NCBI GenBank assembly: GCA_000004695.1
Contig: CM000152.2
Span: 1,632,001-1,696,000 of the forward strand
Direction: 5' to 3'
Source of the DNA: Dictyostelium discoideum
Taxonomy: Eukaryota
Length of the DNA stretch: 64,000 nt
Shown here: positions 1 through 64,000 of the stretch, piece after piece
How the letters are laid out: each line of letters starts with the position of its first letter
Numbering within the stretch: position 1 is the first letter of the stretch
The notes under the pieces: model-generated
The model's database searches: none
What the model was told of the DNA's origin: nothing
What the model saw: the letters and a program-made list of their open reading frames with translations, nothing else
Program-made: the position numbers and the translations under genes

Positions 1-840
1 GGTATGATAGTCATTGAATTCACGTTTTAAATTTACAATAATTGAACTCCAATCAGGACGTGTTTCTTCATTGACAACGACTTTATAGAAATCTTGATAT
101 AGTTTACCTTGCGGATTTCGAGGTATGTTTGGAATTTCATCCAGGATATCATCGTTTTCGTGAAAAGTTCTAGAGAATAGAATGATGGTAATTGTATGAT
201 TCACTGATAAAGATTTCCAACGTTGAAATAGATTCTTTAGAAAGCCGTTTACAGCCTTTTCAAAGTACAATTCACCATCTGGACTATAGTCCCACATTTC
301 TTTACTCATCTGAATGAATAATACAAATTTAGCTGATCTTGAACGAAATACAAATTTCGTTGAATCATCTATTAACCCACTGCTAACCTTTTGACCATTC
401 GAAACCATCTCTTCAACTTGTGCTCTAATTTGTGCGAATGCCAATTTCTTCAATACGTACACACATTCGTTTTGAAGGTTGAGTTTTAATCTCCACATAT
501 CTGATCTACCAATATATTGATCCTTGAATGACAACTCTACGAAATCTATAATCGCTTGTTTCTCGGGTATTATATTAACTACCACCTCTTTTCTTAATGC
601 AAAATCAAATACACCCGCTACATATTTTGATATCGATATCTGTAATTTAGTTTTTAGTGGTGATAATTGTTTCACCCTTAAACATAATCTCTTACTTGGA
701 TTACTCGGTGAATATATCTTTAATACATCCATAATCTTTAATTTAGGAAAATATTCTGGATTTACTACTAATTCTTCTTTACTAAATTGTTGATCATGTA
801 CCCATAATATATAAACACCTTTTTTATTATTATTATTCAT
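1..840 (-). CDS. DEPDC5/Iml1 (GATOR1 subunit) orthologue; N-terminal part only, CDS runs off the window start
   Basis: The minus-strand ORF starts at ATG 840..838 and reads [43 protein letters not shown]...[23 protein letters not shown]...LFSRTF...[19 protein letters not shown]. This is collinear with the human DEPDC5 N-terminus (ELVVNPKVFP..., [37 protein letters not shown]...). The ORF track misses it because it has no stop inside the window. Confidence 0.8.
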   Translation of the reverse strand, partial: [280 protein letters not shown]

Positions 841-881
841 TTTTTTTATAAATAAAAAAAAAAACTATTTGTGTTGTATAT

Positions 882-912
<31 letters not shown>

Positions 913-1444
913 TTATATTTTTATTTATTTATTATTTAAAATATATATATTATATAATTTATAATATAAAATTATTAACTTAATATAATCTTAAGATATT
1001 AACATATAATTATATATATATATATATTATTTATTATTATTATTGTATAATAAAAAAAAAAAAATAAAAAAAAATAAATTAAAAGTTTTAAAGATTTTTT
1101 TTATTTTTTTTTATTTTTTTCATTTTTTTTTTTTATTTTTTTTTTTTTATTTTTTTTTTAATTATTTTTTTATTTTTTAAGTCGCCAATATCTCAAAGAA
1201 TTGTTTACATAAAAAAACAAAAAAATTTAAAAATAAAACAAAGAAATTTTAAAATATTAAGAAAAAAGAAAAAAAATAAATAAAAAATCCAAAAATAAAA
1301 AAATAGTTACCAAAATAGTTAACTTAATTTTTTTTTTTTTTTTTTGCAATTAATTATTTTGTTTATTTTTTTAAAAATATTTTTTTTTTTTTTTTTAAAC
1401 AATTTGTTTAGTTTTTTTTTTTTTTTTTTTTTTTTAAATTTGAA

Positions 1445-1768
1445 TTATTTAAGTTTAATTTTGGAGTACAAAAGAATGGAAATGAAAAAAATCATTGGAT
1501 AATTATACCATGGATCTGTCATTATTAGTTTAATTTGAACCCAAATAACTAAAATTAATAAAACTATAACCAATTTAAAAATAACTCCAGAATAATATAT
1601 TAAATGTTTTCCGAGTTCATTATATGTATCAATTGTAAGATTGCTAGAGGTTGACAACATATTTACATTTTCAATTGATGGTTGAAATTTGTCTATTAAA
1701 ATATCAGTAGCTTCTTCTAATCTCTTACTAATAAAAGATTTTGATGGTTTAGTATTTGAGGCACCCAT
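1445..1768 (-). CDS. Small tail-anchored membrane protein (MG start, C-terminal TM); hypothetical
   Basis: 107 aa ORF beginning MGASNTKPSKSF with one C-terminal hydrophobic segment (VIFKLVIVLLILVIWV). It is a paralogue of the neighbouring ORF 2323..2622. Confidence 0.45.
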   Translation of the reverse strand: MGASNTKPSKSFISKRLEEATDILIDKFQPSIENVNMLSTSSNLTIDTYNELGKHLIYYSGVIFKLVIVLLILVIWVQIKLIMTDPWYNYPMIFFISILLYSKIKLK

Positions 1769-2322
1769 TTTTTTATTATTTTAGAATATTTCTAATATTA
1801 AAGTTTAATTATTTTAAATTTTTTTTTTTTTTTTTATTTAAATATTTGATACCAAAAAAAAAAAAAAATAAATAATAAATAAATAAATAAAAACAAATAA
1901 AAGCTAATAAAAAAAAATATATTAAAATAAGGATTTAAAAAATTAAAAAATCACTTATTTTTTTAAAAATTTTTAATCACTTCACCAAATTTTTAAAAAA
2001 AAAAATTATTATTGTTATTAAATATTGATTATAGTTATAAATATTTTATTTGTATTATCCCAATTCAACAAAAAAAAAAAAAATTATATTATTTCCTTGG
2101 AGGAATTTCTGATATTTGTTAAATATATATATCTTTTTTTTTTCCTTCTTAAAATATTAAGTGTAATGATTTTTTTTAAATTTATTGAATAATAAATTAA
2201 ATTAAAATCATTGATGGAGTTGATATTATTTACAAATTTTTTTTTTTATTTTTTATTTTTTATTTTTTTTTATTTTTTTTTATTATAAATTTAGATATGT
2301 TTGTTTATTTTTTGAAATACTA

Positions 2323-2622
2323 TTAATTGGTTTTAATTTTGTTTGATGAAGTGAAAATTTCTTTAAGTTTACATAATATTGCTAAAATTATAAAAGCAAC
2401 TAATAAAGGCAATATAATGCTAGAGTATAGTTGTAGCTGTTCTCCAAATTCCTTATAAGGCTTTAATGTGGATTCAACGGTTCTACGTGATGAAATAGCT
2501 AATTCTTTATATAAATCAATAGCTTTATTTGAATTTATAATTGGTGGTTCAATTATTTCTGATAATTTTCTAAATTCATTAACAATATTATCAATATTTT
2601 TTCCAATATCCAAAATTCCCAT
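2323..2622 (-). CDS. Small tail-anchored membrane protein, paralogue of 1445..1768; hypothetical
   Basis: 99 aa, starts MGILDIGKN, with C-terminal TM IILPLLVAFIILAIL. The two ORFs share the motif [TP]Y[NK]E[LF]G[KE][HQ]L..YS..I..L before the TM segment. Confidence 0.45.
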   Translation of the reverse strand: MGILDIGKNIDNIVNEFRKLSEIIEPPIINSNKAIDLYKELAISSRRTVESTLKPYKEFGEQLQLYSSIILPLLVAFIILAILCKLKEIFTSSNKIKTN

Positions 2623-2764
2623 TTCAATTTTTTTGTTATTATTTATTTTTTATTTTTTTTTAATTTTATTTGTGAATTTATGACCAAACAAAATTTTTAA
2701 TAAAAAAAAAAAAAAAAAAATTAAAAAAAAAAAATTTAAGTTGATCTTCAATTGATTGATTTCT

Positions 2765-2796
<32 letters not shown>

Positions 2797-3135
2797 TTTA
2801 ATTTTAAAATAAATTTAATTTTTATTTTTTATTTTTTATTTTTAATTTTTTACATAGAAAACTTAATAAATATTATTTACACACACATAAAAATTATTTT
2901 CTAAAAAAACGACATGTTTCGCCACTTTTTTTTTATTTTTTATTTTTTTTTTTTATTTTTTATTTTTTATTTTTTATTTTTTTTTTTTATTTTTTATTTT
3001 TTATTTTAATTAAAAAAAGTGATGTTTGTTTTATTGTAACTAATTTCCTTCCCACCTTATACCGAATCATAAAACGTTTTGATATCATCACATTTAAAAA
3101 ATAAAAAAAAAATAAAAAAAATAAAAAAACATAAA

Positions 3136-3168
<33 letters not shown>

Positions 3169-3388
3169 AAAATTAAAAAACTAATTCTTTGTAATAATTT
3201 GTAAATAAATAAAAACAATAGATTACTGTACTAACAATAATATATAAATAAAGCTATAAAATTACCATAATATTTTTTTTAAAAAATAATAAAAAAAAAA
3301 AAATAATAATAATAAAATAATTATAATAAAATAATAATAATAAAAATAAATTAAATATATTATTATTTAATTTAAAAAAATTGAATAG

Positions 3389-3422
<34 letters not shown>

Positions 3423-3439
3423 AGAAATTTTTTTTAAAA

Positions 3440-3819
3440 ATGAGTTATCCAATTTATTCAGATAAATCAATTAGAAGAGGAGATAATGATGGATTAGGAG
3501 AAGATTATTATGAAAAAAATAAAGATGAAACATCATTCACAAGAACTCAATTATATCAACCAGTGATTCAACCATTACATTTCGATGAAGATGATTTAAA
3601 TATCATTGCAATGGCAAGTAATAATTTAACGACTCATGCACGTAAATCAAGTTTAGAATCACCAATACCGCCACCATTACATAATGATATTGGTTCAATT
3701 AAAAAGAGTATTAGTACAAATGGTAATTCATTCTCAACATTAAATAGGAATCAATCATCACATGAATATAAATCACCAGGTTTTTATAGAACGCGTAGTA
3801 TAAATGATACATTATCATC

Positions 3820-3853
<34 letters not shown>

Positions 3854-6559
3854 CCACCATTACAACCATTAACACCTGACCCAATAATTAATAGTGGTTC
3901 TGGATCATTGGGTAGATCGAATCAATTAAAGAAAACTAGTTTAATTTTAAATGATATACCAGAGAATTCAATATTGGAATCACCATTACCACCACCACCA
4001 CAATCTTCAAATTCATTTTCAACATCAAATATTATTACAACAAATAAAACGCCAACTAAAACACCCAAAACGCCAAAAACACCAAAAACACCAAAAGATT
4101 CTAAAAAAGCTACAACTACTATAACAACAACCACTTCTACAGCATCAATTGATAAAGATTTAGCAAATTTACATAATTTAGAAGATAAAAAACAATCATC
4201 ATTTAAAAAGAATTTTAGTTCATTTATAAATGAATTGAATGGTGATTCACCAATTGCTTTAGTTGTTGATAAAGATAAACCATTTCCAACAACAACATCA
4301 GTAACAACATCAACTATTACAACAACTACAAATGATGAAATTGAAAAAGATAAATTAAAAGAATCAAGAACAATTAAAAAACATCAATCATTAAAAAAAA
4401 ATATTGTACCACCATTAAATATTGATCCAACTACAGGTTTAATTCATGCAAGTAATAAATTATCAATATTAAATGATAAAGTTGGAGATACAGGACCAAT
4501 ACCAAATGTTGAACAACCATCAATGTTTTCAATTAAAGATACGACCAATATTTTCAATTATAAGAAACCAGTGATTTCATCGAGTACCAAAGAGTTTATA
4601 GTTTGTTTAAAGAGGGTATTAATTGATAAGGAAAAGATTATGGAAAGAAATGATCAATCTCTTAGAACCGTTATACATAAACTATTCTTTACAATTAAAA
4701 AGTTACACCAAGATGGTAGTTTAAATATCCTATTCGATGATTTAAGGTTAATAACAGAGATTATCATTAGATCAGGTTATTTCATTCAAATTTTTAGATC
4801 ATTTTTTAAATTAATTGACGAAGTTAAAACTTCGGAGGTTTTCTTTAGTTTTCTTTCAGAGTGTCGTCATATGGTGGATATTATCAATTTAATAATTAAA
4901 GCCGCTGGTCATGGTAATGAAACTCAAACTAGAAAAATGATTTACATTGAAGAGGATCATCGTAAAATTCTATTGAAACAAATTAAATATCTCATTCAAA
5001 TTCTATTACAAAATGAAGAGTTAATTTCATTGGTTCGTAATATTAGTAATTTAAAGAAACAGGTTGACATTGCAAAAGAGGAACAAAGAAAAGCATTTCC
5101 CTATGATTTAAAAGAGAATTTAAAGTATGCACCATTCACCAATGAATTCATATGTGCAGCTCAATCGATAGTTGGTGAAAAAGTTAATATACGTAATATC
5201 TTTGCAAATGTAAATCAAGCGATAACCTATATTGGTAGTAATAGAAATTATAAACGTGTTATTAAAGAGTTTTCAACCATCATTCGTAGAATCTATTCAA
5301 CTGAGGAATCAAATTTAACAATTGAACTTGAAACTCAAACTCGTCAAGCTATGGATAGATTGGAGATAATGATAATTGAAATTTGTTCTCTACCATCATT
5401 GGTTGAGGTTAGAGTACAATTAACATTATTAATCTCTTCATTTATGTCTGACCCAATCAATGAAAAGTTAATTCACGATATTAAAGATCTATTCAATAGT
5501 TTAAAATCTGATAAAATTGGTAAAAAGATTGATATAAACATTTTTAGAGAATTAAAACTATTGGTATTCCCATATCTTATTCATAATATTCACAAGATAT
5601 CAATACCAAATATCGTTGGTTTAAAAGAGAGTTCAAAGAAAAAGATTGAATATAGATTAGAGAATATTAATTTAATCCTAACTAAAATCGATCCAAATGA
5701 TTTAAAAATCAAATTAATTTCTTCGGTTGAAACTGCACCATTAGTATTGAAAGGTTGTATCAAATCGATTCTATCGATAGAGTTAACAAATATTCAATTT
5801 CGTTTGGATCAAGTAGAATGGTACTTTAAGAAATCATCTTTTCCAAAGATTAAAGACAATGGTTTGGTTAATATTTCAACTGGTGGTGATGGTGATGGTA
5901 AAGGTGGTCATGGTGGTGGTGTTGATATTAAATTGAAGCTATCTTTCTCTCCAAAGATATTGGATAGTAAACATTGTTTCCAAATTTTAAAATCCAAATG
6001 TAAAATCAATGATATTCATATCAATATACTCAATAGTAATCATAATGGTCTCTATAAAACCATCTATAAACTATTTAAGAAAAAGATAAAGAAATCAATC
6101 GAAGATGCAATCTCTGAACAAATTAAAATCAAAGTTATGGAATTGGATCAATATATCTATGATCTTTTCTTGGCAAATGATAAACCAACCGTAGATAAGA
6201 ATTCAATCAAAAAGTTAAATAAAATTAAACGTGAGAAAATTTTAGAAAGAATTGTAACAGAAATTCCAACTTCAATTAAATCATCACGTAGATTCTCATT
6301 ACTCTCTTTCAATTATCCAAATCCAAATGGTAGTAGTGATGATTCACCAACTAATGTCTCTGGAACTAATACTCCAAGATCAACCACTTCAAAAAGATCT
6401 TTAGATGATGAAATTGAAGAATTCATTCTAAAAGAACAACAACGTGAACGTTTAGAAGATGAAGATAATTTAAATAAAAATTCTTTAGGTTATGAATTTA
6501 AATATGAATATAATTCACCTGCACCATTTGCAAAAACTGCTTCAAATTTTCCAATAACA

Positions 6560-6593
<34 letters not shown>

Positions 6594-6700
6594 CTTCAAA
6601 TTCAAGTATTAATCCTCCTTCGCCTTCAGTTGAATCTCAACAAAGAAGATCTTCTCAACCTGATTTATATCAATATGAAAGAAGAAAACAAACTTTTTAA
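3440..6700 (+). CDS. Large hypothetical protein (1086 aa) with a low-complexity N-terminus and a conserved-looking C-terminal half
   Basis: Single long ORF. It has a polyQ tract, a PKTPKTPKTPKTPK repeat and T-rich tracts N-terminally, and a non-repetitive, amphipathic helix-rich C-terminal ~650 aa. No family recognised from memory. Confidence 0.6.
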
Positions 6701-6721
6701 AAATAAAAATAATAAGACTTG

Positions 6722-6752
<31 letters not shown>

Positions 6753-6887
6753 AATAAACCTTCATTGTATAGAAAAAATAAAAATAAAAAAAAAATAAAA
6801 ATAAAAATTAAATCTATCTTTTTTTTTTTTTTTTATTATTACTTGTTTTATTATTATTATTATTAAACGAAATCCTTTTTAATTATT

Positions 6888-10613
<3,726 letters not shown>

Positions 10614-10948
10614 TATTACTTAAAAAAAGAAAAAAAAGTAATATTATTATATGTTACTAATAAATTTAAATAAACAAAATAAAAAAAACAAAAAAAAAAA
10701 AAAAAAAAAAGAAAAAAATTAAAAAAAAAAAAAAAAAATTCACTTTTCTTGGAAATTTGATGATTTTTAAATTCTAAAAATAAATCTTAAAATTATTTTT
10801 TGAAATTTAGAAATGTTTAAATATGGTTTTTTTTTTTTTTTTTAGATAATTTTTTTTTTATTTTTTTTTTAAATTTTTTTTTTTTTATTTTTTTTTTTTT
10901 AAAATTATATATTTTTTAATTTGTTTTTTTTTTTTTTTTGTTTTAAAT

Positions 10949-13602
10949 TTAATTATTAACAACTAAAGAATTATTTTGTCTCTTTTTGTGAGATTTTTGT
11001 TGATTGCTATTGTGATGTTTTTTATTTTGATATTGTTGGTTACCTTGATTTTGATTTTGGTGGTGATGGTGATGATGTTGAGTGGTTTGTTGTTGTTGTT
11101 GATGATGTTGTTGTTGTTGTTGATTGTGGTGATGATGGCCGTGGTGTTGATGACCATGATGTTGGTGACCATGATGTTGACCACCAGCGATTGGTAAGTG
11201 ATCATTATCACCCTTCTTTCTGTAGGAGGTACCAAATTTAACATCGTAAATACGTTCATTTTGTTCGACAAAATCAACTAAAGATTCAGAGTAATGAAGA
11301 GCAAGATATTGGAGTTTAGTTTGTTCAGCACGGAAAGTGATTGATTCGGTAGAGTGTTCCATTGAGGCAGAGATTTCGTGATTATTCATCATTTTGGCGA
11401 CGATAGAGTGAACTTGACTCTTTGGTAAATGGAAACGATCGGCCAATTCACTGAGGAGGATACTATCGTAAGAAGTGGAATAAGTGAAGAGGAAAGTCTT
11501 TAAGGAGACCTCTTGAACGATACGAGTGAGTTTTTCACGAACACTGTCAATGTCTGGGATGAGGGACCAGAAACGAAGGGTGTTGACATGTTCGAGACAT
11601 TGTTGCCAGTCACCAGCGGATAAGGCTTTGCTAGCTTGATAGATGATATCTTTTGAGGTTTCGGATGGGGCAATAAAGATTTGACGATCGACACTATCCA
11701 TATGACGTTGATAGAATTTACAAGTTTTGAATTTGTTATCGAATGGACGATAGGCATTTTGTGGAACTGCGATTAACATACCAGAGATGAGATTAACGGT
11801 TTCAATCAAATCGATTGGAATCCACATATGAGCAGGAAGGATACGAGTGGTCTCTTCAACCTCTCTAACGGTATCTTTTTCAGCGGTTTTGCTTTGAACT
11901 GATAAACCTTGAGCCAAAAGATCCTTACGAAGACCAGAGAATTCGACGACACAATTTTGAGCCTCTTGAATGTAACCACAACGGAAAGCACAAAGACCCA
12001 ATTGAACCATAGCACGATTGAAAAGGATTTGAGTTGAAACATCCATGAGTGTTGGATTATCTTGGAGATGAGACATGAGCATCATATCACGAGCTTCATG
12101 GAATTTGTTATTGATGGCATTGAAGTAGATGTTACAAAGAATGGTACGAGCATTGAGACGTTCATCACCAAATTTATAGACAAAAGATGAGAGTTTACTC
12201 ATCAAGGTAATTTGCTCACTCAATGGCATTGTGCTTGGGATGATATTGTTTTTGAGATTACTTGATTTGTAGTAGATATGTTCGATACGACGAATGGCAA
12301 TCTTTGCGGCGGCGCCATTGTTACCTGCAGACTCGTAATACTTTTGAAGTGATTCACCCAAGTCTAAGATGATTTGTTCGTCTTGTAAACGATCTAAATA
12401 CTCTTTGGTTGGATAGTTGATTGATTGAAGTGACTTTGAGAATTCGTCATCCAACATTTCGAATAAAGCTAAAAGATTACCAGTTACTGCTACTTGACCC
12501 TTGCTGATGGTTGGTTCTTGGTGTTCGAGAACCAAGACAAAGTTGGTATTGGTCTCCAAGATCTCCAATAACTTTTTGATGCCATCGGCAACCTTTTGCC
12601 AAACTGGAATGGAGAGAGCAACCTTTACAGATGCAGTATCGAATTGAGCGGCAATCAATTCATAGAGTACAATAAAGGTCTCCTTATCGCCTTGGATTAA
12701 ACTGTAAAAATATTCAAGTTGTTGAATTTGTTTCATTGGGTCAGTCTTTAATTTACCTCTGTTGGAGATGACTTCTTTAACTTTCTTCATGATTTGGTCT
12801 TGAGTCAATTTCTCGCCTTCACCCTCACCGGCGGTTGGAACGGCACTGCCACTTCCACTGAGTGGTGAGACTACAGCATTTCTACGATCCAATTTATCCT
12901 TATCGGTCTTTCTCACGGTGGTAACTGAAGCTTTGGCTACAACCTTTTTATCGTCTTTAATCATCCATTTGTTATCGCCAGAGTCGTCATCACTGTCACT
13001 GTCAGAGTCGTCATCACTATCGGATGACCATGACTCTGAGATCAATTCTTCACTCTCTGATTCAGATTCTTCACTCTCTGACTCACTATCGTCATCACCT
13101 TTTTTGGTTAATGGTTTCTTTGCAACTACAGCTTTGGTGGCTGGTTTCTTACCAAATGCAGCTTTACCTTTACCTTTACCTTTATCATCATCTGATGATT
13201 CACTCTCTTCAGACTCAGATTCACTTAAATCGTCATCATCATCATCACTGTTGGCTTTGTTCTCTTGTTCATTCACCAATGCTGGATTATCATGATATGG
13301 TTTCAATTCCTTTGCATAGAGATCACATGTTTTCTTTAACTTTTGTTTGATTGAATTGTATGATTTATTATTATTTGCATGTAATTTCTTTTTTTGTTCT
13401 GTTGTTAAATCTCTATGACTTGTTTGAATAATAAATAATGCTTTAATAAATGATGGTGGGAAACCTTCTTTTTCAATAATTCTAGTTGTTTTACCATTTG
13501 TAATTAATTTTGTCATATTATCAAATTCTAAATATAATAAATAATAATAATAATAATAATAAAATATGTTAATATATTTTATGTGTGTTTGTGTGTGTTA
13601 AT

Positions 13603-13665
<63 letters not shown>

Positions 13666-13898
13666 CCTGAAGTAGTTGAAACCCAATCATTTGTTTTAAG
13701 AGCATTTCTAACTTTTTTTAAACTTTCATCAAATTGTTGCCAAATTTTATCTTTAGCTGATAAAACGATTCTTTTCTCTTCAATTTCATCTTCAGATGAT
13801 GAAACATAACGAGTTGGTTTTTTTACTTGAACATCTGAATCTGATGATGACTCTGATGATGATTCTGATGATGAACCTTGTCTATAAAAACGTGACAT
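10949..13898 (-). CDS. eif3C: Eukaryotic translation initiation factor 3 subunit C (eIF3c/NIP1), two exons
   Basis: Exon 1 is 13898..13667 (MSRFYRQGSSSESSS...LSAKDKIWQQFDESLKKVRNALKTNDWVSTTS), collinear with the human EIF3C N-terminus (MSRFF..GSDSES..VRSAKDKRFEEL). Donor GTAAAT at 13666; 140-nt (TTTA)n-rich intron; acceptor AG at 13529-13528. Exon 2 is 13527..10949 and carries the PCI domain (DMMLMSHLQDNPTLMDVSTQILFNRAMVQLGLCAFR; LKTFLFTYSTSYDSI), which matches human EIF3C closely. The tail is His/Gln-rich. Phase was checked (232-nt exon 1, phase 1). Confidence 0.85.
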
Positions 13899-14287
13899 TA
13901 TTTAATAGTATATAATGTGTGTGTGTGTGTGGTTTGGTGTGCTAAAAAAAAGTGCTGTTTCTTCTTTTTTTTCTCTTGTAATTTTAATTTATTATGTGAT
14001 GGGATTGATGAGGAAATAATTTAAATAATAATATTATAAAAAGTTGTTATGCTTAATTTGATATTATTAAAATAAATAAAAATTATATTTCTATGATATA
14101 ATTGATTATCACTCTATCTGTAATAAAAATAAAATTATAAAAAAAAGTGAAAAAAAAAAAAAAAAAAATTGAAGTGAAAAAAAATGAAAAAAAAAAAAAA
14201 ATTTTTTTTGCCGACATTATAATCGAAATTCATTTTTTTTTATTTTCATTTTTATTTTTATTTTTATTCTTTTTTTCTCTTTTTTTC

Positions 14288-14318
<31 letters not shown>

Positions 14319-14411
14319 ACTTTATTGATTTATTATTTATTATTATTATTATTATTATTTATTTGTTAAAAAAAATTAATTTTTTTTTTTTTTTTTTTTT
14401 TTTGTTTTTTT

Positions 14412-14449
<38 letters not shown>

Positions 14450-14735
14450 ACCAAAAATTGAAATTTAAAATTTTATTTTTAGAAATACTATATTTTTTAA
14501 TTTTAATTTTATTTTATTTTTTTTTTTATTTTTTTTCTTTTATAAAACATTCCTTTACCAAAATTTAATTAAATTTCCCAATTAAACTAATATTTTTCAA
14601 ATATTTTCTATTTTTTTTATATTTTTTTTTATATTTTTTTTTTTTTTTTATTGTCCAAAATTTGGGGTTGTGTTTTTTTTTATTTTTTTATTTTATTATT
14701 ATTTTGAATAAATTATTTTAATTTTTAAATTAATA

Positions 14736-15008
14736 ATGACAGATATAGAAATAAAAGAAAATGAAGAAAACATAACTATAATTAATATAGGTATTGAAAT
14801 TATAGTGAATGAAAGATCAAATGCATTATTCAACACATTAAAATCAAATATAGAATCATTTATAAAGCAACGACCAAATAAAGAGAATGAAATAATTCAA
14901 ACACTTTATTCATTGAACAATTCATTGGAAAGAGCAGTTAAATATTTCGATTATCCTGATAAATCAATTGATTATTATAAAATTATTTTATTAGGAATAT
15001 CTGATAAA

Positions 15009-15054
<46 letters not shown>

Positions 15055-16284
15055 GTAATAATACATTTCATATTAATTATCAAAATAAGGGTATTATACC
15101 TACGATACCAATTAAATTTCAAATAAATTATCAAACATTTATATATAAATTATCAACAGAACCACCACAAAGTGAATTATCTGATGATTTAGAAACTTCA
15201 CCACCCTATCAACAATTAGTTTTACCAAATAAATCAATTGAAACACTTTGGGAAAAGTATTTTTCATTCATCATCCCTAATTTTCATTTAATAAATTATT
15301 TTTACTAATTATTTATTATTATTAATAAAAAAAAAAAAAAAAAGTTTAATTTATGAAGATGGTTTAAAATCAAAATTATTATCATATATGTCAACATTAA
15401 TTGTAAGAACAAATTTATATTATTATAAATTTATATTATTATAAAACTATTAAAATTTTTTTTTTTATTTTTTTATTTTTTTTTTTTATTATTATTATTT
15501 TAGTTATTTTCAAAATTTAGAATAGATTCAAATATTGTATCAAATAATAAAGTAATATTTTTATATGGACCACCAGGTACAGGTAAAACAAGTTTAGCCA
15601 AAGCATTAGCGCAAAGAATATCGATTGTATATAGGGATAGATATCAATTTTCACAATTGATTGAAATTAATACTCATAGTTTATTTAGTAAATGGTTTTC
15701 AGAGAGTGGAAAATTAGTGATGAAAATGTTTGAGAATATAAAAGAGTTATTAGAGGACCAAAATTGTTTTGTAATGATATTAATTGACGAAGTTGAAAGT
15801 TTGGCAGCAGCAAGAAGTTCAGCAATTAACAATGGTACAGAACCAAGTGACTCGATTAGAGTGGTGAATGCATTTCTAACACAATTGGATCAACTAAAAC
15901 AATATTCAAATGTTTTAGTTGTTGCAACTTCAAATATAACGAAAGCGGTTGACCTCGCCTTCATTGATCGTGCCGATATTAAACAGTTTATTGGACCACC
16001 ACCAATCGATGCAAGAAAAATACATCTTTCAAACTATATTCACTGAATTATCAAATAAAGGTATACTAACATTAGATTATGAAACATTGGATACTCAATT
16101 AATATCATTATCAAATTCTACTGAAAACTATAGTGGTAGAGCCATTAGAAAATTACCAACCGTAGCATTATCATCTCATATTGCCTATACTCAATTTCCA
16201 ATTCATTCAAATAGATTCACTTGTATCTTATTAGATTTTATTGAAAAAAATAATTTATCAAATAATCAATTATTAAATGAATAA
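14736..16284 (+). CDS. TRIP13/PCH2 AAA+ ATPase orthologue, three exons, with an apparent 1-nt frameshift near 16041-16046
   Basis: Exons are 14736..15256, 15345..15402 and 15504..16284, with donors GTATTT at 15257 and GTAAGA at 15403, and acceptors AG at 15343-44 and 15502-03. The spliced product reads ...[96 protein letters not shown]..., near-collinear with human TRIP13 (LWDSLVYDVEVKSHLLDYVMTTLLFSDKNV...[23 protein letters not shown]...[24 protein letters not shown]). Walker [14 protein letters not shown] is present. After ...[18 protein letters not shown] the frame hits TGA at 16044-46. The conserved C-terminus ([15 protein letters not shown]...[12 protein letters not shown]...) continues in the +1 frame through to the TAA at 16282-84. 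Confidence 0.8.
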
Positions 16285-16336
16285 TAAATATTTATTATTT
16301 TTTAAAAATTTATATATATATTGTTTATTTTTTATA

Positions 16337-16377
<41 letters not shown>

Positions 16378-16403
16378 TATTTTTTATTTTTTTTTATTTT
16401 ATT

Positions 16404-18743
16404 TTATCTAACTTTACCATTACCAATTTTTTCAGAAACTAAAGGTTCATTTTGATTGATAAATAATTGAGATTTATTATAACTAATAATTTTATCAATA
16501 CAAGTGAGATCATAATGAAGGAATTCTTTTTGATAATCAATTGTTGGTTTTGGTTTAATTGACATACCTTTACCGGCAATTTTTGAACCAGCTTCAATTG
16601 ATTGTGGATTTGATGGTACCAAGAATGATAAACTTTCTTTAGTGGCTTGACCATCATCAGCAACAAGAATCATTGCTTCAGAGAGAACACCTTTGAATTT
16701 TGAAGGTTTCAAATTTAATACTACAGCCAATTTCTTACCAATGAGTTGGGATTTTTCAAAGTTTGCTTTAATACCTGAAACTGCGGTTTTAGTTTGATCA
16801 CCACCTAAACTTAATTTAATTACATATAAATTCTCTGCGGATGGATGATCATTTACCTCCAAGACTGTGGCAATTTTCATATCGATTGGGAATTCTGGTC
16901 CGATTCCAGAGAATTTTGTACGCCATTTCTTGAGGTCATCGGCTTCGATTTTCTTTACCAATGGTAAGATTTCCTTTGAAATTTCATGACCTGCTGGAAT
17001 TGCATTGATGTCGAAATGGGTGGAATATTTAGTTGGTTCAACATTTAATTGTTGATGGACTTTATCGGTGAGTGATGGGATGTATGGTTCTAAGAGGGTT
17101 GATAAAAGTTTGATTAAATTGATGAGGATTGCCAAGACTTGACCACAACGTTCATTATCTTTACCACTTAAATCCCATGGTTTATTATCTTGCATATAGG
17201 TATTACCAAGTTTAGAGATTGACATGGCAATCTTTAAACCCTCCTTCAATGAGATCTCCTCTAATTTTTGGAAATATTGTACTAAATGTTCATCGACTTC
17301 TTGAACCAATTTCTTATCAACCTCATTCAATTCGCCAATCTTTGGTACGACACCATTGAATGCTGCATTGGTATTCAACATTTTCAATACACGATTAACT
17401 AAATTACCAAAATTATTCAAGAGTTCGTTATTCTTAAAGTTGAAATCGTCCCAACTGAAAATTGAATCTGATGATTCTGGACGATTATTCAAGAGATAGA
17501 ATCTCCATACCTCACTTGGGATACCTGTTGCCTTTGCACCATCACCAAATACACCGGTGTTTCTTGATTTTGAGAATTTACCAGTTTCATAATTGAGGAA
17601 CTCTGTGGTTGAAAGGTTATTTAAGAGTGTGTAATTATCTTTTGAACCAATTAAAGAGGCTGGGAAAATCACTGTATGGAATGGTACATTATCTTTACCC
17701 ATGAATTGTACCAACTTTACATTTTCTGGATTTTTCCACCACTTCTCCCATTCATTGGTGTATTCAGCTGTGATTGAAATGTAACCAATTGGTGCGTCGA
17801 ACCAAACGTAGAATACTTTATCCTTGAATTCCTCCATTGGGACTGGTGTGCCCCATTTAAGATCACGAGTGATACAACGTGGTTTCAATTCACCCTTTAC
17901 CCATGTATTGGTGATGGCAATGGAATTCTCACTCCAATTGCCGCCCTTGGAATTTGTCTCTACAAATTGGTCCACTTGTTGTTGCAATTGTGGTAAGTCG
18001 ATGAAAATGTGTTTGGTTGATTTTATAACTGGTGGTTTTGAACAAACTTTGCAACGTGGGTTGATCAATTCGGTTGGATTCAATAATTTGGAACAACCAT
18101 CACATTGATCACCTCTTGCATCCTCAAATTTACAATGTGGACATGTTCCCTCCACAAAACGATCTGCTAAAAACATCTTACAAGTTTGTTCACAATAAAG
18201 TTGTTCAATCTCTTGAGTTAATGTATATCCGTTATCTTTAATCTTGTTGAAAATATCTTGAGCAATCTCAGTTTGACTATTGGTTGAGGTTCTTCCAAAT
18301 TTATCAAATGAAATATTAAACCATTCATAAATCTCTTTATGAATTTCATGATATTTATCACAAATCTCTTTTGGTGTACATCCTTCTGATAATGCTTTTG
18401 TTTCTGTTGCTGTACCATATTCATCTGTACCACAAATATAAATACAATTATAATTTTTTAAACGACAATATCTATAAAAATAAAAAATAAAAAAAAAGTA
18501 AAATAAATAAAAAAAAAATTTTGATTTATTTTTAGAATTAATTTTGTTTATTTTTTTTTTTTTTCCCAAAAATATTTATTTTTTTAAAATTTATACTAAC
18601 CTTGCATATACATCTGCACTTAATACACAACCAATAATATTACCAAGATGTGGAACATTATTTACGTATGGTAAAGCTGATGTGATTAAAATATTTCTCT
18701 CCCCATCTTTTGGAAGAGGTGGTGTGTTTGATGGTTTACTCAT
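16404..18743 (-). CDS. metS: Methionyl-tRNA synthetase (cytoplasmic), two exons, with C-terminal EMAP-II/Myf tRNA-binding domain
   Basis: Exon 1 is 18743..18601 ([47 protein letters not shown]) and carries the class I HIGH region. Donor GTTAGT; 129-nt intron; acceptor AG at 18473-72. Exon 2 is 18471..16404 ([27 protein letters not shown]...; KMSKS motif [10 protein letters not shown]; Zn-knuckle CPHC...CDGC; C-terminal [12 protein letters not shown]...[22 protein letters not shown]). Phase checked. Confidence 0.9.
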
Positions 18744-19480
18744 CTTTGTTTTTATATAAAATTTAAATAAAAAAAAAAAAAAAAAAAAAATGAAATTGAA
18801 ATAAAAAAAAAGTGAAAAAATTTTGTTTTAAAAAAAAACTGAAAAAATTGGAAGAGCAAAACTACAAAATTTAATCCACAAAAAAAAAAAAAAAAAAAAG
18901 AAAATTAAATAAAATTAAATAAAAAAAAAAAAAAAAAAAAGAAATCAATTAAATATAAAAAAAAAAATATATTAAAAACTGGAATTCAATTATTTTTCCC
19001 ATAATTTCACAATTAAAAAAAAAATAAAAAAAATAAAAATAAAAATAAAAAAAATATTAAAAAAACAAAAAAAACCGTGGTTTGATATTATTTTATTTTA
19101 TTTTTAACTTTATTTTATTTTATTTTATTTTATATTGTTTTATTTTGCTTTATTTTATTTTTATTTTTTTATAAAATATCATCCAATTACATGATGGTGT
19201 AATATTTATTAACCACACCCCATTCCTAAAAGTCTGGTAGATTATCTGACACAATTACCATCATTTTTTAATTTTTAAATTTTTTTTTCATGTTTTTTTT
19301 TCAAAATTTCATTTTTTTTTTATTTTTTTTTTTTTTATTTTTTTTGAGTTTTTTTTTTTGAGTTTTTTAATTTTTAACAAATAACTGCATTTACATCTCA
19401 AATTATTTGTACACCAATAAAAGTTAGTGTTTTTTTTTGTGTGTGTGTGAGTGTGTGTTTTGTGGAAATATATTTAAAAA

Positions 19481-19606
19481 ATGGATCCATCAAAAGAGGC
19501 GATTCTTTTTGAATATATACCAAAAGTATTATTTGCAAAACCTCAATTAAATGGTGAAAAACCGCAAGCAACAACAACAACAACAACAAATGGTAGTAAC
19601 AATAAT

Positions 19607-19696
<90 letters not shown>

Positions 19697-20333
19697 AATA
19701 ATAATAATAATAATTCCAATGACGAAGGTGGTGTTATTATGACCATTATGTTAAATGGTGATTGTTTTTTTTATCCAACAAGTGCAGATTTATTGGACCA
19801 ATTACCAGACGTTTTCATGAATAATACAAGTCAAATCAATTATACATATAATAATAGTAGTAGTAGTATGAACTCTATAAATAGTGCAGTTAGTAATAGT
19901 CTCAATAGTATTAATAGTATCAATAACAATAAAAATGGAGCAAACGCAGGAACGACAGGTGCAAAGAAGAATAATATGAAATCGAAATATAATATACCTT
20001 TACATTTATCACCAGAATATAAAGTTTATGCTTTTGATTTTAAACATTTAGATCCAAATGAACCATTTGTATATAAACCAAATACAACACATGTTTCAAC
20101 TGATTCAAAGAAAACTAATAACAATAATAACAATAATAATAATAATAATAATAACCAACAAGATTTTTTTATACCAATTAGATTTAGAAAACCAAGAAAA
20201 TTATTAGTTAGTCATGATAAAAAATTATTAATGATTATTGGTGCAACTATTAAAGGTGTTAGTAGTTTAACAATGTAAGTATTTATATATATATATATAT
20301 AAATATTTATAAAAGAAATTTCTTTTAAAAATT

Positions 20334-20371
<38 letters not shown>

Positions 20372-21295
20372 TATTTTTATAAAAATAGTTATAAAATTTT
20401 AAAAGAAGGACCAAATTATTTTCAATTATTATTTTATGATACAAGTTTTACATATTTAGATGCATGTTTTACATCAGATTCAACAGCAATGACATCAATT
20501 TTAGCGAGATATCCAAATTTTATATTCATATTACAGATTCCAGGTATTCAAAGTAAACCTAGTGTTTGTAATTCACATCCAAATGATCCAGTTGTCAAGG
20601 ATACAGAAAAGGATTCAAGATTAATTGATACAATCGATTATCAAGAGAAGAGGGTAATATTTGAACCAAGAAAAATTGGACCACTTGCAATTGTTGGTCC
20701 AGTTAAGAATTGTTTAGGTCAACCTTATCATATGACACATATAGCTTCAAATCCAAATTTGTTTCCTGATAAAGTTAAAGCATTTGAATTTATTACTTGG
20801 AATGATGATAATATAGGTGAATGTTGTTTTTGGAATATTTTTAAAGATCAACAATCATCTCATGGTATTAGTAGTGGTGGTAGTGGTAGTGGTGGTAGCA
20901 ATAAACATGGTGGTAGTGGTGGTGGTAGTAGTGGTGGTGGTGGTGGTGGTGGTGCTAATAATCATCAATCACCATTAAGAAATATTCCGTCATTAAAATT
21001 TGAGTGGATGACAAAATTTGTAGGATCAATTGTACCAGATAGAGCATGGATAGAAAAAGAATCATCACCAAAGACTCAAATCATTGATATGATTTTCTCA
21101 CCACATGGTGATTTAATAATGACTGTTGTCAAAAAAGAAAACCATGATCATAAAAATAAATCATCAAATGGTATTGGATTTCAATGTATTCCATCGACTT
21201 TGGAATTATTGAATTTTAATAGTCCTACTGATAACAGCAACAGCAGTAATACATCATTATCAAGTAATAATAATAATAATAATAACAATAATAAC

Positions 21296-21352
<57 letters not shown>

Positions 21353-21885
21353 AGTAATTATAATCAATATAATTTTAATAATAAAATTAATAGTTATAAG
21401 ATTGGTAATCAAAATAACCCAATATTAAGTAAAGGTATGATTGGTGGTGATTTAACGAGTTCATGGTTTCAAATATCGGAATCATTCGATAAGAGTATAA
21501 TTTTATCAAGTAAATGGACAGATTCATTATTTTTTGGTGGATCATCTCAATTATTACCAAGTGTATTGGTAAAGGATAAAGGTGTCTATGAATTAGTTTC
21601 AAATAACTATTGTGCTCAATTTACAAATGCTTCAGAGGAATTTATGAAAACTTGTGTAAACTTTATTCAATTAGGTAAATATCATAGATTATGGATATCA
21701 TGTTATGGTACTCTCTACTCTATTACAATGACTCCAAAGAATGAAAAATTCATTGAATGGATTCCCACTGTCTTTGAAACTCTACCTCAAAATTCAACTG
21801 CTCGTTCAAATAATTTATCTCATTCAAAATATTTTAAAGTTTCTCAAATGATTGGTTATTCTTTAATTGATTTTTCAAAAGGTAA

Positions 21886-21945
<60 letters not shown>

Positions 21946-22895
21946 TTTATCTTATATATATTTATATATTAACTTTTTCTTGTTATCATATTATAATTTG
22001 GATAAAAAAAAATATATATATACATATATTATTATTATTATTAGAATTTAAACCAGAAATAAGTACAAAACATTTAAATAAAAAGAAATTGGAAGATTTA
22101 TTAGCAACAATTCAATCTACAGGATCAATTGCAGAGAGATCAGGAAAAGGTGACGCTGAAATTTATGCTTGCTTACATTTATATAGATGTTGGAGTTGTA
22201 AACAGACCTTAATGAAACCTTTAATTTGTGGTTATTGTAAAACTGTTGCTTATTGTTCAAAAGATTGTCAAAAAGATCATTGGCCAATTCATAAACCATC
22301 TTGCACCCCTCCTATCTTACCATTATTAGTTCATCAACATAATCAACAGCAACAACATCAACAACAACAAATTCAACAATTACAACAACAAATTCAACAA
22401 CAACATCAACAAATTCAACAACAACATCAACAAATACAACAAACTAGAGAAAAGGAAAGACAACAACAACAACAACAACAACAACAGCAGCAGCAGCAGC
22501 AACAACAACAACAAAAACAACAACAACAACAGCAACAACCACCACAAAAACAACCACAACAACAACAAAAACAACAAAAAAAATCAGAGGAATCATTAGA
22601 AGAACAATCAGAAGATCAATCAGAGGATCAATCTGAAGAACAATCAGACCAATCTGATGATCAATCATATTACCAATCTGATGCTGGTGAAGTACCATTA
22701 CGAGTACGACGACCATTGGCCCTAAAACAGGTTCATGGAAAGTACCAACAAGCACACCTACAACAAATGTTGAAAGCAGGATTACTTTCAAATAAGGTGA
22801 GTGGGTTGGAAGGTACTAACTCTGTTGGAAAAGAAGAAGGTAGTAATAATATTACATTTACAAGACATATTACAGGAAAAGTAACTCAGAATTAA
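19481..22895 (+). CDS. Low-complexity protein with a C-terminal MYND-type zinc finger, three exons
   Basis: Exons are 19481..20274, 20389..21881 and 22045..22895, with donors GTAAGT at 20275 and GTAAAT at 21882, and acceptors AG at 20387-88 and 22043-44. Phases are consistent with the three ORF-track frames. Exon 3 encodes CWSCKQTLMKPLICGYCKTVAYCSKDCQKDHWPIHKPSC (zf-MYND) followed by a polyQ / SEDQ acidic tail. There are long poly-N/poly-G tracts. Confidence 0.6.
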
Positions 22896-25312
22896 AACAA
22901 AAAAAACCAAAAAAAAAAAAAAAAAACAAAAAAAAAAAAAAAAAGAAAAAACATAAACAAAGATTTAAAAAATAAAATAATTATACATTTATTTATTTTA
23001 TAAAATATAATTATATATATTGCATAATTTTATCAATTTATTATTATTGTGTTGTTTGTTGTTTATTGTTGGTTGTTGTTTACCTTTTCAAGAAATTGTC
23101 TGGGCCAAATATATAATAAATAAAAAAAAAAGATTAAATAAAATTAAAATATTTTATTATTATTTTTGTCTTTAGCATATTTTTTTTATATTATTTTTGT
23201 TTGAGGAGGGTACTCCACTTTAAATAAAAAATCCAAAACTATTTCAAATTGGACCCTACCATCAATGGAAATGATCCTAATCAACAATATAAATAATAAT
23301 AAAATTTTTCTTTTTTTTTTTGTTTAGTAATAATAAAATAAAGAGTTTTTTTTTTATATTCTATAAATTAAATTTTTATTTTTCAAAAACACATTATTTT
23401 AAAGAATTTAATAAAATTTAAACTTTCAATAAAACGTTCTAAAGATTTTAAAATTTCATTTATAAATAAAATTTTTAATATTTCGGACAAAATTTACTAT
23501 TATATATTAAAATTTTAAAATCAAAATTAAAATATGATGGTGTTAAATGTAAAGAAGATGGTAATGTGATTGTAGTTGTTGCAGTTTTAGTTAATGGTGT
23601 AATTTTAATTTTATATTTAAAAATTGTTGTTTTTAATTCTTAAACCTAATCGATATACTGGAAAACCAGTATTTCCTATGGTTATCATTTATCTCTATAT
23701 ATTTTTTTTGAAAGTAAAAAAAAAAAAAAAAAAAAAAAACAGATAAATAATTTAATAACAAAAACGAATAAAAAATAATAAAAACAGATAAAGATTTTTT
23801 TAATTTAAATCCATTTAAATTTATTTTTATTAAGTGTTAAATAACACACCAGAATTAATTTAAATTTTTTCTATTTATTTTTTTTTTTTAATTATACAGT
23901 AATAAATATTATTTCCCAAATAAACCCTTAATTTTATAATTATTATTATTATTATTAATATTATTATTATTTAATTTATTTTTATTATTATTTAATATTA
24001 TTATTATTTTATTTTTTTTTTTAAAAAAATATATTTTGAATAATAAAATAAATTATAAAATTTAAAAATAAAGCTTATTCAAAAATATTTCTGTTTTAAA
24101 AAATAAAATTTTAAATCAAATAATCAAAAGTCTTTGTTGTCTTTTGTTTTTATGGTCCAAGTAATTCTTATGAAGGAAGGGTTTAGTGTAGAGAAACTGT
24201 ATAAAAAAATTAAAAAAAAATTATTATTTTAAAATGGGGGGTAGTTGATAAAAATGATTATTAATTTTTTTTTTTTTTTTTTCTAAACAATTTTATTTAT
24301 TTTATTTTTTATTTTATTTTTAAATTGTTATTTAATTCAATTATTTTTGTTGTTTCAATATATGTAGAAATTAATAATCATTGGTTTTTGGAAATTTTAA
24401 CTATAGTTTCAAAGTTGGTTGTAAAAACATTAGGTAGAAGTTTTTAATAGATTCACAAAAGATAAAAACTTCATTTAGGGGGTAACAAGTATAAAAGAAA
24501 AAGAGTTTGGCAGGTTTAATTAATGTAATCTTTTTTAAGGTTCCAACACCCTAATCAATAAAAAAACAAAAAAAATTCATATATCCAAACATACACACAC
24601 TCACACATTCACATTTTACCAAGATATATGATTATATGAAGTGTGGTTTAAAGTTTAAAAAAAAAAAAAAAAAAAAAAAAGAAAATTGTACAAATCAACA
24701 CTAACAAACACACATTACCACAAAATCTTTTGTTAATCTCTAAGATATTTTTAAATAATTTAAAAATTTAACCCACTAAACATAGTTTTTTAAACAAAAA
24801 TTTAAAAAAAAACACAAAATTCACTATGAATAAATAGCAATATATCTCATTACTTGAATCATTTTTTAAATTTTAATCTATTTTTATAAAAACACCATAT
24901 AATTATCTAGATTTGGTATTGTTAAAAAACACATAACTGACCACAAATGTTAAGAATCAAAAAAAAAATTAATAAACAAACCAAATTTAACAATTTTTTT
25001 ATTTTAATAAAATAAAATAAAATAAAATATTAAACTATTTAAATCATTGATCTTTTTATTTTTTTTATTATTCCCATCAAAATATTTAAAACTACAAAAC
25101 AAAATAAAATAAAAAATAATAAATCAAATATAATATAATAAAATAAAAATAAAAAAAATAATTCAAAATTAAATAAATAATTAAATAAATAAATAATTAG
25201 ATAAAAAAAATAAAAAAAAAAAAAAACAAAATTTTTTTTTTTTAATAATAAAAAGTTAACAGGAAAAAGTATATTTAAATAAACAAAAAAAAAAAAAATT
25301 ATTTTAAAAAAA

Positions 25313-25582
25313 ATGTCTTTATTAAGTAAGTATTTTTAAATAAATCACATGTGTATTAATAAATTATTTTTTTTTAATTAAAAAAATTTAAAAATCTAAT
25401 AATTTTTTTTTTTGTTAAAAATAGAATCAATCACTTCATTAAATTCAATTTCAAAAAAATCAAATTCCAATAATATAGTAAATAATAACAATAAATTTTT
25501 ACACAATTATTCAGAATCATCAACATCATGGTGTTTAATATTCCAATACACAGGAAAAAAGACTTTCCTTGCATGTATTTGA
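25313..25582 (+). CDS. Tiny two-exon gene (13-nt exon 1), ~56 aa hypothetical small protein
   Basis: AAAAAAA-ATG context. Exon 1 is 25313..25325 (ATGTCTTTATTAA), donor GTAAGT, 99-nt AT-rich intron, acceptor AAAATAG at 25423-24, exon 2 25425..25582. The product is MSLLKSITSLNSISKKSNSNNIVNNNNKFLHNYSESSTSWCLIFQYTGKKTFLACI. A paralogue of the convergent gene at 26002..26258. Confidence 0.4.
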
Positions 25583-26001
25583 AATAATAATAAGAATTTT
25601 AATAATAATAGTAATGATAATAATAATAGTATAAAAATATAGAAAAATAATTTTGAAATCAATATAATTTTAAAAAAATTTGACCGATATTGTATCACCA
25701 ATGATAGTAATTAATATATATTTAATAATTTTAAAAATAAAAATTTAATTTTTTATAAAAACTTTTTTTTTTTTTTTTTTTAATTAAAAAAAACTATTAG
25801 ATAATTTTAATTCTTTTTCTACTATTTTATATCCCATTATAACCAACCAGTAAATTTTAAGGAGTAGAAAAATGTTAATAAAAACAAAAAATATTTTAAA
25901 AATTAATTTATTGGAGAAAATAAAATTTTTTAAAGGAATAATGGTAATGATAATTTTATTAATAATGTTAATTCATCCTCTTTCTGGGATTTTAATCTTT
26001 T

Positions 26002-26258
26002 TTAAAGACCAGCTTTTCCCAATGCAGTTGCAACATTAAGGAGTAAATTGCTTACAAGACCTTCTGAAATTTTATTTTGAGTGAATTGAGTTGTGGTGTC
26101 AGATTTGTTGACATCATTTGATTTGTTTAAGTTGTTAACTTTTGAAATTGAGGAGATTGAAGCTATTAATTATTAAAAAAAATTAGAATTAATAAAAATA
26201 TACATATTTTTTTTTTTGAAACTCTAATTTCATTTTATTAATAATTACTATAGAGCAT
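26002..26258 (-). CDS. Tiny two-exon gene (10-nt exon 1), ~57 aa hypothetical small protein, paralogue of 25313..25582
   Basis: Exon 1 is 26258..26249 (ATGCTCTATA), donor GTAATT, 84-nt intron, acceptor AATTAATAG at 26164-63, exon 2 26162..26002. The product is MLYTSISSISKVNNLNKSNDVNKSDTTTQFTQNKISEGLVSNLLLNVATALGKAGL. It shares the M.L..SI[ST]S[IL].SISK..N N-terminal motif with the plus-strand gene. Confidence 0.35.
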
Positions 26259-26913
26259 TTTAAAATATTGATTTGTTTTAATAGGTTGATTTAATGGATA
26301 TGATAATGTTTAAATTTACTCAAATTTATATTAAAAAATTTAGATATTAAAAAAAAGAATTTAAAATTTAAAAATATTAAATATCAAAAAATAAAAATTA
26401 ATTGAAAACATTGATTTACAAATATTATCCTTAATATTTGTAAATTAATTAATTACCACTAAGAAATGGTTTTGATATATTTATGCATATTAAATTGTTG
26501 CTTTTGTTTAGATTAATACTAAATAACAATTTAAAAATAAAAATAAATTAAATTTGTAATTTAAATTTTTTACCACCAAATTAAGTGGGGTATCTCATTT
26601 TCTATACTTCTATTTAAAATTTATATTTAATCAATATCATTTTCAGTATCAAACCAATTGGGGGATATTAAAAACCAATTGATATTTTAATTTCCCCCAA
26701 TATCTAATCTTATTTAATGTATTATTTATAAATATAAACTATGGAGATATGTTTTTTATTTAAATTAATATATTTTATTTATTTATGATAATATAAAAAA
26801 GAGAATAATAAAGAAACACTGTAGAAAAGATTAATGATTTTATATTTTCAAACATTTTTTTTTATTTATTTTTTTTTTAAAAAAAAAAAAAAGAGAGTTT
26901 TTGTTAAAACGTT

Positions 26914-27552
26914 TTAGATTATTAATTGTAAAAATAAAAGAACTGTTGAAAAAATTAAAACTCCATTGACTAGTGGTGTTGAAGCAGTTGATTTTTGATA
27001 CTCTATATTTTTATCGTCATCATAATCAGTGACATACATTTTAAGTGTGCCATCAGATTGTATAACAAGTTGTTCAGAAGATGTTAATACAATACTTTCA
27101 GGTTCTTGGTTAGCTTGGTTTACTGGGACATGCTCGTAGCATTTTGAAACATCAGAGGTACCTTGAATTGAGATAATGTAATCACCACCCAAGAGGTAAT
27201 TGTTCATTTTGATTGAAAAAGACAAGTCACGAGGGATACACATTGAGTATTCCAATGGAGTGGTAGTATATGTCATGTTTGTTTTATCACTAAAAGTACT
27301 GGAAAAGATTAAAGATTCTGGTGCTCCATCAGATGTGATACGAAGCTGCACTGAAACAGAATCATATTCATCTTTTGTTAGTAAAAATTTTGATACCTGG
27401 TGATTTGGAACATTAAATTTTTCATTAATTACTGGCCCACTGGCGATAACAAAAAACTGACCATTATCATACTTTTTCAAGGTATATGATTGTACAGAAA
27501 AAATTAAAATATTAATTATTACTATTAAAAACAATAAATTTAACACATGCAT
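26914..27552 (-). CDS. Secreted/GPI-anchored hypothetical protein (212 aa)
   Basis: N-terminal signal peptide MHVLNLLFLIVIINILIFSVQS and a C-terminal hydrophobic tail VLIFSTVLLFLQLII. Non-repetitive sequence. No family recognised. Confidence 0.5.
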   Translation of the reverse strand: MHVLNLLFLIVIINILIFSVQSYTLKKYDNGQFFVIASGPVINEKFNVPNHQVSKFLLTKDEYDSVSVQLRITSDGAPESLIFSSTFSDKTNMTYTTTPLEYSMCIPRDLSFSIKMNNYLLGGDYIISIQGTSDVSKCYEHVPVNQANQEPESIVLTSSEQLVIQSDGTLKMYVTDYDDDKNIEYQKSTASTPLVNGVLIFSTVLLFLQLII

Positions 27553-28010
27553 CTTGATATTTTAGTTTTAAACTATTAAATATAATAAAAAGAAAATATA
27601 AATTAAAAATAAAAACAATTTATAGTGAAAAACTCGTTTCAAAAAAAAAACAAACAATATATTTTTTTCATTGTATTTTTTATTTATTAATTTCAATTTA
27701 CAAAATTGGGGTTGTTTTATATCAATTTACAAAATTGATTTGCACAACAAAAAAATTTTTTCTTTTTATTTTTATTTTTATTTTTATTTTTATTTTTATT
27801 TTTATTTTTTTACTTAAAATAATAAGTGTTGCTATAAATAATACACACAAACACACAAATTAAAAAATAAATATATTTTTTTAATTTTTCTTTTATTTAT
27901 TTATTTTTTAATTTGTGTGTTTTTTTAATTCATTTTTTTTTTTAGATCATTTTTTTTTAGATCATTTTTTTTTAATTCATTTTTTTTATTTATAACATAT
28001 AATTTTAAAA

Positions 28011-28469
28011 ATGACAAGTAAATATAGGTGCCAGCATGATAAATTTTCGTTAAAACAATTAAAAAAAAGAGGATTCAGTCTTTACCTTGATGAATTATTT
28101 GACAAAGATGAGTTTCCAAATATTGGCTACTGTACCGAGGAATGTAAAGAAAAAATGAAAGAGATTTATAGGATAACCTTTGAACAATATCTCGAAATAA
28201 TAAATAAATATTACAATGATAGCAGAATTTTTGATTATAACTTAGAAAACAACCCTGAAGAATGTGATCTTTGGATGTATCGAGAATTTTTAAGTGCTCG
28301 ACCCCCCCTCTCACCTCAAGATGAATATGCTAGAATGGCAATAAAAGCAATGAAAGTTGGTATTCAAGATGGAAAGCCTGTTAGATTATGTGAATTGCAG
28401 CCTGGTGTACAATGTGATTTCGATGCAACAAACCTACCTGGCTCTGAAGAAGATGAAAGAGAAAAATAA
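28011..28469 (+). CDS. Hypothetical 152-aa protein with atypical (GC-richer) codon usage
   Basis: Clean ORF MTSKYRCQHDKFSLKQLKKRGFS...CELQPGVQCDFDATNLPGSEEDEREK. It uses codons that are rare in Dictyostelium (AGG, CTC, GGC, GCC, the run CCCCCCC). It lies between an AT-rich promoter-like region and the poly(A) end of the TRE element. Confidence 0.4.
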   Translation: MTSKYRCQHDKFSLKQLKKRGFSLYLDELFDKDEFPNIGYCTEECKEKMKEIYRITFEQYLEIINKYYNDSRIFDYNLENNPEECDLWMYREFLSARPPLSPQDEYARMAIKAMKVGIQDGKPVRLCELQPGVQCDFDATNLPGSEEDEREK

Positions 28470-28744
28470 AATTAAACAATAAGTGTTAAATAAAAAGAAC
28501 TGTTTTTTGAAAAAAAAATTCCCATATAAATAAACAAAGAAACCTCTCTTTATTTTTGGTGTGTTTTTCGTTGAAAATTAAACGATATTTATCTGAAAAA
28601 TCTGAGGATGCCATCTCAACTGATTTTTTAATTTTAATTTTTAATTTTAATTTTTTTTTTTTAATTTTTTTATTTTTTTTTAATTTTTTTTAAGAACTGA
28701 GATATTTTTTGATATAAAAACCAAAATTGTCAAAATCGAAATTG

Positions 28745-31700
28745 GTTTTTTTTTTTTTTTTTTTTTTGATATAAATAAACTATTGTAGTATACAATTAGT
28801 ATGTTATTTTTATTTATTTATTTAAGGTTTTTTAGTTTTTGTGAATTTAAAATGGTATGTTATTTTAGATTAGGTAATTAATAATTAATTGGTGGTGTAA
28901 TTGTTGGAATTGGTTCATTTGTGTTTATGCTCCATTCTTTTTTAAATTTTTTGATGGTTTCGGACCATTGGGTTTCTTTTTGAGTTTTTGTGAGGTTGTT
29001 TTTAATTGAGTATTGGTTAAAGTTGATAATGTTCTTGAATATTCCAATCTTATTAGCCTGTGCCATTTTGATTTTAATATATCATAATCTAGTGTTGTGT
29101 TGTTTATTTGGTTGTTCCAATTTTCAATTGATTGAGTTATATTGATGTCAAATAATGATTTGCATAACCATATCCATATTTGGTGAATAACTAATGAGAT
29201 TATGTTCCAATATGCATGTGTTCTGACTAGATCAAGATTTGTGTTTATATAATTCCAGTTGAACTTGTATTTTTTATATTGTGCGTTTTCTGCAAAATGA
29301 AAATTAATATTGATAGTTGGATCTGGTTTAAATGCTTTGTTGTTTGTTTGTGGTTTATAAATGAGTGTGTATAATTTTGTTGTTTGGTTTTTTGTTAGTG
29401 ACCAGTTTTTGTTTCCATTGCAATTTTTATATATAAAATATTTTAATTTGTCGTAGTTTATGAAGTTGATTGTGTGCTGACAATTGAAAAACAAATGACC
29501 ATAGGGATCATTATTCATTTCATTGTTGCAAATGGGGCAAACTTTGTTGTGTAGATGATTAATCGGAAGACATCTAGCATGGAATCTTTGCATTGTATCA
29601 CGGCCTTTTGGATCTTTTAATTTTTGAATTTTGACAAATAGTTGGTCGTATGTGTATTTCCATAATAGTTGTATTGATTGTTGGTGCGAAGTAAGAAGTA
29701 GATCTGAATATTTCTTGCCAATATAGTCTTTTGATTTACATTGGTGATTGTTGAGTATTGTCGAGTAGATTTCTTTGAGTGTTGGTGGTAGTGAAATATT
29801 ATTTGTGTTTAATGTTTGAGAGGTTTGATTTTTTATTAATATTGGTTGTAGGATTTGAACTTTATCTTTTAGATGTCCAATTTGAGTTGCATAGTTTTCC
29901 CATTCTTTTTTGATTTTTATAAGGTATGGAGAAGAGATTGATTTGTTGATGATTTGATCCATCCAACTTATCATGTATAGTGAATTGTTTGCAGATTTAT
30001 GCATTTGTAAAAATCTGTTGTATATCCAAATCTTTTGAGCAACTTGTCGTAATTGTATATTCCACATACCCCAACCACCTTCTTTTAATGGTTTTAACGA
30101 TCTATCATAACACATCAAAGGTATTTTTGCACGTGATTGGATGGTTGATGTGTTTTTTTCAATGGAATTGGTATCGAGAGTTGGTGATTCAGAATTTGCG
30201 GGAGAATTCATAAACCATGAGATTAATTTATTAATTTGAATTTCTTCATCTTTTGTAAATTCTTCAAGGAATGATAAATATGTTATTGGTGATAGTGAGT
30301 AGGTGTTTATGATGGTTGTTTTTGTTTTTAATGTTGTTCCACTAGTTTTCCATAGTACTAATGATTTAATCAGTGTTTTCATTGTTTCTGGTAATTTCCT
30401 ATGTAAACCATTATGATTAAAGAAATAGCCAAGGACTCTTTCTGATTGATCTTTTTTGGTTATTGGTATTCTTTTTGATTGTGGAATGTTGTTTATTATG
30501 TGTTTATCAGTGATTTTGTGGGGGTTGATTTCTATTATTGCACTTTTGTCAAAATTTAATGATGATGATGTTGAAGCGCAGAAATTATCGAAATGTTTGA
30601 TTGATTGTTGTTGTTGTTCGTAGTTGATGTTGTAGGTTGTAGAGTCGTCTGCAAATTGGGTAAATTTGATTTTAATTTGTGGATTGGGTGAAATTGGTAA
30701 TCCAATTATTGTATTGTCTGCATTTATTGTTCTTGCTAATATTTCAATTACAATTACAAATAAAGTGGCTGAGATTGGGTCACCTTGTTTTACACCTCTT
30801 TTAATATCGAATTTTCTGGTCGTTTTACCATTAATTAAAATTTTTGCTTGTGAGTCAGATAATAGCTTGTGGATTAAATTTATTAATTTTATTGGTATAC
30901 CAATATGAATTAATGTTCTTTTAATACTATCGTGAGAGATAGAATCAAATGCTTTAAATAAGTCAAATAGTGTGATGATACCAGGGAGGTTTTTAGATTT
31001 GAGGTAGTTGATTAATTCATTGATGTTGATGATGTTGTCTATGATGAATCTGTGGGGTACGAAACCAGTTTGGTTGTTGTTGATGAAAGGAAGTATTCTC
31101 AGAAGACGTGTATTGATTACTTTTGAGAGGATCTTGTAATCAGTGTTTAGAAGTGTAATGGGAAGACGATTTGATATGAGTAAGGGGTTGCCTTTCTTGT
31201 ATATTGTGTGTATAAGACCTTCGGTGAATTCTGTTGTGATGTGGTGAGGATTTTCTAGTATATCGTTGAATAATGTAGTGAGAATTGGTTTAACTTGGTT
31301 TAAATGATTAATGTAGAATGCATTTGTAATGCCATCTGGACCGGTGATTTGTTGGGGTTACAGGTTTTAATTGCAGCTTCAACTTCATCTTGTATAAATG
31401 GTGAGTCTAAACCATTCCAATTTTCATTTTTTATGATGGGCCATGTGTTTAGCATGAGCTGGTGAGTAATTGGACAACATATTTGTAAGCTATACAGATT
31501 TGTGTAGAATTCAACAAACGCATTTTCAATTTGGTCGGGGTCGGATGTAATGATGTTACCATATTGGATTGATTCAATTTTTGCATCTTTTGATCTTTTG
31601 TTTAGTATTGCTGATAGATACTTACTAGGTATTTCTCCATTTATATGTTTTTTTAATATGTTTGTGTGGTTTTGATGTAATTTGTTTTTGTTACATATAA

Positions 31701-33955
31701 TATTGTATTCAGCAATGCATTGTTCTTCAAGATGTTTGAATTTTGCTGCTTTTTCTAATAGAATTTGTTTTGCACGTTGAGTTTGTTTGTCTTTATTATA
31801 TTGATAGTTTTTTAGAGTTTTAATAATTTTTGATTTTACTTTTGACCAATTTGTAAATTGATTGATTGATGTGTTATTGTGATTAATTATTAAATGATTG
31901 ATAATATTGATTGCTTCATGGTCATTTGCAGTACCAGGTGATAATATCCATCTTTTCTTATGTTTATTTATTTGAAAAGGTGAAGAAATTGTTGTTGATA
32001 CTGGATTATGATCTGATAATGAAGATGGAATTTGGTGGACTTGTGTATATATATTTTCAGGGTCTATTCTATTGTATTGAGTATATATTCTATCTAATCT
32101 GTTGCCATGTGTATGAGTTGGAGTGTTTTTAAATTCACCTTGATCAATTAGATGGTGTTGGTATGTGTAGGATTGGATAATATCGTCTAATAGTGAATTG
32201 TCGTTGTGGATACAGTTGAAATCTCCTGCGATAATAGATACATGTTGGGATTGGTTTGGTATTGGGTTTGTTGAGTGGTTGTGGATAAGTGTTTGTAGTG
32301 AAGTTGCATATGAATTCTTTTTGATGGTATTATTAGATGCTGGTGCGTAAATTCCAAGAATACCAATTGGTAATTGATTTGGAAATATAACGTCTGCTAA
32401 AATAGCTCTACCATCAATTGTTGATATGTGTTTGAGTTTGAGTGTGTTTGGGTTATGGTTAATGATTATTACACCATTTCCTCGTTTGGTGACAGAGATG
32501 ATGTGATCGGGAAAATCATGTTTAAGTTGTAATGGTGATGAATTGAGTTCAGTGAGTATTGAGATTGTTGGACGAGGTGGAAGTTTTGATATAAGTAGTT
32601 GTAGTGTGTCAACAGCTTTTTGGTAGGAATTGTGTTGATTGTTTGGGTTTTCAGTGAATCCTCTACAATTCCATGTTATAAAGTTGATTTTTGAGCTCAT
32701 ACCTTACTAGGTTTGGCAGCACCAGTATTGACTGGTTGTGCTGCTTCTTCTTGTATTTATTGTATTTGGAGTTGATGCACTTGGTTTGTTTGGTTGAGAT
32801 TGTAGAGGTTTTTGTGGTACAATTGTTGGATCGGTTGGATTGCTCATTGATAATGAGTTTTCCCGTTATTATTATTTGAAGAATCACTTTTGTTTTGGGA
32901 TTGATTGGTAATATCAAGTGATTCATTTTGTGTAGCTTTTGAACCACTATTTTGAGGTGGGTTATTATTGCGATTGGAATTTGCAATTTCGTTGATTGGT
33001 GGGGTGTTAATGTTGTTTTTTGGTGGTTGATTGTTTTTGTTCATGTTTGGGTTTGTGATAGCATTTTTTATAGTTGTTGCCATATCTGCATTTTTTGCAT
33101 GTTGAATTTTGTGTTTAGTGACACTACGTGTTGCAGCTTTGATATATCTTGTGATAACAGATGGTTGTTCGATCTTTTGATCAACAATGTTGTGTGTGTG
33201 ATCAATTAGATATGTTATAATGTAGCTTTTAAACGCAACAGCATATGAGTATGTGACAGTAAATGATTCAATTGATGTACAACTGGTGAATTTAGTGAGG
33301 TTGTTTGTAATTGCATCGTTTGCATGTTTGGGTGAGTACGTTTTAATGAATGTTTTAATGATTGCATAATCATTTGATGATATATCGAATCTATAGTTGA
33401 GTTTGTCGATATTTAGTGCAAGTTAGTTTTGAAGGTTATTATTGAAGTTAATTTATCAACGTTGCAATTTACGAAGGCAGTTGCACCAATTATTTTGAAT
33501 GCTGATGGCGACAGTATATCTTCGAAGAGTTTGTGAATGTTTTTGTGAATTTGTTGAATTCTTGTGTCATCTTTAGAGGTTAATTCTTCACGGATGTGTG
33601 GTTGATTAAAGTAACACTTAATGTTGATGGTGTTATTGTTTTTTTCTAAGAAAGAGAGTGGTCTTGTGATTGATGGAGGTGCAATGATATCTAATTGATT
33701 ATCAAGTCCTTTGTTTAGTGAGAGTTGGTTTGTTGGGGTTTGTTTTTTAGGTGTGTCGATTTTTGCACTTTTGTTTTTTGTTGTTGAGGTTGTGGAGGTA
33801 TTATTTGTATTGGTTGTGTTGTTATCTGTATGATTTAACTGTAATTCAGTTGAGTGATCATCAGCCATTGTTGAAATGTATATAGGACGATAGCCCTTGC
33901 TTTATTGAGCAAAAAAGGGAAAAATTAAGAGGAATGAATGTGGCGGTGAAGATAT
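28745..33955 (-). mobile_element. TRE3-type (tRNA-gene-targeted) non-LTR retrotransposon, copy 1, degenerate
   Basis: The element's 3' poly(A) is seen on the plus strand as a T23 run at 28745-28767. The ORF2 C-terminus with a CCHC-like zinc knuckle (CPICNNEMNNDPYGHLFFNCQHT) is at 28925..30382, the RT region is frameshifted at ~30400-31300, and the APE endonuclease domain is at 31300..32700 (ITWNCRGF...IIAGDFNCIH...SDHNPV). ORF1 (33413..33868) is truncated, with a frameshifted upstream continuation. The 5' end abuts the poly(A) of copy 2. Confidence 0.7.
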
Positions 33956-33976
33956 AACAGTGATTTATTTATTATA

Positions 33977-33984
33977 TGTATAAA

Positions 33985-34016
<32 letters not shown>

Positions 34017-37000
34017 TGGATTAACAAGATTGATATATGTCCATCTGTGTTAATACGAGTTTTTATATAATATTTATTTATAGGCTTATCATTTAAGCTG
34101 AAGGGTTATTTTAATCATATGAATTGATCAAAAGATATAATATTTGGGAGAGATGATTCTGGAATACAATAGTAATTAGCTGTTGTTTTTCTTAGCTTGA
34201 TCGTTGAGGTGAGAAGGATCTTAGGATCTTTGAAATTATTATGGTCTTTTGCTGATAAGTTTTTCAGATCTTTTGCTTTTTTGATGTATTCTAGAATGGC
34301 CAATTTGTGCCATTTCTTTAGAAGGAGCTGTATGATAGTGATTCATTTGTTAAAGGATCTTCACTGTATATTTGATTGCAAATCCAAATCCAAATGTTGT
34401 GGAGGATAAGGGCCATTAGGTTTCTATATGCGAATGATCTGGTTAGATCATAGTCTATTGCTTTATAGTTCCATTCAAAGTATTCTTTGTGGAATCTGTG
34501 GTTGGCGTAATCTGCATTCACTTCTTGATCTTTTTTGGCTGTCGGTGATAATTTTGGAGTTATTCTATTAATGAAATTGTTATTTTGCCTAATTCTTGTA
34601 TGGTGCCAGTTTTTACCTTTGCCTGTGGTAATATAGATGAAAATTTTTGAGTTTATTTATTTTTATGAAATGTTTTGTTTTCTTGCATGAGAAGAACAGG
34701 GTGACCGTATGGGTCTTTGCTCATATCTTCTTTGCAGAGTGGGCATTGTTTGTTGTGAAGGTAGTTTATTGGAAGGCATCTGGCATGGAATCTAAACATT
34801 GTGTCTCTTGTTTTAGGGTCTTTTATTTTCAGTATGTTGTTGAAGAGTTGATTATAGCTGTAGCCTCTTAAGTTTAGAGATGATTGGAATTCCGTTTTAG
34901 GGATGGTTGGATTTTGGTCTTGAATTGTGGTATACCATTCTGCCAGTGAAAGTGGTTGTCCATTTTCGTTTTTTATGGATGTGAGATTATTGTTGAAGAT
35001 TGCTTTTTTTATTCTTATTTTGTTCCATTCGTCTAAGTTTTCTTTTAGGTATCTGGATGTGAATTTGTTTTTTTGGATCTGATATTCCCAGCTTTTGTGA
35101 TGAGATGAGTTTGTTTGTTTGGTTTCTAGTGCTAGGATGAACTGGTTTATGATCCAAAGTTTCTGCGCCAGTTGTCTCAATTCTATATTCCAAATGTTCC
35201 AGCCCCCTACTTTTAGTGGGTATCTTGCTCTTTTGGTTCTCATTAAATTAATAACTTGAAATCCACTAGCATTTTGTTGTGTTGGTGCGAATAAAAACCC
35301 ATTTGCAAATAATTAATTGATTTGGTTTAAATTCCTCTTCCTTAAAGTTCTTCTACATATGAATAGTGGGTTAATTTAGAGGAGTGCGAAGGCTTTTAGG
35401 GATGTTGGTTTTGGTTTTGATTGTTGAGTCAGTGGTTTTCCAAAGTACTAAGGATGATTTTATTGTGTTTAATATTTCTGGTATTTTTCCTGTTATCCCT
35501 TGCCCTGTGAAGAAGTATCCCAAGTATCTTTCTGGATTTGTAGATATTGGAATTCTTTGGTTGGTATTGTCTGGGTTGCCTATAAGAATTGATGAAGATT
35601 TGTCGATGTTTAGTTTTGAGGAAGTGGCTTTGCAAAATGAATTGAAGTGTTGTAGTACTAATTCAAGTTGTTGAGAGTCTGGGACCATTGAAGCCGAGTC
35701 GTCTGCAAAGCTTTGGAATTTCTCTCTGTGGTCGCTGTTGTTTAGAGGAAGGCCAGTAATTCGGTCATCTTGTAAAATTTTTCTAGCTAAAGCCTCTATT
35801 ACAAGGACGAACAGGGTGGGTGATAGTGGATCTCCTTGTTTAACTCCTCTTTTGATCTCAAAGGGTATAGTAGTTCTACCATTAATTTCAATTCTTGCTT
35901 CAGATTTGGTGAGTAGATTCATTATCAGGTTGATTATATTGGTTGGAATGTTGATGTGTTGTAGTGATCTGAGTATTGAACCGTGTGAAATCGAGTCAAA
36001 AGCTTTTTCGAAATCATATAGTGTAATTATTCCGTTAATTCTTTTATCATTACAATAGTTGATTAATTCGTTCATTGATATGATATTATCTATAATGAAT
36101 CTGCCTGGTACGAAACCTTTTTGATTGTGGTTGATCACTTTCGTTAGTATTGGGATTATTCTATTGTTTATTAGTTTTGAGTGGATTTTATATATACAGT
36201 TAGCCAGTGTAATTGGTCTTCTGTTTTTGATTAGTTCGGGGTCTCCCTTTTTAGGTATCGTGATAATGAGGCCTTCTTTGTAATTTTTGCTAATTAGATG
36301 AGGATTTCTTAGAGTGTCGTTGAATGCTGAGGCCAGTATTGGAGCTAGTTTTTCTTTGTGTGTTATGTAGAATAAGTTTGGAATTCCATCTGGGCCTGGA
36401 GATTTGTGTGGGTTCAATTGTTTTATTACTTCTAGGATCTCTTGTGTTGTGAATTCATTTTCAAGGTTGTCCCATGTTGAGTCCCTGGTCACTGTCCAAT
36501 TTTCCAACATTTCATAATGAGATGGTGGGTCATCTTCTTTGTAGTCATAAAGATTTGAGTAATATTTTACGTATTCTTCTTCGATCAATTCCTGTTTGTT
36601 GATTGTTCTACCTTGTGCATCTTTTACTGCGTTGATGGTGAAATCATTGTGTCTTTTCTTGATTCTCGCGGAGATGTACTTGAGTGAGGTTTCTTCGCAA
36701 TAGTTGTTCAATTCTTGTTTAAGTTGTTCTTCTCTTTTTTTAGATTCATTTATTGCTGAAAGGGTTGCGAAGGCTTGGTCTTTAAATTCTGTCTCTAGTA
36801 GGGAGATTAGATTTTTGATGTTTGCCTTATTGTTGTAGTCATTTTGTTTTTGAAATTCTGTGTATAGTTGTTTTATTTTGTTTAGTAAGCTGTTGAGTTG
36901 AGAGAAGGAAATAGAGTTATGGTTGGATGACAGCTCCCTTGAATAATCGTTAAGTAGGAAGTCTATTTTCTTAAGCATTATGCTTGAGAGGATTGAGGAT

Positions 37001-39240
37001 TTTTTTAATCTCCATCTGCGCTTGTTCATCTGTATGTTGGGTAGAGTGAAGGTGGTTGATAGGAAGTTGTGATCTGATAGAGGTATGTCATTAATTTTTG
37101 GGGGGATTAGGTTCCTTAAGTATAATTGGCTGTAGTTGATTATGCTATTGTTAAGGTATATTCTGTCTAGTCTCCTTTCCAAGATTCTTGTGAGGTTATT
37201 GTTTGTGTTGTGTATCGTTCTTGAGAAGGTGGGTCTTTTATTTAGTTGGTCCATATCCATTAGGTTATTTGAAATTCTGATGGCTTCGATTACTGTGGCC
37301 ATCTCATCTGGGGATTGTGTTGTCAAGTTGCCTTGGTCATCATTTGATGTGTGATTGTCATTGAAGTCTAAACAGTTGAAGTCGCCTGCTATGATGTCAA
37401 TGTTTTTATTAGGGTTAGACGTTAGGTTGTGGTATTGGTTGTTGAAGTGTTTGTTTAGTGTTGAAGCTAGTGTTTTTCTTTTATCAGGTTGGGCCGGGGC
37501 GTATATGGCCAAGATTCTCGTTGTGGTATCTTTTATTAGAATGTCTGATATTATTAGTCTACCTTCTATTATGAATATTGGTGAGAGTTTTATGTTTTGG
37601 TTGTTGTGGTTTAGTATTCCTATTCCGTTGCCTCTTTTGGTTGCGCTAATGATGGAGCCAGGGAATAGCTGGTGTGCTTGTGTTGCGTCGGCGTTGAGTT
37701 CATTGACTATGGTTAGTGCCAATGAGTTTGGGGGGGATTGGGATTTGATAAAGTCTGTTTTGTTTTTGAAGGAGGTGTCAGTGCCCCAACCTCTGACATT
37801 CCATTGGTTGATTTTGATTACTACTATTATGAGATGATATCGATCTCCTCTTGGGAGTCGTATAGCTGCGGTTTGGATGGTGAAGGGTAGATACTCTCTA
37901 TGAAGCTCTCAATGATTCCTTTCCTTTCTTTTTTGACAGGTGTCTTAGGGGTGGATGGGATGTAAGGGTTGCTTCTGTTTATTGTTGGTGAGAGTTGGGT
38001 GACTTCATTGTTTGAGTGGATTTCCTCGTTCTTGCGTTTATGTGATGGAGGGATGTTTAGTGTCTTCTCTCTGTTTTCCGAGGATGAATGGATGTTAGTG
38101 CTTGTTTTGTTGGCATTGTCTTTTTGGATGGCGTTGGATGTTGTGGTAGTGGTTGTGGTGGGTTTGACAGATTGAGATTCTGCTGGGTTTTTGGGGGGAA
38201 GAGGTTGAGATGACTTTTTTGCTTGGGCTTTTTTCTCTTGTGTTGATTGTTTATCAGACTGATTGTTTGCTGAGTTGTTTGTTTGTTGTTGTGGTTTTGG
38301 TTGAGAGGATTTGATTGCTATCCTGTTTTGAGTGTTAGGAGGATCTGTCATCTCATCTTCTAATGGTTCCTCCGTGTTGGTTGTCTCTACTTTCTTGTTT
38401 TTCTTTTGTGAGGAGTAGGTTTTGGGGGCCGTTCTGATGGTAAAGTTTGCGATTTCTGTAATGTGTTGGCCATATTTCATTTGATCGCCTATTTTGCATT
38501 CTATTAGACCGAATACTATGAGGTGGTCGGTGGAGTATATAGTATTGTATATTGCATAGGGTATTTCTTCTGCAAAGGCAGTTTTGATGAGGGCGTCCAC
38601 TATTCCTGCCTTTTCTCTGGGAATTCTTACTCTTCCTGAGAGGACGCGGAAGTCTCTACTGGAGGAGATGAAGGTTCCCAATTTGCTTCTATCTCTAATG
38701 ATATTTAGGAGAGATTGTTCGTTTTTAATCATCAGGTGGATCATTTTTCTAGTTCCTTTGCCTATGTATATCTTGTCGATTGGGATATCGTAGTTTGAGA
38801 GTGTTTTTCTCATTTCTTCTAACCCCTTGAGATCCATTTTGGGGAATTCGAGTGTAATTGGGTAGAATCCGTTGTTCTTCTCGTAGGTTGAGAGCGCAGT
38901 CATGTTCAATATGGTCTCGCAGTATTTGGAGATGTCTTTGAGGCCTATTGATAGTTTGGGGTAAGTTTCCTTTATCTCTGCTGTTTTTGTGGAGAATTCC
39001 TTAATGAAGTTCTCCGATGCCTCGTCCATATGGGTGGAGGGGTTGGCCATTTTAGCCGCGTCTGCGTAGGAATTCATCTCGATGGGATTCCTTTGAATCG
39101 GCGATTTGGTAAGTTAGATCTGTAGATCGTGGTGGATTGGTGATTTTTTTCGAAAGATTGGTTAAAATTGACCGAGATTAAGGATAGAAAAGGATGAATT
39201 ACTTTTCACGTGTATCTTGTATCCTCTTGATAGCGGTACG
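33977..39240 (-). mobile_element. TRE3-type non-LTR retrotransposon, copy 2 (different subfamily from copy 1), with an internal deletion/frameshift in the ORF2 3' part
   Basis: Intact-looking ORF1 at 37827..39077 (416 aa). ORF2 35371..37722 carries the APE domain (IIAGDFNCLD...SDHNF) and RT motifs (GDPLSPTLFVLVIEAL; FADD). The ORF2 C-terminus with CPLCKEDMSKDPYGH is in another frame (34653..35243) and 3'-truncated. The poly(A) tail is the T29 run at 33977-34005. The 5' end is ~90 bp downstream of the tRNA-Cys 3' end, consistent with TRE3 targeting. Confidence 0.7.
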
Positions 39241-39327
39241 GTTTTTTTTTTTTTTTTTTGTTAGTATCTATGTGTTTTTGTCCATCTGTTTGTTTTGGAG
39301 GTCTATAAAAAACAAAAATAACAAAAA

Positions 39328-39399
39328 TTAAAATGAAAGTTCCGAACCAGGATTGAACTGGCGACCTAACGATTTGCAGTCGCTTGCTCTTCCACTGAG
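39328..39399 (-). tRNA. tRNA-Cys (anticodon GCA)
   Basis: The minus strand reads GTTTCGATAGCTCAGTGGAAGAGCAAGCGACTGCAAATCGTTAGGTCGCCAGTTCAATCCTGGTTCGGAAC. Acceptor stem GTTTCGA/TCGGAAC gives 7 pairs including one G-U. D-arm GCTC-AGTGGAA-GAGC. Anticodon stem AGCGA/TCGTT with loop CTGCAAA (GCA = Cys). T-arm with TTCAATC loop. T-runs follow downstream (pol III terminator). Confidence 0.85.
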
Positions 39400-39587
39400 C
39401 TATCGAAACTTGTTGAAATTTTTGGATTAATAGCCAATTTTGGCCGTTTTTTATCGCAGGATCGAATCCATGCATGGTCAATTTTAATTCCTCTTTTATT
39501 TAAACAAACTAAACTGTAGACAGATGGAAGTTAAATTAATTTTTAATTTATTTATACTTTTATTTTTTTTTAATTTAAAAAGTAATT

Positions 39588-40139
39588 TTAAAGATAATTT
39601 CTATGTTTTGGCTCATGAGCGAAATCATCATTAAGTCCATCCAAATAAATTGTCTTTTGACATAACTGATCCATCATTTCAGGTGTAACACCATCAATTG
39701 TAGGAACATTAACAAAATAGAATGGTTTATTCAATTGATTCATATGAGATAACCCAAATGGATGAGTACCACACTCATTACAAAAATAATGAATAGTATG
39801 AAATGGTTCAAATTTATATTCCTTTAATGCACCACCACCACCATTCTCTTTACCTTTAGTAATTGTCATTAGTTCTGGGTCAACTCTTATTTCCCAAAAT
39901 CTATATTTAACACAAATTGCTATTTGATTTTTATATTATTAAAATTAGTTTATTTTTTTCACACACCTAGAAATCATATCTAATACTGCTTAATTTAATT
40001 ACTTACTGCAATTGCATTTATAATTTGGTATATCAATAATATTTGTTTTATCTTTAATTATTCCAGAGTATCTTACTTTTCCACAATGGCATCCTCCATT
40101 TAATTCCAATTGTTGTTTTCTATCTTTTTCAGATTCCAT
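39588..40139 (-). CDS. CENP-V-like / GFA (glutathione-dependent formaldehyde-activating enzyme) domain protein, two exons
   Basis: Exon 1 is 40139..40007 (MESEKDRKQQLELNGGCHCGKVRYSGIIKDKTNIIDIPNYKCNC, phase 1), donor GTAAGT, 87-nt intron, acceptor AAATAG at 39921-20, exon 2 39919..39588 (TICVKYRFWEIRVDPELMTITKGKENGG...HYFCNECGTHPFG...). It is collinear with the human CENPV GFA domain (GGCHCGAVRFEV...[27 protein letters not shown]...HTFCKRCGV). The ORF track shows only the exon-2 ORF from M39869. Confidence 0.7.
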
Positions 40140-40244
40140 ATATAAAAAGAGATTATTTAATTAATTAATTAATTATTAAAATAAATAAAAAAAATTAAAA
40201 AATAAAAAAAATTAAAAAAAAAAAAATTTGGTTTTTTGGTCACA

Positions 40245-40279
<35 letters not shown>

Positions 40280-40696
40280 ATAATAATAATAATAAAATAA
40301 TAATAAACAAAAAAACAGAAATAAAAAAATAAATAAAAAAAAAAAAAAAAAAAAACAATTGTATATTTAAGATTATTAAGGATATTACTAAAGTTACTCA
40401 CATTTTTAAGTTTTAAAGAGAAAGAAGAAGATAAAAAAAAAAAATGATATCACGATTGTCGTTTTAAAATGTTAGGATTTTTTTAATTTTATTTAATTTT
40501 TTTTTTTTTTTTTTTTTTTAAAATAATATTTTTAAAATATCATTTTTTTTTTTTTTTTTTTTCCTTTCCTTTTTCTTTGTGTGTCAAAATATATAAATTA
40601 AACTCTTTTTTAAAGAGAATTATAATATAATAATAATAATAATAATAATACCAATACCAATACCAATACTAATATAATAATAAACATAGTAATAAA

Positions 40697-41557
40697 ATGA
40701 CAGATAGACAACCATTAATTTCAAAAAATGATGATATTATTAATAATCTCACAAGATTCTATACTGAATTAACCGAATTTGAAAAGATTATAAAGGATGT
40801 TGGTACAGGTCGTGACACAACTACATTAAGAAGTACACTTCATAAAAAAAAGGTTAATTTAGCAGATGATTTAAAAGTTATTGCACAACAAATTAAACAA
40901 TTACCATCATCAAAATTACCAAAATTCCAACAAGAAAAAATCGTTAAACAATTTAAAGAAGCTTCTTCAAAATTTGAAGAATTATTATCAACCTCAAATA
41001 AAAAAGAATCATCACATGAACCAATTGTACCAAGTCAACAACAACAACAACAACAAAATAATGGTAATAGTAATAATAATGGATATAATACAAGAGGTGG
41101 ATATAATCAACAGCAACAACAACAACAACAACAATATAATGATTACACTAATAATAATAATAATAATAATAATAATGAAGTTGAACAATATAATAGATTA
41201 GAACAAGCATTAAAATCAGGTATTGAGCAAGATGAAGAAGAATATACAAATCGTATTCTTGATGAAAGAAATGCAAATGCAAGACAAATTGCAAGAGATG
41301 TTGCAATGTTAAAAGAAGCAATGGATGATATTGCTGTTATGGTTGGTGAACAAGGTGAAATGTTAGAAAAAGTTGATGACAATGTTACAAATGCTGATGT
41401 TGCTGTCGAAGATGCTGTTGTAGAATTAGAAAAAGCATACGTTTATAAATCATCATACAGAAAGAAAATGATCATTTTCGTTATTTGTTTATTAGTTACT
41501 CTTGTCGCCGTTGGTATATTTTTAGCAATTTACTATGGTGTAATAAAGAAAAAATAA
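40697..41557 (+). CDS. Syntaxin (Qa-SNARE, syntaxin-7/Pep12-like), 286 aa
   Basis: Habc-like N-terminus, then a t-SNARE homology domain ARQIARDVAMLKEAMDDIAVMVGEQGEMLEKVDDNVTNADVAVEDAVVELEKA containing the Q residue, then a C-terminal TM IIFVICLLVTLVAVGIFLAIYY. A Q/N-rich linker sits between them. Confidence 0.8.
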   Translation: MTDRQPLISKNDDIINNLTRFYTELTEFEKIIKDVGTGRDTTTLRSTLHKKKVNLADDLKVIAQQIKQLPSSKLPKFQQEKIVKQFKEASSKFEELLSTSNKKESSHEPIVPSQQQQQQQNNGNSNNNGYNTRGGYNQQQQQQQQQYNDYTNNNNNNNNNEVEQYNRLEQALKSGIEQDEEEYTNRILDERNANARQIARDVAMLKEAMDDIAVMVGEQGEMLEKVDDNVTNADVAVEDAVVELEKAYVYKSSYRKKMIIFVICLLVTLVAVGIFLAIYYGVIKKK

Positions 41558-41608
41558 AATAAAATTAAATAAAATTAAATAAATAAATAAATGATTTTTT
41601 ATTTTATT

Positions 41609-41640
<32 letters not shown>

Positions 41641-41720
41641 GAAGTTTAAACTTCTTCTGACTTCCCCCTTTTTATTTTTTTTCTTTTTTTTTTTTTTTTT
41701 TTTTTTTGTAGTCTTTATTT

Positions 41721-42173
41721 TTAAATAATTATAATAAAAATATTAAAAATGAATATTATATATAAAATATTTTTTAAATACCAAAATGTTGAAACTGATT
41801 TTGAAATTTCATCAGAATTATTAATATTACTATTGTTATTATTATTATTATTATTATTATTAAATTGATTTGAAGGCATTTGTAAAATTCTTTCTTCATA
41901 TAACGGGTCAATTATACCATCGAGTGTGAATGGTTGTGCTCTAAATCCTCTTGAACTTTCATTTAAATAACCAATTGAATTTTTACAAATTAATGTTGGA
42001 TTTTCACTCGAGAATCCATTTTTAGTAATTTCAAATTTTTTAGGATCTTTATTTATAATATCACATGTTGAAATTTTATATTTTAAATCTGAACATTCCA
42101 TTGTAATTCCATCTACACAATATCCATTTTTAATTCCAAAACTAAAAATTGGTTTATAATCACATGTTGATCT

Positions 42174-42252
<79 letters not shown>

Positions 42253-42671
42253 AATTATTAAATTAATAAATTAATTATTTTATAGTACTTAAAAAGTTAA
42301 AAAACTTACGTGCTATATTCAGAAAGTAAACAAAATTTTGATTTATCAAAATTAAAATCATTAATTTTTATAATTTCCAATTTCCTACCTTTATAACATT
42401 GATTTTGAGTGAAAATTTCTGTTTGATAATATTTTGATTCTATTGTACATTGAATTGGAATAATTAATGGTTCGCACGATATCATTGCATTTTGAGTTTC
42501 AGTCCAAAATTTATGTTCATAAAATACTGTGATTCTTGTAATTTCACCACTACAATTTATTGAATTTTCATAATCGCTAATAACATATAAATGTTCCTTT
42601 TTATTGGCTTTTACAATAATTAAAATCATTGAAAAAATAATTAATTTAATATTAATTTTAAAATATAACAT
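41721..42671 (-). CDS. Secreted cysteine-rich hypothetical protein, two exons
   Basis: Exon 1 is 42671..42310 (signal peptide MLYFKINIKLIIFSMILIIVKA, several Cys), donor GTAAGT at 42309, 138-nt intron consisting largely of a T~70 homopolymer, acceptor AATTAG at 42173-72, exon 2 42171..41721. The product is Cys-rich with a poly-N stretch and a C-terminal hydrophobic tail, a possible GPI signal. Confidence 0.5.
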
Positions 42672-42684
42672 TTTTTAATTATTA

Positions 42685-42715
<31 letters not shown>

Positions 42716-43581
42716 TTTATTTATTATTAATATTATTATAATTTATTATTTTTACAATTATTCTTTTAAAAAATTATTGGAGTTTTATATTGTTATTATT
42801 TTTACAAATTACAATATTTTTAAATTAAATTTTTTATCTCTTTTTTTTTAAAATTAAATAAGTTTAAAAAAAAAAAATAATAAATAATAAAAATAATAAA
42901 AATAAAACGTTTATTTTACAATTTAACTTTTTTTTTTTTTTTATTTTTATTTTTATTACATTTTTATTAAATAAATAATTTTAAATAATATTAATAAAAA
43001 AAAAAAAATAAAAAAAATAAAAAAAAAATCGATTCGGATATAATAATCCATAACTAATACAATAATAAATAATTATTATTATTTGTTGCTAATCATTTTT
43101 ATATTTGTTTATAAAAATTTTAGGGTGTGTGTTTTTTTTTTTTTTTTTTTAAATGGTGTGAGTGTGATATTGTACATGAATGATTTCTATAGATTAAAAT
43201 AAAAAAAATATATTAAAAAGGAAAATAATGGTTTGTGTTTAAAAAAAAAATTAAAGAATTTTAAAAAATTAACTTGTTTATTTTATTTATTTATTTATTT
43301 TTAAAAAAAAACAATCAAAAAATTTCAATAAATAAATTAATTTAATTTAAAACATATAAATATAAATATAAAAAAAAAAAACAAAAAATATATATATATA
43401 TATAAATATTTAAAAACTAAAATGGTAGAATTAAAAATAGTAGTTTTAATGATGACAAAAAGGTTCAACCTATTAACTTCTTAAATTTGTAATGAACAAT
43501 CAAGTGAAATCGTTTTTAAAAAGATCTTTATATAAAATAATTAATTTTTACTTTTTAAAAAAAAATAATAAAAAAAATAAA

Positions 43582-43616
<35 letters not shown>

Positions 43617-43768
43617 ATAATATTTGTTTAAATAATTTTACAATTATTTTTAATTTTTAATTTTTAATTTTTTTTTTTATTTTTTATTTTTTATTATTTT
43701 TTTTATTATATTTATTATTTATTTATTTATTTATTTATATATATATAATTAAAAAAAAAAATTAATTA

Positions 43769-45652
43769 TTAAATTGAGGCAGTATTTGAAGTAGTTGAAG
43801 ATTGAATACCATTTGAAGAGGAAGAAAGTACTGGTGATGATAAATTATTAACTAAATCAGTGAATGATTGGAAAATATTACCATTTATAAAGTTATTATC
43901 AACGATATTGATGAGATAATAATTATTGATCATTGAATCGAGTAGAGTACGAGAAGTTGATGATGGAGAGTAAGTTGAAGACCATTGAGTTTCCCAGAGA
44001 GCAAAAGCTTCATCCTTCCAAACCATAAAAGAATTATGATCAACAACTGTTGGTTGAATGATTTCCTTACCTGGGAAGATACCCCAAGTGACGGCGTTAG
44101 TTCCTTTGGTATTGGTTTTACTATCACCTTTACGATTGACTGCATGATAAGTGATCATTGGACATTTCTTAAAGTATTCGATGAGTTTTAAGGTATTCTC
44201 TGGTGAGGCAAAGAATTCAATGTATGCTTTTTTGTAGACAATACCATTCTTACCACCCCAACCATGTTGTTTATCGGTTGATGGTAAACCATTGATTGCA
44301 GGTTGTGAATTGATTGTAAGGAAACCATTCTTATTTAAAAATACTAATTGCTCTTTAATATTTTCAGATTCCAATGACAATGGTGAATCATTCCATGGTA
44401 GTCTCTTGATATTACCTGAACAATAGGAAGCGAAAACATTATAAACATCTTGTTCTGATTGTGGTGAATCACCATAAATATTTGGAACAACAACAGAGTC
44501 ACCAGTGGTGGTGGTGGTGGTATTATTATTTGCAGAACCACCTGGTGGAGGTGTGACACCACCTAAATGGTAATCGGAAAGATCACCAAATGCTGGTGAT
44601 CTATAGTCACCCCAACGACCATTTGGAAATTCATCCCAGGAGCCAGTACGAGCGATATAAGAACGTGGACGATTTTGCCAAAAGATTGGACGGACCTCTT
44701 CCTTTAAACGGTTACCAGCAGCCGATTGAGCCCATGGTAAGAATGGTGAGAGTTGGTCTGGTGTGACCAATTGAAGACCCTTTAAAACCTTTCTAACGGA
44801 ACGTTCCAAATTGAGTGTGTAAAAGTGTAAACCCTCAACACCGAAATCCAATAGTCTCTTACTCATTTCAACACATAAACGTACACCATACTTTTTGACC
44901 TCCTCATCGTTATCTTTGATTGGTTCGAGGTTATCCATGATGTATTGTGGTACCTTTGTCTTTGAGAGAGTGGTCATACGAACGAAACCAGCATAGGTTT
45001 GAATTGGCATGATACCCGGTATGATTGGACAATTGATGCCAACGGAACGACACTTTTCAACAAACTCGCAAAAGATATCGCAATCATAGAACAATTGAGT
45101 GATGATGAAATCTGCGCCGGCGTCTACCTTCTCTTTGAGATAACGAATGTCCTCCTCCTTGGACACGCAATCTGAATGACCCTCTGGGTAGCCTGCTACG
45201 CTGATGCAAAAGTAGTCGCCATACTTTTCACGAATGAAACGAACTAAATCTGCTGCGTATGCAAATCCACCCTCAATCTTTTTCCACTCTTCACCACGTG
45301 GTGGGTCACCACGTAATGCCAATATATTTCTAATACCTGTTGATTTTGCTTTATCCAATGCATAGATAATCTCACTCACTGGCATATTGGTACAGGTTAA
45401 ATGCATCATTGTTTCTAAACCACAAACGTTTTGTGCCTTCTCTGCAATTTCCAAGGTTAAGGCTGATGTTGATCCACCTGCTCCCCATGTAATATCTATA
45501 AACAATGGTTCAAACAATAACATTCTACCTAAACGGTCATATAAATTTTGTACACCTTCCATGGTTTTTGGTGGAAAATATTCGAATGAATAAAATGGTG
45601 TATTACTTTCTTTTTTCTTTTGAATTTTATCTATAATTTTCATTGATGTCAT
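43769..45652 (-). CDS. Methylenetetrahydrofolate reductase (MTHFR), catalytic plus eukaryotic regulatory domain, single exon
   Basis: FYSFEYFPPKTMEGVQNLYDRLGRM...LFIDITWGAGGSTSALTLEIA...GLETMMHLTCTNM...ILALRGDPP... is closely collinear with human MTHFR (WFSFEFFPPRT..., CGLETILHMTC, IMALRGDP). The C-terminal ~300 aa correspond to the SAM-binding regulatory domain. Confidence 0.9.
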   Translation of the reverse strand: MTSMKIIDKIQKKKESNTPFYSFEYFPPKTMEGVQNLYDRLGRMLLFEPLFIDITWGAGGSTSALTLEIAEKAQNVCGLETMMHLTCTNMPVSEIIYALDKAKSTGIRNILALRGDPPRGEEWKKIEGGFAYAADLVRFIREKYGDYFCISVAGYPEGHSDCVSKEEDIRYLKEKVDAGADFIITQLFYDCDIFCEFVEKCRSVGINCPIIPGIMPIQTYAGFVRMTTLSKTKVPQYIMDNLEPIKDNDEEVKKYGVRLCVEMSKRLLDFGVEGLHFYTLNLERSVRKVLKGLQLVTPDQLSPFLPWAQSAAGNRLKEEVRPIFWQNRPRSYIARTGSWDEFPNGRWGDYRSPAFGDLSDYHLGGVTPPPGGSANNNTTTTTTGDSVVVPNIYGDSPQSEQDVYNVFASYCSGNIKRLPWNDSPLSLESENIKEQLVFLNKNGFLTINSQPAINGLPSTDKQHGWGGKNGIVYKKAYIEFFASPENTLKLIEYFKKCPMITYHAVNRKGDSKTNTKGTNAVTWGIFPGKEIIQPTVVDHNSFMVWKDEAFALWETQWSSTYSPSSTSRTLLDSMINNYYLINIVDNNFINGNIFQSFTDLVNNLSSPVLSSSSNGIQSSTTSNTASI

Positions 45653-46245
45653 TTTTTTTTTTTTTTCCTATATATATATTTGACCTATGATTTATTTATT
45701 TATTAAATTTGTTTAATTTATGTTTTGGTTTTTGCGCTTTTGTTTGTATTATTTTTTTTTTTTTTTGTTTGAAAAAATAAAAATAAAATAAGAGAGAAAA
45801 GAAAAAAACAGTTTAATTTTTTTTTTTTTTCTTTTTAGTACTACACTTTTTAAAAAATAAAAAAATAAAAAATAAAAAAAATTTTAAAATTTTAAATTAG
45901 TATGGAAATAATAAAATATTATTATTTGAAGGGTTTTGTATTTAATTTTAAATCTACTCCATTAAAAAAAAAATAGAAATATCTTTTTTTTTTAAGAATT
46001 AAAAAATAAAAAATAAAAAAAATAAAAATAAAAAAAATTTAAAAGCACCCCCTTCGGGGATAAGGGTGGGTCGAAGGAAAAAAAAAAAAAAAATAAAAAA
46101 AAATATATTTATATAAAAAATGAATTTTATTAATCTTACCAAATTGTTTTATTAAATCTTTATTCCGGTGTCTAAAAAAGAAAGAATGCAATTGAATAAT
46201 GATAACCCAATAGTTTTTTTTTTTAAGATAAAAATAAAATAATTG

Positions 46246-46282
<37 letters not shown>

Positions 46283-46568
46283 ATTGAAAAAAAAAATGAA
46301 AAAAAAAAAAAAAATAAAAAAAAAAAAAAAATAATTGGCTCTTGATCACCCTATGGAAAAAAAAAAAAAAATATCTTGAATCAATGAGTCAAAGATAATG
46401 GTAACCAAAAAGCTGCAAATGTAATATTAAAAACAAATAAAAAAAAAAAATAAAAAAAAAAATAAAAAAATACTAAAATTATTATTTAAATATAAAAATA
46501 TTAAAATAAGATTTTTTTTTGTTTTTTCATAATTTTATATTTATTATAATCCTTTCTTTTTTTAAATT

Positions 46569-46608
<40 letters not shown>

Positions 46609-46673
46609 TTGTTTATTTACTTATTTATTATTTTTCATTTTAGTAAAATCCCAAAAATTAGTTCATTCTCCCA

Positions 46674-46721
<48 letters not shown>

Positions 46722-46853
46722 TTTATACCAGGAGAGGATTTGTCGTTTAATTTATTTTTTATTTTTTCATTTTTTTTTTTTTTTTTTTTTTATTTTTAAA
46801 TTTTGTTTTTGTTTTGGATCTATAAAAAAAAAAAACAAAGAAAAAGTATTTTA

Positions 46854-46888
<35 letters not shown>

Positions 46889-46973
46889 TAATAATAATAA
46901 TAATAATAGTAATAATAATAAATAATAAATAATAATTATAATTATAATAATATATAATAATTTATAATAATAA

Positions 46974-48116
46974 ATGTCAACAATTTATTCAAATCAAAAT
47001 AGTAGATTATTATTTGAAAAATGTAGAAATAATGAAACAGAAAAAGCAATAGCAATGATAAAGGATAGAGAGAATTTAAGAATTAATGTTAATGAAAGAT
47101 TTGAAGGTGGATGTACATCATTTTTTATATGTTGTTATTTAGGTAATTTAAAGGTAGCCAAAATGTTGGTAGACGAATGTAATGATATAGATATAACGAT
47201 TGAAAGTGACAATATTTCACCATTCACAGTATCATGTGTTCAAGGTAAAACATCAATAGTCGAATACCTATTGACTGAGCATGGTAATAAAGTTGATGTT
47301 CATTCAATGATAACAGGTTTAGTTGGTGCATGTCAATACGGATTTCCACAAATTGTTAGAAGAATTTTAGGTAAAGGTGAACTTGATATTAATATCGCAG
47401 TGGACGATTTCGGTGCAACATTATTATACGTTGCCGTTGAAACTGAAAATGAAGAAGTTGTATCATTATTATTAAATCAAGGATCAAATCCAAATATATC
47501 AAGAGGTGGTTATTATCCAATTCATTTATCATCACAAAGTGGTAATTTAAAGATACTAGAAATGTTATTAAAATCCAACTATTCAGTCGAAACCACCACC
47601 GATGTTAATGTACAAACACCAGATGGCGCAACTTCATTATTAATCGCCGCACAAAATGGTAATATCAAAGTGATTGACCTTTTATATAAATATGGAGCCG
47701 ATCCAAATATTCAAATGAAAACCGATGGTTCAACACCACTATACGTCGCAGCAGCAAGACATCATAAAAATACAATCGATGCATTATTAGAGAATAAAGA
47801 TTTAGATATAAATCTTGGTTTATTCGATGGTACAACAACATTACATGTTTTAGCTCAATTTGGTTATTTAGATTCAATTGAAAAGATATTCGATAGATTT
47901 CAATCAACCATTAAAGTTGATCCAAAAAAGAATGATCAATCAACTCCACTTCATTTAGCTGCTCGTCATGGTCAATATAAAGTTTGTCAATTCTTAATTG
48001 ATCATGGTGCTGATATTAATTTAATTTGTGATGGTGATACTGCTTATTCAATCGCAAAAAGATATGGTAGAACTGATACAATTAAAGTTTTAGAAGATGC
48101 ATTAAATAAAAAATAA
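46974..48116 (+). CDS. Ankyrin-repeat protein (380 aa)
   Basis: Eight or more tandem ~33-aa repeats with the ANK consensus (G.TPLH.AA..GH..VV..LL..GADPN). Confidence 0.8.
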   Translation: MSTIYSNQNSRLLFEKCRNNETEKAIAMIKDRENLRINVNERFEGGCTSFFICCYLGNLKVAKMLVDECNDIDITIESDNISPFTVSCVQGKTSIVEYLLTEHGNKVDVHSMITGLVGACQYGFPQIVRRILGKGELDINIAVDDFGATLLYVAVETENEEVVSLLLNQGSNPNISRGGYYPIHLSSQSGNLKILEMLLKSNYSVETTTDVNVQTPDGATSLLIAAQNGNIKVIDLLYKYGADPNIQMKTDGSTPLYVAAARHHKNTIDALLENKDLDINLGLFDGTTTLHVLAQFGYLDSIEKIFDRFQSTIKVDPKKNDQSTPLHLAARHGQYKVCQFLIDHGADINLICDGDTAYSIAKRYGRTDTIKVLEDALNKK

Positions 48117-48227
48117 AAAGTTTATATTATTATTATTATTAAGTTTTATTGTATTTTATTTTTTTAATTTATTATTTTTTTAATTTTTTTTTTTTTATTA
48201 ACTTGAATTATTTATTTATTTATTTAT

Positions 48228-51200
48228 TTAAATTTGATTATTAATTAATAAATTTAAATTATGTTCAAATAATGCCATAATATCAGGTGAAGTAGTTTTT
48301 GAAGAACATCTACAAGTATTTGTTGAAATGTTGAAAGCCAATTCAATTAAAATGTAAACAGAACTTTCAGTTTTACAAGAGAGGAAAGAGATTTCTTGAT
48401 TTGGAGCTTTCTTTCTAACGATTTCAAAGATATTCTTACTATTTAAACGACGAAGGATAGAGTCAACATCTACATGTGGTAAACGTACTTGAATTTCAAC
48501 TGAACGTTCATTTGATTCTGGAATTGATTTCCACATGGATAAATAAGATTCACGATCGAGACGACCAGTTTCTGTCAATAGACAAAGTAATGGGAAATTC
48601 ATCTTAAAGTAGAATCTCTCTTGACTTGGTAATACCATCATTGCCATATCAATGACTGGATTCAATGGATTTGAGATTTGACCATTGCATGAGATTGGAA
48701 TTGTGACATCAGTGCTTTGGCCTACTTCAATAGCACCACATGATAAGATTTGATCAGCTGGTGAAATACCAAAACTATTTTGATAAAATTGAATCTTGAA
48801 TTTTGACATACCTTGTTGACTTGTATTCAAAAGATTTAATTCTAAATTAATTCTACCTTGGAATCTTGTAAATGCTCCACTAATTTGAATTGCTTGTGAT
48901 CTATCACCACCAAATACAACAACTTTATTAACTGGTGCTTGAACTTCACCACCACCACCACCACCACCTAAAAATGATAAATCATTTGAATTACCATTAA
49001 ATTGTTGTGGTTGTGGTGAATACATATTATTATTATTATTATTACCATAATTATTGTTGTTATTATTTGGTAATGCACCACCTAAATCTGATAAATCTAA
49101 ATCGATTAAATTACCAGATTTTGGTTGTTGTTGTTGTGGTTGTTGTTGTTGATAACCACCTTGTTGTTGTTGTTGTTGTTGTTGTTGATAACCACCTTGT
49201 TGTTGTTGACCACCTTGTTGATTATTCATATTATCATCATCAACATAATCTGGTTCTTCTTCATCTTCTTCTTCTTTATTTCTTAAACCACGTTTATTGA
49301 GACCCTTTAATTTAGTGACAAAAGTCTCTGGTGGTTTATGATAAACTGAAGCGAGTGTTGAAATGTTTAAGATTAATTCATTTAATAATGATTCATCGAG
49401 ATGACTAGTGGTATCAGTAATGAGTGGTTTTTCAGAGAGTACTACGGCTTTGGCAGCTTCGAAATCGGTTGATAAGAGTCTCCAATAGACAAAACCACGA
49501 TCACGTAAATCTGGATTATCAGATTCTTGAGTTGAAAGATTTAAAACTGTTTGAACCATTTGTTGAGCATCTTTTGGTCTCTTTAAAAAGAGTTTAACGA
49601 TAGAGGTTAAAAGTTGTAATTGAACTTGACTATTTTCATCTTTGAAACCTTCCAAGAAAGAGTTTAATAATTCATGAGCATTATCGATACGTTCAGCATA
49701 TTCACCAATGATCCAAATCATTGAAGCCTTTGCCTCTGGTTCGTCCAATGATTCGAGGTTGGCGCAAAGGGTGGCGATGATACCTTCATATTTGTTTGGA
49801 TACTTTCTAAAGATATCCTTGATGACGATGATTGCCTCTTGGACGACATAGTTAACTTTGGTTTGAATGAGGTCCAATAACACTTGAATACAACGTTCAG
49901 AGGCACGATCGATTTTAATTGCACAACGACCGATTGCACGAACTGCTTTTCTAACAAATTCAACATCGATCTCAGTGGCATACTCTTTGAACTCCAATAG
50001 CACCTCTTCAATGTTCTTCTCGTTGGCCAACATGATCATAATCTCCAATTTTTCCATCTTTACATAGATTGGGTCATTGTATTTGCAAAAGAATACTTTC
50101 ATTTCATATTGAAGGATCTCTGGACGCTTTTGAACGATCAAATTAATATTACGAAGACCCAAGAATTGGATTTCTGGTTCCTTTGATAACAAAGTGACCA
50201 ATGGTGGTGCCATCTTCTTGCAGAATAAACGAATGACATCATTGTTGCCAATGGAGTTCATATATTTCATCAACACTTTGACAGCCGATAAAACTACTGC
50301 AGAGTTGGCATGTTGAAGACGTGGTGCAACACGTTCACAAACATTCTCTGCTTCTTGTGAATCTCTTGGTGTATATTTACATAATGAATTCAAAATGAAA
50401 ACTTGACCCCATTCTGTACACTCATTAAGTGCAGCTAATAATTTATTAAGATTACCTGAATGAATTCTAAATACTTCCTTCTTACTAACTTCATCAATCT
50501 CTGTTAATGATGCTACTGCATTTGCAACTACCATTGGATTTGAATCACCTAATAAATCATTTAAAATATTTAAAAATCCTTGATTTTCAACTAATTCTGG
50601 ATTAACATCATATAATTTTGCTACACAAACTGCTGCTGTTTTTCTAACATATGGATCTTGATCCTATATAATAAAAAAAAAATAAAAAATAAAAAATAAA
50701 AAAAAAATATGTTAATATATTAATATGTTAATATATAAGAAATAAAAAAAGTAACTTACTTTTAATGCATGTCTTAATGGTTCACAAAGATGTTCGGTAA
50801 TATTATCAACTCTAATACAACCCATAGTTCTAACTGCTAAAGCTCTAATTAATGGATTTGGATCGGAAGCATCCTTTTGGAAAGTATTTACTGCAAGAAT
50901 AGCACGATCTGGATGATTCTTGGCATAATTCATAACATAGAGGTAAACTAATTTCTTTAATTCCAAGTTATGGGTTTGCATACAATTGAGGACATGAGTG
51001 AATAACATACTAACATCTTTACCAACTGTCATTGCTGCAATTACCTTCTTTACTGCTTCCTTTTTTTTATCTTCTCTTTGTGATAATAATTCTTCTTTTA
51101 ATTCATGAATTTCACCTATTTATTATTTTATAAGTTTTAAAAAATAAAAATAAAAAAAAAATAAAAAAAAATATATGTATATTAATATATATATACTTTT

Positions 51201-51243
51201 TATTTGTTTTCATTCGGGGGTGTGTGTGTGTGGTTTTTCATAG

Positions 51244-51288
<45 letters not shown>

Positions 51289-51328
51289 TACCTTTTTTGG
51301 TGGTTTGAAAATACTTTGAGTCAGACAT
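48228..51328 (-). CDS. ap1b1: AP-1/AP-2 adaptor complex beta subunit (beta-adaptin), three exons
   Basis: Exon 1 is 51328..51292 ([12 protein letters not shown] + G, donor GTAAAT), exon 2 51115..50760 ([39 protein letters not shown]...EPLRHALK, donor GTAAGT), exon 3 50663..48228 ([19 protein letters not shown]...[12 protein letters not shown]...[10 protein letters not shown]...). Acceptors are AG at 51117-16 and 50665-64. It is near-identical in pattern to the human AP2B1/AP1B1 trunk. A G/Q/N-rich hinge and C-terminal appendage domain are present. The gene symbol is assigned from memory and is uncertain. Confidence 0.85.
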
Positions 51329-51490
51329 TTTCTTTTTTTTTTTTATACTAATACAACACTTTAATAGTGTATTGTAATCCTCTTAAAAAAATATTATAAA
51401 TAAATAAATATAAGTTCTTGATGGATTATATTAATATTTTAATGATATGTGCGTGTTAATTTGAAATTAAAAAAAAATTAAAAAAAATTA

Positions 51491-51523
<33 letters not shown>

Positions 51524-51988
51524 CCAAAAAAAAAAAAATGATTTTTTTAATATTTTTTTTTATGTTGAATTTCCAAAACCACTTACATTATAAATACTTT
51601 ATTTATATTCTTTATATGTATTTTTTTTTTTTTTTTTAGATTTTATTTTTTTGGTGTGGTTTTAAAAAAAAAGGTTAGTTATTCATTGATTAAAAAAAAA
51701 TAAAATTAAATAAATAAATTTCAAAGCCCAAATTCATTCCATGAAAAATACTCATATAATTTAAATCAACCCAGAAACTTTTTTTTTTGAGTGATTGTTT
51801 CAGATTAAAAAAAATATTTATTTGTTATTTTTTTTAATATTTTTTTTATTTTTTTTATTTTTTTTTTCATTTTTTTTAGATATTTTTCAGTTATGGTGTT
51901 GGTTTTTATTTTTTTTAAAGATATTTTTTTTTTTTTTCAAAAAATTTTTCTGATAATTTTGTTGATGGTGGTGTCCCAATCCCTTAAC

Positions 51989-52021
<33 letters not shown>

Positions 52022-52071
52022 AAGTAAAAAAAAAAAAAAAAAAAAAACAAAACAAAAACAAAGCATCAAAC

Positions 52072-52677
52072 ATGAAAATAAAAATTATAATAACAATTTT
52101 ATTTATTATTTTAATAAATAATATAATTTTAAATGTTGAATGTCAACAACAGCTAGGAAAAACAATGAAATGGGTTGACACTACCAATAAATTGGATTTT
52201 GAAGATCCACTTGGTTGGGACTTAAATATTAAACCATATAGAAATGATAGTGCTATCATTTCATTACATGGTTCAATGGTAATTTCAAATAAAAATACAT
52301 CTGTTGTTGGTGTAAATTCATTATTTGTTGATAATGGTAGTACTTTTCTATGTTATACACAATTTTGGTCATTTGAAAATATTACAATTGGAGATACTGT
52401 TGGTGGAAATACTGGTTTTTCACCAGCGATTTTCATAAATACAAGATATTTTGGAAGTCCATTAATTGAAATTAGAGGTTTTTTAATCTTGGCATCGACA
52501 AATGTTTTTTATTCAAACATTAAACTCTATGGAGAGGGTGTCTTAACCTCATATGATGGATGTACAAAACCAACATGTGCTTCTCTTTTCCTTGACACAA
52601 ATGTAACATTTTTTGAAAAATCACAATTATTATTAAATAATATTACTTCTTCTTTTTTCGATTTAACTTTTTATGTA

Positions 52678-52727
<50 letters not shown>

Positions 52728-52752
52728 TTTAAAAAAAATTAAAAAATTATTA

Positions 52753-52797
<45 letters not shown>

Positions 52798-54506
52798 ATA
52801 ATTATAATTATAAAAGAATGATTCAAATACTTTAATTTTGGAAAGTATATTATATACTCTTTCACCAGTATTTTTAAATGATAAATACACCATTAAATAT
52901 TGTGGATTCTTTAATTACAGAAAATGGTACTTTAATATTAAATGATCAATCAATATTAAAAACATATAACAAAGGTTACCTTTTAATTAATAATATATTA
53001 ACAATGAATGATAATTCATCAATGATAGTATCGAATAAATCAATGATTCATGTCAATGGTGAATGTAAAGTAAGAAATTGTAATATATCTTATTCAGTTA
53101 TTCAAAGTTTAGGTAGTTTTGAAGGAAATGGTGATTATTTTAAACTTTTCACAAGTACAGTTGCGGTAATTGGGAATTTAACATTCAAATCAAATGAAAC
53201 CAATATAGATCATGGTACTGTGAATGTATATAGTGGTGGTAATTTATCAATTTATAATAAACTATTCATTAATAGTGGTAGTAATTTTATAATTGAAGGT
53301 GATTTAATTATAAATGATTTCTCAACAGTTGAAGCTGTATCATCAAGAATCGTCTTATTAAATAATGGTAAATTATTATTATCACCATTATCAAATGCAA
53401 AATTGGATAATATTGATTTCGATATTCAAAATGGTACTCTAACATCAATTGGTGATATGTATTTATCTTCAAATACTTTAATTTCAAATAAAGATACATT
53501 TTTATTATCTTCAAATATTTTTGAAACTACAAAATCTTCAAAAATTGAAAATACTGGTTCAATGATTATTAATCATATTGGAAATGGAAATGGAAATGGA
53601 AATGATGATAAATCATTTTCAATTGGTGTAAATCTTATAAATAGTGGTGGTCTAATTCAAGTCGGTAATGATAAAATTGGAAAAAATATTGAAATTCTTG
53701 ATTATATTCAACATAATAATAATTCAATACTTTTAATAAATAAAAATTCAATTATTTCAAGTAATGAAACAATTAAAATTCAAGGTGGACTTGTTTATGG
53801 AAATGGTACTTTTAATTCTTCAATAAATCATTCAAATGGTAATTTATTATCGCTTAATCAAACAAATCAAATTAATATTACAAATAATTATATTCAAGGT
53901 GAAAATGCAACAATTATAATTTTAATTAATTCAAAAGATGATTTTTCAAAATGTAAGTTTTTTTTTTTTTTTAAAAATAAAAAAATTTAAATAATAATTA
54001 AACAAATATTAATTTTTTTAATAGTAAATATAAATAAATTCGCAAGTTTAAATGGAAATATTGAAATTAGAATTTCAAAAACATTAATTAATGATAAAGA
54101 ACAACAAATTGATATTATTAATTTTAATAATGAAGAAAATGATAATGATGATGATGATGATTTGAATACAAATTTGAAATTGGTTTCTTCATCATCGACA
54201 ACAACAACAAATAAAGGAGTAAACTTTAAGAATATTAAATTTAATTCATATGATCAAGAAACTGGAGAAACAAAAGAAATTACAGAAGAATCAGATTGTG
54301 TAAAAAGTAAAAGTTCAACTACATCATTCTCTGTATTAGTTGGATGTAGTGATAATAGTAAATTATCAGGAGGTCAAATAGCTGGTATTGTAATTGGTTG
54401 TGCTGTATTTGTAGCATTACTTGGAACATTACTTCATTTTCGTAGTAGAATTTCATTAAGAGTAAGACATAGTAATTTAGTTACAAAAATGAAAACTAGA
54501 AAATAG
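52072..54506 (+). CDS. Large type-I membrane glycoprotein with beta-helix-like repeats (signal peptide ... TM + short tail), multi-exon; exon 1/2 junction unresolved
   Basis: Exon 1 is 52072..52676 (signal peptide MKIKIIITILFIILINNIILNVEC; many NxS/T sites), with donor GTAAGT at 52677 in front of a T42 run and a (TTA)n tract. A downstream ORF (~52878..53966) has similar G/N/S-rich repeats. The donor after ...DDFSK is AAAAT|GTAAGT at 53967 and the acceptor TTTTTTAATAG is at 54021. The last exon, 54022..54506, contains a TM (IAGIVIGCAVFVALLGTLL) and a basic tail. No in-phase acceptor joining exon 1 to the 52878 frame was found. Confidence 0.45.
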
Positions 54507-54582
54507 AAAAAAAATAAAATTTATTTAAACACACACACACACTATTTTGATATATTGTTTTTATTATTATTTTTGATTGTTT

Positions 54583-56169
54583 TTAAAAAATAAATTGAAA
54601 AATTAAAGATAATGTAAAAATTATTAAAATTGAAAATTGTGGTGATAATTTTAAAGAATTTGAATCTTGATCACTTGATGAGTCTGAATTATTTTTTGGT
54701 GGTGGTAATGGGAATTCTAAAATTGATAAATCATGAGAAACTGGTAAATAAAATGAACCATCTTTATTGTATGAGATTACTTGATATGCGGATGCAGTTG
54801 ATGGAGATTGGTTTACATTGATTGGGGTGTAGAGATAACCAACGTTTTCTTTATTTCCACCATTTGGAATTGCACCAAATAGTGTGACTGTGGAGACATT
54901 TGTGTATGGGTCGTTTGGACCACCATTGGCGGGTGATAAATAGTTCTTGTAGAATACAATGAGGAAGGTATTGGTAGTTGGTTTTTTAAATAATAGTATA
55001 ACCATACCAGGTTGAACACCAGTCGTACTAATAGCATTTAATTCAGTTGGTGGGACTAGTTGAGTACCAATAATTTGGAATAGTCTTTCTAATACACGAT
55101 AAACTAATTTCTTACCCAATTGTAAATTTACAATACCAAATAAACGATCAGATGCTGTTGTGATATTACTATTTGTATCTAAATCACTGATTGTGTAAAG
55201 GAAGGATTTGTCAACACCATTTACAGTATCCAAGAGTAAACGCTTGATGGTGTTATTGGCTTGTTGTACCTCACCACCTAATGAAGCATCAGATGACCAA
55301 CCCCACTCACTTGAGAAAACTAGGGAGGAGGAGGTTGGAGATGATTTTAATTTATTGACAAGATTATTTGAGAGTATGTAATTACTATTGTCACTGGAGA
55401 TATCTGATAAATCATTACCTTCTGGGTAAGTGGTGTAAGGTTGGAATGATGATGTTGAGATTGTGGTGAGAATGTTTGGACCTGCACCATCCTCACTTAG
55501 TAAATCTGTAATGAAATTTGCATTTGAGCCAGGTGCTGTCGATTCACCATAATTTAGTACAGAACCAATTGATAATTTATTTTGTAAACCCTCTGATTTG
55601 AATACTGTTAAAACTTCTTGATATAAATCTAAATAATTTTGAGGATCATATGATTGTGCACCTGTTGGAATATCATTCATTTTATCCCAAACTTGCCAAT
55701 ACTTTACAAATGTATAATTCTTTGCTAAATTTAGTAAAGTTTGAGCAAATTGAGTTTGTTGTTCAATTGTTGATGGTACCGTTGAAGGATCTAATGGTGT
55801 TGGTGTTGGTGTAGGTCCAACTGTATTAAACCATGATGGTACACCAGTGAAATATACAATGGTATTCAATCCTGAGGCATTCAATTGTCTCATTGGTGGA
55901 TCGAATCGGTTCAAATTGAATACTCCTTCTGTACTCTCGAATTGGTCAAATGGAATTCCAATTCTAACCCATCCAATTGGTAATTGTTTAATATATGTCA
56001 ATTGTTGTGATACAATGTCACTTGAAAATAATGAAAATTCACCACCAATTCCTAAAAAATCTGAAAAATTAATGGTTTTATTAATTGATCTTATTAATAA
56101 AGTTTGATCACATTTTATTATATTTAAAAATATTGACAAAATTAATAATGTAAATAAAAATTTATTCAT
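54583..56169 (-). CDS. Secreted, probably GPI-anchored protein (528 aa), possible glycoside-hydrolase-like fold; hypothetical
   Basis: Signal peptide MNKFLFTLLILSIFLNIIKC, many N-glycosylation sites, a PTPTPTP linker, and a C-terminal hydrophobic tail ILIIFTLSLIFQFIF. An SEWGW motif suggests a TIM-barrel glycosidase, but no family was identified with confidence. Confidence 0.5.
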   Translation of the reverse strand: MNKFLFTLLILSIFLNIIKCDQTLLIRSINKTINFSDFLGIGGEFSLFSSDIVSQQLTYIKQLPIGWVRIGIPFDQFESTEGVFNLNRFDPPMRQLNASGLNTIVYFTGVPSWFNTVGPTPTPTPLDPSTVPSTIEQQTQFAQTLLNLAKNYTFVKYWQVWDKMNDIPTGAQSYDPQNYLDLYQEVLTVFKSEGLQNKLSIGSVLNYGESTAPGSNANFITDLLSEDGAGPNILTTISTSSFQPYTTYPEGNDLSDISSDNSNYILSNNLVNKLKSSPTSSSLVFSSEWGWSSDASLGGEVQQANNTIKRLLLDTVNGVDKSFLYTISDLDTNSNITTASDRLFGIVNLQLGKKLVYRVLERLFQIIGTQLVPPTELNAISTTGVQPGMVILLFKKPTTNTFLIVFYKNYLSPANGGPNDPYTNVSTVTLFGAIPNGGNKENVGYLYTPINVNQSPSTASAYQVISYNKDGSFYLPVSHDLSILEFPLPPPKNNSDSSSDQDSNSLKLSPQFSILIIFTLSLIFQFIF

Positions 56170-57105
56170 TTCTTTTTTTTTTTTTTTCTTCTTTTCTTTT
56201 TTTTTTTATGAACTTAAAAATAAAATTAATGTTAAAATATTTTTTAAAAAAGAAAAAAAAAAAAAAAAAAAAATTAAACAAAACTGTTAAAAATATCAAA
56301 ATAATAAAAAAAACTCGAAAAAAAAAAAACAAAAAAAAAAAAAAAAAAAAAAAATTAAACAAAACTAAATATCTTTTTGATACGTGTTTTTTAAAAAAAT
56401 CTAAAAAAAAAAAAATTGTACCAAGGGGCAAGAAAATAAATTTTTTTTTTTTAAGAAAAGAATAATTTTATTTTTTTATTTATTTAAATTTTTAAGATAT
56501 TATTGTTTTTTTAATATATCTTATTTTTTTTTTTTTTTTTTCAAGATTTTCAACATAAAATAAATAAAAAAAATAATTAATTAAATTTTTTTTCTTTATT
56601 AAAACTTGAGAAAAAAAAATAATTATTATTTTTTTATAATAATAACCTACCATCCTCTGCAAAGCTTGGGAATTATAAAGGAATAAATAATTATTTTATG
56701 ACTGTGATTACTTATCAAAAAAATCTTTTTTTTTTTTTTTTTTTTTTTTTTTCTTTTTTTTGAAAAGTCATATTTTCGCTTTTTATTTTATTTTTTTTAT
56801 TTTTTTTTTTAATTTTTTTTTTTACTTTTATTTTTTCTTTTTTTTTATTTTTAATTTTTTTTTTACTTTTATTTTTTGTTTTAATTTTTAATTTTTTAAT
56901 TTTTTTTATTAAAAAGTAATATTTGTTTTTTTATTTTTTTATTTATTACAATCAATCACACATTAAATTTTTTTTTTTTTTTTGTATTTTTAATTTCTCA
57001 TATAAATATAAATAACTTATGTGTATATAGTATATTGTAGACATTATTATTATTTTTTTTTTCTTATATTTGTAATTTTATATATTTGTTCAAATAATCC
57101 TAATA

Positions 57106-64000
<6,895 letters not shown>

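Follow-up and report, generated by a model that had tools for sequence, protein, structure and literature searches.

A single-base A-run discrepancy that truncates TRIP13/PCH2 in the Dictyostelium discoideum AX4 reference sequence is most likely an artefact of the reference

The window analysed here is the whole stretch of 64,000 nucleotides of Dictyostelium discoideum DNA taken from assembly GCA_000004695.1 (contig CM000152.2, positions 1,632,001 to 1,696,000 of the forward strand). Its G+C content is 26%, its genes carry short GT..AG introns and Asn-tract repeats within the coding sequence, and the proteins that match it best are from D. discoideum. A TRIP13/PCH2 gene of three exons was located on the plus strand at 14736-16287. 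Its neighbours are the genes for eIF3 subunit C (eIF3c, 10949-13898, minus strand) and methionyl-tRNA synthetase (MetRS, 16404 onward, minus strand), and this eIF3c/TRIP13/MetRS neighbourhood was common to all related loci. Exon 1 (14736..15256) encodes the N-terminal region, including an Asn tract written as (AAT)15 at 15009-15053. It is followed by intron 1 (15257..15344, 88 nt, GT...AG), exon 2 (15345..15402) and intron 2 (15403..15503, 101 nt, GTAAGA...TTTTAG), all three placed by the splicing of the product. In frame A (coordinate mod 3 = 0), the last exon stays open from 15504 up to a premature TGA at 16044..16046, and this part holds the AAA+ core (Pfam AAA PF00004, E=2e-26). Walker A (GPPGTGKT, 15567-15590), the pore loop (SKWFSESGK, 15687-15713) and Walker B (LIDEVE, 15780-15797) were all found there in frame A. 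The remainder of exon 3 (16021..16287) reads in frame B as 87 codons plus a stop codon, the TAA at 16285-16287, which follows ...NQLLNE in the +1 frame translation. This remainder encodes the AAA+ lid (the TRIP13 C-terminal domain), with the lid motif SGRAIRKLP at 16132-16158.

The spliced frame-A product of 373 aa was identical, letter for letter, with the published AX4 protein DDIS009649_TRIP13, including the out-of-frame tail KIHLSNYIH. That entry comes from Dataset EV1 of van Hooff et al. 2017 (EMBO Rep), in which the Dictyostelium proteome is that of AX4. The two show no difference and are one and the same truncated model, which identifies the window as the AX4 reference and means that the truncation had been public before. 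A literature search on Dictyostelium TRIP13/PCH2 returned no comment on the truncation or the frameshift, nor on per-site errors of the reference.

To the DNA of exon 3 we aligned six related loci (L001-L006, described below), and a lone indel was found, an extra A in GCAAG-AAAAA-TAC at 16016-16020, which reads GCA AGA AAA ATA C in frame A. The run sits between GATGCAAG and TACATCTTTC. It has five bases in the window (A5) and four in the others, as A4 or, in the two other species, as AGAA/GAAG. The resulting +1 frameshift falls after codon 363/364 (..IDARK), immediately behind the conserved IGPP motif, where the large AAA+ subdomain ends. Judged by the open reading frames alone, the frame switch could lie anywhere up to 16046, since frame B is open from about 15946. 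The match of IGPPSAAAIFKIYLSCLEEL to the human sequence predicted a junction within the A-run, and the DNA alignment agreed. At this junction the orthologues read K/E-YIFQTIF/Y-xEL, unlike the tail KIHLSNYIH of the window. When one A was deleted, the exon-3 protein became 100% identical to the D. discoideum protein KAM9953113.1 over 259 aa and identical to that of L003.

The original prediction had placed a 1-nt frameshift in the C-terminal part of the gene, which was correct, and had located the switch at 16041-16046, which was about 25 nt too far downstream. It had also named an extra T at 16044, and this did not survive the alignment with seven other assemblies, in which the lesion is the extra A at 16016-16020. 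The TGA at 16044-16046 is the first stop in the wrong frame because of the extra A upstream, and is therefore the consequence of the lesion and not its site. The comparison with an independent assembly proposed at the time did reveal a disagreement in base count (A4 in GCA_054883475.1), only not at T16044. Repair by deleting T16044 was rejected, as it restores the frame but keeps the nine non-homologous residues KIHLSNYIH.

An intron bypassing the lesion was also considered and rejected, since the relatives are colinear through the site. Slightly downstream, GTATACTAACATTAG at 16061-16075 mimics a tiny intron, with GT, a perfect yeast-type TACTAAC branch site and AG. It was rejected as an intron because its 15 nt are in-frame coding sequence (GILTLD), near-identical in the D. 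discoideum-clade strains and D. dimigraforme, and the equivalent in D. purpureum is still coding. The resemblance to an intron is due to chance. The earlier statement that an interval of 15 nt is too short for an intron was correct.

With one A dropped, the gene encodes a protein of 452 aa. Residues 135-425 of this repaired protein aligned with residues 99-404 of human TRIP13 (PDB 6lk0, 5vq9, 7l9p; E=6e-82), so the TRIP13 homology check suggested for the repaired protein gave a positive answer. Pfam placed the AAA core at residues 211-357 and the TRIP13 lid at residues 387-441. The lid match (PF23242, AAA_lid_TRIP13_C) had E=3.8e-5 and 24.3 bits, which is below the cut-off of 27, while the PDB alignment reaches residue 425. 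Human TRIP13 structures were matched with E about 1e-81, versus about 1e-28 for Cdc48/p97. The top database matches were PCH2 homologues from animals, plants and amoebae, and those with names were pachytene checkpoint protein 2 homologues. The repaired exon 3 by itself gave E=5e-161 against KAM9953113.1 and about 1e-70 against animal PCH2, in agreement with the strong homology first claimed for it. Judged by sequence similarity, the gene is clearly a TRIP13/PCH2 orthologue.

The motifs of human TRIP13 (6lk0, 5vq9, 7l9p) and C. elegans PCH-2 (4xgu), namely Walker A, the pore loop, Walker B and SGRxxRKLP, are also present in the repaired Dictyostelium protein. The gene as written in the window differs from TRIP13/PCH2 in stopping ahead of the lid domain. 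Core and lid share one frame after repair and in all other assemblies, whereas in the window the lid lies in the +1 frame after A5. The 373-aa product therefore retains Walker A, the pore loop and Walker B, and is without the whole lid including SGRxxRKLP. The AAA+ lid contributes to the nucleotide pocket and to the subunit interfaces, and for this reason the 373-aa product should be inactive.

At the other end of the protein, no Pfam match to the TRIP13 N-terminal family PF23563 was obtained for the Dictyostelium protein. Among the precomputed domains, PF23563 was listed for most animal orthologues and for none of the dictyostelid ones (P0001-P0006 and P0091). The N-terminal substrate/adaptor-binding domain of dictyostelids thus appears, from its sequence, to be strongly diverged or different. 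The PDB alignment of the Dictyostelium protein begins only at human residue 99.

The six related loci came from two wild D. discoideum, two D. cf. discoideum, D. dimigraforme and D. purpureum (the last being L005, GL870946.1). A seventh assembly, GCA_054883475.1 (contig CM142509.1, 6.43 Mb, L007/L008), was found via the neighbouring single-exon proteins of 1086 aa and 1238 aa; the site lies near 1.72 Mb of that contig, presumably on chromosome 3. Four bases at the site and an in-frame gene were present in all six loci and in GCA_054883475.1, in which the run is A4 and TRIP13 is called as 452 aa. Over positions 1-20615 of the window, GCA_054883475.1 showed 6 substitutions in 20.6 kb, against differences of 4-8% between the wild isolates and the window across the locus, and on this ground it was assigned to the same NC4 laboratory lineage as the window. 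Its strain is probably AX2-214, from the study of Holland et al. 2025 (PMC12745789), who reported ten Nanopore + Illumina assemblies, including AX2-214, CR116C, OT3A, M4B, S6B, D. dimigraformum AR5b and others. The organism names of L001-L004 and L006 fit the assemblies of that study as well.

The intact TRIP13 genes of the D. discoideum clade (KAM9953113.1, KAM9963238.1, KAM9989565.1, KAM9982795.1 and the gene of GCA_054883475.1) share 96-100% exon-3 identity with the repaired window protein, and like the window gene they have three exons with eIF3c and MetRS as neighbours. They differ from it in having A4 instead of A5 and in reading through to ...NQLLNE, with total lengths of 442-452 aa. 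The length of the exon 1 Asn tract also differs from the window, by 7-10 codons and always by multiples of three in the wild D. discoideum-clade isolates, while the near-identical assembly GCA_054883475.1 has the same tract length as the window. Among the sequences compared, only the AX4 reference carries the extra A. Since neither the near-identical assembly nor any relative has it, it is no old pseudogene lesion, no natural polymorphism inherited from NC4 and no conserved recoding site. The list of causes given in the original prediction (a reference indel error, a strain-specific mutation and, least likely, recoding) was sound, and is now narrowed to a lesion private to the AX4 reference.

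Between positions 8800 and 19600 of the window, L001-L004 differed from it by 4-8% overall and by 6-20% at the synonymous sites of TRIP13 exon 3. For D. discoideum as a species, a mean diversity of about 0.3% has been quoted (bioRxiv 10.1101/2025.10.22.684067). The divergence of these four loci is far above that value, and fits the view of Holland et al. that tropical isolates are strongly diverged or cryptic species.

Other collections were searched as well. Metagenome scans with patterns spanning the A-run with 4 or 5 bases gave no match, and a query of a large protein collection with the frame-A tail returned only distant TRIP13 fragments. The 91-aa and 129-aa open reading frames were absent from a large protein collection by exact look-up, and a cluster collection contained neither the 373-aa nor the 452-aa product, nor the 1086-aa protein of the neighbouring gene.

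Run lengths were then compared over the 20.6 kb shared by the window and GCA_054883475.1. Among homopolymers of 4-9 nt, 548 of 549 had the same length, and the TRIP13 run was the sole exception. Among runs of at least 10 nt, 15 of 56 were unequal. Between the window and L001, the comparable coding runs of at least 4 nt agreed throughout (89/89) apart from the TRIP13 run. A general homopolymer problem in either assembly was rejected on the strength of these two comparisons. True indels in the neighbouring coding exons of eIF3c and MetRS were all multiples of 3. The 15 unequal long runs are all noncoding, and nearly all of them are shorter in the newer assembly.

Selection on the part downstream of the lesion was assessed in the repaired frame. 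Against the D. discoideum-clade strains, the 87 downstream codons showed 4-6 synonymous and 0-2 nonsynonymous differences (pN/pS 0-0.13), and against D. dimigraforme 19 synonymous and 8 nonsynonymous ones (pN/pS 0.11). From these low ratios it follows that the frame was selected until very recently, or still is. Neither several lesions nor relaxed selection, as a pseudogene would show, was seen; there is one lesion, and the 87 codons give the same protein as in L003.

These data bear on the reading in which the whole NC4 lineage, or the species, truly carries the frameshift, as an old or segregating pseudogene, and the run was called too short in the other assemblies. In its favour, Nanopore data, on which the other D. 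discoideum-clade assemblies are based, tend to make homopolymers too short. However, the low pN/pS of the downstream codons (0-0.13) does not suit it, no other run of 4-9 nt was unequal in 20.6 kb, and the gene is in frame in D. purpureum and D. dimigraforme, where the site holds no homopolymer. It would moreover call for the identical error in five separate assemblies, just where it restores the conserved frame, which is not credible, and the Nanopore assemblies had been combined with Illumina reads (PMC12745789). We consider this reading extremely improbable.

Programmed recoding would bring the ribosome into frame B by a +1 shift on AAA-A, with the Lys-tRNA moving from 16017-19 to 16018-20, or would change the message by polymerase slippage. 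In formal terms the A-run is a slippery sequence that would permit a +1 shift, and downstream of it the frame is intact, but all seven other assemblies are single-frame at the site, so that no conserved slippery site was found. The A-site codon in the 0 frame would be ATA, which is neither a stop nor obviously rare, and five A's are short for transcriptional slippage, and both points count against recoding. Its probability is at best negligible. Taken together, all explanations besides a reference error and a mutation in the laboratory lineage are very improbable.

The extra A is probably a reference error in AX4. One A would have been miscalled in a homopolymer of the 2005 Sanger consensus, and the reading of the AX4 reference would consequently shift frame at A5 and stop nine codons later, yielding the annotated 373-aa protein without its lid. 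Real AX4 cells would then encode an intact 452-aa ATPase, like the sister laboratory strain and the wild isolates. Sanger-era references of AT-rich genomes have indel errors of about 1e-5 to 1e-4 per base, which is far commoner than real new mutations. The TRIP13 lesion resembles such errors in being a single-base change of run length that is private to an old reference and splits a conserved open reading frame. It differs from the usual ones in that the run is only 5 nt long, shorter than the typical trouble tracts, and the other length disagreements between the window and GCA_054883475.1 are, unlike the TRIP13 run, all in runs of at least 10 nt.

The competing explanation is a real mutation, in which slippage lengthened the run from A4 to A5 in the AX3/AX4 branch once this had split from the AX2 branch; we hold it to be possible but less likely. 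AX4 would then make a 373-aa lidless TRIP13 that has lost the whole AAA+ lid with SGRxxRKLP, most likely as a null allele tolerated in vegetative laboratory growth. A distinction between A5 and A4 is easy for Sanger chemistry at normal coverage, which speaks for a real base. The absence of the A from the near-identical assembly and the relatives means that the event, if real, is very recent, and downstream codons without decay fit such an event. In D. discoideum mutation-accumulation lines, indels arose primarily in A:T homopolymers, and the two G:C->A:T coding differences at 653 and 720, 15 kb off, could likewise be real strain differences (PMC7466956 for the former). On the other side, indels have been measured in D. 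discoideum at a rate of about 5e-11 per site per generation (PMC7466956), and therefore only a handful of real coding frameshifts is expected in the laboratory lineage, while a reference miscall is commoner a priori.

The differences at 653 and 720 are the only substitutions in complex sequence between the window and GCA_054883475.1 in 20.6 kb, and they are 67 bp apart. Both are G:C->A:T in the window and nonsynonymous (K63 vs R and K41 vs E, respectively), and they lie in a minus-strand gene with its ATG at 840, which encodes 2242 aa in L007/L008. Either clustered mutations of the nitrosoguanidine type in the AX3/AX4 lineage or errors in the reference could account for them.

As to function, intact TRIP13 would be a hexameric AAA+ ATPase that remodels HORMA proteins. 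Its substrate in Dictyostelium would be Mad2, reached via p31comet, since no meiotic HORMAD is recorded for AX4. Dataset EV1 of van Hooff et al. 2017 has AX4 (DDIS) entries for Mad2 and p31comet and none in the HORMAD file, and loss of HOP1 in Dictyostelium was described by Hofstatter et al. 2018 (PMC6263441). The role of the protein is thus likely to be Mad2/p31comet remodelling rather than remodelling of the meiotic axis.

The two explanations have different practical consequences. If the A is a reference error, the AX4 model needs lengthening from 373 to 452 aa, the D. purpureum model that ends at the equivalent residue also needs correction, and surveys of TRIP13 and of the meiotic toolkit in Dictyostelium should be based on the full-length sequence. 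If instead a real mutation of AX3/AX4 is present, work with AX4 is done in a TRIP13-deficient background and work with AX2 is not, and experiments on the spindle checkpoint, ploidy and macrocysts could be affected. We regard it as rather unlikely that A5 is real in AX4 (perhaps also in AX3) and absent in AX2, which would make AX4 a natural knockout of TRIP13, the Mad2/p31comet-recycling ATPase. Spindle-checkpoint signalling or the sexual (macrocyst) cycle might be impaired in such a knockout. Whichever explanation applies, one base of a known gene is concerned and no new biological mechanism. The locus shows a homopolymer discrepancy of an ordinary kind, most likely an artefact of the reference. 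The truncated model and the intact alleles were public before; what is added here is the exact lesion and its privacy to the AX4 reference.

The D. purpureum TRIP13 model XP_003283304 (P0003) is flagged as partial and ends in ...IGPPSVKARE, at the point homologous to the AX4 frameshift. The D. purpureum DNA (GL870946.1, about 4100-4390) stays in frame for about 90 further codons to a stop. XP_003283304 may well have been built by homology to the truncated AX4 protein.

In BLAST comparisons, the long trinucleotide (Asn/Gln-coding) repeats at 9800-10070, 21250-21400, 46850-46970 and 62540-62930 of the window cross-matched one another and the eIF3c region of L004/L006. These four tracts are ordinary Dictyostelium coding microsatellites and a source of spurious alignments.

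Follow-up and report, generated by a model that had tools for sequence, protein, structure and literature searches.

A TRE3-type retrotransposon tandem downstream of a tRNA-Cys gene of Dictyostelium discoideum, with a hybrid tRNA-proximal copy

Which elements are stacked behind the tRNA-Cys(GCA) gene on chromosome 3 of Dictyostelium discoideum AX4, and does the reference sequence give their number correctly? The question is raised by a window of 64,000 nucleotides (GenBank assembly GCA_000004695.1, contig CM000152.2, positions 1,632,001 to 1,696,000 of the forward strand), in which a minus-strand tRNA-Cys(GCA) gene is followed by two non-LTR retrotransposons, arranged head to tail and oriented like the tRNA gene (Table 1). 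A pair of TRE3 elements is an ordinary, already annotated feature of a known kind: the elements, their targeting downstream of tRNA genes and their tandems were described between 1999 and 2016, and for the ORF1 copy present here a gene number already exists in AX4. What is new is confined to the tRNA-proximal element: it merges two copies that a more recent assembly of a near-identical strain keeps apart.

Table 1. Features of the locus, in window positions
Feature	Position	Strand	Remarks
tRNA-Cys(GCA) gene	39337-39410	-	internal B box AGTTCAATCC; ARAGORN and sequence
Native spacer 3' of tRNA	39260-39336	-	77 nt; T4-T6 runs (Pol III terminators)
Proximal element, full length, TRE3-A type	33985-39259	-	5230-nt body, 5' A18 and A27 tail
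A18 at proximal 5' end	39242-39259	-	own 5' oligo(A) and probably target-duplicated As
Proximal element body	34012-39241	-	between A18 and A27
Proximal ORF1	37827-39077	-	416 aa; AX4 annotation DDB_G0279153 starts at a downstream Met
Proximal ORF2 open frame	35374-37908	-	845 codons, APE and RT; FADD at 35698-35709
Crossover interval	37144-37222	-	79 nt, over which 2a and 2b do not differ; switch from 2b-like to 2a-like
Cluster of 28 private differences	35276-35503	-	base swaps and 1-3-nt insertions; ends ORF2 frame; resembles base-calling error
Private 1-nt insertions (34701, 34643) and substitution (34670)	34643-34701	-	relative to full-length copies
A27 poly(A) tail of proximal element	33985-34011	-	adjoins distal element directly
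Distal element, fits TRE3-B	28746-33984	-	5217-nt body and A22 tail
Distal ORF1	32666-33901	-	split over three frames; deletions of 1, 3, 18, 1 and 14 nt
APE part of distal ORF2	31303-32703	-	Pfam Exo_endo_phos, E=1e-13
RT and zinc-knuckle part of distal ORF2	28928-31357	-	810 open codons; RVT_1, E=6e-31; FADD at 30644-30655
A22 poly(A) tail of distal element	28746-28767	-	then unique flank (CCAATTTCGATTTTGAC...)

Layout of the array and type of its elements

The tRNA-Cys(GCA) gene, which drew the insertions as their Pol III target, is the sole tRNA detected by ARAGORN in the whole window. The initial annotation had recognized this gene about 10 nt away from its actual position (at 39328-39399) and had correctly described two same-orientation, head-to-tail elements beside it: the two elements share the minus strand with the tRNA gene, and the distal copy starts (33984) right where the poly(A) tail of the proximal one ends (33985). 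The distance of ~90 bp proposed between the tRNA 3' end and the proximal element was a fair estimate, as the A-run is reached after 77 nt and the first non-A base after 95 nt. An external B box was not found in the intervening spacer, where the best match was 5/11.

The proximal element, ~98% identical to active copies, aligns from end to end with five full-length copies at other loci (L001-L005), each time as a single HSP (5267-5292 nt, ~98% identity). The deletion between about 34520 and 34650 formerly ascribed to it is thus absent, and what was taken for a deletion are the two frame-breaking 1-nt insertions at 34701 and 34643, which interrupt the frame just past the first three CCHC ligands (CPLCKEDMSKDPYGH, 34701-34745). 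No Pfam domain was found in the 416-aa ORF1, which from residue 59 to residue 416 matches DDB_G0279153 of D. discoideum AX4 with 100% identity. With respect to ORF1, ORF2 is in frame -1, with a 79-nt overlap, and in intact type-A copies its frame comprises 1261 codons. The RT is matched by Pfam RVT_1 (E=4e-34); for the APE of this type the match is weak, 18.6 bits being less than the gathering score, and the full profile is spanned in an intact consensus copy. From a structural perspective ORF2 is L1-like, human L1 ORF2p being the top match among solved structures (E=2.7e-50, RT region).

The distal element does not have ~35 nt of the family 5' end (A-run, CCG, AAAACAAAGAAATAAACGAGAA) and carries eight small deletions, five of which are called frameshifting. 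Its ORF1, previously reported as a truncated 151-aa protein, is not simply truncated: reading resumes in other frames past the deletions (1 nt at element position 547, 1 nt at 1123 and 14 nt at 1244), and an intact 413-codon version of this ORF1 type is present at another locus (L007). In ORF2, the RT and APE frames are separated by the loss of 1 nt at ~2640 of the element (~31345 of the window); the copy is therefore frameshifted, as had been stated, both in ORF1 and at the APE/RT boundary. A CCHC motif (C-x2-C-x10-H-x4-C) is found at 29480-29539. Pfam Exo_endo_phos (E=1e-13) and RVT_1 (E=6e-31) are both found in the distal copy.

The two ORF1s are unrelated (BLASTP E>1), and identity is 30% in the APE and 45.5% in the RT-ZF region, in agreement with the earlier view that the copies belong to different subfamilies. 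TRE3 elements integrate on the downstream side of tRNA genes, at a distance of ~100 bp (14-305 bp in the published ranges; PMC5006619 Table 1), and in the same transcriptional orientation as the tRNA gene (PMC5911963), this downstream insertion being their defining behaviour (PMC5006619, PMC5911963). Type-A copies at six other loci begin 61-157 nt past the tRNA gene and the heads of type-B copies at three loci lie ~50-70 nt from it, always in the same orientation, with tRNA and element both on the plus strand at all reference loci. The reference copies have 8-11-nt target-site duplications (TSDs), and tandem arrays occur also at L004 and L005. Taken whole, the array is very probably a TRE3 tandem downstream of tRNA-Cys, and the downstream position, shared orientation and non-LTR structure bear out the TRE3-type pair that had been proposed.

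Membership in some other tRNA-associated family (TRE5, the LTR elements Skipper-2/DGLT or an NLTR-type element) is extremely improbable. In fact, TRE5 is oriented opposite to the tRNA gene, upstream of which it inserts at ~50 bp (PMC5911963), and has modular A/B/C UTRs, whereas the present locus and nine others have their elements downstream and oriented like the tRNA; within the two elements no TRE5-like internal module duplication was detected. Likewise, neither LTRs, inverted repeats or long direct repeats nor Pfam matches to integrase (rve) or RNase H were found in the elements, against Skipper-2/DGLT-A, and at the C-terminus there is a CCHC zinc knuckle where NLTR elements have an RNase H.

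Within TRE3, the proximal element is likely TRE3-A and the distal one TRE3-B, as judged from length, copy number and the -1 frameshift in published descriptions. Published lengths are 5229 for TRE3-A and 5279 for TRE3-B (PMC5006619 Table 1); type A measures 5224 nt plus A7, that is 5231, and type B, of which no intact reference copy was found, can be reconstructed at ~5.29 kb (5217 nt, ~43 nt of deletions and ~35 nt of missing head). More than 50 sequences belong to the ORF1 family of type A, and among the genomic copies of this type four are 100% identical to one another, which fits the most active family; TRE3-B is the second most abundant TRE3. The database matches all bear the title 'hypothetical protein'. 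Among the other candidates for the distal element, TRE3-C (4734 nt) was ruled out by length only, and TRE3-D was also excluded.

The proximal copy is a hybrid of two tandem elements

The cross-strain comparison, for which an empty site had been envisaged, was run on the near-isogenic long-read assembly GCA_054883475.1, whose strain is probably AX2-214, and yielded at the orthologous locus not an empty site but three elements, versus two in the window. The distal element is identical over 5217/5217 positions, the flanks are nearly identical, and the outer junctions of the window array are those of the three-element locus. The other two elements are tandem type-A copies, here called 2a and 2b, which are 98.3% identical. 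The proximal copy of the window consists of the first 2 kb of 2b followed by the last 3.2 kb of 2a: diagnostic sites are of 2b type in 61/61 cases and then of 2a type in 30/30, the last 2b-type site being at element position 2019 and the first 2a-type site at 2099.

In GCA_054883475.1 both ORF1 and ORF2 of 2b are intact. The junction between 2b and 2a reads A20-CTAAC-A13-CCG, and the sequence upstream of 2b is GATACTAAC-A18-CCG, so that CTAAC(A)n is found on both flanks of 2b; the search for TSDs thus succeeded for this copy, and neither 2a nor the distal copy shows one. With respect to the active consensus, identity is 98.2% for 2b and 99.2% for 2a. The lower value of 2b would be unexpected for the youngest copy, unless it derives from a different source lineage (CCGTACCGCT heads, also in L004).

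The hybrid further carries 37 error-like differences that are private to the window, each found in 0/7 other DNA copies (2a, 2b and five more). Six private amino-acid changes in ORF1 are likewise absent from the other compared ORF1 proteins, with two exceptions: the AX4 annotation of the locus itself and, at one site, one D. citrinum protein.

The A18 tract at the 5' end, initially placed one base off (39241-39258), had been attributed either to the tail of a deleted earlier insertion or to a target-site feature. Full-length copies carry A-runs of their own at this end: in all eleven type-A heads examined, CCG is immediately preceded by an initial A-run, of A5-A13 in ten heads and of A18 here. 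The target-site explanation is correct in part, in that the extra As probably stem from a duplication of the target, which was the A-run of 2a, the older copy; the tract would be unusually long because the 2b insertion duplicated CTAAC and several As. That A18 is instead the leftover poly(A) of an earlier insertion between the tRNA and the proximal copy, later deleted or extremely 5'-truncated, is very unlikely. An 11-mer of the spacer (ACAGATGGACA) is also found ~40 nt ahead of the TRE3-A tail, and a very short head-plus-tail mini-element is known at another locus (L008). However, the resemblance of the spacer to TRE ends is not above chance, the score against TRE3-A 3' and TRE3-B 5' ends being reached by 46/500, 109/500 and 212/500 shuffles; the spacer motif was found at none of the loci retrieved; and the A-runs of all eleven heads, together with the CTAAC(A)n duplication of the three-element locus, account for the tract and its extra length.

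Collapse or contraction, and a possible history of the array

The difference between two and three elements is probably an assembly collapse in the Sanger-era AX4 reference. The 37 private differences stand in a background otherwise identical over tens of kb, and their confinement to the hybrid points to poor sequence or assembly quality exactly here. Tandem 5.2-kb copies as similar as 2a and 2b are a classic substrate of collapse for Sanger shotgun assembly. Alternatively, the hybrid could be real if a 5.26-kb unit was removed in the AX3/AX4 lineage, after its split from the lineage of GCA_054883475.1, by single-strand annealing or unequal homologous recombination of 2b with 2a. One clean switch inside a 79-nt identical interval and the match of both outer junctions with the three-element locus would agree with such an event, and TE-mediated rearrangements among D. 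discoideum laboratory stocks are documented (PMC2643946, PMC12745789); the private error-like differences speak against it, and we consider this alternative possible but doubtful. A single clean crossover is equally expected from real recombination. It would be, with the same modest probability, a very recent contraction of a TRE3-A tandem during the few decades of laboratory propagation between AX4 and the strain of GCA_054883475.1, and, if true, a directly dated turnover, in a haploid genome, of a retrotransposon array next to a tRNA gene.

The array may have grown by repeated target-primed reverse transcription (TPRT) into the zone ~50-160 nt past one tRNA-Cys(GCA) gene, the newest copy being nearest to the tRNA, with targeting that, according to the literature, would operate via the Pol III complex. 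A TRE3-B-type element would have landed first, and is now old, with five frameshifting deletions. The TRE3-A-type copy 2a would then have entered between it and the tRNA, its tail abutting the older element at position ~36 of the latter. As no TSD is visible for 2a or the distal copy, these two steps are reconstructions. A second TRE3-A, 2b, would have inserted at the junction between the spacer and the 2a A-run, duplicating CTAAC and several As, and in the window sequence 2b and 2a appear as one hybrid, joined within the 79-nt identical stretch. Younger insertions ahead of the distal element have brought its distance from the tRNA to 5.35 kb.

For genome curation, the AX4 chromosome 3 reference probably under-represents this array, with two elements instead of three, and the ~37 probable sequence errors make a likely intact TRE3-A (2b) appear defective in AX4. 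Consequently, copy-number and intact-element counts based on AX4 may be biased for tandem TREs.

Comparison with known systems

TRE3-A, formerly Tdd-3, is an L1-clade non-LTR retrotransposon of D. discoideum. The element family shares with human LINE-1 ORF2p the layout of APE, RT and C-terminal cysteine-rich region, as well as the TPRT mechanism; human LINE-1 differs in having no tRNA-gene targeting and an unrelated ORF1 protein. The proximal element resembles TRE3-A in its position 77 nt past the tRNA gene and in the same orientation, in having two ORFs, the second in frame -1, in the order APE-RT-zinc knuckle followed by a poly(A) tail, in length (5231 versus the published 5229 nt) and in abundance, its family being the commonest and including several identical copies; it departs from TRE3-A in being a 2b/2a hybrid with private frame-breaking differences and a 5' A18, where A7-A13 is usual. 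The distal type resembles TRE3-B in a head made of an A-run and then CCG, in an ORF1 of ~400 aa that has no relationship to the TRE3-A one, a property already published for TRE ORF1s, in an ORF2 30-45% identical to that of TRE3-A and in its length (~5.29 kb versus 5279); the window copy deviates by the missing ~35 nt of 5' end, the eight small deletions and the 5.35 kb from the tRNA. Tandems of TREs at tRNA genes have been explicitly described (Spaller et al., 2016; PMC5006619 supplement, Table S2 note), and the present array differs from them in nothing essential, except that its length is two in one and three in the other of two near-isogenic assemblies.

The tRNA-Cys array and its base composition

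The two retrotransposons are stacked 3' of the tRNA-Cys(GCA) gene, as the initial annotation had described; re-mapping shifted the A18 tract and the end of the array by 1 nt and the tRNA gene by about 10 nt. No external B box was found in the spacer, which puts the insertion zone about 90-100 nt past the internal B box. The block at 28.7-39.3 kb has a GC content of 29-41%, the flanking 10 kb having roughly 12-31%, and, unlike the flanks, it shows a strong strand skew. In both elements the sense strand is strongly enriched in A and C (29000-39000), with plus-strand GC and AT skews of +0.24 to +0.48 and -0.22 to -0.43, respectively. Between a GFA-domain gene and a syntaxin-like gene, the intergenic DNA contains about 110 nt of A-rich sequence (40246-40355; period 1, 72% matches).

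Features of the array and of its orthologous locus (window positions unless stated otherwise; deletions of the distal element are called relative to other type-B copies and given as element positions)
Feature	Position	Strand	Remarks
tRNA-Cys(GCA)	39337-39410	minus	ARAGORN; sole tRNA gene in the window
Spacer 3' of tRNA-Cys, 77 nt		minus	T4-T6 runs
A18 tract	39242-39259	minus	
Proximal element, body, 5230 nt	39241-34012	minus	3' end AATATT
Proximal element, A27 tail	34011-33985	minus	
Distal element, 5217 nt	33984-28768	minus	adjoins the A27 tail directly; 3' end TATATC
Distal element, A22 tail	28767-28746	minus	unique flank beyond
Distal 5' UTR deletion	69		1 nt
Distal ORF1 deletions	547, 773, 1091, 1123, 1244		1, 3, 18, 1 and 14 nt, respectively
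Distal ORF2 deletions	~2640, ~2900, 4960		1, 3 and 1 nt, respectively
Private substitutions, six	38380-38666		all nonsynonymous
Private cluster of 28	35276-35503		adjacent-base swaps, 1-3-nt insertions
Private two 1-nt insertions and a substitution	34643-34701		
Three-element locus	CM142509.1, about 1,741,900-1,758,200		GCA_054883475.1

Two element families

The proximal element, here called type A, matched five full-length copies of the assembly GCA_054883475.1 (loci L001-L005) in one HSP each, of 5267-5292 nt and about 98% identity. Four of these copies (L002-L005, each at about 6837-12060), located at different tRNA genes, share their 5224 nt at 100% identity, and the copy of L001 is 99.98% identical to this set. 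The identity of the four points to a single source copy that retrotransposed very recently, and thus to a family active very recently. Two lineages of type-A heads can be told apart, CCGCACCGCG (active) and CCGTACCGC[T/G]. In the intact consensus, ORF1 (417 aa) is devoid of Pfam domains and ORF2 (1261 codons) lies in the -1 frame, overlaps ORF1 by 79 nt and contains the motif C-x2-C-x10-H-x4-C, together with a weak but full-length match to Exo_endo_phos and a strong one to RVT_1 (E=1e-33). Neither LTRs nor inverted (terminal) repeats were found in the elements. The 5224-nt body and the usual A7 head amount to 5231 nt, the published length of Dd_TRE3-A being 5229 nt (PMC5006619 Table 1), and a -1 frameshift into ORF2 has been reported for TRE3-A (PMC5911963). 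From length, frameshift and abundance, the proximal element is likely a TRE3-A. Its ORF1 (37827-39077, 416 aa) matches Dictyostelium proteins only and, judging from the 100% identity of residues 59-416 to DDB_G0279153 of D. discoideum AX4, is this already numbered gene, which identifies the window as chromosome 3 of the AX4 reference. An exact-sequence look-up of the window's own ORF1 returned no record, and the protein database matches to the elements were all labelled 'hypothetical protein'.

The distal element (type B) is related to type A at the nucleotide level in parts of ORF2 only (65-69% identity); the APE region is 30% identical and the RT-ZF region 45.5%, and its ORF1 pieces do not resemble the type-A ORF1 (E>1). 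Other type-B members came from loci L006-L008, reached through ORF2 homologues, and, as a 3' fragment, from L004; they show 93-98% identity, and all of them have internal deletions. In the tRNA-proximal ones the head, A-run-CCG-AAAACAAAGAAATAAACGAGAA-TTTATACAT, stands about 50-70 nt after the tRNA gene; since the distal copy begins at TTTATACAT, about 35 nt of its head are missing. Its ORF1, first described as frameshifted and truncated, is indeed frameshifted but not truncated, and carries multiple small deletions relative to the other copies. The locus L007 keeps an intact type-B ORF1 of 413 codons, followed by ORF2 in the -1 frame. In the distal ORF2, the 1-nt deletion nearest the 5' end separates the APE frame from the RT frame, the latter being open over 810 codons with RVT_1 (E=6e-31), FADD and CCHC. 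The first 325 codons of this frame (28928-31357) hold no ATG, GTG or TTG, so that a start-based ORF listing shows only 485 of the 810. With the deletions and the head added back, type B reaches about 5.29 kb, near the published length of Dd_TRE3-B (5279 nt) and far from that of TRE3-C (4734), and the distal element is by this reckoning likely a TRE3-B.

Some type-B loci show further peculiarities. At L009 (10868-15858), which holds the orthologue of the distal copy, the gene models of GCA_054883475.1 give products of 1173 aa and 334 aa; as the DNA is identical to the frameshifted window copy, these models must span the frameshifts with predicted introns and are annotation artefacts. The copy of L006 is cut off inside ORF2 and runs into a G-rich (GGGGACA)n repeat (12060-12115), unusual for an AT-rich genome. 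At L008 (11990-12090), a 'mini-element' of about 60 nt directly follows a TRE3-B tail; in it, the TRE3-B head (A9-CCGAAACAAAGAAAT) is joined to the 15 terminal nt of the 3' end of TRE3-B and to A20, the outcome of either an extreme internal deletion or template switching.

The position and orientation of both types are specific and fit the published TRE3 definition, about 100 bp (40-150 bp) from the tRNA gene and in its orientation (PMC5006619, PMC5911963). In fact, outside the window a tRNA gene precedes six type-A copies by 61-157 nt and three type-B copies by about 50-70 nt, each copy having the orientation of its tRNA, and the pattern suspected for the window thus holds at nine other copies. 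Type-A tandems are common, L004 and L005 each having a second copy 20-30 nt beyond the first. At L003 (6650-6830), a full-length TRE3-A lies 3' of a tRNA-like sequence (…GGGGGATCGAATCCC…) that was not called by ARAGORN, possibly a tRNA gene that has degenerated or contains an intron; the spacer there contains the B-box-like CTTCGAACTC.

A three-element locus and the hybrid proximal copy

The orthologous locus was found through two ORFs flanking the array, one of 152 aa (28011-28469) and one syntaxin-like (40697-41557), both encoded identically on CM142509.1 of GCA_054883475.1, 5.25 kb further apart. This locus holds three elements, namely the type-A copies 2b (on the tRNA side) and 2a and the distal copy. 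The copies 2a and 2b are 98.3% identical, with 91 differing alignment columns; the window copy equals 2b at 61/61 columns up to element position 2019 and 2a at 30/30 columns from position 2099 on, which places a single switch within 37144-37222. Both outer junctions of this hybrid are those of the three-element locus. Since 2b has its own target-site duplication (TSD) and no single insertion or duplication gives 2a and 2b from the hybrid, the sequences imply that the three-element state must be ancestral.

The distal element is identical between the two assemblies (5217/5217) and nearly all differences in the flanks are indels in low-complexity DNA, one side having 1 mismatch in 9.4 kb, which makes the strains near-isogenic. 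The second assembly, GCA_054883475.1, probably represents AX2-214 (Nanopore plus Illumina, PRJNA1300491), AX2 being the only AX4-like strain of that project (PMC12745789). The hybrid carries 37 private differences. A paralogue origin of these variants was rejected, as none occurs in seven other DNA copies (2a, 2b and five more, a minority of the ~67 in the genome) and none of the six ORF1 changes is shared by the compared ORF1 proteins, except the AX4 annotation of this same locus (P0014) and, at one site, one D. citrinum protein. Their pattern resembles that of base-calling errors made where the Sanger-era reference covered a repeat poorly. It is because of them that ORF2 is split into pieces of 845, 219 and 112 codons; no deletion exists where one had been proposed, the interval holding instead the private pair of insertions and the substitution. 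Near 34326, one more 1-nt deletion comes from 2a, and in 2b of GCA_054883475.1 both ORF1 and ORF2 are intact.

A clean single switch is expected both if the two tandem copies were collapsed in the AX4 assembly and if a real unequal crossover had joined them. Collapse is the reading that we favour, with reasonable though incomplete confidence; a crossover is rather unlikely, and other explanations share the remainder. The proximal copy is a 2b/2a hybrid and, probably, an artefact of the reference assembly.

The A18 tract, a proposed insertion order and known elements

In all full-length type-A heads examined, an A-run (A5, A7, A8, A10, A12, A13) directly precedes CCG[C/T]ACCGC, and the type-B head likewise begins with an A-run and CCG. 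The 5' oligo(A) thus belongs to the element end and is no leftover tail, and the origin of the A18 tract as a residual tail of a lost insertion is not supported. The spacer was also considered as an older-element remnant and rejected, its similarity to TRE3-A 3' ends and TRE3-B 5' ends being within shuffled controls; its motif was absent from the other fetched loci. The orthologous locus, which accounts for the unusual length of A18, reads tRNA…GATACTAAC-A18-[2b]-A20-CTAAC-A13-[2a], with a 2b/2a junction …AATATT-A20-CTAAC-A13-CCGTACCGCG…. The copy 2b would have inserted at the boundary of the spacer and the A-run of 2a, duplicating CTAAC and several As, so that A18 would join duplicated target As, for which the alternative label of target-site feature is apt, to the element's own A-run, for which it is not.

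L1-clade APE-type non-LTR elements integrate by target-primed reverse transcription (TPRT). TSDs of 8-11 nt flank the reference copies, and none was found by inspection for the hybrid, 2a and the distal copy. At L002 (6800-6865), the 5' junction bears a tandem duplication of the initial 29 nt of the TRE3-A head (A8-CCGCACCGCGATCAAGAGGAT), pointing to template jumping or to microhomology-mediated joining of the 5' end in TPRT. The order of insertion would be TRE3-B, then 2a, then 2b, the two type-A copies later being merged in the reference sequence; as the tail of 2a stands in place of the distal copy's first ~35 nt, the second step may have involved a target deletion.

The initial interpretation, a TRE3-type tandem downstream of tRNA-Cys, is correct in its essentials, and for the D. 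discoideum genome such a tandem is textbook material that has already been annotated. A dependence of TRE targeting on the Pol III transcription complex at the B box has been demonstrated for TRE5-A only (PMC5006619). Both elements have the architecture of an L1-clade APE-type non-LTR retrotransposon with poly(A) tails, and the best solved-structure match to the type-A ORF2 is human L1 ORF2p (E=2.7e-50).
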